Shown here piece after piece: positions 1 through 64,000 of a DNA stretch of 64,000 bases. Position 1 is the stretch's first letter. The number at the start of each line of letters is the position of its first letter. The DNA is taken from contig OZ024740.1 in assembly GCA_964016885.1 (NCBI GenBank), positions 175,646,001 to 175,710,000 of the forward strand, read 5' to 3'. The stretch comes from Eledone cirrhosa (Eukaryota). The notes under the pieces were generated by a model. The model saw only the letters and a list, made by a program, of their open reading frames with translations, had not been told where the DNA came from and did no database searches. Made by a program: the position numbers and the translations under genes.

Positions 1-213
1 AAGCTCAAACTTGAAAAGACCCCGCACTCTCTAGTCTGGTCTGTGGTTAGAAAGGTTCCCTCAGACAGAGGTGGGTCTGGTATATGCAACCTCTGTCTTA
101 GGGAGACACTTGAGATACTTCATGGCGGAACCAAGCTATTAAACAGAGGGGCGGACTTATTCGGCGCCTGCAGACACCTAAGAACGGGAACTTTCCTCAA
201 GCTATATGGATAA
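1..213 (+). pseudogene. C-terminal end of Penelope-like (Naiad-type) GIY-YIG endonuclease, cut by window edge
   Basis: Frame 1 reads KLKLEKTPHSLVWSVVRK...GICNLCLRETLEILHGGTKLLNRGADLFGACRH...*. The W..CNLC..E..LLN..CxH pattern matches the EN ends of the PLEs at 21.7, 35.3 and 58.9 kb. Confidence 0.85.
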
Positions 214-783
214 ACCCCGGTTCTGCTCCCTCCTCCCCTTGTAGGTCCCCTACACCCCGTACCAATGACCAATGGACTACAACCACCCATAGTTTGTGGT
301 CCCTACGGTGGATTGTCCACCGGATCCTCTTCTGGTTAGGAGGCAACAAAACCTCGTTTATTGAACCTGAGGACCCCCCCCCCCCGGGAGTGGCCCACAC
401 AGGAAGAACATTCATACCAAGGTACTAACCCTATACACATGAATGAATGCCCGCAACCGTACAAAGTCCTCAATTTAAGATTGACTTGTAGTATCGAATT
501 TCATACTATAAACCCCAATTGAATATATATCTGACCAGGAATACTTTTTGTGAAAATTAGTCATATGGAACTATTGTCATCTTGCCTGATGGTTTAAACT
601 TTACAACACCACCTGCCTCTTTGAGGTCAAATACCAACCCTACTAGCATCTACAAACTGACCAATGAGAATTAAGATTATTCCTGCTGACAACATTAAAT
701 TATTCCTAACAAGCTCATATGTCCCAAGGCTCTGATACAATCAACACCATAAACACAGAGCTGGCATATCTAAGAACTAACTA

Positions 784-839
784 ACTGCCTGATGAGGTCA
801 TAGCCATTCAATGGCTATCATCGAAATATATATAGCAGT
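784..839 (+). ncRNA. Type I hammerhead ribozyme in the 3' pLTR of the PLE
   Basis: actgc-CTGATGA-stem II (atagccatt/aatggctat)-GAAA-tatata-TA-gcagt. Stem I is actgc/gcagt, followed by aataaa and (TA)n. Confidence 0.85.
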
Positions 840-959
840 AAATAAAGGATTATGAGTTCATGCAATTGACTTGTTTCGTCACTATATATATATATATATA
901 TATATATGATTGAGCTCTGTTGTTACAATTAAGTATAATGAAAAATTAGAAATTAGAAG

Positions 960-1900
960 TTAGGATTATCCATCATCAGTTGTCTACTAGGCATCATAAG
1001 CATTTCTTCACGTTAGAGACAAGATACCTCAGCCTAGGGCGAAACAATAACTAAACTAAGTTATTGGGATAAAAAGAAGAGGGTGGAAAAAGAGAAAGAC
1101 ATGTAAACAAACACGATAGGTGAAGCAGCGTAAAGAGAGGAAAAAAGGAAAAAATCAAGTCAATAATTCATTTTGAACATAAGAACGGGGGAATTTTGAC
1201 GAGAAGAAAAAGACAACGTCTTGACCGTACGAGTGTGAGCGAGAAGAAAGACTGCGTATAGTGTTGGACGATGGAGGAAGTGAGAGAGAGGGTGAGTAGC
1301 AGATAGTGAGTGAGTGAAAGTGCGAGGAAGAGGCTAGACGAGAGAGGGTGACTAGCAGAGGGGGTGAGTGAAAGTAAGAGGGAGAAGGAGAGAGAGAAGG
1401 GGGGGGGGATATATATATATATAATTTCCCCCGCTGTGACCCGTCGATTTCGTTCATACTGCTTCCTCTTTCTCTGTATCTTTACCCTCTCTAACAGTCA
1501 CTCTCTCTGTTAGCCTCTTCATCACCCTTCACCCACTCACTCTCTGGTACTACCTCTCCTACTTCCTTCCGTTTGACCTGTGCGTAATTCTTTTCTCTCG
1601 CACACTTGGCCAGGCTGGTTCCCCTTTTCTCTCTCTCGTTTACGATTTCACAGTACTTATGTTCACCGAATTCACAGACTGGACTCCTTCTTCCTCCCGT
1701 TTGACCTGTGCGGAATTCCTTCCTTGCTCACATTTCGACTAGGTTTGATGGTTTGTATTCTCTCTCGTTCACGATTTCACCGAACTTATATTCATGGAAA
1801 TCTGGGACTTGACTCTTTCTTCCTCACTTTTCATTGCTTTACCATCTTTGTTTTTTTACACTCTCGCTCGTTCCCCTTATTTACGTGTCCCAACGACTTT
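960..1900. repeat. Two back-to-back copies of a pyrimidine-rich dispersed repeat (probable PLE 3' UTR family)
   Basis: 960-1410 (-) and 1425-1900 (+) both resemble 31875-32340 (+) and, more weakly, 61190-61665 (-). Shared words include cccaataactta and ttcctcccgt(c/t)tgacctgtg. There is an internal ~128 bp duplication at 1563-1820. Confidence 0.55.
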
Positions 1901-1996
1901 CTTTAGCCGTTGCTCGCACCAACCGGAGGTATATGATCTTTAAAGCGATGAAATAACAATGATGGTTGGAAGATCACTGATGAAGGACTAACTTTA

Positions 1997-2043
<47 letters not shown>

Positions 2044-2142
2044 AAGGTTCTCCATGAGTACACATAAATGCAATATCAGTCCCACAAAGGCACCTTTATG
2101 CTAGAGGTCTGTCTTCGGAGAATCAGTCCACAAGGTATCAAG

Positions 2143-2186
<44 letters not shown>

Positions 2187-2286
2187 ATTTATACGTACTT
2201 ATATAACTAGATAGATATATCCATAAATATATATATTTCGCTGGGTGCGTGTACATGTATGAATGTATGTATGTTGTATGTATGTA

Positions 2287-2369
<83 letters not shown>

Positions 2370-2384
2370 TTATTTATTTATTTG

Positions 2385-2720
2385 AAAAGGGAGTAAGGTT
2401 CTATACAAAACAGTCGTTAAAGAGAAAAGGTGGAATTGGAAATAGTACGGAAAATATATTTAAGGATCTGTTTTTCTTTTTCTCTTCTTTGATTCGTTAT
2501 TGAAAAAATAAGAGGGACAATTCTTTAAAACAAAAAAGAGATTTATAATGTATATGAAATATATAAAATATAACCGGTTTCGATCTATCAGGGAAATCTA
2601 TCAAATGTTGAGTATTACAATTAAAAAGAATTAAATATTAAAGATTTAAAATTAAGTGTTGAGGCAGGTTTGTTCATCTTTCCTGTTGAGAAGAAGGTTG
2701 GATCTAAAATGGAAACTTAT
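2385..2720 (-). mobile_element. 5'-truncated PLE 3' end with degenerate hammerhead
   Basis: Minus strand encodes ...SNLLLNRKDEQTCLNT*, resembling the GIY-YIG terminal LN.K.E motif. It is followed by aacat-TTGATAGA-...-GAAA-ccg-GTT-atatt at 2567-2609. Confidence 0.55.
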
Positions 2721-2731
2721 ATACGTGTGTT

Positions 2732-2851
<120 letters not shown>

Positions 2852-3219
2852 CGTGTGTGTGTGTGTGTACGTATGCACACTTACATTTATGTATCAGCTG
2901 TGCTAGGGCGAGAAATGAAATTCTAATTTTATTTTTAGTTTCCGGCACGGTCAGCCGTAACTCGCTCGGTATGCAAATGAGGCTACTCAACCGATGTGCA
3001 CTTAAGAAAATACTATATATTTTCAACCGTTCAACAGACTGGCAGAGGTATGCAGTCATGGTGAAGGGTAGTGACCCAAAAACATGTTGATTGTTCCTCA
3101 ATTCCAGTGTTCAACAAACGGATGATTTGTCCTCGGCACGGAATAGCTTTAATCCGGCCGTTTGTTTACAAACGAATCGAATATTATTATTAATGTTCGA
3201 TATAAGCGATACGTATATA

Positions 3220-3269
<50 letters not shown>

Positions 3270-3272
<3 letters not shown>

Positions 3273-4526
3273 GGGTTGGACAAAATAATGGAAACACCTA
3301 GCATCATAGCATCGTAATTTTGAAATATCTATAAAACCGTCAAAAGCTTGTTTATTTTTATGTTTTTTTTTATTTATTATTAGTGTTGCTTAATATGTTT
3401 TGCTAAAATTGCTGTTTCTTTTCAGATATCATCAGAAAAAGGTAATTAAAATTCATTAAAATGACAGATCCATCGGACTTTCAAAGAGGTCAAATTGTTG
3501 GGGCTCGTATGGCAGGCGCTAGCGTAACGAAAACAGCCGAAATGTTTGGTGTATCACGAAGTACTGTCTCAAAAGTAATGACAGCCTTTGAGAAAGAGGG
3601 AAAAACCTCTTCGTCGAAACAAAACTCCGGAAGAAAACCAAAATTCCAGATAGGGACCGTTGGACTCTTACGCGAATTGTTAGAAAGGATCACAAAAGTA
3701 CAGCTCCCAAAATTACTGCAGAGATTAATGACCACCTCGAGAACCCAGTTTCCACAAAAACTGATCGCCGGATTTCACGGGAGGGCTGCAATCAGAAAAC
3801 CACTACTTTCAAAAATAAATGTTGCAAAGCGTTTAAAGTGGAGTAAAAACCTACAGAATTGGTCCCTAGAGCAGTGGAAGAATGTTATTTTCTCGGACGA
3901 GTCATCATTTACCTTATTTCCGACCACCGGCCGAGTATACGAGTGGAGTCAGCCAAAAGAAGCATTTAACCCAGACTGCCTTATTCTAACTGTTAAACAT
4001 GGAGGAGGATCTGTGATAATCTGGGGGGGGGTGGGGGGGGCTATATCTTGGAAATCCGCCGACCCAATGGTTTCCCTTCATGGCAGAATTAATAGTCAGG
4101 ACTATTTAAGCATTTTATCTGATCAAATTCATCCTATGGTTGCGGAACTGTTTCCGCAGGGAAACGCAATCTTTCAGGATGATAATGCACCAATTCACAC
4201 AGCTAAAGTTGTTACTGAATGGCACGAGGAACATTCTAGTGAAGTTGAACATCTTATCTGGCCCCACAGTCCCCAGATCTCAATATTATTGAACATTTAT
4301 GGTGCATTTAAAAAAAACAAGTAAGGAGTCCTCCACCATCATCACTACAAGAACTGGAGACTGTTTTAGCTGAACAATGGACAAAAATTCCTTTGGAAAC
4401 AATTCAAACTTTGTACGAGTCGATACCTCGTAGAATTCAAGCTGTAATTACTGCCAAAGGCGGTCCTACCCTATATTAAAATTAATTTTTTGAAATTTTA
4501 AGGTGTTTCCATTTTTTGTCCAACCC

Positions 4527-4529
<3 letters not shown>
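3270..4529 (+). mobile_element. Tc1-family DNA transposon, full length (~1.26 kb), inserted in (TA)n
   Basis: TIRs caggggttggacaaaataatggaaacacct / aggtgtttccattttttgtccaacccctg with TA flanks. Confidence 0.95.
3461..4479 (+). pseudogene. Tc1 transposase, frameshifted
   Basis: HTH region MTDPSDFQRGQIVGAR...VSRSTVSKV, then FSDES, KHGGGSVIIWG and FQDDNAPIH. DLNIIEHLW lies in a shifted frame. Ends ...AKGGPTLY*. Confidence 0.92.
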
Positions 4530-4595
<66 letters not shown>

Positions 4596-5235
4596 CTTAC
4601 ATTTATGTATCAGCTCTTGTTAGGGCGAGAAATCAAATTCTAATTTTATATATATATATATATATATATTACTGATATATATATTCTATTGTGTGACGTC
4701 AGTAATATAGATATAGATACAGGGTTTTCTTTTCCCCATCACTGAATAGTTGACATTAAAAATACACGTTGTTTTTCTTCTCTGGTCTATTGCTGATGTC
4801 AGTAATATACTTTGATCTTTGTTTCATGTCATACAAATCAATAATGGTTTCTCACATTGGCACAATACCACATATTTCATAACATGTTTGGGTTATATAA
4901 CTGATTACTATTACCATTTCATTTTATGAGTGGTATTTAAGTTATTGATACACACATTCTGCAGGAAAAGGATTCAAACTCTCATTTCCTGTTGTGTTCA
5001 AACTGTAAACGGGTGATAGTTTAGTTTATGGGATTGCATGTAACTCTTCTCTAGCCAATTTTGTGTGGCTCTTACAGAGGACCGCGTAGCTATTTTTAGG
5101 TTTGTGTATGTAGGTTTTAAAGAAAAGAAGCATCGCACATACGCATAGAGCACACACAAACAAACAACCATACATAAGTATTCTCATATATATATATGTA
5201 TATATACATATATACATATATATCATATATATATA

Positions 5236-5272
<37 letters not shown>

Positions 5273-6243
5273 TAACTCACTCAAATTTGAAATTTGAAAT
5301 GCTGTCGTCCCAACACAAATGATTATAATTATAGTCGAACGTTATTAATAATAGTCTCGATTGCTACTTTACCAGATTTTTTTCAACTATTATTTACAGT
5401 GATCAACTAAAATTTTAGTCATATACGTCGAGATGACTACATAGAGAAAGAGAAATAACAAAAGTGTTAAAATGACAAAAAATATTTTTTATATACACTT
5501 TTGGGTGGGGGAGGGGGGGGGACTGTAACCCCCGCTACTCCGCGATTCCTATCTCAGATGTTCTATTTTTTTATTTTATTTTATTAAATTACCAATATGG
5601 TATTATAATAATTTCTGATATGATAAAGGGCAAAAAATTGCAATGAGTAGAAAAACGTTGGCTAAAATCGTGTTTTAATGCATTTATTTTACTTTATATT
5701 AAATTATGCGACTCCGATCGTCGTAAAGCTAGACAAAAGTTCTTTTGATTAAAAAGTTTCCCACCTCTGCTCTAACCTGTGCAATGATTTCATGATTTAC
5801 ATTATACAGATGTGCATTCAAATCATTCTCCCGCTCAATGCCGATGACAGTACATGCTACGTTACCTTTTGTTCAGGCAGTTGACACACACACATATATT
5901 TATATAAATATACATAAATAGGGCTGCTCATTTCTTTGAGGATATTTTTATGAATTAAGAAAAAGATCTGAAGTTATGAAAGAAGAGGTTTATTTAAGTA
6001 GGAAATTAGCATAAATTGCGACTCTTCTTGACGCAACTACTAAATGCCTCTAAGACAACACTTAGAGCGAGCCTTTTCATTTACTGAGTTAGCCCGACGC
6101 CTGCCATCATATATTTGAAAATGAATAATAATCAGAGCAACGTAGAAACATATTAGAGCTGTTACGTATTCTCAAAGAACTGTGCAACCCTGCATGCACA
6201 CACAGAGACAGGGACACACAGACACAAACACAACCCCCCCCCC

Positions 6244-6351
<108 letters not shown>

Positions 6352-6387
6352 TATAAATATATACCGAAGTAGAGTTTATATAATGTT

Positions 6388-6435
6388 CTTGTCTGATGAC
6401 CAAGTGATACACAGGCGAAACTCAAGAGTTAAAAA
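6388..6435 (+). ncRNA. Hammerhead ribozyme motif (stem I degenerate) between microsatellites
   Basis: CTGATGA-ccaagtgatacacaggc-GAAA-ctcaaga-GTT; stems I and II are imperfect. Confidence 0.55.
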
Positions 6436-7088
6436 CTCAATATTTAGCCTTAATAAATTGAGTATATATATACATATATAAACACACACAGGCACGTACT
6501 CTTACACTCACATGCACACAGCCTCACGTGCATACACACATACACGCATACAATATATACATAAAGGTATAAATGAAATATTTCATAATCATCATCTTAT
6601 AAAGTTTGGCTTAGACCTCCTTCTTGCAATTGCGGTATAAGCAGGCGAATATCATCGCAACAGCGATAGTAAAGGCGTCAAAAGTTAAAGTATAGGTAAA
6701 CTTTAAAACTGGAATCCGACTTCAGATCGGAAAATAAAATATTCTGCCAGATTTGCCGCCAACTTTATAATATAAAGTCCTCCGTACTGCCTATCAGGAA
6801 CGCGTGTGACTAGGAATTCTTGCTTTCAGGAACGTAAAGTGTAGAGAATACATTACCGATTTCCTAAATCCGGTGACAACAGCATCTGATGTACATGAGC
6901 AGCATTTGTGAGCGATGACTAGCTTCTCGGATGCTGATGTCACAAGAGCAATTAAAGAGCTCAATTGATGCAAGGCCTTTGTGGAGCATGAAATTTGGAT
7001 TGTGAAGGTATTCTCTGGCTGACTCGTGTAGTCTGGATCTTTGTAAAGAACCTAGGCAAAGGGAAATGGGAGATATAACCCCGTTTAC

Positions 7089-7129
<41 letters not shown>

Positions 7130-7137
<8 letters not shown>

Positions 7138-7302
7138 TAGGAATAACCAAAGAGTGCTTAGAAATACATTGTTTTATTAGCTAACAGTGTTTCATCCATA
7201 CACCATGGCAGGAATCATTCCTGCCATGGTGTATGGATGAAACACTGTTAGCTAATAAAACAATGTATTTCTAAGCACTCTTTGGTTATTCCTATAACTA
7301 TA
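7130..7302. repeat. Perfect fold-back palindrome (~86 bp arms, 1-nt loop at 7216) derived from an HHR-bearing pLTR end
   Basis: The right arm attcctgccatggtgtatggatGAAAcactGTTagctaataaaa and its continuation tataacggctct match the HHR element at 61903-62010. Confidence 0.9.
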
Positions 7303-7560
7303 ACGGCTCTATAGTATACTAGTTATCCTACATTGAACTAAAACCACACTGTCATACCAAGGGCTATATATCTGCATGTCTGGGCATATTGATATATTTG
7401 TCAACGAAATATATATATAGATATATATACATAGCCGCCGAAACGGTTTGAGCTCTGCCGCCTGGGTCTTGAACATTTTCCTATTACCCACTCTACTACC
7501 CTAACTATTGAGTACTCTGGTGCGTTATGGTACACCTGGTTAATTACCACACTTCCTTCG

Positions 7561-7597
<37 letters not shown>

Positions 7598-7604
<7 letters not shown>

Positions 7605-8268
7605 GACGTAAAATAAGAAAGTTTTCAAACTTAAAAATTAACTTACTTACTAAAATTTTCACTCCAACTAATTAGTTTCTTTAATGGGATAAAGATAGTT
7701 ACGCAATGTAACCATCGAGAATTCATTACGTCATCAGGGAGTCTATTCTCAGCTAAGTCTCCAGGCAATGCGCGGACACTAGGGACTCATATAAAAATAA
7801 TAATTCATTGGATGGAACAGCTAGCGGGGACTAAATTCCATAGCACTGAAAAAGTTCACTGGCTCTGGTCAAGTGGCAGATTCTAAAGAATCAATCACGT
7901 GACACTGAGGCTAGTCAGAAGGAGTGGGATGGTATAATGACAAGAGCTTACTACTACTACAATGACTTAGTAGTGGATTTGGCAAGTTTGCTCAACAAAT
8001 AAATAATTTGGAGATAAATATAGAGAATTAGTATATTTACCAACATATGCGTACAGATGTACACTAATGCTAGAAAATACACAAGTTATGTCATAGTACC
8101 TAGGTGGTTCAATGCAGGAGGATGCAGAACAATTATATGAAAGACATAAAATAAGAAAATTTAAAAAATTAAAAATTAACTTACTTACTAAAATTTTCAC
8201 TAAAATTTTCACATTACAGAAAATAATTAGTTGGAGTGAAAATTTTAGTAAGTAAGTTAATTTTTAAT
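7598..8268 (-). mobile_element. ORF-less retrozyme-like unit (~540 bp period) with HHR, terminal direct repeat and 5' inverted piece
   Basis: Direct repeat atatgaaagac.taaaataagaaaa...aattaacttacttactaaaattttcact at 7598 and 8136; inverted copy at 8225-8268. Confidence 0.8.
7661..7742 (-). ncRNA. Type I hammerhead ribozyme with long stem II region
   Basis: Minus strand actcc-CTGATGA-(~50 nt)-GAAA-ctaatta-GTT-ggagt. Confidence 0.75.
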
Positions 8269-8281
8269 ACATAGACGAATG

Positions 8282-8322
<41 letters not shown>

Positions 8323-9575
8323 CTCCCCTTTTGACAAGATAGCTTGCTTCAATTATAAAGAGATATTCTTGTTAAGCCTCTCTGTTTATATCTATGCTAA
8401 GTGTCTGGTGAAGAGATGCAGGTATATTGTCGAGCCGATGCAACACGGCCCATCAAATACTCCCACTGCAGAGGGTCTTTGAGAAATCGCAGGAGCTTTA
8501 CCAAGAATTCTATGCTTGTTTCGAAGGCCTTGAAAAAGTATATGACCGCGTTCCACGAGATATGATGCGAAATGTTTGCAGGAGTATGGGATATACCAAT
8601 GTCCTAATATTTGTATTCGGATAAATGGAACTAAATCTAAAACATTCAATATAGGAGTCGTACTCCGCCAAGGCTGCGTACTCTCATCTCTCCTGTTAAT
8701 GACCTTCAGGAACAGGATTGGCATGCACAACCGGACTCCAAGTGATATCAAGACTTATGGGTATAGGATCAGCTGGCTGGAATTTGTGGACGAGATGGTA
8801 TTACTTATCTTGTCAGAAGTGATCTCCGACATGCATTTGATAGGTTTGTTGCCGAGTGCTGCATGGCTGGAATGAAAATGAGTGCTGCAAAGACTGAATC
8901 ACTCGTCCTCTCAAGGAATTCTGCGTATTGCACACTCTATGGGAGTGAAGACCCACTGAAGGAGGAAGAGAAGTTCAGATATTTCGGGCCCGTGTACACG
9001 AGTAATAGAAGGTATGAGGCTGAACTAAGTACAAGAATTGCAGGAGTTGATGCTCTAATGCGCCAGCTTCTACATTCGGTCATTAGAAGCAAATGTAAGT
9101 GTAAAAGCCAAACTCGTAATCGATCGAGAAATACAACGAGGTTCCTCCGAAGGATTTTTAGAATAACGTTACTCGATAGAGTGCCTAGCCCGGAGATCAG
9201 AGAGTTGCTCCAGGTAGAGCCGCTACTCCTATGAATTGTAATGTCACAGCTCTAGTAGTACGGACATGTGTTTAGTATTTTACGAACAAAAACCAGCCGG
9301 TAGGAGGCACAGGGTTTGAAGACCCCGTGCATAATGGTTGGATAGTATTCAGGAGCTCGGTTGGTCTCGCTCAAGAATCCAGCCAGATCCATTGGAGCTG
9401 ATTTCGTCTCACAGGACCCGGTGGAAAGCATGCTTGACGAATCTGCCGCACGACCCTCCCATGCATAAGTGGGCAAAGAAGAAGAAGAAGAAGTAGAGGA
9501 AGAAGATCGTCTTAATATGTAAACACGTGCTATTATTAACATCTATATATGTCCGCGCATGTGTAATAATATATG

Positions 9576-9615
<40 letters not shown>

Positions 9616-10215
9616 CACACACACACATGTCAACCATATACATACATAGCGGGTGGAAGTAGATTACATAATCGAAGGCATAAAGTCATTTCCCATCAAT
9701 ATTTTTTAAGGAAAGCAATCTATTACGACTGAACCACAGAATTTTTGGCATGAAAATTATGGGATATCGATTTAAAAGTCAGTCGATCTCATCTATCTAA
9801 ACTATTTCAACCAATAGTATAAAAAGAATGAAAATAATATAAATTAAAATAAAATAGACTTTCTCTCGTTACAAAAAACAAACTAACAATAAAACTAGAA
9901 ATATAATCTAATGCAAGACATACATAATAAATATATAACTACACAAATAAATACAAGAAATCTCCGCTAACAGACTGGCCATTATCGATATGTTAGAACT
10001 GGCCGACCAATATCGATCAGAAAGCGAAATGAATCTGTGAAAAACCTCATGTGAATAAAATAGCGGTAAAAGGAAGCCGAATGAAAAGTTGTTTGTGAAG
10101 AAAAGTGATATTATGTAAGTGGAAAATCACTGGTAGAAGGCAAATGAAAGAATCACATAATTTGGGTGTGTCTATACATGATATATGTATGAACACATTC
10201 GTCTATGTATGTATG

Positions 10216-10249
<34 letters not shown>

Positions 10250-10250
10250 T

Positions 10251-10742
10251 GTTTTCTCTTTCTCTTAATTTCGAGTATATTTTTTTGACCGGCCACCTTC
10301 CTGGTGGCAAGGTTGTAAAAGAAAAGAAATTGTCATCCCTTGAATCGCAAGAATGTTTTGCATATTTTGAAGGTGCCAGCTATCGCAGCCATTTGTAGAC
10401 TATGAATTAGGGAGCTGCGCTTTTTGTCCGCAAATCCAAGTTCGGTCATACTTTGGTCCAAGCGGGTTGGTATATAACCCGTAGCACCAATAATGATGCG
10501 TATGAAGCTAAAGGTGTATCTTGGATACTGGATTTGTAAGCTCCTCATCAATGGTCCGTAGATGTCCTCCTCCTGTATTTTTCTGACAACGTTTACATCA
10601 AGTGGGCAGCTGATCTCCACAACAGAACACGTTTTCAATGTGTGGTCCCAAACTACAATATCAGGCCGGTTGTGCTTTAATTTGGTGGCAGTTTTTATTT
10701 TCAGATTCCACCAGTATTCCTTAGTGCCATCTGTCTCATAAA
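10251..10742 (-). mobile_element. 3' fragment of R4/Dong-like non-LTR retrotransposon (restriction-like endonuclease)
   Basis: WWNLKIKTATKLKHNRPDIVVWD...VVEISCP...IIIGATG carries the RPD...E RLE motif. Flanked on both sides by (TATG)n. Confidence 0.85.
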
Positions 10743-11046
10743 TTATGTATGTATGTATGTATGTATGTATGTATGTATGTATGTATGTATGTATGTATGT
10801 ATGTATGTATGTATGTATGTATGTTTGTAAGTGTGTGTGTATATGTGTATGCATGTATGTATGTATGCCTGTACACTCTATATGTGTGTCCCTGTATGTA
10901 TGTATGTTTGTATGTATGCATGTATGCCTGTATGTACGTATGTATCTAAGCACGTATGTATGTATATGTATGTATGCACGTATCTATGTATGTATGCATG
11001 TATGCATGTATGTATGTGTCTATGTGTGTATGTATGTATGTATGTA

Positions 11047-11108
11047 CTCTGATGAAGGACTAGCGTCCGAAACGTTAAGACCCTCTTCCTGCTATATCAA
11101 GCGTTAAC
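11047..11108 (+). ncRNA. Minimal hammerhead ribozyme module (copy 1)
   Basis: CTGATGA-aggactagcgtcc-GAAA-cgtt-aaga; the module is nearly identical to 31561-31625. Confidence 0.75.
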
Positions 11109-11164
11109 CTAATATCTACTTTCCATATACTGTACCGATTGTGTTGTTATTTCTATTTACCTTT

Positions 11165-11235
<71 letters not shown>

Positions 11236-11382
11236 CTATGTATGTATGGATAGATGTTTGTATGGATGGATGTATACATTCATACATACATGTATGTATA
11301 AATGTATGTATGTGCGTACACATGTGTGCGTGCATTAATGTGAGCGTTTTATGCATGATCTGATGAAGCCGATAACGGAATA

Positions 11383-11412
11383 AAGTTCGAAGTCCCTTTT
11401 AACCGTTTCTTT

Positions 11413-11493
<81 letters not shown>

Positions 11494-11548
11494 GGGGGGG
11501 GTATGTGTATATATTAAGAAAGAAACGGCTAAAAGAGACTTCGGACTT

Positions 11549-11550
<2 letters not shown>
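11383..11550. repeat. ~36-bp inverted repeats bracketing a TA/TG microsatellite
   Basis: aaagttcgaagtcccttttaaccgtttctttcttta ... taagaaagaaacggctaaaagagacttcggacttta, preceded by CTGATGA at 11360. Confidence 0.7.
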
Positions 11551-11644
<94 letters not shown>

Positions 11645-13055
11645 TGTACCTAAGATACTGTATTGTTTTAGAGGCTTCGATACGGGATGGGAAAATGTTT
11701 AGAGGTCTTGACGCAGTCTAAATGTTTCCAACACGGCCAGGTAGTGACATGAAACCGGGCAATGGATAATACATACCATCAAATAGTAAAAGTAGATTAT
11801 ATATCTGTAATGAAAGCATAAATATACTGGTAAATCATTACCCCCTTACAAATTAGTTGAAGAGTTTTAATGATTTCTAAAGACCAGTCTCCTTCATTCG
11901 TTAACTACATATATCACATCGTGTTTATCCAAAATATATAACATGCAGCCTTACATGTAACAACATTCCAGTCTTTGAAATGTATATCGTATAAGCAATA
12001 AAATGATATATATCTTTTGACATAAATCTATATAGTTAAATCTATAGGGGAAAAATCAGTTAATGTAAGTCATACAACTTGCAAATATATTTACACATAT
12101 ATTCAGAAAAAAGTTACCAAAATTACGAAGCATAGTATTATAATTACCCCAGAGTAGTTATTTTATCGGCAAAATTATTGATCTACTTCGAAAATATGAA
12201 ATTAGGACTTCATACATTACGTGTATGGTACTTATCTTTTATTCATAGAATGTTATTTTTCTTTTTACAATAATATAGATTTAACATTTATTTTCCACAC
12301 TAGTAGGTAGCAAGTTTTTTTTTTCACAAATTTATATAAATGTATTACAGGTTAACGCTTATATGTTAACGCTTATATGCAGTAGAAAATAGAGTATATT
12401 TCTCTTTTTTCTGTTTGTTTGTTTTTAGCTACACAAACCGGGAAGCGTATACGTTGTTGACAGTCCATTTTCTTAAATTCATGCCCAGTCTCTATTTGCA
12501 TAACAGATGACTGAATATTTTGATAGAAGACACAGAAGAGTATAGAATATGTGATGAAACATCTTTGTCACTCAAATAACCATACGGTTACTAAAACCAA
12601 AGTCAAATGCATTAGTTATCTCATTAAATATAAAACTGAAGTGAAGCAGTAATTAATATTGACAGCATGACCCTCACAATGTATAACAATATCTACTTCA
12701 ACAAACTAGAATTTCGCCAAACAAATACAAAAATAAAATATTACAGATATGTAATTAAGAATTAGAAACTATGTAACATTGAAAAAATTATTATTTCAAT
12801 TATATTGAATATAATATAAAAACAAACAATCATGACACAAAATATTACTATAAAACGAGATAGAATGCAAAAGTGTGTGATGGATTTTATCCTTATGTTT
12901 ACTTCCTTATTTTTAATGTCTGCTACTCTGGGTATTTTGTCGTCTTTTCAGGAGTGATTTTCAACACCACTACTAGCGCGAAACTCGGAAAGTTCGTTAC
13001 GTTGAATTTCTATATTCGAAGTAGATGAATGAGAGAGAGAGAGAGATAGAGAGAT

Positions 13056-13132
<77 letters not shown>

Positions 13133-13263
13133 ACACAGCCTTCTCAAACATATCCTTGTAGTCCCATTTTTGAAAGCAAAGAAATTCACACGCGCATAGA
13201 CATCTCTTCAACACAATTGAAGTGTGTGTGAGTGTGTGGCTGTGTATTTGTGTTTGTGTGTGT

Positions 13264-13328
<65 letters not shown>

Positions 13329-13522
13329 AGAGAGTGAGAGAGAGCGAGAGGGAGGGGAAGGGGAAAAGTTTGTATGTGTGCGTATGAGCGAAAATAGAGT
13401 TGTGTCCAAGAGTTGTATGCAGTTGCTGTTTGGTGACATAATGAGTTTTGAGATGTGCGAAATGTGCCAATATATACGTTTAGTGGATGTGTAGTGAAGT
13501 GTAAAAATTAAATATATATACA

Positions 13523-14116
13523 CTAGCAGTGGTTCCCGGCGTTGCACGGGATAAGGTATTGTGAAATATATAACCGCCTTAGCTATGCTTAGTAATGCCA
13601 CAACCACGGCTGGCAAAGAAGTAAGGGTCTGGTGGTACGTAAGTAAGCAGCACTGGCTTAAAACGCGAGGAAGAAGTTGTGTGCACTTACCAACTGTTTG
13701 GGGAATGAGTGTGAGATTTGTTTTGAGCAAGGGTGGCTGAATAACCGGAGGCAGCAGACAGCCAGGCATACAGACAGATATTATAAGAGCGCGTTCTGGA
13801 CGTAGAGCGAATTGTAGGAAGTGACGTAATGCAGACAGCCAGACATACAGACAGATATTATAAGGGTGCGACGTTATATCTATGTATGTATCTAAAAAAG
13901 AGAAAGATTAAGAATTATAGAGTGAGATCACTAAATCGCTTACTGCGGTCCCTAGGGCAGGGCATTGAACATTTGAAATCTTCTTTGCTCAGAACACTCC
14001 CTGAAATATAAGTATTACATGTGTCAAGTTTGAAAACAGTCGGTTGGGTGGTTCACTGGTTTTAGGGATTCAAACTCACACACACACACAGACATCCTCA
14101 GTTTTATATATATAGA
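13523..14116 (-). mobile_element. Non-autonomous Helitron
   Basis: On the minus strand it starts A|TC and ends with the hairpin cccgtgcaacgccggg followed ~8 nt later by CTAG|T. Confidence 0.75.
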
Positions 14117-14471
14117 TAACGTACGCATTGTGTTCTCTATCTTACTTTATCATAGGTCCTGCACTAACTACTATGTCTGGTTATCCTCCCTAAAACCTAG
14201 GCCTTCAAAAACCCTCTCTTTCCAAGCTTTTCGGGCAGTTATCAACTTGCTACTATTGAAGAAGAACATTAACAGCTTCACTCTTATCGGCCTGCAAAGG
14301 AGATTGTCACAGCCCTTGCTTCACGACCAAACCACGAGGAACAAACTATAAATTAATTCCTATTCGATTTATAAAGGATAAGGAATATAGCATGAACAGC
14401 ATTTTATCAACGTTTCTGTAATTTGTTCCCCAAGATTGTTCCGTATCTATGTTTTACTATATTATTTAAAG

Positions 14472-14828
14472 CAGAGCTTCTCAAATTGGGCACTAACGCA
14501 CCCAGTGGGTGTTGAGAAGAACCAGGGGGCGCTGGAGCATAACGGGTGGTGGTAATGATATAATAGTATATTATATTTACAAATTGAATATCAAATAGTA
14601 TATTGAATATCAAATGATACATATTATGATTAAATATAGTAAAATAAAAAATACATAATATTGATTTATACATAGTATATAATATATTATTTATCATATA
14701 TAAATTAACGATTTTATTTATTATATATTACTTACAATTTGCGTGCTCATTGGAAATAGGATTGGGGGCGTTGAGGGTATTACATGGCCGTGAGAGTGGC
14801 GGTGGCCCAAAATGTTTGAGAATCTCTG
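14472..14828. mobile_element. hAT (Charlie-like) MITE
   Basis: TIRs cagagcttctcaaa / tttgagaatctctg with an exact 8-bp TSD, atttaaag, on both sides. Confidence 0.88.
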
Positions 14829-15574
14829 ATTTAAAGTATGCGTTACACGGTAGAAAAAAGTTCACTGACGTTAAATTGATTGTAGCTAACAAATAACTAA
14901 CAATGTTCCAGGTATGCCTTGCTGCAGTAAACAATTTCTGCTGATGGAGTGTCCTTATATAAAGTTTTTGTTGTTGTTGTTTAGTTCTAGTTCATGATGA
15001 AATAAACCTTTAACGAACGGTCATCTATCTGTGACACTTCCAGTTATTTCATGTATATGATACTTCATTGTCCACCGTGTCCTTTATACAAGATTGTCGA
15101 GAGTAATTGAGGGAGATTTGGTTACAGCTTCTATCTGTGTAGAGGCTGCCTCGCTGGCTCTTATTTTATTTTTATTTTTTTTTGTTTACTGGAGAGGTGT
15201 GAATCATTTGGCTTATCATTCGGTTCTTTTATTCGTTGGTTTAAATCAGATATATATCCCACGAGCCCAGTGTTCCTCAATTGTGGCTATAACAGCTGGT
15301 AACTGTGGTGACAGCAGTAATGCAGCGATTAGAAAGTTTTTCAATTGTTTTTTATGTATTAGATATCTTGCTTAGATATAAGGAATCCACCACCTCCGAC
15401 GGTGGCATTTGCTTCATTTCTTCCAGCAAGAAGTTGTAATGAGTTGATAATTAAGATGCTTTTTGCGATACTTGATTTCATCATCCGGGTTATAAATGTA
15501 TGGGGCATGTGGCTAACTGGTGCTAGGACATCAAAATATGTAGAGCCCTGTCCTAGAATGCATTTCATATGCTG

Positions 15575-15955
15575 GATAAAATTTGGAAATCCAATATACC
15601 AAACTTAAAATCAGCTTATTGAGAAAAATAGTAGAGTATATCCTTGCACGCCCGTCTACAGAGCCTTTTAGATAGATGTTACTCTACCTTTCTAAAAAGA
15701 ATGTAAAAATATTCCTAAGCAAACCCATCCCACGCTTAATCATATACGGAAAAATCCCAGAAGTAAGTGCATGACTGATTGAACATCGTACAACGTTTGC
15801 TGGTTACTATTTCTATGCAAAAGATGAGATGGTTTCAACCCTCTTGCTGTGGGAGATCTCCTCACCAGAAATCTCAGATACCATTACAAGAGCAACTGGA
15901 ATTAACAAGGAAGACCTAGAAACCTTGATGGGAAACAGAGACTGTTGGCGTGAAG
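15575..15955 (+). mobile_element. Decayed 3' end of RTE-type LINE
   Basis: WKSNIP..LKISLLRKIVE, IYGKIPEVS...RTTFAGY...STLLLWE and TGINKEDLETLMGNRDCWR resemble RTE C-termini. Confidence 0.65.
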
Positions 15956-17153
15956 GTATGTTTGCTGCCTCGCCCAAGTGCGATGGATAAGATATATAAA
16001 CAGATTAAGCTTACATTAAAGTGAATACCTCGCCATAAACCTATGTGCTATTATTGTGCATATCTTAATTTATAGGTAGGCCGTTAGATTCTAGGAAAGC
16101 TCAGAAATGCTTTGTTTCTGGCATGTACATGACTTTACACAAATAACTTAGACTATAATAAAACCTCTGTGAACTTTAGCAACATATTACAAAGTATTTA
16201 AATTAATTTTAGGTTTAGAGTGTATTTAATTCAATTATTCAATTTCAAACGGCGTTGCTTCAAATTGTATGATGTTAGTTATGTTTTTCATATATTATGG
16301 TATAAACTTTCACTTGATTAATTTATGCTTGGGGAAATGTTTGAGATCATTGCTATTATAAGGCTTCAGTCAATTCATCTTCCTTGTATATCCTCTATTG
16401 ATCAACGGAAATTCAAAAACAATCCTTTCTTAGATCTGCTAAATGCAACGCATTTGTAAAGATAGGTAACGTTGTTTTGTTGTTGTTGTTTAGACCCGGT
16501 TCAACTCAGATCAAGTACACCCTTGAACGTGTTAGGCTCTGCTAAATGCACCCAAGGAACAGGTGGTAGTCGTGGTGTTATACAGGGCGAGGGATTAGAT
16601 ATGCAACTCAAGAACGTTTTACAGTTTATCCTACTGGCTTTCCAAGAGTTTTCATTTACTCAAATTTCGCTTAAAAGTTATAGTTCGCCCAAACTTACTA
16701 TTGTCCAATGTGCTACGCAATACTATTGAACAGGGAACCGGGTGAATGCAAAGCAAACTTCTTAATCGTGCTGTTATGGAATTATAAACCAGAAAAATAT
16801 TTTAGTGAAAAATTATAAACAGAATTTTAAACGAAATATAGGAAGTGATGGCAAAGATGTTGAAAGGCTGTGTGAAATATGTTCATGTATTATATTGGAC
16901 ACGGGAACTTGAACAATTGTCAGTTCCAAGCGAATGTAAGAGAATGTTTACAATGTCTGACATTTTTGGTCAACATCCGTATAGTTGTTTTTATTGATGT
17001 GTATTGGTCTGCAGTAACATGTTATTAGAAGCAGCACACATACACACACGAATAGATACTCACACCTATATACACATATATAACGAATACATACACACAC
17101 GCACACACAAACACGCACACAAATAAAGATTTATGGTGAAGAGAATATGTATA

Positions 17154-17185
<32 letters not shown>

Positions 17186-17295
17186 CACATCATATACATA
17201 TATATATATTCTCTTCACTATCAATCTTTATTTGTCTTGCAGTTAATATGTATCCGACCATCTGTTCTCTTCATCCTGACTTTGTTTATGTGTGT

Positions 17296-17399
<104 letters not shown>

Positions 17400-19038
17400 G
17401 TGCGTGTGAGTAGGTATGTGCGTGTGTTCATATATATACATACATACATAATACATACGTAGATACATACACACACACATACATATATTCATACATACAC
17501 ATACATATTTTTCTCCGAACCACAGAGAAGGATCGATTTTGTCGTAGCCAAAAATATTAAAATAAATAAACAAATAAAGAAGAAAATCAATACTGATTTT
17601 CCTGCAGGATATCAAATATTTTATATCTGTTGGAAACTACAAGGAAGGCAACACAGAATAAGAAAATAAAGAAATATATAAAGAAAAAAAAACAACAACA
17701 AATAAACAAATGCAAACAACAATATAATAATCTCCCTCCCCTCCGTGGAAACAAAACAATATAAAAATAACAAAAATAACAAAAATAACAAAAATAAAAT
17801 CCGAAATAATTTTAGAAATAAATATATAAGTAAAAATATATAAATAGACAACAGCGACAACAAATAACCAAATAAGTGCCGGCATTGCTTTTCTTGAAAA
17901 ATTGAAAAATGAAAGTAAGAATCCGAACGGATAGTTTAGAAATAAACATCGATTTATCAAAATATAAGAGTTTCGTGTTTTTAAGTACGATTAACATTAG
18001 CTCTTGTACTCAGAGAATAAAAGGCCATACATAGAATTGTGAATTTAGCATTAAAAAATAGAAGGAAAAGAATACATAAGGAAAAACTAAGCGTTTGGTA
18101 GACAAAGCACGGTGAATGTAAGTGATCAATGCGTCTCTTTGTATGTTATGTATGTATGTTATGTGTGTTTATATGTATGTTATGTGTACATGTATGTTAT
18201 TTTATGTGTATATGTATGTTTGTATGTGTTTATGTATGTTTGTATGTGCGTATGTATGAATGCATGTATGTATGTAAGTATGTATGTACGTATGTATGTA
18301 TGTATATATGTATGTATTATGTATCTATGTATGTAAGTATGTATGTGAGTATGTGTGCGTGTATGTGTGTATGTATGCGTGTATGTATGAACGTGTGTGT
18401 GTATGTATGAATGTATGAATGCATGTAAGTATGTATCTACGTACGTACGTATGTATGTACGTACGCATGTATGTGTGTATTATGTATGTATGTATGAATG
18501 CATGCATGTATATATGCCTATATGTATGTGTATAAATGTGTCTATGTACGTTGTATGTAAGTGTTTATGCATGTGTCTATGTACATGTGTATGTATATGT
18601 TTCCTCCTTTGTATGTATGTATGTATGTATGTATGTATGTATGTATGTATGTATGTATGTATGTATGTATGTATGTATGTATGTATGCATGTATGTATGT
18701 ATGTATGTATGTATGCATGTATGTATGTATATATGTATATATGCTTGAATACGTTTCTCTACATTTGTATATTTACGTGTGTACCTGAATCGAATCGCTT
18801 GAAATGGTAAGCCAGAGAAAGAAAAACATCTTTGTGACAAAATAAAGTTGAAACACACATAATCACACACCAAAAAGTCACGTGTGTGAGTTTTGTGTAT
18901 AACAGGAAGAGGAAAGAGAAGTGATAGTGTAGATGCTCTCATTACACTGACTTCACACATTCGTAAACAGCTTTGTTTGAAGTACAACTTTATCTATCTC
19001 CTTGCCATACATATATTATATATTACACACACGCACAC

Positions 19039-19137
<99 letters not shown>

Positions 19138-19149
19138 AATACATATATT

Positions 19150-19240
19150 TATATAGTCACACATCTATCCCTAGAACATAAATAGCACCAAGTTGTTAAC
19201 CACCACACGCGCACACACAAACATACACACACACACATAA

Positions 19241-19312
<72 letters not shown>

Positions 19313-19313
19313 G

Positions 19314-19400
<87 letters not shown>

Positions 19401-19451
19401 ATACATCTATCCCTAGAACATAAATAGCACAACTTGTTTAACCACCACACG
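19150..19451. repeat. Direct duplication of a ~58-bp unique segment around microsatellites
   Basis: atagtcacacatctatccctagaacataaatagcac...aaccaccacacg at ~19153 and ~19395. Confidence 0.8.
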
Positions 19452-19854
19452 GTTGAAATGGAATATTCCTGTACCAGGAGTATGAAATCCCGCCTCTCAA
19501 ATAAACACCGGAGTTCGCAAACCTATTGATGGTCATGTAAAAAGCCAGACACAGGCCCGTTGGATCATTAGAGTAACATTCCAGTCATTAAATACATGGC
19601 TGAAATCACATCCTCAAATCAACACCATCAGAAAGAAACCTGGACATACGTGGTTATATTGGAATGTTGATTTATAAACTGTTTCCTAAATCATGGAAAA
19701 TACTGAAATATTCCAGACCCTGTATAAATGGATAAAATAATCTGCTATCTATGCACGGACGAACGTTGGTGTATCCTCAAAATCCTTTCCACTAACAAAA
19801 GATCCATAAATAATCGCCTGGTTTTTTTAATCGTTATCCTCATGCTTCGAAGAA

Positions 19855-19940
<86 letters not shown>

Positions 19941-20149
19941 CCCCTCACACATATATATATATAGTTGTTATATAGTAAGGTGCATTATTGGTTGTGTAAA
20001 ATGGTCCAATAACTTTATGTTAGCAATATTAAGTTCTCCACGCTTTTGTATATCTCCAATTCCATTCAAGGGAACAGCTAGATGATGTAAAACGGAGTAT
20101 AAGTGTCAAAATGAAAATCCGAAGGCAAGGTAAAATTCCAATCATTTAA

Positions 20150-20223
20150 TCACGACAAATGTTTCAATAAGAGATAGATCGATTGTGAAGCCATGATCGA
20201 TTATCACTGATCTCATCAGGTGA
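20150..20223 (-). ncRNA. Type I hammerhead ribozyme in the 3' pLTR
   Basis: tcac-CTGATGA-long stem II-GAAA-cattt-GTC-gtga on the minus strand. Confidence 0.85.
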
Positions 20224-21677
20224 AAATGAATTGTCTTCAAATTCTTGATATGAGGGAGAAAAATAACAATGTTCTCTCACAGAATTCATTCCCTCATATG
20301 AAGACACACCGGTCAGAGACACGGCGACTGCTATTAACTTCAGTTGAGGTCATAAAAGTTTTCAGATTTCTATCGCTGCAAAAGACGCTGGATATCAATC
20401 AAATCTGTAGGGATACACTCAGTTACAGTTAATGTGAGTGGGTACACACACATTCCACACCCACATACACCGGCTCAAGGTCAAAGAAAAATATATACAC
20501 ACATCAACACAGTATTAAACCCGTAGAATTAGTGTGGGTGGGTACACACACACTCTCACACACACCCAAGCGATGTCCGAGAAAAAACAAATATAAGGAA
20601 ACAAATATAAGAATGTACTAACACAGCACTCACCGAAAATTAGTTTACAAAACAACAGAAGCTATATTGGTCAAATCTCAATTTGACGATGTAAATTGGA
20701 AATATTGGGTTAACCAACGCCCCCCCCCCCCCCCACACACAAGCAAGTAAGTTCAGTTCAGTGTTCTGCTATACGTGTATAGATTGAATTGTAATATCCA
20801 TATCTTCAAGTGTATGTTATGGTATATACACATCCGAATCGTCCCAAAAAGGGTATGTCCGGGTATATACACATCCATGTGAAGAGTAAGCAATCAGCTC
20901 ATATCGAACTCAGTATGTACCGCTGTTCCATTGAGAATCCGAGTCACCAAATCCGTGTGTGCAAGCAACCGCAATGTAGGCCAGCAAAGGGCTCCGTGTA
21001 GGGTTGGGTATTGGGTAAATGCGTCCGTAAGTGCGATTTCCCGTCATATGGGATAATGAGCTTTTAAGATAGTTGTTTGAGTGGTGGAGGTGTGTTATCC
21101 AACACAGAAGGTGAAGTAAAAAAACACAGGATAGTAAAATCCAAAGGATGTGTGTAGGCCCATTAATGGTGTGTCAGTATTATTGTTCAATCCGTAACAG
21201 TGAGTCCTCGATGGTTAGATGATCACGGATTAAAACCTAGTGTAGTGTTCAGTCGGTATGAACATGACAGTCCTAATTGTGGGAGCTCAATGTCTAAAGG
21301 AAACGGGTACTGTGTGTAGAGTTATGTATAGAGAGCGTAATCGGTCCTAACTAAGTGTGTAATACGACTAGCTATATCCCAACTGAGAGAACTCAATGGT
21401 TAGGGTATCTTAAAGTAAAGGTAGGTGCGCGCAATCGGTCATGTCTGAGTGTGTAATCAATTACTAACTAGGTATACTAAGTGTGTAATCAATCCAACTA
21501 TTTACTAGCTAGGTATTCTAAAAAAGTGCACTCAGCTGTGAGAACTCCGTGGAAACAGGCCGAGTATCGTTTGTAAGTGTGCAAACAATCTTAGCTGTCT
21601 AACTACCTGAGTGTGTGACTGTCTGTTTATTGAGGGAACTCTATGGCTAAAGTAGAGAGGGAGGAGTTATTGGTAGG

Positions 21678-24427
21678 TTACCTTCCAAAAATCCCGCGGA
21701 AGGTTTTCGAGGTTCTATGTTGGCAGTTGCTGAAAAAATCTGCTCTCCTATTAATTAATAGGGGCCGCCTCTAATAATATTAAAAGTTTCAGCTATACAT
21801 AAATTGCAGACGCCAGTGCTGTCGTTATAAGGTTGGGCTGAGCAAACTATGGACCAGGATAAGGAGTGCTCTATATTCTGATGTTTAAGCTTCCAGACTA
21901 ATTCGGAAAGTGCTGTGCTATTTTTTTAAATCTAATCTATTAAAGGTATGGCGGTGATTATACCATCTCTCCTTAAATTCCGTGCCAGTTGCCCCAACAT
22001 ACCTAAAGGTTCTATCAGTAGTGGAAACCTTACAGTCGTAGACTATGTTTTTGGTAAGACATTTCTCATCCAATGGGCAAGTGGCCGTGCTTCTGCAGTT
22101 ACATTTTTTGCTATCGACCTGGGTAATTCCAGATGGACCACGGTACCTTTGGGTCGGGTCTCAATTCCTGTCTGCTCTATGGCTAAATTCCCTCGGGTTG
22201 GAGAGACCCGACTCGCCTCACGTGTATGAGTCAGTTCCTCAATAGAGCTGCCATTGTTCCTGCCATGCCTAATTCCCTCATTGGCTGTCCTAAGTCTACT
22301 ATAATTCATCTTAGCTATATTCTGAGCTATGTTACTAGTTGTGGAGTAGGACAGCTTGATGGTTTTTGTATTGAATATTTTATAATATCTGTGCGATCTA
22401 GGGAAGCATTTGTCTTAGGCCCTAAAGAAAAGCTTAGCTATACTAGTGGTCAGGCCAGTGGAGTAAGGGGAATTATACCACAGGACTTTTCTGGTCCGAT
22501 GCCTCTTGTTCTTACTAACTATATTAGAATTACCTGTCTCCCTAGTAGTAACTGGAAATTGCCTGTGGGTCGATGGTGTCCTGGGGTGTCACGATTGTGT
22601 TCGGAATCGTCCCAAGTCTCCAGGGCGGTGGACCCCCCTTGCAGCCATTGGGACCACCCTCGATAGCTGGGGTTTTATCCACTATGCGTTTGCTACACCT
22701 GTCTCTATTCCCCCTACTCGACCCTCGTTCCATACTGCGTTCAACGGTAGTTTTATCGGTTCCACAATTAAGGTTACCATTAGAGTTCCCCTGTTGTTAC
22801 GTTGCTCATATCCCGTGTTAGTACCTGGGTGGTTGTTTCTATTGGTACCAACAGCATTGCGACTAGGCGGCAATACAACATGAAGTCTATATAAATCCTC
22901 CCTCGTATCACGCCTGCTGTTAACTAGAGTGTCACTATTTAGGCCTAAGCTATCGCACGCAATGTTGCTTCTACTATTTAATGGACGTTTGAATGAGATT
23001 CCCTCGCTATGCCCCGCGCGTTCCAGGGCGCTATTATAGTAATTCGAGATCTTATTAAAGGTATCTTCATTGGAAGATAGTCCTGAAATTCTACTAGAGA
23101 CGTTTTTTAGTAATACCGTTAGTGACTATTCTAGGGTGGTTCGATTTTGAGTTGACATAGTTTAGATTCCCGTTGGGTTTGTGGTAGGGTTGGAAGAGTA
23201 CTGAATTGAGGTTAAGTGTAACATCTAGAAAATTAACTATCTTTAAGTTCTCTTCATATACTATACTTAGGTCTATGTTCTTGAAGAATTTGCTAAGTTT
23301 TTTCCTCACCCTCTCTGCCATACTATTATTATGGAACGACACAGTAAACAAAACGTCGTCACGGTAAGCGCCGCCTCCCAAGTGGGGCATTTCCACTCCG
23401 AGACAGTCAAGGAGGTAAAGGCCCACCAGATCCGTCACCTGGGCCGAGTCCGTGGATCCCATGGTGATGTCGAAATAGCCTGGCCAATCCTTCCTGGTCC
23501 ACAGGTCACCGTTGAATTCAATTAAGGTTTTCCTAGCTAGGAGAATAATGTTAATTTCTTCGGATGTAAGGTCGGTGTGCAAGCTAGCAAATTTAAGGGC
23601 CCTACCTAGAAGAGTTGGAGAGAGTGAAGAGTAGTAATTAGAGATATCGAACTGTATAATCTTAGTGCTATTCTTAATCTGCGATTTCTCAAACCAGTTA
23701 ATTACCTCACTAGTTCCTGACCACAATCTGTGCTTCGATCTCCTAACTAGAGTGGGGATTATTTTATCAAGGATGTTTTTACTTACGATTCCTATGTCCG
23801 ACTTCGAAGGGGCTATCAGCCTGACAGGTCTTGATGATTGAAAGTCCAATTTGTGGTCTTTCACCAAAATCCTCGGAGTTCTAGGATGGAAGGGTTCGGT
23901 TTTATCCTCAACACCCAGTTTAGTCATGACACTATTGGCCTCCGTGTTAATTAAATCCAAGTTGGCTCGTGTAGTTTTTCTGTAGCTTTTCCTAAGTTCT
24001 CTAGTTATCAAATCGTCATAAGTTACTCCATCCATATCGACAGGTTGTTAGTCTTGTCTGCGTGCACCAAAATGCCGGTCGAGTTCTTTAATTTTACTAG
24101 ATCACCATTCAGTCGTCTTAGGTAGCTTTTTCTCCTGAGTGGGTTTTTCCTAAACTTAAGGTTGGACAATATGTTAGACATTTCAGTCTCGAATTCTTCC
24201 AAGTATTTATTGTGTGGTGGATTTCTTCTGGATTTGAATATTTCCTCGATGCCACGCGTTCCCTCCCTGGGGTGGTTTGTTGGTGTTCCTCTGTCGAAGT
24301 GGAAGGCCTTCCAACGCATTCTACGGACAAAGGAATCCGATTTACCTATGACCAACCTTGTGAATTCCTTTATGTTGGGCAAAGGGATGTCCTTAAGTGA
24401 AGAGTTCACCGAGAATTTCTCCATCAT
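21678..24427 (-). pseudogene. PLE polyprotein (RT + GIY-YIG), several frameshifts and stops
   Basis: Motifs in order: SLKDIPLP...RRMRWKA, HADKTNN, KDHK, RLIAPSKSDIG, QFDISNYY, TMGSTDSA, YRDD, FLDVTLNL, WYNSPY, CNCR..CPL..C, IVY..RYVG, CNLC, CQH. Confidence 0.92.
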
Positions 24428-24894
24428 ATTCCTTGCTTAACAGCATTAAGTGCTCAACAAAATGAGGAGCTTTAAGTTGTTATATAGTAAGGTGCATTAT
24501 TGGTTGTGTAAAATGGTCCAATAACTTTATGTTAGCAATATTAAGTTCTCCACGCTTTTGTATATCTCCAATTCCATTCAAGGGAACAGCTAGATGATGT
24601 AAAACGGAGTATAAGTATCAAAATGAAAATCCGAAGGCAAGGTAAAATTTCAATCATTTAACACATGTTTCAATAAGAGATAGATCGAGTGTGAAGCCAT
24701 GATCGATTATCACTGATCTCATCAGGTGAAAATAAATTGTCTTCAAATTCCTGATATGAGTGAGAAAAATAACGATGTTCTCTCACAGAATTCATTCCCA
24801 CATTGCCAAAACAAACTCACTGTTTGGTTTAGGGCGGTTTTCGCTTCTGTATCTTTTATATCGCCATAATTAATTTATCTGGCAATCAATGTTT

Positions 24895-24990
24895 GATGAA
24901 ACAGTTCTAGTCCTGTAGAAGCCATTTCTCTCTGTATCTATATATATTGAGTATGTGTTGGTTGTTTACCGACACCTCAGTATACAGGTA
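24895..24990 (+). repeat. Fragment of HHR-bearing PLE 3'-end family (also at 37167-37348, 57157-57200 and 61025-61152)
   Basis: Shared tGAAAcagttctaGTCctgtagaa in all copies; tattgagta downstream in the three longer ones. Confidence 0.65.
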
Positions 24991-25094
24991 GGAGCACTAA
25001 ACGAAGTGCGCAGGATGGTTTGTTCACTCCGGAGTAATGTAAAATAATAAGTGTGAGTCAAACATGTTAAATTTGGCTTCGTTTATTCCAATTC

Positions 25095-25146
25095 AATATA
25101 TATTTCAGCGACAGCTATTATTGGCTATGACCTCATCAGACAGTAA
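25095..25146 (-). ncRNA. Partial hammerhead of the same family as 784-839
   Basis: actgt-CTGATGA-ggtcatagccaataatagctgtcgct-GAAA-tatata; the 3' strand of stem I is missing. Confidence 0.6.
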
Positions 25147-25931
25147 GAATTTAGGCAGAAAAACAGGAAACCATGATGTTGTAATGGTTCTACCCTTTTA
25201 ATTCATCGATATGTCCAGCTCCTGGGTGTGTTATTAGTCCCCAAAGCAACTGGAATCATATGGGCAAGAATAAACGGGGGTACATAGAAATAGTCGGGCT
25301 GGACACCCAATCACGCGGTTAAACCACTGGGAGTGAAGGACTCCTAGCCTTTGTCAGGGCATTCTTCTAGGAGAAGGCAACTCAGGAAACTGGGATAACT
25401 CCGATATAAAACCTGCGGCTCAGTAGTTACCGATGATGTTGATCTTTTCTTCTTTTCGGGTTATAGCTACTGTCGCTCAGAGAGTGGGATTGGCTCCGTG
25501 CACAGTCTTTCCTGGTTCAATGGCAAGTTACTTGTATCTCTGTGTGTATTAATTACATGTAGGGACACATACCTTTATTATTATTCTCCCCAATGGTAGA
25601 GAAACCTTTGGTCATTTGAACGGCTGTTATTTTTAGCAGCACGGGATTGACCTGTCCACCTTGCTTTGTCATTGCACACGGTCCATAAGGAAATTGTTTC
25701 ATCATTCATTCACTCTAATTCTGAGGCAGTTTTGTCTGGCGCCAGTTTGTAATTTGAACTCGGGAAACTTATATTCTTCGAGAGAGAAAAGCCACTTCAA
25801 TGGAAATCCGCTTGGATTATCTATTAGTTTGGGATCTGAAACCGCGGTAAGGGCACATATAGTAAGTACAGTGAATTTTTTGGAATTTAATTATTATTTT
25901 TAAAGATATTTTCTGTGTTTACACTCCCTTG

Positions 25932-26071
<140 letters not shown>

Positions 26072-26409
26072 ATTAAAATCATTTGTTGTCTATCTGGACT
26101 TTCTTTTGACTGCCCATCTCATGAGTGGAAGCGAAATGATTTCATTTGTGCACTTAAATACCAGACAAACATTTGTTTATGCAAGCTAAGTCATGTTTTT
26201 TGAAGAACTGAAAGAAGAAAAACGATTTTACTAGCATTATTGCGAGAGATCAATACCGCCGAGTGTTCTTTCATCATGGCATGGCAACACGACAATGTGC
26301 TAATTCTAAATAGCTAAATACCAACCAAATCACTTTCGAATCACCACCTACTTTTCTTAAAACAACGAATGATAAATAAATAGATAAATGTTTAGATTGA
26401 GATAGTGTG

Positions 26410-26463
<54 letters not shown>

Positions 26464-26842
26464 AAACCATTTGTTAAATTTCAGTGGGTATTATCTGTGT
26501 GTTACTTGTTTGATAAATCTTACGAGGCAGTCATATGTGGTTGTCATTTGGAGGGTGTTGTTTTGACTGCCATCTTTGTAATGTTTATCATTTCCTTGGG
26601 GATATACCTATAAATCTAGTGATTGTGCTCTGGAATGGCCAGCAAGCTATAGGAATCAGTAAACATCTTAGAGATTACGGATCTAGGTTGTGTACCTTAC
26701 ACATCTTTAGAAACTACATTGTCCAATAGATCCTTTCTCGGTTATCAATGTCTTCACGGTTGATTTTTAAGAAAGGGATGGGTGGCGTAATGCGCTGGTG
26801 TACAAGTAACATTCTTATATTGTGGACATAGAGCCGATGTTC

Positions 26843-27555
26843 ATAATAATTCTTTCTACTTTAGGCACAAGGCCAGCAATTTGGAGGTCAGGGAAAGTTG
26901 ATTAAATCGATCCCAGTACATTACTGGTGCTTTATTTATCGACCCTGCAAAGATGAAAAGCAAAGCTAACCTCGGCGGAATTTAAATTCAGAACGTAAAG
27001 AGCCATAACTCTATGCTGCAAAGCATAGTGTCTAAGACTCTACCAATACTGTCAATCCACTGCCCTTACTGCCAATGCCTTGCCGATATTCATAATAATG
27101 GTTTCTTATATAGGCACAAGGCCAGAAATTTTGGGGGGAGGGGAAAGTTGATTAAATCTACCCCAGTGCGTGACTGGTACTTTATTTTATCGACCCCGTA
27201 AGGATGAAAGGCAAAGTTAACCTCGGCGGAATTTGAACTCAGAACGTAAAGGACCATAACTCTATGCTGCAAAGCATAGTGTCTGAGACCCTACCAATGC
27301 TGCCAATCCACTGTCCTTACTGCTAATTCACCGCCTTACTACCAATCTCTTGCCGATATTCATAATAATTGTTTCTACATTTGGCACAAGGCCAGCAAAT
27401 TACCTAGTACATTACTGGTACTTTATTTTATCGAGCCCGTAAGGATGAAAGGCAAAGTTAACCTTGGCGGGATTTGAATTCAGAATGGCAAGGGCCGTAA
27501 CTCTATGCGTCAAAACATAGCGTCCGACCCTCTACCGATACTGCCAATCCACCGC
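26843..27555 (-). mobile_element. Three tandem tRNA-derived SINE copies (Meta-domain-like core)
   Basis: Each copy has B-box gagttcaaat (or variant), core ttgcctttcatccttacggggtcgataaaataaagtaccag and a (tat)n tail; period ~260 bp. Confidence 0.8.
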
Positions 27556-28082
27556 GCGAGAAGATAATATGTCAAAAGACAAAGTGACGTAATATCAAAA
27601 TAATATCAAATCAATGTAACAGACGATAGCTGTCCTGTTTGTTTTAATGCTTTCGCATAATGATAGATGAGATGGCAGAGATAGGTAGATAAGACCAATG
27701 TTTATATCATAATACATTCTTCGCAACTAGATGCATTAATAACTAATGGGTAGGAATGTTACTAAGGACATTTAAAGGGTATTCAAACTATTGCGACTGA
27801 TCTCTCTTCTGTTCACGATGATACTCCATATCAAAAGAAGGCACTTGATCCCCTCTGTTACACACACAATGCTGGCTAAAATCTATAGATATACTCCATA
27901 GTACATGGCAATTGAACAAATGACCGCTCACGCTTCCTGCAATAATAAATTATTCTCATTCCCCGAGGGTCTCTTGAATGGGTGAGTGACTTGAGTTTCA
28001 GTTATATAGTTATATTAGAACATACACGCGTACACGAGAGTGGTGGATGTCTGGCAATTTGGACGATGACTGATTTAGTAAA

Positions 28083-28350
28083 TTCGATCAACGGAACAAG
28101 CTGCTAGTGAAATTAAGGTGCAAGTAGTTAAGCATTCTACCGACACATGCAACCGTAACCTAAATTACCGGGGTGTTTCAAGGTGACACTCTGCGACAAC
28201 GTCGGCATTCTGAATAACAAATACAACTCATTTTTCCATGTTGAATGGACTGGGGCAACTTGAAATAAAGTTTCTTGTTTAATAGCACAGTATACCGCAT
28301 GGACACGAACTCCCAATGTTACGATCGTGAACCAATCATCCTAACCTTTA
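28083..28350 (-). mobile_element. Second tRNA-derived SINE family, decayed
   Basis: Minus-strand tRNA-like head ggttaggatg...gagttcgtg; the body resembles 63640-63745. Confidence 0.55.
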
Positions 28351-29069
28351 AACCTCACCCTTTTACCCCACACACAGGCACACGAAACAAACACGCATAT
28401 GCGCATGAGCTAAGAAAGAGACGTTTAGGTATACTCGAAATAACAACCAAATGTTTCCCAAACTACAAACTACTTTCGTCTTAAAGACGAAATGAAGCAA
28501 TCGATAACAAAAGAAAAAAACATGTAGAGAATATAAATTTACCCAAAATACGAAATATAGAATAAATTGATTATGATGGTTTTATTCTACTATTATCACA
28601 AAATATATTCCTTAATTGTTGATACGTTAATTGGACCGTAAGAAGTCTGATCAACAAATAAGTTTATTTATAATATGAAATGGCTTCAATATCGGCGTGA
28701 AGAATGCTATAAGTAAAAACGGGGAAATGGTATAAAAGACAGAAATGAAACCAGCATTCTACAGAAACAATGTATGTATATATGTATATATATATATGGC
28801 AAAGAATGAAACGAAATTTCATTTCTCACTCTTAGTACGGCTGATACTTAAATATAAGTATGTATACGTACATACATATATGTATACAGACGTACAGTAG
28901 TATGTATATATATACATACATGCACACACACATATATATATATATGTACGTATGGGTTTACAGAAAATTTATTATAATGCTCGGTTTGTTTGTAAACAAA
29001 CAGCCCGAGTTACGCCGTACAGTGTTCGGCAACTATCGTCGCCCTTTTGTTCAACACTGACACAGGAAC

Positions 29070-29107
29070 ATGTACTAGTTTCAAGCTTATTAGCTATCGT
29101 CAGCATC
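29070..29107 (-). ncRNA. Minimal type I hammerhead (inverted copy)
   Basis: gatg-CTGACGA-tagctaataagctt-GAAA-cta-GTA-cat on the minus strand. Confidence 0.85.
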
Positions 29108-29196
29108 GTATAACTTCCTGTCAGATGATTGAACGTTTGAAAGTATATACTTTCCTTATGGATATTAACGTTCAATCATCAGACAGGAAGGAATAC

Positions 29197-29235
29197 GATG
29201 CTGACGATAGCCAATAAGCTTGAAACTAGTACATC
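29197..29235 (+). ncRNA. Minimal type I hammerhead
   Basis: gatg-CTGACGA-tagccaataagctt-GAAA-cta-GTA-catc. Confidence 0.85.
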
Positions 29236-29537
29236 ATTCCTGTGTCAGTGTTGAACATAAAGGCGACGATGGTTGCTGAACACTGTACGGCGTAACTCGA
29301 GATGTTTGTTTACAAACAAACCGAGCATTATAATAAATGTTCGGTAAACCCATACGTACATATATATATGTGTGCATGTATATATATACATACTACTGTA
29401 CGTCTGTATACATGTATGTATATACGTATACATACTTACATTTAAGTATCAGCCGTACTAAGAGTGAGAAATGAAATTTCGTTTCATTCTTTTCCATTTA
29501 TCGTTTTCGGTACGCCCGGCCGACTAACTCACTCGAT

Positions 29538-29584
29538 ATGCAAATTAGGCTGCTCAGCCATTAATATGCATAAGGAAATATATA
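29538..29584 (+). promoter_or_regulatory. Octamer (ATGCAAAT) + TATA module upstream of the HHR
   Basis: ATGCAAAT at 29538 and TATATA at 29579. The same spacing occurs at 2971/3014 and, on the minus strand, 32598/32555. Confidence 0.55.
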
Positions 29585-29619
29585 CTTTCAAACGTTCAAT
29601 CATCTGACAGGTAGGTATA

Positions 29620-29660
29620 CGATGCTGACGATAGCTAATAAGCTTGAAACTAGTACATCG
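29620..29660 (+). ncRNA. Minimal type I hammerhead
   Basis: cgatg-CTGACGA-tagctaataagctt-GAAA-cta-GTA-catcg; stem III is the palindrome ACTAGT. Confidence 0.9.
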
Positions 29661-29870
29661 TTCCTGTGTCGGTGTTGAACAAAAAGGCGACGATGGTTGC
29701 CGAACACACTGTACGGCGTAATTCGGGTTATTTGTTTACAAACAAACCGAGCATTATAATAAATGTTCGGTAAAGCGATACGTACATATATATATATATG
29801 TGTGCATGTATGTATATATATACATACAACTGTACGTCTGTATACATATATGTATGTACGTATACATACT

Positions 29871-29925
<55 letters not shown>

Positions 29926-30032
29926 TATTTTCCGTTGTATTGTAATATAAATATTACACACAGTAGATTGACAGCTCACGTAGAGTTTGCTCGACGGTTC
30001 CAGTTGTAGTTCCAAAAGTACTCCGGAGAAAA

Positions 30033-30213
30033 ATAGAAAGATTTGAATGGATACAGTTTAGTTGAAAGGAATTTATTGACACGTGTTTCTATAACAGTTA
30101 CATAACCTGAAAACAGCTGCTGTAGATAGCAGCTGTTTTCAGGTTATGTAACTGTTATAGAAACACGTGTCAATAAATTCCTTTCAACTAAACTGTATCC
30201 ATTCAAATCTTTC

Positions 30214-30216
<3 letters not shown>
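30033..30216. repeat. Perfect fold-back palindrome (~89 bp arms, 6-nt loop)
   Basis: Arms carry the HHR 3' half GAAA-cacgt-GTC-aataaa; the right end abuts (TA)n. Confidence 0.9.
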
Positions 30217-30250
<34 letters not shown>

Positions 30251-31560
30251 ATGTATGTATGTATGTATGTATGTATGTATGTATGTATGTATGTATGTAT
30301 GTATGTATGTATGTATGTATGTATGTATGTATGTATGTATGTATGTATGTATGTATGTATATAGGTAGATAGGTTGGTACGTATGTAAGTGTGTAAATAG
30401 GTAGGTAGACAGGCAGGTATTTATGTGGGTAATACTATGACAATTTCGCGCATGTTTCGGGCATAGATTTCCTCAGTGAAGCGTAGTCTACATTTTACTG
30501 TAGAACCTTCACATTGCTGTTACACTAAAATATTGTCTTTCTTTTATCAAGAATTATTCGCTACAAAATCCAAGATAAACTGCAATGAGGTTTGTTAGAT
30601 CTGAAAAGCCTTTAGTCATAGCTTTGTTCGAGCAGAGCTTATCTGGAATAACAACAACTCCAACAAGAACAAAACTGCACACATGTCGTTACTGTTATTG
30701 TATAACCCAGCTCAACTCCGATCGAACAGTTGCACGCAAGATGTAAGTTGAAAAACAAGCACGAATCACAAATCTATTTTAACACTTTACTCATGCAAAC
30801 GCATCTAACTGTAGGTTTGTATGTGTATCTGTTTATTTACCAAGCAAGAGAGAGAGAAGGTGTTAGAAAGCAATAGGGTGTGTATGATAGAAGCATGCCT
30901 TTGCATTTCGTGTGATGTTGATTTGTTACGTTGGGTAGCGTTTATTAATCCCAGATTCTCCTGCAATAATTTTGAAATAAACATGCAATGTATATTCAAT
31001 TCCATAACATTGTTATCGTCATTTCGAAAAATTTGTTTTAAATTATTTTCTCATATAATCGCTATTTTCATCTATCTCTCGATCTATCTACTTATCTGCA
31101 TATATATATATAAATACATGCCGACTATATATGCTCACTCCACTTTTCCCTCACTGCTCTGTATACACACATAACATACACAACCTTATATTAACATACT
31201 TTATCTCATAGCTTCGTACTTACATGCACACACACTCTTTTACTCACATATACACAAATATTTCTTCTTAGCTTCCTACGGACGTATAATAATAATACAC
31301 ACACACATTCACACACACTCAAACACACAAACACATGATTACGCATATGTACAAATATAGCTCTTTTTACAAAATTTTTTTTTCATTTCAGGTAGACGCG
31401 CTCCATCATCCACTTTTCTAAAAACAAATCATACACAAAACGCCAGCATCAACAGTTTTGCAAGAGATGTCAACATGAATGGACCTGCTATTTTTATCTA
31501 AAGACATTTTTTCCAATTCCCTCCCGCCCGGCCCCTCACTCTATCTTACTTCTCCTTCTT

Positions 31561-31625
31561 TCTTCTGATGAAGGACTAGCGTCCGAAACGTTAAGAGCCT
31601 CCTCCTGCTATATCAAGCGTTATCC
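31561..31625 (+). ncRNA. Minimal hammerhead ribozyme module (copy 2)
   Basis: tctt-CTGATGA-aggactagcgtcc-GAAA-c-GTT-aaga, then (TA)n. Confidence 0.8.
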
Positions 31626-31652
31626 TAATATATATATATATATATACACACA

Positions 31653-31718
<66 letters not shown>

Positions 31719-31874
31719 TAAAAAAGTAAAAAAACAAAAACAATTAGAAAGTGTGCAGTACGAATAGTCTTAGTATTAGGTTCACGCTTGACAGTGGGGA
31801 TGGATAGTCCCGTTTCTCGCTCTATTTTTTCATTCACACGCAACAACGCAGCACCCATTTTTTCATTCATATAT

Positions 31875-32340
31875 ATTTTCCCCCCTCGCTGTGGTTCGTC
31901 TTTTTCCATCACCTTACTGCAATCCTCTTTCTCTCTCCTTGTACCTCTTGCTTTCATTCACTCCCTCTGCTGGTCACACTCTCTTCTCGGCTGGCCTCTT
32001 CCTCACACTTTCACTCACTCACTCTCTGCTGCTCCCCCTCTCTCACTTCCTCCCGTCTGACCTGTGTGAAATCTTTTTCTTGCTCACATTTCGCAGGGTT
32101 CGGACGCGTCTGCCGTCTTCTCGTCGTTGATGTGGTCGAACTTAAGTTCACATGTATCATTGACTTGTCTCTCATTTCCTCTCTTTACGTTGCATTACTA
32201 CTTTTGTTTGTTTACTGTCCCACTTTCTCCATCCAATTCGCTCTGTCCCAATAACTTATTTTAGTTATTGCTCGCACTGATTTTGAGGTATCTGGTCTTT
32301 AATGCGAAGAAATATCGATGATAGTCAGAAGATGATAGTC
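31875..32340 (+). repeat. Pyrimidine-rich dispersed repeat (same family as 960-1900)
   Basis: Colinear similarity to 1425-1750 and to the reverse complement of 960-1410. Confidence 0.6.
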
Positions 32341-32464
32341 ACTGATGTATAAATATTTCGTATCTCCAAAGAAATACGATTTTAGGAAGCCGTAGCTATG
32401 CAAACCAAACACCGAGGGGCTAACGCCTTCTGGTGATGTCCAGCAGAAGAAAGGGGGGACAACT

Positions 32465-32502
32465 GTCTATGCATTTCAGGCTTAACTGGCCTTCGTCAGG
32501 AC
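32465..32502 (-). ncRNA. Minimal type I hammerhead preceded by octamer + TATA
   Basis: gtc-CTGACGA-aggccagttaagcct-GAAA-tgca-TA-gac on the minus strand; ATGCAAATGAG at 32598-32588. Confidence 0.8.
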
Positions 32503-32725
32503 GGTCCCTCCCACCGCTTGCGACTGCTGGACTAGAAGAAAGGCGAGAATATATACTTTTCTCGTCTGTGTAAATGAGGTGATTAATCTCATTTGCATAT
32601 GAAACTGCATAAGTTGGCTCAACTTATAATAAAAAAGAGATAGGATTTCGCTTCAAGCATAGCTTTATACAATATGTGTAAGGATAAATATATATCAAAT
32701 ATATAAGAACTATAGAGCAAATATT

Positions 32726-32829
32726 TATTAAAATAACAGATTAAAGTTTAAGCAAAGAATCTCTGCTTTCATCCTTAACGGAATCTAAGGGTGAAAGCAG
32801 CGATTCTTTGCTTAAACTTTAATCTGTTA

Positions 32830-32837
<8 letters not shown>
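32726..32837. repeat. Fold-back palindrome (~52 bp arms); a single-arm relative lies at 48841-48910
   Basis: tattaaaataacagattaaagtttaagcaaagaatc...gattctttgcttaaactttaatctgttattttaata. Confidence 0.85.
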
Positions 32838-32909
<72 letters not shown>

Positions 32910-32938
32910 ATATATATATATAATATATATAATATATA

Positions 32939-32992
<54 letters not shown>

Positions 32993-33049
32993 TTAAGGAT
33001 ACTATTTATGGTTATGTATATAATAAAACCTTCTATGGTTATATATATT

Positions 33050-35393
33050 TAAACTCTAAACAGTGTGATAAAAACAAATCTAGCAAGGCTAATAATACTA
33101 ACAAATTTGACTCCTTCGGCTTTAAAACCTTTAGAAGCCCCCCTCATAACACACTACTAAACTCCTTTGAAAATGACCTAATAAAACTAGTTAAGAATAT
33201 TAAATACAAAAAGCACCGTAATAAAAACAACACCTTCTTAAACAAACTTAGCACCTCTATTAATGATTTCAAAACTAGTAATAAAATTATTGTACATGCG
33301 GACAAAACTAATAACATATACAGCCTAGATTATAATACTTATAGAAAGTTTATATATAATGAACTACATAAAATCTATAAGTAAACCACTATGAAAAACT
33401 TAGAAGATATTAATATGGAAGGCTATAATATAGTGTCCAAACTAGGACTCCAGAGACATACACAACCATATACCCTAACCCCCCTAGATTCTCTCTGAAG
33501 GACCATAAGGAGGACTTCATTAGCAGCCCCTCGATTAGACTCATCTGCCCTTCCAGGTCTGACATTGGCATTATCAGTAAGAAAATTTTAGATAAAATCC
33601 TCCCACAGATTAAACACAAGATATACCTTAAACAATGGGGAAATACGGGTGAAGTGATTGAATGGTTCAAAGATATCAAGAATAACAGGGATAAAAAATT
33701 TATTCAATTTGATATCAATTCTTACTACACCTCTATTTCCCCTATCCTATTAAATAAGGCACTTATCATGGCCATGGACAATAGTGACTTGACTAGACCC
33801 CAGATTGATGTCATACTTGCGGCCCGTAAAACACGAATCACCTTTGAAGACCAATTATGGACCCGCAAAGATACGCAAAACAACTTCAACATAACTATGG
33901 GGTCTAGTGACTCGGCGCAGGTCACTGATTTAGTCGGCCTATATTTACTTAACGAAATCCATAAGGACCTTCCATACCTCAACGGTGGTTTGTACCGCGA
34001 TGATGCACTTCTACTTATAGATTATAAAAAATTCAATATAGAAAGAACTAGAAAACTATTGCACAAGACATTCAAAAACTATAACCTTAGTATTACCATG
34101 GACAAAAACACTAAAAACGTCAACTTCCTGGACGCCACCCTCTACCTAGACTCTATGATATATACACCTTTCCACAAACCTAATGAAAAACTCATTTACG
34201 TAGATACCATGTTTAACCACCCTAGATCTATATTAAACTCTATCTCTAAGGGAGTATCTAATAGAATCTCTAATCTATCCTATGACGTAAACATATTTAA
34301 CAAAAACTCCCAATATTATAATCAAGCATTAGCTAGATCAGGCCATAACATAGAGATCGAGTTCCTACCTACAAAAACACATAGCTACAACATTATTTCG
34401 CACAACATGTCCATGATGAAATCTAGTAATAGGAATAGCAACCACACACACACTAATACGGAGGATGCCAACAAAGGTAACCCACACCACAGAAATTACC
34501 ATAGTACCATAAAAGGCAACAACTCACCAGACATAAAAAACAAAAATAGAAGAAGAAATAATACATTTTTCAACCCTCCTTTCAATCTAAACGTGTCTAC
34601 CAACCTACCTAGGGCTTTCTTCTCACTACTAGATAAAAACTTTCCATCCGGCCACAAGTACCATAGCCTTTTAAACAAAAACACTATTAAAATCTCCTAC
34701 TCTACTACGCCTAACATAGCATACCACATAGCTAGTAGCAATAAAAGAAAAATTAATTCTTACTTGCAACAAACTAAATCACAGCAGACGATAAACCTTC
34801 AAAATAACATTATAGCAACTAACCCTAATATCAATAGAAATAATAGTAATAGAACTAGTGTAAACAATAACGCTGGGAACGACAACCCACATAACCATAA
34901 CCCTATAGCTACCATCCAGACTTCTACACAACATAATAACCGGTAGACTAACACCCAGAATAATTGTAATTGTAGATCAAATAGAACCTGCCCTTTAGAT
35001 AAAAAATGCTTAATCAAGGATATCATATACTCATGCACAGTCACAACTACCAACTCTTCTGAAACCTATATAGGCTCTACTTCTAACTGCTTCAAAACTA
35101 GATACAATTCGCACCTCCACTCTTTCAAAAAACACAATCTAGCCAACTCCACTTCACTATCTAGCTACATACACTATCTAAAAACTAAAAATAAACCATA
35201 TACACTTAAATGGGGAGTGATAGGTAATGCGACATCGTACAAACCACCTAATAAATTTTGTAACCTCTGTCTACTAGAGACCCATACTATCATCTTCTCT
35301 AACCATAACCTCCTTAATAAAAAATCAGATGTGTTCGCGTCTTGCCAACACCGCTTCCGACACTCTTTCCAAAACTTTAAACCCAAAATATAA
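33050..35393 (+). pseudogene. Naiad-type PLE RT + GIY-YIG, 5'-truncated, disrupted
   Basis: FGFKTFRSPP, HADKTNN, KDHK, QFDINSYY, TMGSSDSA, YRDD, FFNPPF, then an in-frame TAG at 34944, then CNCRSNRTCPLDKKC, IIY...YIG, CNLC and CQH. Also a TAA at ~33382 and a frameshift before 33654. Confidence 0.92.
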
Positions 35394-36867
35394 CAATGTC
35401 AGACTTGAACCCGACACCACCTCTAGCAACTAGCATCAGGGGCACACCTTACACCTCATCTCCACACCCATTAGTCCACTTTAACCCTAATAGTACCTTT
35501 ACCCTAGAGATATCCCCATGTACTTATACTTTTGGTATATTGAATTACTTGGACTACATTACACTAATATATAATTAATGTAAACTGTAGGCACTGAATT
35601 GGTTGTGCTAACATTGTCCTGTGCATGGAGTGCCACCATAAGATAGATAGAAGATTAAGTATTGAATTTATTAAAAGGGCTATATATTCTATATGCTGAG
35701 TACAATGAATTATATACAGGTGATATATGAGTTATGAGTATATGTATGGCTTGATGGCCAGATTAGTGTCTTTATATGAGAGAATTGATCTCTGGACCAC
35801 CCTGGTGATATTTAACTTTGCCATGCATTCAGACATACAATGACTCAGAGCTTACCGGGAGTCATATATAGTAATAAGACCCTGCCAGGTTCTGCGGGTG
35901 GACTACACTTACAAAGATCATTGATTTGGAGGTCTGACTCTTCTTGTAGAATGTTCGGTTGTGGCACTCCATGATAGAAGGTAATCATACTGATATGAAC
36001 ACCTTTAGTACTTCTTAATAGACTACACTGTAATTTATAGATAAGATACTTAAATTTAGAAATTGTTTATAACGTTATATGATAGGGACTCATTTGAAAC
36101 ACCATTAATGTACTTTAGGATAATAAATTTAACTATGATAATCAGCTAGTTACCTCCCCTTACGCATTAACTCCCCTTACACATTAACTCCCCTTAGTCA
36201 CACACACTTCCGGAATATAATACAATGTCATCTCTCACAACAAAAACATCCTGATCTATGAATCAAATTAAGAAACGACAAGATATGATTTATATCATGA
36301 TTCAACAGACACCCAATGTTGTATCATTGGGGATTGAGTGATGGACATGTAAACTATAAATTGCGTTTCCTGGATTATGTGAATGGTGGTGGGTGCGAGG
36401 ACAGTGCTGCTGTTTTGCTTCTCATTTGTAATATTTTTGATATTTTTGGTGTTTCTCTACAAACGGGCTTATATATCGTACAGGTGTGTGTGGAAAATGC
36501 TTTAACAATACAGCCCCCATGATGCTATTGATTGCCTGCTTTTACTGGTTGTTTTTACATGTAACAATCTGCCGCACTATAATCCTGTATAAATAAGACA
36601 CGCGTGCATGCCACACGTGAGACTGTTTCATACACTGAATACTCTAAACTTTCCTCTTGCTTTATCTTCATAAACTGCCAATGTTTTATTTTTATTTTTA
36701 TTTTAACTTTAATTTTGTCCTTTAATATGAATGTAACCTTTGTATGTAAATTGCCATGCTATATCATTATGATGGATGTCAACCCACTGTGGGTCAATAT
36801 ATACATATGTTTTTGCATGTCTCTTGTGTTGATAAGGAGGTCAAGTATGTGAAAAATCACTAAATAG

Positions 36868-36916
36868 TTGCTCCGAAGAATCCAAACCGAGGTTTGGAGG
36901 AAACAATTGTAAGCAA
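36868..36916 (+). ncRNA. Hammerhead probably ending the 33-37 kb PLE, one core mutation
   Basis: ttgct-CCGAAGA-atccaaaccgaggtttggag-GAAA-caatt-GTA-agcaa; CTG is changed to CCG. Confidence 0.75.
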
Positions 36917-36952
36917 ATAAATGATTTAAACTGAACTTTGATTCATGTAATT

Positions 36953-37043
<91 letters not shown>

Positions 37044-37101
37044 TATCTTTCTTTCTTTATTTATTTATCTTTCTTTCTTTATTTCTGTCTCTTTCTCCCT
37101 C

Positions 37102-37166
<65 letters not shown>

Positions 37167-37168
<2 letters not shown>

Positions 37169-37347
37169 GAGATTCTACAAGACTAGAACTGTTTCATTCT
37201 TTAGAAATCATCAGGAATCTCTGATAATTTCTAAAGAATGAAACAGTTCTAGTCCTGTAGAATCTCATCTATATTAAAACTTTTATACTCTGCAATGTAT
37301 TGAGTACCTTACTTACTGTGGTTACCTCCGACTCAACCCGGAATAAC

Positions 37348-37348
<1 letters not shown>
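37167..37348. repeat. Fold-back palindrome (37167-37268) on an HHR-bearing 3' end
   Basis: Arms contain CTGAT(G/A)A-tttctaaagaat-GAAA-cagttcta-GTC; the tail matches 61040-61152. Confidence 0.85.
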
Positions 37349-38100
<752 letters not shown>

Positions 38101-38172
38101 AGAGAGGGAAATAAAGAAAGATAGACAAATAAATATCTATTTTCTCACTTTTTCTTAAATCTGTATACCTCT

Positions 38173-38208
<36 letters not shown>

Positions 38209-38869
38209 CCTCTCTCTCTCTCTCTCTCTCTCACTCTCTCTTTCTTTCTTTCTTTTACTTCTGTCTCTTCTTTTCTATCCAACACTATATATTTGTGTAT
38301 ATCTCGTTAACGCTGTCATTTTTTGGTTAATGACGTAATTTTCATTAATTTCATTAGTGATACCCGTACTAATTACCAGCAGACAATTTCTAACTCGTAA
38401 TCTGTTGTGTCTAATTACCGTAATTAGGTGGTTTTCACTTGTATTTGCTGCAATTAATTTAAGGCTACATGAATATCAGTGCTGTTGTTTGTTATTTTTA
38501 TATTATTTATTATGTACTTGGCAGTTTTATTTATTATTCTATTTATATATCTGTTTATTTTTCATTATATATATCGTGTCGAATAGATTGTTCATTTACT
38601 GTAAGATCTCCCGTGATTTGTTTATATTTATTATAGGGTCACGCCGGGAAGAAGATATCTATTATTTAGTCCATAGTCGATAGATTACCGTATATTTTGA
38701 CGCATAGATCACAATGTTTAACCCAAAATGGTCTGTGTATAAATATAATTATATATGGAAGAATGTTTAGAAAGCATCGAGTGAAGTTTGGAAATTGAAA
38801 TAGAAAAGTAGTAGGCTTTGCTGTAACATTTCGACTAAATGAAATAATGAGCAGAAAATGAAATAATGA

Positions 38870-39650
38870 ACAGAAAGAAATGGGTATCGAGTCTAGAAGT
38901 TTAATGTCTCTCGATCAGTCTTTTTCCATGTTTCCATTCTCCTATAAACCAATTTTCAATTTTACTTAGATCTTGCCTTAATCGCCTTATGTCATTTTCA
39001 ATGCGGCGTTTCATCCATGATTATTTTGCTTTACTCTGCTTTATTTTCGTTAGTTGTAACTTTTCCCGAACAATTAGCTCAATAGCTCCGATAAGGTTCT
39101 TTGTTTAGGTTATGTCCTCTATCTGGATATGTTGTATGGCAACATTTATCATTTTGTAATTTCATTTACCATACTCTTGTCTACACTTCTCATGTTCATC
39201 GGGGTTTTCTCTTCAGGGACATTCATCAAATCCATAAGCTGTCTTTGTAATGCAAGCAATTCATTATTCAATTTGATCCCTCCTCTTGTATAACTACCCT
39301 CAGAAGTGTCAGGGTTCAATCTGTAACCTTCCTCTTCAGCAGTCCTAATAGTGTCATTATAATTTCCCTGTTCCTGTTGTCTATTCTTCTCTTTGACTTC
39401 AACTGTAGACATGGTTTCAGCTTCTACTTTAACCAAAGTTTATTACTCATCTGCAGGTTCTCTTAAACGTTCATTAATTCGTGATTATTCCACTTCTGAT
39501 AAACAACTCTTCCCCCTAATCACCCTCACCTGATTCATTAGTTTACTTTCTGAGATCGAAAACAAGTCCTTTTCTATTCAAAAGTCAAAAGTACGTCGCT
39601 CTACTCCATGGCTTCTATCAAGTTTTGCTCTTTCGTGACATTCAATGAGT
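38870..39650 (-). mobile_element. R4/Dong-like non-LTR ORF N-terminal fragment, decayed
   Basis: FSISESKLMNQVRVIRGKSCLSEVE and KRRIENDIRRLRQDLSKIE resemble the pre-RT region of R4/Dong proteins. Confidence 0.65.
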
Positions 39651-39984
39651 GCAGCATACTTTTCATTCGTCCACTTGTGTCTAGTAGCGCGCACACTTTT
39701 GTGTGATCTGTTGTTTGGTAAGAATCGGTCGGGGCCAAATCACTTCTCCTCTTAAGGAGGGCTTCAAATAGGCTGGGCGAGAGATCTTCACCGTAACTGG
39801 TTGCAGCTTCATCCACGGCGTTAATTATTTCAGTATATGTTTGTATCATGATTCCGTGAGTGTTGTCTCTGGTCTTTTCCTTCCCTCAAGTATTTACATA
39901 GAAATACCATTTGATGCTTTACCAGGCTAAATAGAGTCAAAACGGGTATAAAACCTGTAAAGAGTGACCTATCTTTCGGAGCTA

Positions 39985-40203
39985 ACGTAGCAGTATCAGT
40001 AGAGCGTCGGGCACAATGTTTCGTAGCATAGAGATACGGGTCTTTACGTTCTGATTTCAAATCGCGCCGAGGTTAGCTTTGCCTTTCATCCTTACGGGGT
40101 CTATAAAATAAAGTACCATCTGGGGTCGATTTAATCGACTTTCCCTTCCCACAAAATTGCTAGCCCTGTGTCTAAATCATAAACCATTGTTATTATTATT
40201 ATT
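39985..40203 (+). mobile_element. tRNA-derived SINE (Meta-domain-like)
   Basis: gccgaggttagctttgcctttcatccttacgggg core and (tta)n tail. Confidence 0.75.
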
Positions 40204-40309
40204 GCTTTTTTATATATCGGATGTCTATGTGCCGGCTTCTGTAAGATTGCTGTTGTTCACCTGTTATAGAGATCCGTTTTGCTTAATTTGTTTATATTTA
40301 TGTGTCTAT

Positions 40310-42700
40310 GGCGACCAGCTGAGAACAGCGACGACATCACTACTCTCACCACCACCACTACAGACTTCACCACTGACTCTACCAACAACAACAATAACAA
40401 CAACGACAACACAACAGTAGCAGCACCACCACCACCACAATCAACGACAACAACATTAACAGCAGGAGTTACAACAGTAGTGCTACCAACAACCAAAACC
40501 AAAGGTGTTGTGAGACAGGTGATGATCTAAATTTTTCTCCACTGCCAAAGTCTTCCATCATGAACGCCGCCGCCTCCACCGTCACAACAGTGAACACTAG
40601 TACCACCATTACTAACAATACAATCACGATAACAACAAAAAATGCAACACAAACAAACAACAAAAACAATGGCGATAACAACAACAGAAACAATTATAAC
40701 AAAAGCAATGAAAAATTAATAGCACCAACAACAACTCAACAACAAAAAACCTTTTTCAGACATTGTCGCTAAAAAGAAATGCATCAATTAACATTAAATA
40801 ACAAAGGACTGTAATTGGCTCAAGCCAAGAAATTAATAAAATTTTACGGTGGGAAAGCGGTGGTGATGGTGCCGCCAGAAATAGTAGAAGAAAGGGTAAA
40901 CATAAAACAAAGCCCTCCTCTACAGAACTGAGTTGCTGCGAGGCCGGCAAACCTCTTCAAAAGTGAGGACTTCATGCGAAAATCTTCGGTGGTTCCCTGT
41001 TGGAGTCAGAGGTTCGTCCTCTATTCCACGTATTTTTCAAGGAGAACTGTCAGGCGGAGATTATCGGCCGTTCCGCCGGGCGTCGTTGGAGACCCGGTCA
41101 TACTCACAAGTTAAAAGGAGTGAAAACCATCACCATCACCACCACCAAGAACACAACCAACGCCCATGTTAGGCATGTCCCTCCTCAACGGCACACATTT
41201 GACATGCACTATAACGAGGGTAAAGATTGACAAGCCGTCAGCCACAAGAAAAAAGAAAAAAAAACAACAACGAAAAACTCCTTGTCTTTCGTTCAAAAAA
41301 AAAAGACGAAATAGAAATAAATAAAAAGTTAAAACAATGAGACAAATAATGTCAACAGACACACTACATCCCCACGTTGTGAGGGATGCGCTCCCTTATA
41401 TCTTTCTAGGTTTGAAGGGACATTCGCATTATCATAACATTTTGTGGGATTTTACATATTGGAATTTACTTGGTGCTATGAGTGCCCTAATTTCTTCGTT
41501 AATCCTCCCCACTAACACGAAATTTGGTGTCTGTCTAGCTGGTTATTATTGTTGCGTGTGATTTCCTTTCGTGGGTCGTTGTGGTTGTTGTTGGTGTTGT
41601 GGGTGTTGTAGATGTTGTTACTGCTGCTGCGGTTGTTGGTTTTGCAGTTGATGTTGCTGCTAATACCGAGTTTTGTGTTGCTGTTGTTGCTGTGGCTGTT
41701 GGAGTCCTGTTGTTTGCAACAAAGGAGCCTTATGATTCCCCGTCTTCTGTTGAGGGCAAAATGTGTTGTCTCTCTGTAAAATGCCAACGTGGTTTTTTTG
41801 CCCTCGATGACCACGTCTAGAGCCTGGCCACCTGGTAGGTGTATGAGGTCAGGTATGTTTTCTAATGTTTCAGAATTAATATGTAAGAGGATCTCTAAAC
41901 ACGATTAGTGTTCCTATTCCTACCATTTGCACCTGATTTCCAAGAGTGTGTCACTACCTTCTCATACCATACAGGCTAGAATCCTCCGTAAGTCCAATCG
42001 TGGCAATATACCGGTGACCATGATATTTACAGTTGGTTGAGGGCCAGATCTTCGCTTTTGAAAAGGCGTGAAATGTCTGCGTTTTACCTTGCTCTAGCTC
42101 TATGCTATACATGAGACATAACGTTTTTTAAGTGCTCTTTTGCACTCACTTCATGTTACCACATCTGATCGTCTCGATTTTAATGTAGTTGTTCTGCACA
42201 TTAGTCTTTTTTCCCTGCTGCCAATACATCGCGCGGGATGGCTATTTCGCTTTTTCTGTTTTGCCGCTTAATTAATCCAGCCGCTTGTGCCAAATGGTCA
42301 TTCTTTGTATGTCGATGCTGAAACGTTTAGCTTCTTTTGCAGCCTTGGTTGCGAATGTGTTGCTGCTGTTGTTTTGATTGTTGTTATTAACGTTGTTGTT
42401 GTTTGTGTGGTTTTTGTTGCTGTTGTCGTCATTGTTTTTGTTAATTTTATTTTTGGTGTTTGTTTATGTTGTAGTTTTTGTTGTCATGATGGTGGTGCTG
42501 CTGGTGATGGGGTGATGGTGGAGGTAGTACTGTTGGTTTGGGCTATGCTTACAGTTACGGGGGTGGAGCGGCGGCGGCGGCGTTCGCAATTGCAGAGATT
42601 CGCAGTGGCGGGAAATCAAGTTCAGGAATACCTGCATGTGATTTGGGGTTTATGTTTTGGTTGTTTTTTAAATTGTTGTCATCGTCGCTGGTGTTGTTGT
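40310..42700. repeat. Degenerate (ACA/ACC)n and (TGT/TGG)n trinucleotide tracts
   Basis: Low-complexity tracts at 40310-40745 (+), 41545-41700 and 42355-42700 (opposite polarity). Confidence 0.7.
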
Positions 42701-42711
42701 TGGTACGGAAG

Positions 42712-43290
42712 AATGGAACAATTAAAGCAAAGGATTTTGTCGAAAAGCCAGATGAGATGATATGTGAAGAGAAATAAGCATTTAGAGGAGAATAGATTGT
42801 TTAAAAATAATCCACAACAATTCCTCCACGCTTTGGAAGGAGACAATGGGAAGGGTTGCTGTTCTTAATGCTAACCAGAGCAAGCATTTGTAGAACGGGA
42901 TATGAGGAAGCACTCTGATGAATCGAATGAATGCTAATTTGATAGAAACTATCAAGACAGTATTGCGAGGAGAAAATTGACAACGAGATATTGCCATAAG
43001 CGCAGTGGACGTGAAGGATCAAGTGGTCAATATACCTAACTAGAAAGCTCCCGGTCCAGATGGGATCCATGGCTTTTAGTTGAAGAGATACAAACGGTTC
43101 GTAAAAGACTGGCAATTCCTCTTGGATGGTCTTGGGAAGGACAACACTTCTAATAAAAGATAGAAGCCAGGGGGATGCTGTAGAACATTCCCGTTCTAAA
43201 GCATGCCTGAACATATGGAAGGTACTTACTGGAATATTTATGGAGAAGGCATATACCTTTCTGGTAAATTTAACCCACTTGGTAAGTGGG
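42712..43290 (+). mobile_element. R4/Dong-like RT N-terminal fragment
   Basis: EQLKQRILSK...NRLFKNN, KAPGPDGIHGF and LGRTTLLIKDRSQGDAVEHSR..ACLNIWKVLTGI. Confidence 0.8.
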
Positions 43291-43435
43291 TGTGAAAGCC
43301 ATGTGCAAATAGAATGCGATATATTAAAGTCTGTCATTTTAAGGAAAGTGTTATCTGTTTCAGTTCCTTGTGACTTGATAGATGACTAAACTCCCCAGTA
43401 CAATTTCCATCTACATTATGTGACAAAGTTGTAAT

Positions 43436-43850
43436 TATAATAATAATGGTTTCTGAATTAGGCACAAGGCCAACAATTTTGGCTGAAAGGAAAGTCGATC
43501 AATTCAAACTTAGTGCGTTGCTGATACTTTATTTTATCAACCCAGTAAGGATGAAAGGTAACGCTAACCTAGGTGGGATTTGAACTCAGAACGTAAAGAG
43601 GTGTTACAAATGCCACAACGCATTTTACTCATCCCTAACGATTCTGCCAATCACCGGCCTAAACTTTTTCCTAACTTTAGCAAAAGGCCAGCAATATAAT
43701 GGAATGATTATATCGATCCTAGTACTTGATTGGTACTTTATATCATAGACCCCTATAAGTATGAGAGGGTAAGTTGGCCTCGGCGGAATTTGAACTCACA
43801 ATATAAAGGGCCACACCTAAACACCGCAATGCGTTTTGTCCGTTGGTGAG
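43436..43850 (-). mobile_element. Two tandem decayed SINE copies
   Basis: ggatttgaactcagaacgtaaag and ggcggaatttgaactc heads; same core as the 26.8-27.5 kb copies. Confidence 0.75.
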
Positions 43851-44269
43851 AATTAATAAGAAAATCAGGACCGTTTAATATAAAGAACAGTGGAGATCAT
43901 TTATCATAAGAAAAAGCTAATTGACTGTGTAATATATTAATATTTATTAATGAAAATATGTTTTATTACCTGCAAATTTTAGTACTAATTGACGATCAGC
44001 TTTTCAATTGTAAACACACGTGAAAAAAACACAAATCAAATCACTGGTATATTGATTCAGTTCTCTTGCACATAAAATGACAAACGATACAAATGATAAC
44101 CCTATCATTGAACCCAACGTTAAAGGAGCATACCTTGAATTTGTTAAGTAAAAAGTACGAAAAATTATGAGGCGTACAAGGCTTAGCGTTTGACAGAAAT
44201 AAATATACTTGTCGCTTCGGCTACAAACACTGGTACCACAGCTCGCAATGCAGAGGACAAGAAGATAAA

Positions 44270-44510
44270 CAAATACTAGGGCTTGTCCGGCCACGTCCTC
44301 TTTGTACAGGTCGCTGTGGAGACCTCAAGCGTCCTCGGACCTCGATCAGCTGACCTCCTCCGTAAAATCAGAATGACAGCAGCCCATCTGAGGAAGGAGC
44401 CCCGCGAGGTGGTGTGGCGGGGGCATTGGATGTCGCTGGCCATTGTCCGCGACATTGCCTTTGCCATTTTGTCCGCGGGGCACAGCCGAAACACCACTCT
44501 GAAACCATCT
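44270..44510 (+). mobile_element. 3' fragment of CRE-like non-LTR retrotransposon
   Basis: LFVQVAVETSSVLGPRS...EPRE...MSLAIVRDIAFAIL resembles the FxPxAxETxG..RLSxA..RGNA C-terminus. Confidence 0.65.
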
Positions 44511-47108
44511 CCCCTTCTCCCTTTCTTTCGCTGTTTAATAACCTTTGCCCTTTCCCTTCTTTTCCTTTCATTTATGATATTTTGCAATGTTCCTTTCTTT
44601 TCCTTTATGATTGACTTAATTCAATATAAAAGGTTGGACGTTACTTTTTCAAAGGTTGGACTTTATTCGGAATCGAAGCAGAAGGGCATACCTTGACAGA
44701 GGAAATACATTTCTGTGCCACATACACTTTTTCCCTTCATTCAATCCCATACACAAAACTATAAGAATATTTTCGTATAAAATTTAGAAAGAAAATAAAC
44801 ATGCTGTAAATATAAATTTGAATATCCAAACATTAGCTGATTTAAGAAGATATATTCTGGAAGATAAATAGAACATTTGGAAAGAATACAGTATGAAAAC
44901 TCAAATAATAAGCAAGACACATACAATGAAAATAAAACCATTTTTGTAATCATTTTAACCCTAACCTAAAGATGGAAATACTAAGTTATTCCTTTGTACC
45001 GATTAACACCGCAGGACATATATACACAGAATAGTACTAACAGTATCTGCATATATGTTACGTAGAGTTGTTTCAGTATAATAGGAAACACGAAAACAAA
45101 CCAAAACACTGCACCTACACAAGACGATCTCAGCTGTGCAGATAAAATAATAAAAATGTAAGTACTAAAAAAAAAAAAAAAAATTATGATGATGATGATG
45201 ATTTAGCGTTAGTTAGGGGTTTCGAATATTCAGCATCAGGCAGGAAAGAAAATATATATAATATCCAGAGGCCAAGACCTAAACATTTTCCTCGAGGCTC
45301 ACTTACCTGGCAAAAGAATATGTAATTGAAAAGAAAAGAGATAGGAAAGAAAGTGAGAAAATATGTGCACGAGAGAGAAGGTGTAAGGGAGAGAAAAAGA
45401 AGAGAGGATAAAAAGAAAGAATGGAAGCCTGATAGTGTAGTACAGAAGTGGAAATTGGCGCTTAGTTTGGAAGTTTTGTATGTTGCCGAGATTGTAAATT
45501 AGATTAAAATACCGCTCTATTTTTGTTGCACACGAATTCAGTGTATGTTTAGATAAATTTCTGATCAATTCTGAGTCATGCGCTTTTTGTTTCAGAGGTC
45601 GGTCTTCTGTACACTTCACATGTAATCTTTTGTTTCCCAAATAAGTTCAGTCCAAAGTAATCTGACCCTGAAATTCTCTTATTTGAACAATATGGCAACG
45701 AATCAGACATTAACAGTTAATTTTTATATGTTCATCAGTGTTGGCATTTGTACAAGTGTTACGGAAATATAGATAAAAATAGAAATTCATTTACACTATT
45801 GAAGTTATTAAATCGTAGCTGGAAACCGTTATGCAGGGGCGGGGAACCACTTTAGAACAAGAGGCGAATTGCAAATACATAAAACCTGAGGAGTACAATT
45901 GTACTGAAAACATGATCTTTAATTTTACAAATTTACAAGCGTGCAACTTAAATTAAGCTACTATTTTGCTCTTAACACATAAACCATGATTTTCATACAA
46001 GATTATTAATAGTTACAAAAGACCAATAGTGCTATATTTATTTCCATTAACCTAGAAGCTAAGCAGATAGATATCGAATTAGACGTTGTTCATAGAGTTG
46101 AGTGGTTACATCTACAAACACCCATACAGAATGTTATTACTAATGCAACTTGTAACTTCATAAATCCATTATCGATGTTTTAGACTTTCATGGTCTCATC
46201 TTTAGGATTTGAAGTGTTGTTGGTTTCTGTACTTCCTCTTTTGTAACAGGGAAATGTGACATATTTCACCAAACCACACCAACAATTTTGACTGTTAGAT
46301 TTATAAATTTTGACCCTCGTGTTTAGTTTAAGTATCACAGAAAACTGTAAACTAACAAGGAATTACTAACAAAAAAAACCTAACTTATCAACAATAAACC
46401 ACACGACCAATTTACAAACGACAATATGACTTATAAATTCGTTCTGAAAGTTAAATCTGTAAATTTCGTGATTCAAACTTCTACATTGGCCATATGATTA
46501 CCATAGCCTCGTGAGCTTACTATACAGTTACAAAAATGAGCGATCACGCCAGACTACACCACGCATCACAAAACAAAGATAAATTATAAAATATTAGTAG
46601 GCAATACATCCATATTATCTAGAATTCCATACAAACATAATAGACGATTAAATTGGGAAGCTTTATTCAATTTACAACATAATGCTAAAATAAACATACA
46701 AACATCATACACACCTGAAAAATAAAATAAACACGTGATTGATGACGTATAAATCTACCACTCAACATTTTTTCTGGTAAAATCTTCATATAAAAGCGCT
46801 ATTACAAAAGCAAAAAATATTTCAAAGCGAGAAGGAGAGCCTGTAAAAGTCTAGAATCATTGATAAGGGTTTAAGAATTTTATTTTTCCAAACGAACGTC
46901 AAGAGAGTCATAAAGAAATATATGTAAAGAATTTCATTAAAAATCTAAAACTGAAACATATTTGAGCTCTAATACATGACAAGATTGAAAGCTGTTCCCC
47001 ATACGTATAAACATCTCCCCACACATACAGATACATGCCCATCCATACACACAGATTCATATATATATATATATATATATATACAAATATATATACACAC
47101 ACATCATA

Positions 47109-47200
<92 letters not shown>

Positions 47201-47352
47201 AAATATAGTATAGAGGGTTCAGAGAATTATTGGTGGTGGTACCGTTATAAGCGCAATCAACGAACTTGCAGAGTGAATATAAGAAAAAACGATGAAGTTT
47301 CGTTTTTGAGTGTTTAACACAACCGAATTTCACTTGGAACGTTTTTATTTAT

Positions 47353-47442
47353 CATCGACCGTTACGTACATCTCACAGATTATTGGCTCAAGGTCCACAT
47401 GCGATGGACCTGACTCCAGTATCGATCTGTTCATCAGATGTG
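47353..47442 (-). ncRNA. Degenerate hammerhead with long stem II
   Basis: cat-CTGATGA-(~65 nt incl. hairpin aggtcca/tggacct)-GTAA-cg-GTC-gatgataaataaa. Confidence 0.5.
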
Positions 47443-48117
47443 GTTATTCGGCGAAAAACAATTCAAATCTGAGGGCGTCCAGTCTTTTATAAATATATGT
47501 ACACATAGAAGACGTTTCTGGTTACTATCTTTTCCAGTTATTTTGCGCGGTCTGTATGTGCGCGTGTCACGCCCGCGTCTGGGTGCCTTTGTACTTGTAT
47601 CTGAGTGTGGGTGCGCGTATGAGGGGGTGCTTTTGTGTGTTTGTGTGTAATGTCTGAGGTACGGTCAATTAGTGGTTCCTTCTTTGGGACTGGCACGAGT
47701 CGCCAAAAGAAGATATACCAACATAACATGATGGAATTGCGTGAGATTGACTCCTCTACCAAAAACATACCAACACCAACCAATACAAATTACACGAAAA
47801 TGCTCTAGAGAAAGTGGAATATCTTGTGTGCTACTTGAAATGGAAGTTATTGCTATTCGCCAGAGGGATACCCACCCCTGCCACAGAACGTTTTAACATA
47901 AAGTCATGCAAATATCCTCCAAGATCTAGCCTGCTTCGATTCGGATTTATTACAAATGATTAATAAGTTCCATAAGTACTATAACCATTTCCAAACTAAA
48001 CTTTCGCATGACATAAATAAAATTAGATCTAGTAATGTTTGGGGTTTTTTTTCATGATAAAATATAAAACCTCTATGAAATTGACAAGGATAAATATGAT
48101 AACCCCTTATTAGATAG

Positions 48118-48305
48118 TGCGGTGAATTGGCAGTATCGGTAGAAGGTCGGACATGCTTTCCCGCATGGTTACGTCCCTTTACGATCTGAGTTCAAATCTC
48201 GCCGAGGTTAACCTTGCCTTTCATCCTTACGAGGTCGATAACATAAAGTACCAGTAATGTACTGTGTAATTGCTGGCTTTGTACCAAAGGTAGAAACAAT
48301 TATTA
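48118..48305 (+). mobile_element. tRNA-derived SINE (Meta-domain-like)
   Basis: tggcagtatcggtag A-box-like, gagttcaaat B-box and ttgcctttcatcc core. Confidence 0.8.
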
Positions 48306-48702
48306 ACAAATACGAGAAAGCAAATTCTAGTACTTATAATGTAATTAATGACGAAGCTAAATACATATCTAGGTATCTAAAGAGAGATAAAAGAACTGAA
48401 AGCCTTGTAAATATAATGCTGATATCATTCTGAAAGATAACAAACAGGACTTCAATAAAAGACATAGTTGTAGATTAATTAACTAGAACCGAAATAGAAT
48501 TAGCCAGTAAGAAGATATTAAGAGAGTTACATACACTAATTAAGAATAATACTTCTCTAATGATAGGTTAGTTTAATAATTGTTTCTACGTTTGGCACAA
48601 GGCCAGCAATTACCCAGTGCATTACATTAGTTTAATAATATTCCAGAGAAACATAAGGTCAAGTCTACACAATTCGAGATAACAGACTTTTACCCCTGCA
48701 TC
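48305..48702 (+). pseudogene. Old Naiad-type PLE RT fragment
   Basis: INDEAKYI, LKDNKQDF..CRLIN, ASKKIL and [11 protein letters not shown]; a SINE tail is inserted at ~48575-48625. Confidence 0.7.
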
Positions 48703-48776
48703 ATTATATACACCCATATATATATATTCATACATACACCCATATATGTATATATATATATACACACACACACCCA

Positions 48777-48809
<33 letters not shown>

Positions 48810-49789
48810 TTATTAAAATATATATATATATATATATATTTATTAAAATAACAGATTACAGTTTAAGCAAAGAATCGCTGCTTTTACCCTTAACGGGATC
48901 TTCTGAAACTAAAAAAAAAAGAAAATCAATCTGTGAATGCAGAAGTAAATATTTCGAAAAACGTTGCAGCCGAAGGAAAATAGGAAGACGATACTTTGGT
49001 TCATGAAGACGTTCCCTGATAATGAACGGAAAAAAGCGAAGATAATACGTCGTTATGTGGATCGCTGAGAACAATTACACGCAAAGTCAAAACCACGTTT
49101 ATGGTATAAATGGAGTCATTAAACTAATATTCTATTTAGGTAACCGAATGATTTTCGGCTTCGGAGTTCAGAATAATGTAAATAAAGTAGTTGAACCAGA
49201 ATGACAGAGGTTATTAAAATCATAAAAGTAAAAATAATTAAATATATACACACATCTATATACACATATCTATATACGTACATACACATGCATACGCGAA
49301 AACACACGCCATGCATGCATATACGTGCACGTACACATAAACACGCGCACACGTACGTAAACCGGTGCTACACATACGAACGTATACACCAAATACACAT
49401 ATAAATATGTGTGTGTGTGTGTGCGTGTATACATATAATTACATATACATCTATAAATATATACACGCATATATGCGTATATAACGCCCATACACATATA
49501 CTTACAGGTAAATACACATATGATCACCGAACCTACATATACCAAAACCCTTTATACACATATACACGACATATATACGTACACACTCATACATACCCAT
49601 ATATACACACTCACACATACACACTCATACATACCCATATATACACATATACAAAACATACAACAACTCATGCACATACCCAACGATAATCCATATATAT
49701 ATACACATACATATACTACACATATACACACATATACACATATACATATATACATATACATATATAAATAAGTCTATGAAAAACATATG

Positions 49790-51065
49790 CCCAAGAGGTG
49801 GGAGCAACCATTGGTGTTAGCATTGCAGGCGACATAGCTAACTTATTCATGGTATGGTGGGACAGTAGACTTAAACTTAAACTTAAACTTAAAGAACAAT
49901 TAGAAGACCCCTTAACCCTGATAATGTACTCCCTCTACGTTGATGATATAAACATCGTAGTTAAAACACGCCCACTAGAGAACAGTCAGGAATTAGAGAA
50001 AAACACAATGGAAAGCATCCAGCAAATAGCTAACTCCATCCACCAGAGTATTAGAGTTACTATAGACTACCCAAGCAAACACCCCAACCATCGATTACCT
50101 GTACTAGACACAGAGCTCTGGTTAGATACCATTAATAACAAAAAACAAATCCTCCATTCCCATTATGCCAAACCGATGACTTCCAAATATCTGATCCACC
50201 GAAACTCAGCTGTTTCGGACCATACCAAAATCAACATACTGATTGCGGATTTGGTACGGCTGATGAGAAACGTGTCTCGCATGTGCAACCCCGAAGAACT
50301 AGAGAGACATATACAACACTTCATCCACCGTATGCAGTTCTCTGGTTACAATCAGAGAGATAGAATCAGAGTGTATAGAGGAGCCAGAACCAAATGGGAA
50401 AAAATGGTAAATAATGACACAAATGGGACCTGCCCCTTGTATAGGAGCAAATTTTGGAATAGAATAGAAAGAACTAGGAATAAGGCTAATAGAATAAACT
50501 CATGGCATGATAGCAATAAATACCAGAGTGTAATGTTCATCGATACAACTCCTAGAGGTGAATTAGGTTACAAATTTAGAAGGACCCTAGATAAACATAA
50601 ACTCAATATTAAGATAGTAGAAAGACCAGGTACCTCCATAAAATCACTTATTAGCAAGACATACCCTTTTCAAAGACCCCCTGTATAGATAAGAAATGTA
50701 TAACCTGTAAATTAAGCCGCCATATTAACTGTAAAACTAGAAATGTAGTATATAGCATAAGATGTACTGAAGGACAATGTAGAGATAAAAATACAGTGTA
50801 CATAGGTGAGACAGCTCGTAGTGTATGGTAACGGATAAATGAACACTGGCGAGACCTTCAACATAGTAAAGAATCATCTGTACTCTACCAACATGCTAAA
50901 ATAGAACATAAGGGTAAATTAGAGAACATAGAAATAAAAATAGAATCTACACACAGAAAAGACGCAATGTTTAGACAAATCACAGAGGCAATAAACATAA
51001 AAGAATTACAACCAAAATTAAATAGAAAACATGAGTGGAACAGCAACATCACAACTTACAATTAA
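49790..51065 (+). pseudogene. PLE of a second clade (Nematis/Neptune-like): RT C-half + GIY-YIG, 5'-truncated
   Basis: GATIGVSIAGDIANLFMVWWD, YVDD and LPVLDTELW. After a frameshift at ~50680: CITC..CKTRNVVY..C..C..YIGETARS..EH..H..H..LNRKHEW, with one internal stop. Confidence 0.9.
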
Positions 51066-51457
51066 GGACAAAATGAAAACACACACGCACATAGAACAAA
51101 CAACCAACCAGTAACATGTAAATAAACAAATAAATAAACGAATATAAACACACACAGACACCCGGATTCGGCGCATGCGCAGACTGAGCACACAACACAC
51201 ACACACAGAAACAAGATGGCGTAGGACAGAACAAAGGAGAGGCACAAAAACAAAGAAAAGAATCCCCAGTCACTGAAGAGGTCACAGAATGTGTGACGAA
51301 AGAACTTTGACAATATATAAACAACCATCTGGTTGTGGAACCAACCAACCAACCGGAAATTTATAAATTCCTAAATTTATAAATTTATTATAATAAATTG
51401 AAGTGAAAGCATCTGGTGCGTGTGTTTCTTATTGGCAACATGACCCTCCCAAAGTAT

Positions 51458-51463
<6 letters not shown>
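51066..51463 (+). mobile_element. pLTR of the 49.8-kb PLE
   Basis: Contains GCGCATGCGC, AAGATGGCG and an HHR, and ends atgaccctcccaaagtataacaa|(TA)n. The last ~135 bp are copied inverted at 62400-62533. Confidence 0.8.
51269..51311 (+). ncRNA. Type I hammerhead ribozyme
   Basis: gtca-CTGAAGA-ggtcacagaatgtgtgac-GAAA-gaac-TT-tgac. Confidence 0.85.
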
Positions 51464-51495
<32 letters not shown>

Positions 51496-51945
51496 GCAAA
51501 GTAGACATGCCTACGCACTAAAGAATTTACATCTGCACATACTTATGCAAAACAAGGGGAGCCGATGTTTATATATGCCTAATATTTCATCGATCACTAC
51601 GAACACTTTAGTTTTTGTTGAATCAGCAGTCTGATGAGCAGATCGATGCTTGAATCGGGTACATAATATCCACTGGTGGCAACAGGTAAATACACAATAA
51701 AAGCATAAATACATGTAAACGAATCTTCATCGTTTTCTAATTATATACACTGTGATTCGAGTACTCATATGAGTACCACAATCAGTAATTCACATACATT
51801 ATATAGGCGAGACACCCGAAACACAAACCTTCCATCTCAATTTTACTATTCAAAAAGCATAAAAACTGTAAAACCGGCAAAGTAAATAAATTAATATTCT
51901 TAAAAGACTCCAGTTGCATTTTCAATTTCTTTTCCTTATATATAT

Positions 51946-52052
<107 letters not shown>

Positions 52053-52178
52053 ATCTACCAAAAGTTTACGGTAGTGTCCAATCCGTATGAAGAACTCAAT
52101 GTAATCTGGATATCATGAAAAGAAGAGATGCATTCAAAAATCACTTTCGGTGAAAGATAAACGGAATACAGAGTCAAG

Positions 52179-52585
52179 ATAAATTATTAAAAAAATAATG
52201 AATAAACAAAGAAACAGTTCTTTATATTAAACAAAAAAAGTTCATTATTTTACGATCGTTTCTAGGACATATATGTGTTAGAATTGGTATGCATATTCAA
52301 AAGATCTATGTACAAAATTATACAAACTATCAGAGAGAATATACATACCTTCACATAGATATGCTGTCTTCAGAAATAATCTGATTATTTCTGAAGACAG
52401 CATATATATGTGAAGGTATGTATATTCTCTCTGATAGTTTGTATAATTTTGTACATAGATCTTTTGAATATGCATACCAATTCTAACACATATATGTCCT
52501 AGAAACGATCGTAAAATAATGAACTTTTTTTGTTTAATATAAGGAACTGTTTCTTTGTTTATTCATTATTTTTTTAATAATTTAT
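52179..52585. repeat. Fold-back palindrome (~203 bp arms, 1-nt loop at 52382)
   Basis: Near-perfect reverse-complement arms (~2 mismatches) abutting (TA)n. A CTGAAGA...GAAG degenerate core lies near the centre. Confidence 0.92.
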
Positions 52586-52692
52586 ATATATATATATATA
52601 TATATATATCATAACTCATGTCTATAGAATTAATCAGATATTAAAATATATACTATTTCTTCTTCTAATCAGCATAATTATATATATATATA

Positions 52693-53360
52693 CTAGCTGA
52701 GGTACCCGGCTTCGTCCGGGAGAACAGAGATAACGACTGTATTGGATGCTGGTATGAGGTATAACTGAAATGTATATGTGTGAGAGAGACAAAAAAAAAA
52801 TCATAAAACCTCCTTATTAGGCTGGGGGAGTAAACTGCCAATTAAATAGTAGCTTTGGCCTTGGATTTTAAATGTGAAATAACCATAGTCAGTATGATCT
52901 TTTTCAGCTCCAAAGCACGTCATCTGAAACACAGCAATATACCGCATAACATTGCTTCTGAAGTATTGTTTCGTTAGTACGGTCTGTAAGTATTATATGG
53001 ATAAAAGCTGGAGGGTAGATTAATTTCAAATAGTATCAATTTGTTCTGTAAAATCAAAGACTGTAAAACCACTTTATAAAGGCGAACGCAATATTGTTAA
53101 ACCTTCAACTGATACTTTTGTGGGACGTCACTCTCTCTCTCTCTCTCTGAATATCTAACACATTACCAACATATTTAATTGTATCTCTGTCTGTATAACG
53201 GTCCATATCTCTCGTTTTGCCTCTCCCTCTCTGTGTGTCTCTCACTCTCTTTATATGTGTATGTATTTGTATGCGTGTGTGTGTGTGTAGTTTTCGTGTG
53301 ATTCAGGCAGCCAGCCAGCCAACCGGCCAACAAACATATTTCTTTTATATTATATACAGA
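52693..53360 (-). mobile_element. Deleted Helitron retaining a Rep-region remnant
   Basis: A|TC start, hairpin cccggacgaagccggg and CTAG|T end. The minus strand encodes FQMTCFGA and TFKIQGQSYYLIGSLLP at ~52810-52960. Confidence 0.85.
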
Positions 53361-53397
53361 TATACATATATATAAATATAAATAAATATATATACAT

Positions 53398-53466
<69 letters not shown>

Positions 53467-54254
53467 CACATACTTGTTCACCTTTTGCAATTACGTATAT
53501 AATTATCTAAGCATGACTAAAATCACAGAAGGTGATTTACAAAGAGGTTATCTAAATACGCTAATAAAGTCATCATAAACACCAACGTACTCACAAATAC
53601 ACATTCTAGCTCGCGCACACACGCGTACACACATATACACGCACAGACCATATGACCGTGTCAAATGAGTTCTACCGGTTAACGTGGGAGCGCAGTATCC
53701 AACGTTAACAATGTTTAACTAAATTGCCGATCAAACTCGTTATGTTTGCTTTACTTATCGTATGTTTGTAGTGCGGACATAGAGCCTTGGTTATATGTAA
53801 TATTACACACGTATACACTATCACACACATAGACACAGATACATACAGCCCCCCACACACACACACCTCACACACAACAGGCATGTACACATACATACAC
53901 AAACAGAACCACATGCTCAAACATACATTTCTACGTATACATAAGCATATATATAGAGACACACATGCATAACCATACACATATATCCACGGGATCAACA
54001 GGTTATTTCGTAATTAATGTATCATTTTTCAACTGACATATATATATGATAGGTGATAATTTATTACTTCAAGTTTCTCACCGGTAATGAGTTTGTCAGG
54101 TAGCATATTAGTATGTTTTTAACATGTACTAGTGCTGTTTGAGGTTAAGAGACTTAAACACTTAATCAATCCCACCTGGATACAGTGATGTATGCCCAGC
54201 TCTTATATATATATATATATATATATAAAAGGACAACCGTATATATATATATAT

Positions 54255-55283
54255 ATAATAAGGGTTGACGGACCCAGCATATTTATCAATGCCAGTACCA
54301 GTTGTATCTGAGCGCACTCAATGGGCAATGTAAGATACATTACCAGAGTATACACATAGTTATTTGCTTCAACACAACACACTTAAAACGGGTGCCTATA
54401 AGGTTCCCGGACTCTAGTTTCTGTCGCACTAATGCAGCAGTAAGGTGCACTGCACCATCTGTCTGCATATATTATGCAACAATGCACAATCGGCTTATGC
54501 GGCTTCATCAGCGGGTATCGCCTAATCAATAACCAATCGATCGACAGAATCCAAACACCGGCCCATGCCGATCATGACTGTTTGTGAGAACCGACACGGT
54601 AAAGCTATTAGCAACTGGCACCCGATAGGGCTCTATCTCTCAACTAGCCACTGATTTACACATTTTACGCGGGGGACGGGAAGCTAAAAAGAATCAATTT
54701 TTTATTTCCTGTCAGAAGCACTCAGCCAACGTATCTCACACACAAATTATCAAGGTGTAAAAAGATGGCTATTAGAAATAGCAGTTCATATTGATATAAA
54801 ATAGAATGGTAGCATCCGGTTCATGTCGCCAAGCCCCATGGCTAGACGAAAGCGATGGTAACAATGGTAGTGCCAAGAACCTTTAACGGACTTTAAATGC
54901 GATCATCCATTATATAACAATATAGTAGCGAGCTGAAATGTGTCAGCCACGTGCGTAGATAACCAGTCTAATTCACAACTTAAATGAGTGAGAGACAAAA
55001 TTAGTTGCAGGAAAAATAGTGCATATCAAAACAAAAACACAATAAAAAATGAAAAATTGTTTAACTTACTCTCAATATTCCGTTCGTTGGGAGATAATAA
55101 TAATAAGGGTTGACGGACCCAGCATATTTATCAATGTCAGTACCGGTTGTATCTCAGCGCACTCAATGGGCAATGTAAGATACATTACCAGAATATACAC
55201 ATAGTTATTTGCCTCAACACAACACACGCAAAACGGGTGCCTATAAGGTTCCCGGACTCGAGTTTCTGCCGCACTAATGCAAC
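54255..55283 (-). mobile_element. ORF-less HHR element, 845-bp period with ~180-bp terminal direct repeats
   Basis: agggttgacggacccagc... at 54261 and 55106. Confidence 0.85.
54406..54515 (-). ncRNA. Type I hammerhead with ~80-nt stem II insertion
   Basis: cccg-CTGATGA-(~80 nt)-GAAA-ctaga-GTC-cggg. Confidence 0.7.
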
Positions 55284-55353
55284 AATATATTTACAGAAGT
55301 TATATTTAATTTGTTGGGATTCCAACAAGCTTAAATATATATATATATATATA

Positions 55354-55696
55354 CGGTTGTCCCCCGGTATTTGAGAGAGCTACGTTCCTAGAGCACCCGC
55401 GAAGAGTGAAAAACTGTGATATTGGAAGTGGTCCATAAAAGTGCCTTATAAACTTCAAAATATAACGTAAAATATAATAAAAAAGAAGGACCGTCCAATA
55501 GGTCGGCAATTACGGTATATTGTTATTAATAATTTAGCGTTAAAAAATATATATTGCCACGAAAAAGCCATTAAAAAATCGTGGAAGATATTTATAATTC
55601 CGCGTACATGCGGTGGTTTCTACCAACAATGATTAGTTCTAAGTTCTGAGGAAAATTCAGCGAATAACCGGGAGCACGAATGCCGAAGGTACACTT
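55354..55696. mobile_element. Tigger/pogo-like MITE, decayed
   Basis: TA|cggttgtcccccggtatt...acgttcc...cccgcgaa at the left end; gcgaataac...gaatgccgaaggtacact at the right end. Confidence 0.55.
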
Positions 55697-55913
55697 TATA
55701 CATACAATCTGGAGCTATGGTCAATATAGGTCCTTGAAACTTTAGGTAGCGCTTTTGTTCCGTGTATGAGCATAAATAGATAATATATCAGCTCTCAAAC
55801 CTGATTGAACATTGTTTCCCTTATTCCTCTTTCACATACACGGATATTTTACTACACACACACACGCACACACACACACACAGACACACACACACACATA
55901 CACACACACACAC

Positions 55914-56244
<331 letters not shown>

Positions 56245-56425
56245 TATTACTCCAAGAACCACCTGCATAGGGGAGCTCTCTTAAACTGACCACCTGACTA
56301 ACGAAACATCTTGTGTCAAACAACGCCGTACTTTAAAACTATCCTCAACACAGAGTACTCACGACCTCTAGCTGAATTACCTTAAACGATACCTTATTAT
56401 CCTATATATATATATATATATATGC

Positions 56426-57145
56426 GTTATAAGCAGCGAAATATCACGATAAATTAACGGATCCATAGACTCTCGTTATTCCCTGTAAATAAATGTGCTC
56501 AAAGGAAAAGGAATCCTGAGCTCTTTAAAATACAATATGTTGAAAGGGTAATACACTATAGAGAGAGAATAACGAAAGTCTATAGCTCCGTTAATTTATC
56601 GTGATATTTCGCTCCTTATAACAGTATTTCCTCTCTCTCTGTTTGGTTGAGCACATTACTTTGAATGGTTTTTTGGGGCTGCTCTTTCTAGCAGCTCGTT
56701 CCTCAGATACCACTGGTTCACTGCCCTGCGCACGCTGGCACATCTATCTGCCGCGTGTTGCTGGACGATCCTCTTAGATTCTCTAAGAGTTGTCTGGAAT
56801 GTATAGTCTTGCACGCGCTGGTGACCCATAAGCTATTCCATTTCAGTCAACATCTCCCTGGCGAAACAGATCTCTTTGGATTTGTACGCGTGTGTTATAT
56901 AGTTATAGAGGTGCGTATTTATATTTTTAATTATTGTATGTCTTCTCAGTCTTCCATAGGTTATAGATTCCATACACTGGTGGTTTTCCCTGTTTTATTG
57001 ATGGCAAACTATCTCTCTCTTTCTCTCTCTCTCTAGTGTGTTACCCTTTCAACATATTGTATTTTAAAGAGTTCGGGATGCCTTTTCCTTGAGCACATTT
57101 TTCACAGGGAATAACAAGAGTCTATGGGTCCGTTAATTTATCGTG
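56426..57145. mobile_element. ~540-bp partial-tandem unit with an inverted junction copy
   Basis: 56567-56604 is repeated at 57109-57145. 56426-56565 is the inverse of 57034-57145 plus 56605-56622. Confidence 0.7.
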
Positions 57146-57191
57146 TTATATGTATATTCTACAGGACTAGAACTGTTTCATTCCGGAGCCT

Positions 57192-57254
<63 letters not shown>

Positions 57255-57262
<8 letters not shown>

Positions 57263-57974
57263 TGGATGAATACTTCAACAGGTACTATGTACTTGTAGAA
57301 ATATGCAAGTTGTTTATAATATTTGTGGTTCAATGGTACTAATTCGAGATACCAGAACAATATAAAAAGTAGCGGAGCAAGCGTTTATCAAACAATTCTC
57401 TAAATAAATTAAAAAACGATTTAAATAATCACCTGTTCTATTGCTGTTACCGACGGTTTCATCATTCCGAAAGATTGGAAATCCAGAGAATTTCCAATGG
57501 AAAGAAATGAATCTTCAGACAGCCTATTTCCACACTATAAGGTTGCCAGCCCTACAGTAAGTAAATATTTCGCTTCCTGCCCAACGCATGCGGTCAAGCC
57601 GTTAAAATGACACACACGCAAAATCAGGTCGCAGATAATAGCTGTTTATTATAAACATGTTGATATTGCCACTAAAATTAGCAGCATTATTCAACGTTTT
57701 GTTCCCTACATAAGGAGAAAAATTATAAAAGTGGATGAATACTTCAACAGGTACTATGTACTTGTAGAAATATGCAAGTTGTTTATAATATTTGTGGTTC
57801 AATGATACTAATTCGAGATACCGGAACAATATAAAAAGTAGCGGAGCAAGCGGTTATCAAACAATTCTCTAAATAAATTAAAAAACGATTGAAATAATCA
57901 CCTGTTCTATTGCTGTTACCGACGGTTTCATCATTCCGAAACGTTTTGTTCTCTACATAAGGAGAAAAATTATA
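57255..57974 (-). mobile_element. Retrozyme-like element, 469-bp period, ~1.5 copies
   Basis: tataaaagtggatgaatacttc... at 57255 and 57724, a ~217-bp repeat. Flanked by (TA)n; no ORF. Confidence 0.88.
57443..57523 (-). ncRNA. Type I hammerhead ribozyme with extended stem II
   Basis: gctgt-CTGAAGA-ttcatttc...attggaaat/atttccaat...ggaatgat-GAAA-ccgtcg-GTA-acagc. Confidence 0.9.
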
Positions 57975-58019
57975 TATATATAAGTAAGTTTTGAAACAGC
58001 GAGCAAGTTTGTAATTAGA

Positions 58020-58212
58020 AAATAGAAGCGTTCACCGTATTTTTTTTATTAAAGAAATTTTAGCCTGATAGTGGGGTTTAGAACCCTCAGAGAAATGGAA
58101 AAAGATGAGTATGTACGTCAATACTCATCTTTTTCCATTTCTCTGAGGGTTCTAAACCCCACTATCAGGCTAAAATTTCTTTAGTCAAAAAATACGGTGA
58201 AAGCTTCTATTT
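58020..58212. repeat. Fold-back palindrome (~93 bp arms, 8-nt loop)
   Basis: aaatagaag...gatgagtat|gtacgtca|atactcatc...cttctattt, between TA tracts. Confidence 0.9.
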
Positions 58213-58866
58213 ATATATATATATTATATATATATATATTATATATATATTATATATATGTTTACAAATGTTTCTTTAGTAGTTACACAGCCTAGACATT
58301 CTATATGCAAATTGGTAGTTATTAATTTGCAGATACTCAATTTGGTGGTGCGAACACCGGTTCGCACCACCAAATCTTCAGAACGAATGGCTAAATCATG
58401 GTTTCTTTATATTCCTTAAAGGGAGTTATTGGGGAAGATAGAGTAGAAAAGGAAGAGAGAAAGAAAGGGAGAGAGAGAGAGAGAGAGAGAGAGATCTAAA
58501 TTTTGTGATAGGGGTCCAACAAGTAATTTTATTATACTGCTTACTCTCAAAGCGACAACTTAGGCATTGTGTTGATATTATCAAGTTTGGAATTATTTAT
58601 TGCTACAGAGAGCAGGTTAATAGATGTAGGAAGATAGACAGAGAGCGAGAGAGAGAGAGAGACTGGGGGGGGGGGGGGCAGAAAAAAGTTAAGAGAAGGG
58701 GAAGGTAAGGGGATATACACCGAGTTGATATTTGTAGTTTGCTGATCGTACTTAAGTATCCATTTATTACGATAAGCAAGGTACTGGTTAGCAGTGTGGA
58801 GGGATATAGTTAGGAAGTAAGTATTGAGTGAAATTAGTTAGCGAGAAAGTGGTGTAATAGTTCAAA

Positions 58867-60650
58867 TTATGCTAAGTTACTTTTATAGTGAGAAACTTTA
58901 GCCTTCAGTTTGTGGTTGCAGTATAACGATCGTTCGATTCTGTCATTTAGTAAATTGTTTTTAGATTTCAAGATATAAAAAAGTTCAAGATTGCATAATC
59001 TGCAGTATTTTAATCCACTCCGATATGCACTAGCGCTGGATAATTTATCCCATTTTAGGGTGAACTACCGGTTGTATTCATGGAGTTGCCAGGTCTTATT
59101 AGCGAGTGTAGATACATAACGGTGTTCAGGATGTTTAATCGAAAATCGATGACGATACCAGCGTGATTTAAAGGAAGTTTTGTCGTTTGATTCGACAGTG
59201 CATTGATAAACAATGTTCGACTCCAGGCATTTATTTTTCAATGGGCATCTCTCGGGTAGGTGGCAATTACAGTTTTTGTTATGGGTAACAACTCTACCAT
59301 GGATAGGTTGGGATAACAGTACAAGTGGGTTGTGTAATACTTGTCTCCCATTTGGTGGTTGGGAAGTTGATATTACGTTATGCCCATCTGTGTCTAAAAT
59401 ATTTTGTTTTGTAGTGTTGTTTAATAATCGCTTTAAGTTAAGTTTTTTTATGTGAGCTTCTAGGTTTGGTGCAGTGGAGTATGATAGCTTAACAGTCTTA
59501 GAGATTAGAATGTTACTGTATTTATGGGAATTAAGGAAATGGTTGTTAATTAACTTAAAGAATAAAAGAGATAGTTTTATTTGAGTTTGGTGATGATTTT
59601 CTATTATTAGTATGTCTGGTGATACTGCCTGTGTGTGTTTGTATGCCTGTGCCCCGGTTACATATTCTTCGATTCGATTCCGTGTGTTCCTATGTGTGCT
59701 CTGGTGATTCTTATCAATGTATTCTATTTTATCCCGGTTGTCAGCATTCCCCAGTGCGTTATTATAGTATTCTCCATGTTCGCTGAAAATCTGAGAGTTA
59801 GACGATAGGCGAGAGATTCTAAGAGAAATACTACGAGGAACCGATTTAATCAGAAAGTGTGTGATTCGAGTTGTAATTAATATAGGTAAGGTTCTCGTTT
59901 ATCTTGTGGAAGGTTCGTATCAATCCTGTGTTCAAATTAAGAGTTACGTCTAGAAAATTCGCTTCTTTAAGATTGTATTCGTACGTTATTTTCAGATCCA
60001 GTTCGCTCAAAGATTTCTTAATGTTTTTGCGTAGCCTTTCAATATTCCGGTTATTTAAGTTATTTACTAATAGAAGTACGCCGTTTCTATATATTCCCCC
60101 CTGTAGATTATTAAATTTTCCATGTAGTATGTGGGCTATGTAAATTCCCACAAGATTCGTGACATCCGCTGAATCATTGGAGCCCATAGTGATGTCGAAG
60201 TTAGTGGGTCTATCCTTACGCTCCCAGTAGCAGTTATCAAACTTGATAATAGTTTACCTAGCCTCTAGAATAATATTAATTTCGTCTTCCATTAGGTCTG
60301 AATTGACATTGGCAAACGATAGGGCCTTACGTAAAGTACTGGGCGAGATCAAAGAGTAGTATTCATCTATATTGAATTGTATAAACTTAGACTTATTCTT
60401 GTTCTTAACGTTATTAAACCAGCAAATTGCTTCGCTAGTGTTGCACCATAATTTAATTTTTATTTTCTCTTTCAATCGAGTTATTACCCTGTCAAGTATA
60501 TGTATGCTAATTTTTCCTATGTCTGATTTAGAAGGGCATATAAGTCTAATCTTAGGGTTAGAGTAAAAATTTACCTTACGGTCCTTCACGTTAAAGGTGG
60601 GGGTGGCGGGTGTAATCGGCTCGGTCGGTTCTATCGTCTATCTTGAGATT
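58867..60650 (-). pseudogene. Naiad-type PLE RT + GIY-YIG, 5'-truncated and decayed
   Basis: RLICPSKSDIG, QFNIDEYY, TMGSNDSA, IYRNG, FLDVTLNL, CNCHLPERCPLKNKC, IVY (the YIG segment is deleted), CRLC and CNH. Confidence 0.88.
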
Positions 60651-60686
60651 TTTCACTATTTTATATGCCTCGTTATTAATGTCGTT

Positions 60687-60796
<110 letters not shown>

Positions 60797-61189
60797 GTGT
60801 ATATATATATATATGTATATATATATATAGAGAGAAAAATACTGCAGGTAGCGCATGGATATCATGTAATAAAATGAGTCCCTCATCAGTGATTTGCCGA
60901 CGAACATAGATATTTCATTGCATTAAATATATATATATAGGGAAAAAAAGATGTGTAGTACACCTCGGTTATTTTTCATTTTGTAAAAAAAACCTCACTT
61001 TCTAATATATAATATATATATATATATAGAAAGGCTACGGAATGAAACAGTTCTAATCCTGTAGAACCCTTTCTATATTAAATATTTATACTCACCTTTG
61101 TATTGAGTACCTTACTTACTGTGGTTACCCCTGATTGAACCCTGGATAAACTCATATATATATAAATATATATATATATGGAGAATATG

Positions 61190-61665
61190 ATGGCTGAATA
61201 GTTGCTAGTTAAGTTAAGCTTAAAACTGAAATGAGAATAAGAAGAAAGCAAGAACGGGGGGGGCGTTCCTCAACAGTTTTCTACTGGTGGTCTCAGATAT
61301 TTCAACGCTTTAAAGACAATATATCTACCCCCAAAGCGTTCAATTACTGGGTAAGTTATTGGGAAAACGGAGGAGGGAGAAAAGGAAAATAAAATAGAAG
61401 GGAAAGGGGGAAGAAAAGAGAAAACAGCAAAAAACAAAACCGAGGAATATGCAAGCAACTGAAGGTTAGAAAATCCAAGACCACAGTGGTAACAGAACTT
61501 AAGTTCGAGAGCGTGTGATCGAACGAAAAGACACGACTGACCCAAGCGGGTGTAAGTGAGAAAGGGACTGCAAGAAGGTCAGGCGAGGGAAACCTTGAGG
61601 TGGCCGGAAGAGAGGGGGTGAACGAAAGTGAGAGGGAGAAAGGGAGAGGGCGAAGAGTAGATAGT
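61190..61665 (-). repeat. Diverged copy of the pyrimidine-rich dispersed repeat
   Basis: taagttattggga and gaacttaagttcga are shared with 1058-1070 and 32138-32260. Confidence 0.5.
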
Positions 61666-61902
61666 AACGAAACCATTGTTTATACTTTTTGCTTTTGTGT
61701 GCCATCACTTGCATCTGCATCTTGTGAAAAAATCTGCCTGTACCCTAGTATTTAGCTGTAGTGCTTAATAACTACACCAACATGTACTCTCTCCTTATTC
61801 GACATCTCCAATCTGCCGATTTTTACCCTCTATTGTATTCCAATTGTTTGTGTGACTAATCTTGGTAGAGCTTATACTCAGCACTGTGTTTTTATTTATT
61901 AA

Positions 61903-61947
61903 GCTCTGATGATTCCTGTCCAACAGTATGGATGAAACATTGTCAGC
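61903..61947 (+). ncRNA. Type I hammerhead ribozyme
   Basis: gct-CTGATGA-ttcctgtccaacagtatggat-GAAA-catt-GTC-agc-aaataaa. Confidence 0.8.
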
Positions 61948-61953
61948 AAATAA

Positions 61954-62107
61954 AAACTGTTTGAGTATGTAAGCGTTCTTTGATTTCTTTTAAATATAAC
62001 GGCTCTGTTCTCGTACATTGAGCTTATACAATACTGTCAAAATACGACACGGTACATGTGTGTTTATGCACATACGCTCCGTGCTCTACGTAAATATGTA
62101 TGTATAT

Positions 62108-62203
<96 letters not shown>

Positions 62204-62362
62204 GTATGTATATATACATACATATTTACGTAGAGCACGGAGCGTATGTGCATAAACACACATCATGTACCGTGTCGTATTTTGACAGTATTGTATAAGC
62301 TCAATGTACGAGAACAGAGCCGTTATATGTAAAAGAAATCAAAGAACGCTTACATACTCAAA

Positions 62363-62368
<6 letters not shown>
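61954..62368. repeat. ~160-bp inverted repeats (tail-to-tail pLTR ends) around a (TA)n spacer
   Basis: aaactgtttgagtatgtaagcg...ctacgtaaatatg (TA)n catatttacgtag...catactcaaacagttt. Confidence 0.9.
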
Positions 62369-62399
<31 letters not shown>

Positions 62400-62404
<5 letters not shown>

Positions 62405-62533
62405 ATACTTTGGGAGGGTCATGTTGCCAATAAGAAACACAAGCACCAATTGCTTTCACTCCAATTTATTATAAATTAAATTTATAAATTTAAGAATTTA
62501 TAAATTTCCGGTTGGTTGGTTGGTTCCACAACC
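62400..62533 (-). mobile_element. Solo 3' end of the 51.1-51.46 kb pLTR
   Basis: Reverse complement of 51330-51463. Confidence 0.85.
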
Positions 62534-63483
62534 TTAGGGAGGGACGGGTACACTAGTCTTTACCTGAATCTCACTTCTGGCTCCGAGACCTTTCAGTCTC
62601 ACCCCGGTAAGTGCTTCTGCTGACTGACTAAACTTAGTGAGTAACTGGATATTTGGAGAGGAGATGGTACCATCAAGCATGTCTAAGGCCCACAGAAATG
62701 TTATGATAGCCAAAAATAACATGCTGGATTGGTTGAGCCCCGGAAACCAGTTACTGCGCTATCGACTGCTATATCTCAAGGTGAAGGCTGGGACGTCAAC
62801 GATATTTTGCATTCTTATTTTTGAACGTTGTAATTTGCAATTTACATGTTCCATTTGGAACATCGGATTCTGAGGGTCGAACTTTGTATCGACTACCTGG
62901 CATTATATTATATTAAATTCTATGGTTGAACAGGTAAATATTTGAAGTACACTAAAGTGGTGACAAAACGCGTTGGTAAGTTTGATTTTAGTGAAAATCG
63001 TAGAGGGATTGATGGGGTGGTAATCCAGATCGTCCCGGGTTTCCCCGCGCTCATATGGTAGACTCGCGTATCGATTGTCTATGTGCATGGCTGTGTGTAT
63101 AATTTCATATGATGTTTAGATGTTTCTTTTTGAATGTAAGGCTAATTGAGCAGGGAGAATGTGTCTGTGGAACGGAGATGTTCAGTTGGAATTTTTGTCA
63201 TGTTTCCGGTTTATGGATACGTGTATTTATATTCCTGTACACATTCAGGCACCATCCACACACACACATATATGTGCGTTGTAAACATTGTTATGGGTTC
63301 TTGGAGAAAAGCCTACTGGGATGTGATATGCTTTATATATATATTTGTGAGTTAGAAAATGTCAATATTCTATTCATTCTTATTTTAGTTGTTCTGTGTC
63401 GTGAGGGTTGTTTAGTGATTTAGTAGTAATACAGTGAGTGCCATGTATAAAAGGGTGTGAATTATTCTCTTAGGGTTGTCTGT

Positions 63484-63745
63484 GGACGCAGCATGGTCAA
63501 ATAGTTAAGAAGTTCAACTTGCAATTATTGCGTTCCGAGTTCGATCCGAGTGTCATTTAACTAGCCTTTGATCGATCCAAATCTCGTGAATGAAATTCGA
63601 GACGAAAACTGGATTGGAATCTCATCGGATTGACTGTAGCTCTAAGTCAAGGGGCTAGCCTAGTCACACAATATATGACGCACTGAATCTCCCTGAGAAC
63701 TACATTAAGTGTACCCACGTCTGAGCACTGATCAGCCACATGAGT
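63484..63745 (+). mobile_element. tRNA-derived SINE head and SINE body fragment
   Basis: A-box tggtcaaatagttaag and B-box gagttcgatcc; 63640-63745 resembles the SINE at 28.1 kb. Confidence 0.55.
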
Positions 63746-64000
63746 GCTTCTGAGAGGGTGTGCAGGGCTAAGAGACTCGGTTAAGGTGCTATATTTGTTT
63801 ACAAATGGAAAACCTGACGGGAGCATCCGCACACAAATATATTACAGAGTATTGCATGACGTTACAAAAATGAAAGCTAAAAGACCAAAGAAAAAAAAGA
63901 GCAAGAAATTAATAGAAAACAAACAAAATATTAAATCCACTTACAATAATAAAAGAAACTGAATATGTAATACCAAAGATTCCAAGCATGTATGTGCGTA

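What the first reader, a model, noticed from the sequence alone, without database searches (positions are those of the whole stretch)
28801..29875. Complete retrozyme-like insertion: 424-bp tandem with three intact minimal hammerheads and a 368-bp inverted leader
Seen: two sense HHRs 424 bp apart plus an antisense copy. All have intact CTGACGA/GAAA/GTA cores and a palindromic loopless stem III (ACTAGT). Established: such minimal HHRs cleave as dimers, and partial tandems plus inverted 5' copies are hallmarks of PLE integration. Inference: a non-autonomous parasite of the resident PLEs. The unit also contains its own TA/TG microsatellite, so it would seed microsatellites as it spreads.
Basis: partly seen in the sequence, partly recalled or inferred. 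Interest (0 to 1): 0.75.

Follow-up and report, generated by a model that had tools for sequence, protein, structure and literature searches.

The report
Promoter-carrying hammerhead retrozyme in TA repeat
This is one copy of an abundant 424-base non-coding repeat that carries a predicted self-cutting RNA motif and sits in TA repeats with the same two-ended insertion pattern as this genome's Penelope-type retrotransposons, which likely copy it; it is a known kind of element, but it also carries the upstream box of the host's U6-type genes, so it likely drives its own transcription.

Summary
In detail: hammerhead cores at +29201, +29625 (424 apart) and -29103, in a 1.7-unit tandem joined head-to-head to a 377-bp inverted arm. 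The family is dispersed (2,542 exact 34-mer matches), has no ORF running into the unit in 87 loci examined, and ends at two fixed sites 57 nt apart, usually at TA tracts, one site per side in 25 of 31 two-armed insertions. A resident Hydra-clade Penelope family follows the same rule (8 of 8), which supports Penelope-type mobilisation; the actual partner was not found. Corrections: the ribozyme is canonical type I, not 'minimal'; the element mainly targets existing TA tracts rather than seeding them; this copy is probably a dead end. Added: a TATGCAAAT[TG]AG box plus TATA, shared with host U6, U6atac and RNase MRP genes but not U1/U2, lies upstream of the ribozyme in three related families (18,133 modules genome-wide), at 4-6 bp shorter spacing. 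Cleavage, expression and polymerase are untested. This scan reported such families, the two-end rule and the U6-like box before, on other DNA of this genome. Verdict: new variant of animal non-LTR retrozymes.

The parts
28770..28797 (.). left TA/TG microsatellite flank; its last bases overlap the element's long 3' end
28792..29168 (-). inverted arm: unit positions about 391-424 then 1-333, ending at the long 3' end (carries the 57-nt tail); has TATA but not the octamer box
29068..29108 (-). hammerhead 3 (core CTGACGA from 29103, predicted cut after 29073); one helix I base deleted
29167..29168 (.). head-to-head junction of the two arms, about 2 nt shared
29169..29592 (+). full 424-nt unit (reference numbering, position 1 = 29169)
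29196..29236 (+). hammerhead 1 (core 29201, predicted cut after 29231); helix I extends over about 29170-29256
29232..29655 (+). predicted cut-to-cut monomer RNA (424 nt)
   Evidence: inferred from the two cores; folds
29352..29444 (+). internal TA/TG-rich, self-complementary segment ending at the short 3' end site (unit 276)
29445..29501 (+). 57-nt tail between the short (276) and long (333) end sites; first T4 run after the predicted start lies at its end
29537..29548 (+). TATGCAAATTAG box, same as upstream of host U6 / RNase MRP genes
29579..29584 (+). TATA box; predicted transcription start at 29609 (TATA+30)
   Evidence: start is inferred
29620..29660 (+). hammerhead 2 (core 29625, predicted cut after 29655); matches the family majority form
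29593..29878 (+). partial second unit (1-276), ending at the short 3' end
29879..29922 (.). right (TA)n flank

Best explanation
The locus is one insertion of a dispersed, non-coding 424-nt hammerhead repeat (an animal non-LTR retrozyme) that was likely pasted into an existing TA microsatellite by a Penelope-like enzyme, likely of the Hydra clade, and whose family likely transcribes itself from a U6-type upstream promoter carried inside the unit. Proposed cycle: (1, inferred) a tandem source copy is transcribed from the box+TATA, starting about 16 nt before the ribozyme core; (2, inferred) read-through of the weak T4 stop gives multi-unit RNA; (3, inferred from related elements in print) two hammerheads pair through their ACUAGU palindromes, cut, and release a 424-nt monomer that is ligated to a circle; (4, junction pattern shown, enzyme inferred) the endonuclease/RT opens a TA tract and copies from two fixed sites, unit 333 on one side and unit 276 on the other, giving two arms that join head-to-head; (5, shown as structure) copies longer than one unit put the promoter back upstream of the next ribozyme. 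This copy is likely a dead end: its only complete promoter (29537-29584) lies before a single ribozyme, and a transcript reading in from the left would fold the inverted arm onto unit 1.
For: Copy number: 2,542 exact matches to a 34-nt ribozyme word, reversed control 0; 1,782 first-look candidates. Fixed ends: 119 of 154 arms in 87 loci taken in chromosome order end at 262-277 or 326-334; 25 of 31 two-armed insertions with both ends fixed have one short and one long end; independent DNA runs show TA joined at 29439 and 29501. TA targeting: 90 of 134 outer 3' flanks and 13 of 40 outer 5' flanks against 803 of 12,000 background windows. One copy lies inside a Penelope ORF with a 9-bp duplication. 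The resident Penelope family of window 32990-36955 has RWR/RWK, DKT and CxCx5C motifs (Hydra clade per PMC8557442 section 11, read) and shows one short plus one long end (160-168-nt tail) in 8 of 8 two-armed loci where both were detected. No ORF runs into the unit: 22 of 87 loci have a Penelope protein hit nearby, none in pLTR arrangement. Ribozyme: three homologous families change all three helices in compensatory fashion and keep a stem III palindrome (ACTAGT 144/157, ATGCAT 33/36, ACATGT 11/13). Promoter: box present before 6 of 9 distinct U6 upstream regions (2 exact, 4 with one change), the top U6atac locus (1 of 6, one change) and the single RNase MRP gene, absent before 6 distinct U2 and 8 U1 regions; box and TATA are among the best-conserved segments of the unit (0.98, 0.99 against 0.93); TATA+30 is C|A in all three families; 18,133 box-TATA-core modules, control 0. 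50 of 119 fixed-end arms exceed one unit.
Against: No cleavage, expression or circle data. No autonomous Penelope element with DNA similarity to the unit was found, and the Hydra tail tested (164 nt) differs from the 57-nt tail, so the partner is unidentified. Box-to-TATA spacing is 41-43 nt against 46-48 in host Pol III genes, so the polymerase is open. A pile-up of 5' ends at the predicted start (11 of 19 ends in unit 398-28) was not seen in the second set of 58 loci (0 ends at 12-22). The T4 position is weak evidence (P 0.076 and 0.23 under shuffling). Helix II closes with U.U in 155 of 157 copies, which may lower activity; in 10.64898/2026.07.22.740005 only 1 of 9 frog retrozyme dimers cleaved in vitro. 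Multi-unit arms fit uncut read-through RNA as well as circles. Copies are about 5% from the majority sequence, so current activity is not shown.
Confidence: 0.72

Rival explanations
1. Retrozyme as described, but the box and TATA are not a working Pol III promoter: the unit is made by read-through from neighbouring transcription or by Pol II from a promoter inherited from a Penelope terminal repeat.
For: Spacing is 4-6 bp shorter than in all host Pol III genes seen; octamer plus TATA at -30 also fits Pol II promoters (own knowledge); start-site pile-up not replicated; PMC7761336 (passages) proposes read-through for animal retrozymes.
Against: The 12-nt box matches host U6/MRP genes and is absent from U1/U2; it is invariant across families about 60-70% alike; first T4 run falls at the long end in families 1 and 2.
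Confidence: 0.25
2. The copies are truncated ends (pLTRs) of an autonomous Penelope-like element rather than an independent non-coding element.
For: Same architecture as the Hydra family, whose copies are mostly 5'-truncated; searches score only the best 40 candidates or list the first 100 places, so a rare full-length master could be missed.
Against: Upstream of the ribozyme lies the same unit again, up to 12 units, never an ORF, in 60 loci with 1.5-kb flanks and 87 position-ordered loci, 60 of them with 4-kb flanks.
Confidence: 0.07
3. Copies are made from uncut linear read-through transcripts; the ribozyme serves something else (for example trimming the 5' leader) and circles play no part in spreading.
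For: 11 arms start at unit 13-22, two of them multi-unit, as full copies of primary transcripts would; only 2 of 154 arms start at the cut site, and junctions across the cut site are seamless in either model; U.U in helix II may make cutting slow.
Against: Most arms run upstream past the predicted start into the promoter; copies within a locus share more non-majority bases than copies between loci (3.1 against 1.2), as repeated copying of one template would give (also fits local amplification); circles are shown for coral, mussel and axolotl retrozymes (PMC7229834, results and discussion read).
Confidence: 0.25

Closest known systems
Animal non-LTR retrozymes (Cervera and de la Pena 2020, PMC7229834: results, discussion read; Li, Clavereau and Pollet 2026, 10.64898/2026.07.22.740005: parts 1-3 of 5 read)
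   Same: Non-coding 150-450-bp low-GC tandem unit, one type I hammerhead per unit, thousands of copies, no LTR/PBS/PPT, co-occurs with Penelope-like elements; mussel units are 350-390 bp; axolotl HHR_Amex2 also has U.U at the base of helix II and cleaves better as a dimer.
   Different: Fixed short and long 3' ends, inverted arms and TA targeting are not described in the passages read ('inverted' and 'microsatellite' occur 0 times in PMC7229834); a review says these elements seem to lack promoters and any motif pointing to the partner (PMC7761336, passages), whereas this unit carries a host U6-type box.
Hydra-clade Penelope-like elements (Craig et al. 2021, PMC8557442: passages and section 11 read)
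   Same: (TA)n targeting, partial tandems, inverted 5'-truncated copy, tail on one end only, hammerhead near the 3' end.
   Different: No ORF; tail 57 nt (paper: 30-40; resident Hydra family: 160-168); no DNA similarity to the Hydra copies examined.
Newt satellite 2 and schistosome hammerhead satellite (seen only as a passage and reference in PMC2220036; primary paper PMC308520 not held)
   Same: Hammerhead repeats with their own promoter: snRNA-type Pol II (newt), Pol III (schistosome).
   Different: Here the box matches the host's Pol III type-3 genes (U6, U6atac, MRP) and not its U1/U2 genes, and is followed by TATA.
[quoted passage not shown]
   Same: Type I core, palindromic helix III region, dimer model.
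   Different: Short helix II and long bulged helix I make this a canonical, not minimal, motif.

Membership tests
Animal non-LTR retrozyme | Tandem unit of about 150-450 bp, low GC, one type I hammerhead per unit | tested here: met
   424-nt unit, cores 424 apart; arrays to 12 units
Animal non-LTR retrozyme | Non-coding, many dispersed copies | tested here: met
   No ORF of 120 aa or more at the locus; 2,542 matches; no ORF contiguous in 87 loci
Animal non-LTR retrozyme | Self-cleavage of the transcript | not testable with these tools
   Only structure, conservation and cross-family covariation
Animal non-LTR retrozyme | Expressed as linear and circular monomers | not testable with these tools
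Canonical type I hammerhead | CUGANGA / GAAA / NUH core with helices I, II and short palindromic III | tested here: met
   66 of 86 copies keep the full core; helices
Canonical type I hammerhead | Purine-pyrimidine pair 10.1-11.1 at base of helix II | tested here: not met
   U.U in 155 of 157; same variant reported for axolotl HHR_Amex2
Canonical type I hammerhead | Match to an Rfam hammerhead model | tested here: not met
min-HHR of Penelope pLTRs | Helix II of 7-8 bp, short helix I with poorly defined loop 1, no helix III | tested here: not met
Penelope-type insertion | Partial tandem, adjacent inverted 5'-truncated copy, tail on one end | tested here: met
Penelope-type insertion | Sequence relationship to the pLTR of an autonomous element | tested here: inconclusive
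   None found in the window's elements or 50 fetched Hydra loci; only one of many families sampled
Pol III type-3 (U6-type) transcription unit | Host proximal box and TATA at -30 | tested here: met
Pol III type-3 (U6-type) transcription unit | Box-to-TATA spacing as in host genes | tested here: not met
   41-43 against 46-48 nt
Pol III type-3 (U6-type) transcription unit | Defined start and oligo-T stop | tested here: inconclusive
   C|A at TATA+30 in 3 of 3 families; 5' pile-up in one set only; T4 position P 0.076

The most novel reading that the evidence does not exclude
A superfamily of about 18,000 retrozyme units uses the hammerhead and circular permutation to inherit an external U6-type Pol III promoter, which ordinary U6/7SK-type retrocopies lose, and is integrated by Hydra-clade enzymes through priming at two fixed sites, one per target strand; the ribozyme's purpose would then be promoter inheritance.
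Probability: 0.4. Interest if true: 0.7.

Novelty: new variant of a known kind. Interest (0 to 1): 0.47.

Why it matters
How animal retrozymes are transcribed and which enzyme moves them are open points in the papers read. This family gives a named promoter candidate, a predicted start, two fixed integration sites shared in kind with a resident Hydra-clade element, and thousands of copies as a record, so both questions become directly testable. The locus itself is an ordinary, probably inert copy, and the same picture has been noted for sister families elsewhere in this genome.

Tried and rejected
Rfam: no hammerhead match; the miRNA matches at 29072-29232 only reflect the inverted junction and TA hairpins. 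Pfam names none of the six retroelement protein pieces tested; the seventh, a Tc1-like transposase, does match. Sequencing runs: no RNA holder listed. Search for a Penelope partner by DNA similarity: none in the window, 30 short and 20 long loci of the 33-kb Hydra family. L165/L251, first read as a retrozyme-Penelope hybrid end, is a retrozyme inserted in a Penelope ORF and later duplicated in inverted form. Target-site duplications: only 1 clear case (9 bp) among 42 loci listed with at least one non-repeat flank; no empty allele was examined. 5' ends at the cleavage site: 2 of 154, no enrichment. 5' pile-up at the predicted start: 11 of 19 in one set (window chosen after seeing the list), 0 in the other. 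The strong fold of the monomer (z -5.15) comes largely from the self-complementary TA/TG segment and was not used as ribozyme evidence. Alignment A2 held one row with wrong coordinates and was not used for counts. Three duplicate loci of 90 were dropped. Literature: 'hammerhead, retrozyme, octopus', 'hammerhead, cephalopod, Penelope, ribozyme' and 'retrozyme, polymerase III, U6 promoter, octamer, hammerhead' listed no paper describing this family or a U6-type promoter in retrozymes; the library lacks most subscription journals, and supplements (for example the Hydra consensus files of PMC8557442 and the bioRxiv tables) were not seen and may hold this family or its partner.

Full report
Observation. 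The window shows three hammerhead cores, at +29201, +29625 and -29103, each CTGACGA-TAGC(C/T)AATAAGCTT-GAAA-CTAG-TA. The insertion is an inverted arm (28792-29168) joined head-to-head to a sense tandem of one full 424-nt unit and a partial second one (29167-29878), between TA-rich microsatellites. In unit numbering (1 = 29169) the inverted arm runs from about 391 through 424 and 1 to 333, the sense arm from 423 through a full unit to 276.

The ribozyme. Helix I is CGAUG/CAUCG followed by a 6-nt bulge and a long extension, helix II is U.U plus AGC/GCU, helix III is the palindrome ACUAGU. By the definitions in PMC4209133 this is a canonical type I motif, not a minimal one; the U.U variant matches axolotl HHR_Amex2, which cleaves weakly alone and well as a dimer (PMC7229834). 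Rfam does not detect it. Two other repeat families in the same window (32345-32681 minus; 2858-3263 plus) align with the unit along its length and change every helix in compensatory fashion: helix I CGATG/CATCG, CCGTC/GACGG, CAGTC/GATTG; helix II AGC/GCT, GGC/GCC, GGG/CCC; helix III ACTAGT, ATGCAT, ACATGT (157, 36 and 13 motifs counted). This points to selection for a folding, dimer-compatible ribozyme in the lineage; cleavage itself is untested.

The family. The genome (3.0 Gb, animal; cephalopod-like is taken from earlier notes and recall, not tested) holds 2,542 exact copies of a 34-nt ribozyme word, reversed control 0. In 87 loci taken in chromosome order (90 fetched, 3 duplicates dropped), 119 of 154 arms end at one of two sites, about 276 or 333. 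Of 53 diverging arm pairs, 31 have both ends fixed, and 25 of these have one short and one long end, as the window copy does. Outer 3' flanks hold (TA)4 or more in 90 of 134 cases, outer 5' flanks in 13 of 40, background 803 of 12,000. Both end sites read CATTTA, and ends shift to 326 or 328 where the target is (TC)n or (CA)n, as annealing to an existing repeat would give. One copy sits in a Penelope ORF with a 9-bp duplication and no TA tail. DNA runs of other studies show the same TA junctions. So the element mainly targets microsatellites; its internal TA run reached 10 or more units in 8 of 52 internal segments, a lesser seeding effect. No locus shows an ORF running into the unit; arrays reach 12 units. 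Copies are about 5% from the majority sequence.

The likely mobiliser. The window's Penelope elements at 32990-36955 (+) and about 21700-25200 (-) carry RWR/RWK, DKT and CxCx5C, the marks of the TA-targeting Hydra clade (PMC8557442). The first family has at least 150 close copies and shows the same rule: a short end and a long end with a 160-168-nt tail, one per side in 8 of 8 two-armed loci where both were detected. It shares no DNA similarity with the unit, so the clade is inferred and the partner family is unknown.

A promoter candidate. The most invariant non-ribozyme block across the three families is TATGCAAAT[TG]AG, with TATATA 41-43 nt after the octamer start. The same box lies at about -77 before the two top dispersed U6 genes, with one change before the U6 array and the top U6atac locus, and exactly before the single RNase MRP gene, each with TATA near -30; 3 of 9 distinct U6 and 5 of 6 U6atac upstream regions lack it, and it is absent from 6 U2 and 8 U1 regions. 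TATA+30 falls on C|A in all three families (unit 17, window 29609), and the first T4 run after it lies at the long end. The box-TATA-core module occurs 18,133 times, control 0. Against: host spacing is 46-48 nt; the T4 position is not significant alone; a 5'-end pile-up at the predicted start appeared in one set (11 of 19) but not in the other. A review states that retrozymes seem to lack promoters (PMC7761336), although newt and schistosome hammerhead satellites are reported to have them (PMC2220036). I reached this reading; earlier notes of this scan report the same for other DNA of this genome, which is agreement, not independent evidence.

Mechanism. Shown: structure, copy number, two fixed ends, TA targeting, lack of ORF, ribozyme covariation, promoter-like box. 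Inferred: transcription from the box, read-through, dimer cleavage, circle formation, Hydra-type priming at 333 and 276 on opposite target strands. An upstream promoter is lost on retroposition unless more than one unit is copied; 50 of 119 fixed-end arms exceed one unit, which restores it. Whether the template is a circle or uncut read-through RNA is not settled by these data. In this copy the only full promoter precedes one ribozyme, and the inverted arm would pair with unit 1 in a read-in transcript, so it is likely inert.

Verdict. A real, ordinary copy of a non-LTR retrozyme family; the family is a new variant through its U6-type box and its two-end record of Penelope-type integration. 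Interest 0.47.

Noticed in passing
window 32345-32681 (-): Second retrozyme family (about 337-nt unit, hammerhead at -32499 with ATGCAT stem III, same box and TATA, 56-57-nt tail); 2,389 first-look candidates.
   Followed up: yes
window 2858-3263 (+): Third, older family about 70% like the unit; this copy's ribozyme is decayed, other copies keep CTGATGA...GAAACATGTT with A.A at the base of helix II; 3,436 candidates.
   Followed up: yes
window 32990-36955 (+): Hydra-clade Penelope copy with stops at 33384 and 34946, an inverted tail piece at 32990-33065 and a hammerhead-like motif with an altered core near 36872-36915; genomic relatives have open frames up to 830 aa.
   Followed up: partly
window about 21700-25200 (-): Second Hydra-clade copy with a hammerhead core at -25139 (ATATAT stem III) upstream of its ORF; a related core at +789.
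   Followed up: partly
window 29923-30216: Another high-copy two-armed insertion in the same TA tract: 89-bp perfect inverted repeat, longer tail on the left, and what looks like the 3' half of a hammerhead (GAAACACGTGTC).
   Followed up: no
window 11049 and 31565 (+); 51273 (+); 61906 (+); 37214 (-): Further hammerhead-like cores; those at 11049 and 31565 fit the true minimal type.
   Followed up: no
L251:3273-6396 (G000:C1:18.49 Mb): Retrozyme inserted antisense in a Hydra ORF linker with a 9-bp duplication; the junction was then copied in an inverted arm at 97% identity.
   Followed up: yes
L226; L055: Long arrays of the unit (12 or more and 7 units), in which many ribozyme cores share disabling changes.
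   Followed up: no
L254-L298: Host small-RNA promoters: Pol III genes (U6, U6atac, MRP) carry an octamer-like box at about -77 plus TATA; U1 and U2 carry a TCAGT word near -55 and an AT-rich stretch near -30.
   Followed up: partly
window 26833-27568; 3446-4324: Three tandem copies of a 250-bp SINE-like repeat; a Tc1/mariner-type transposase ORF.
   Followed up: no
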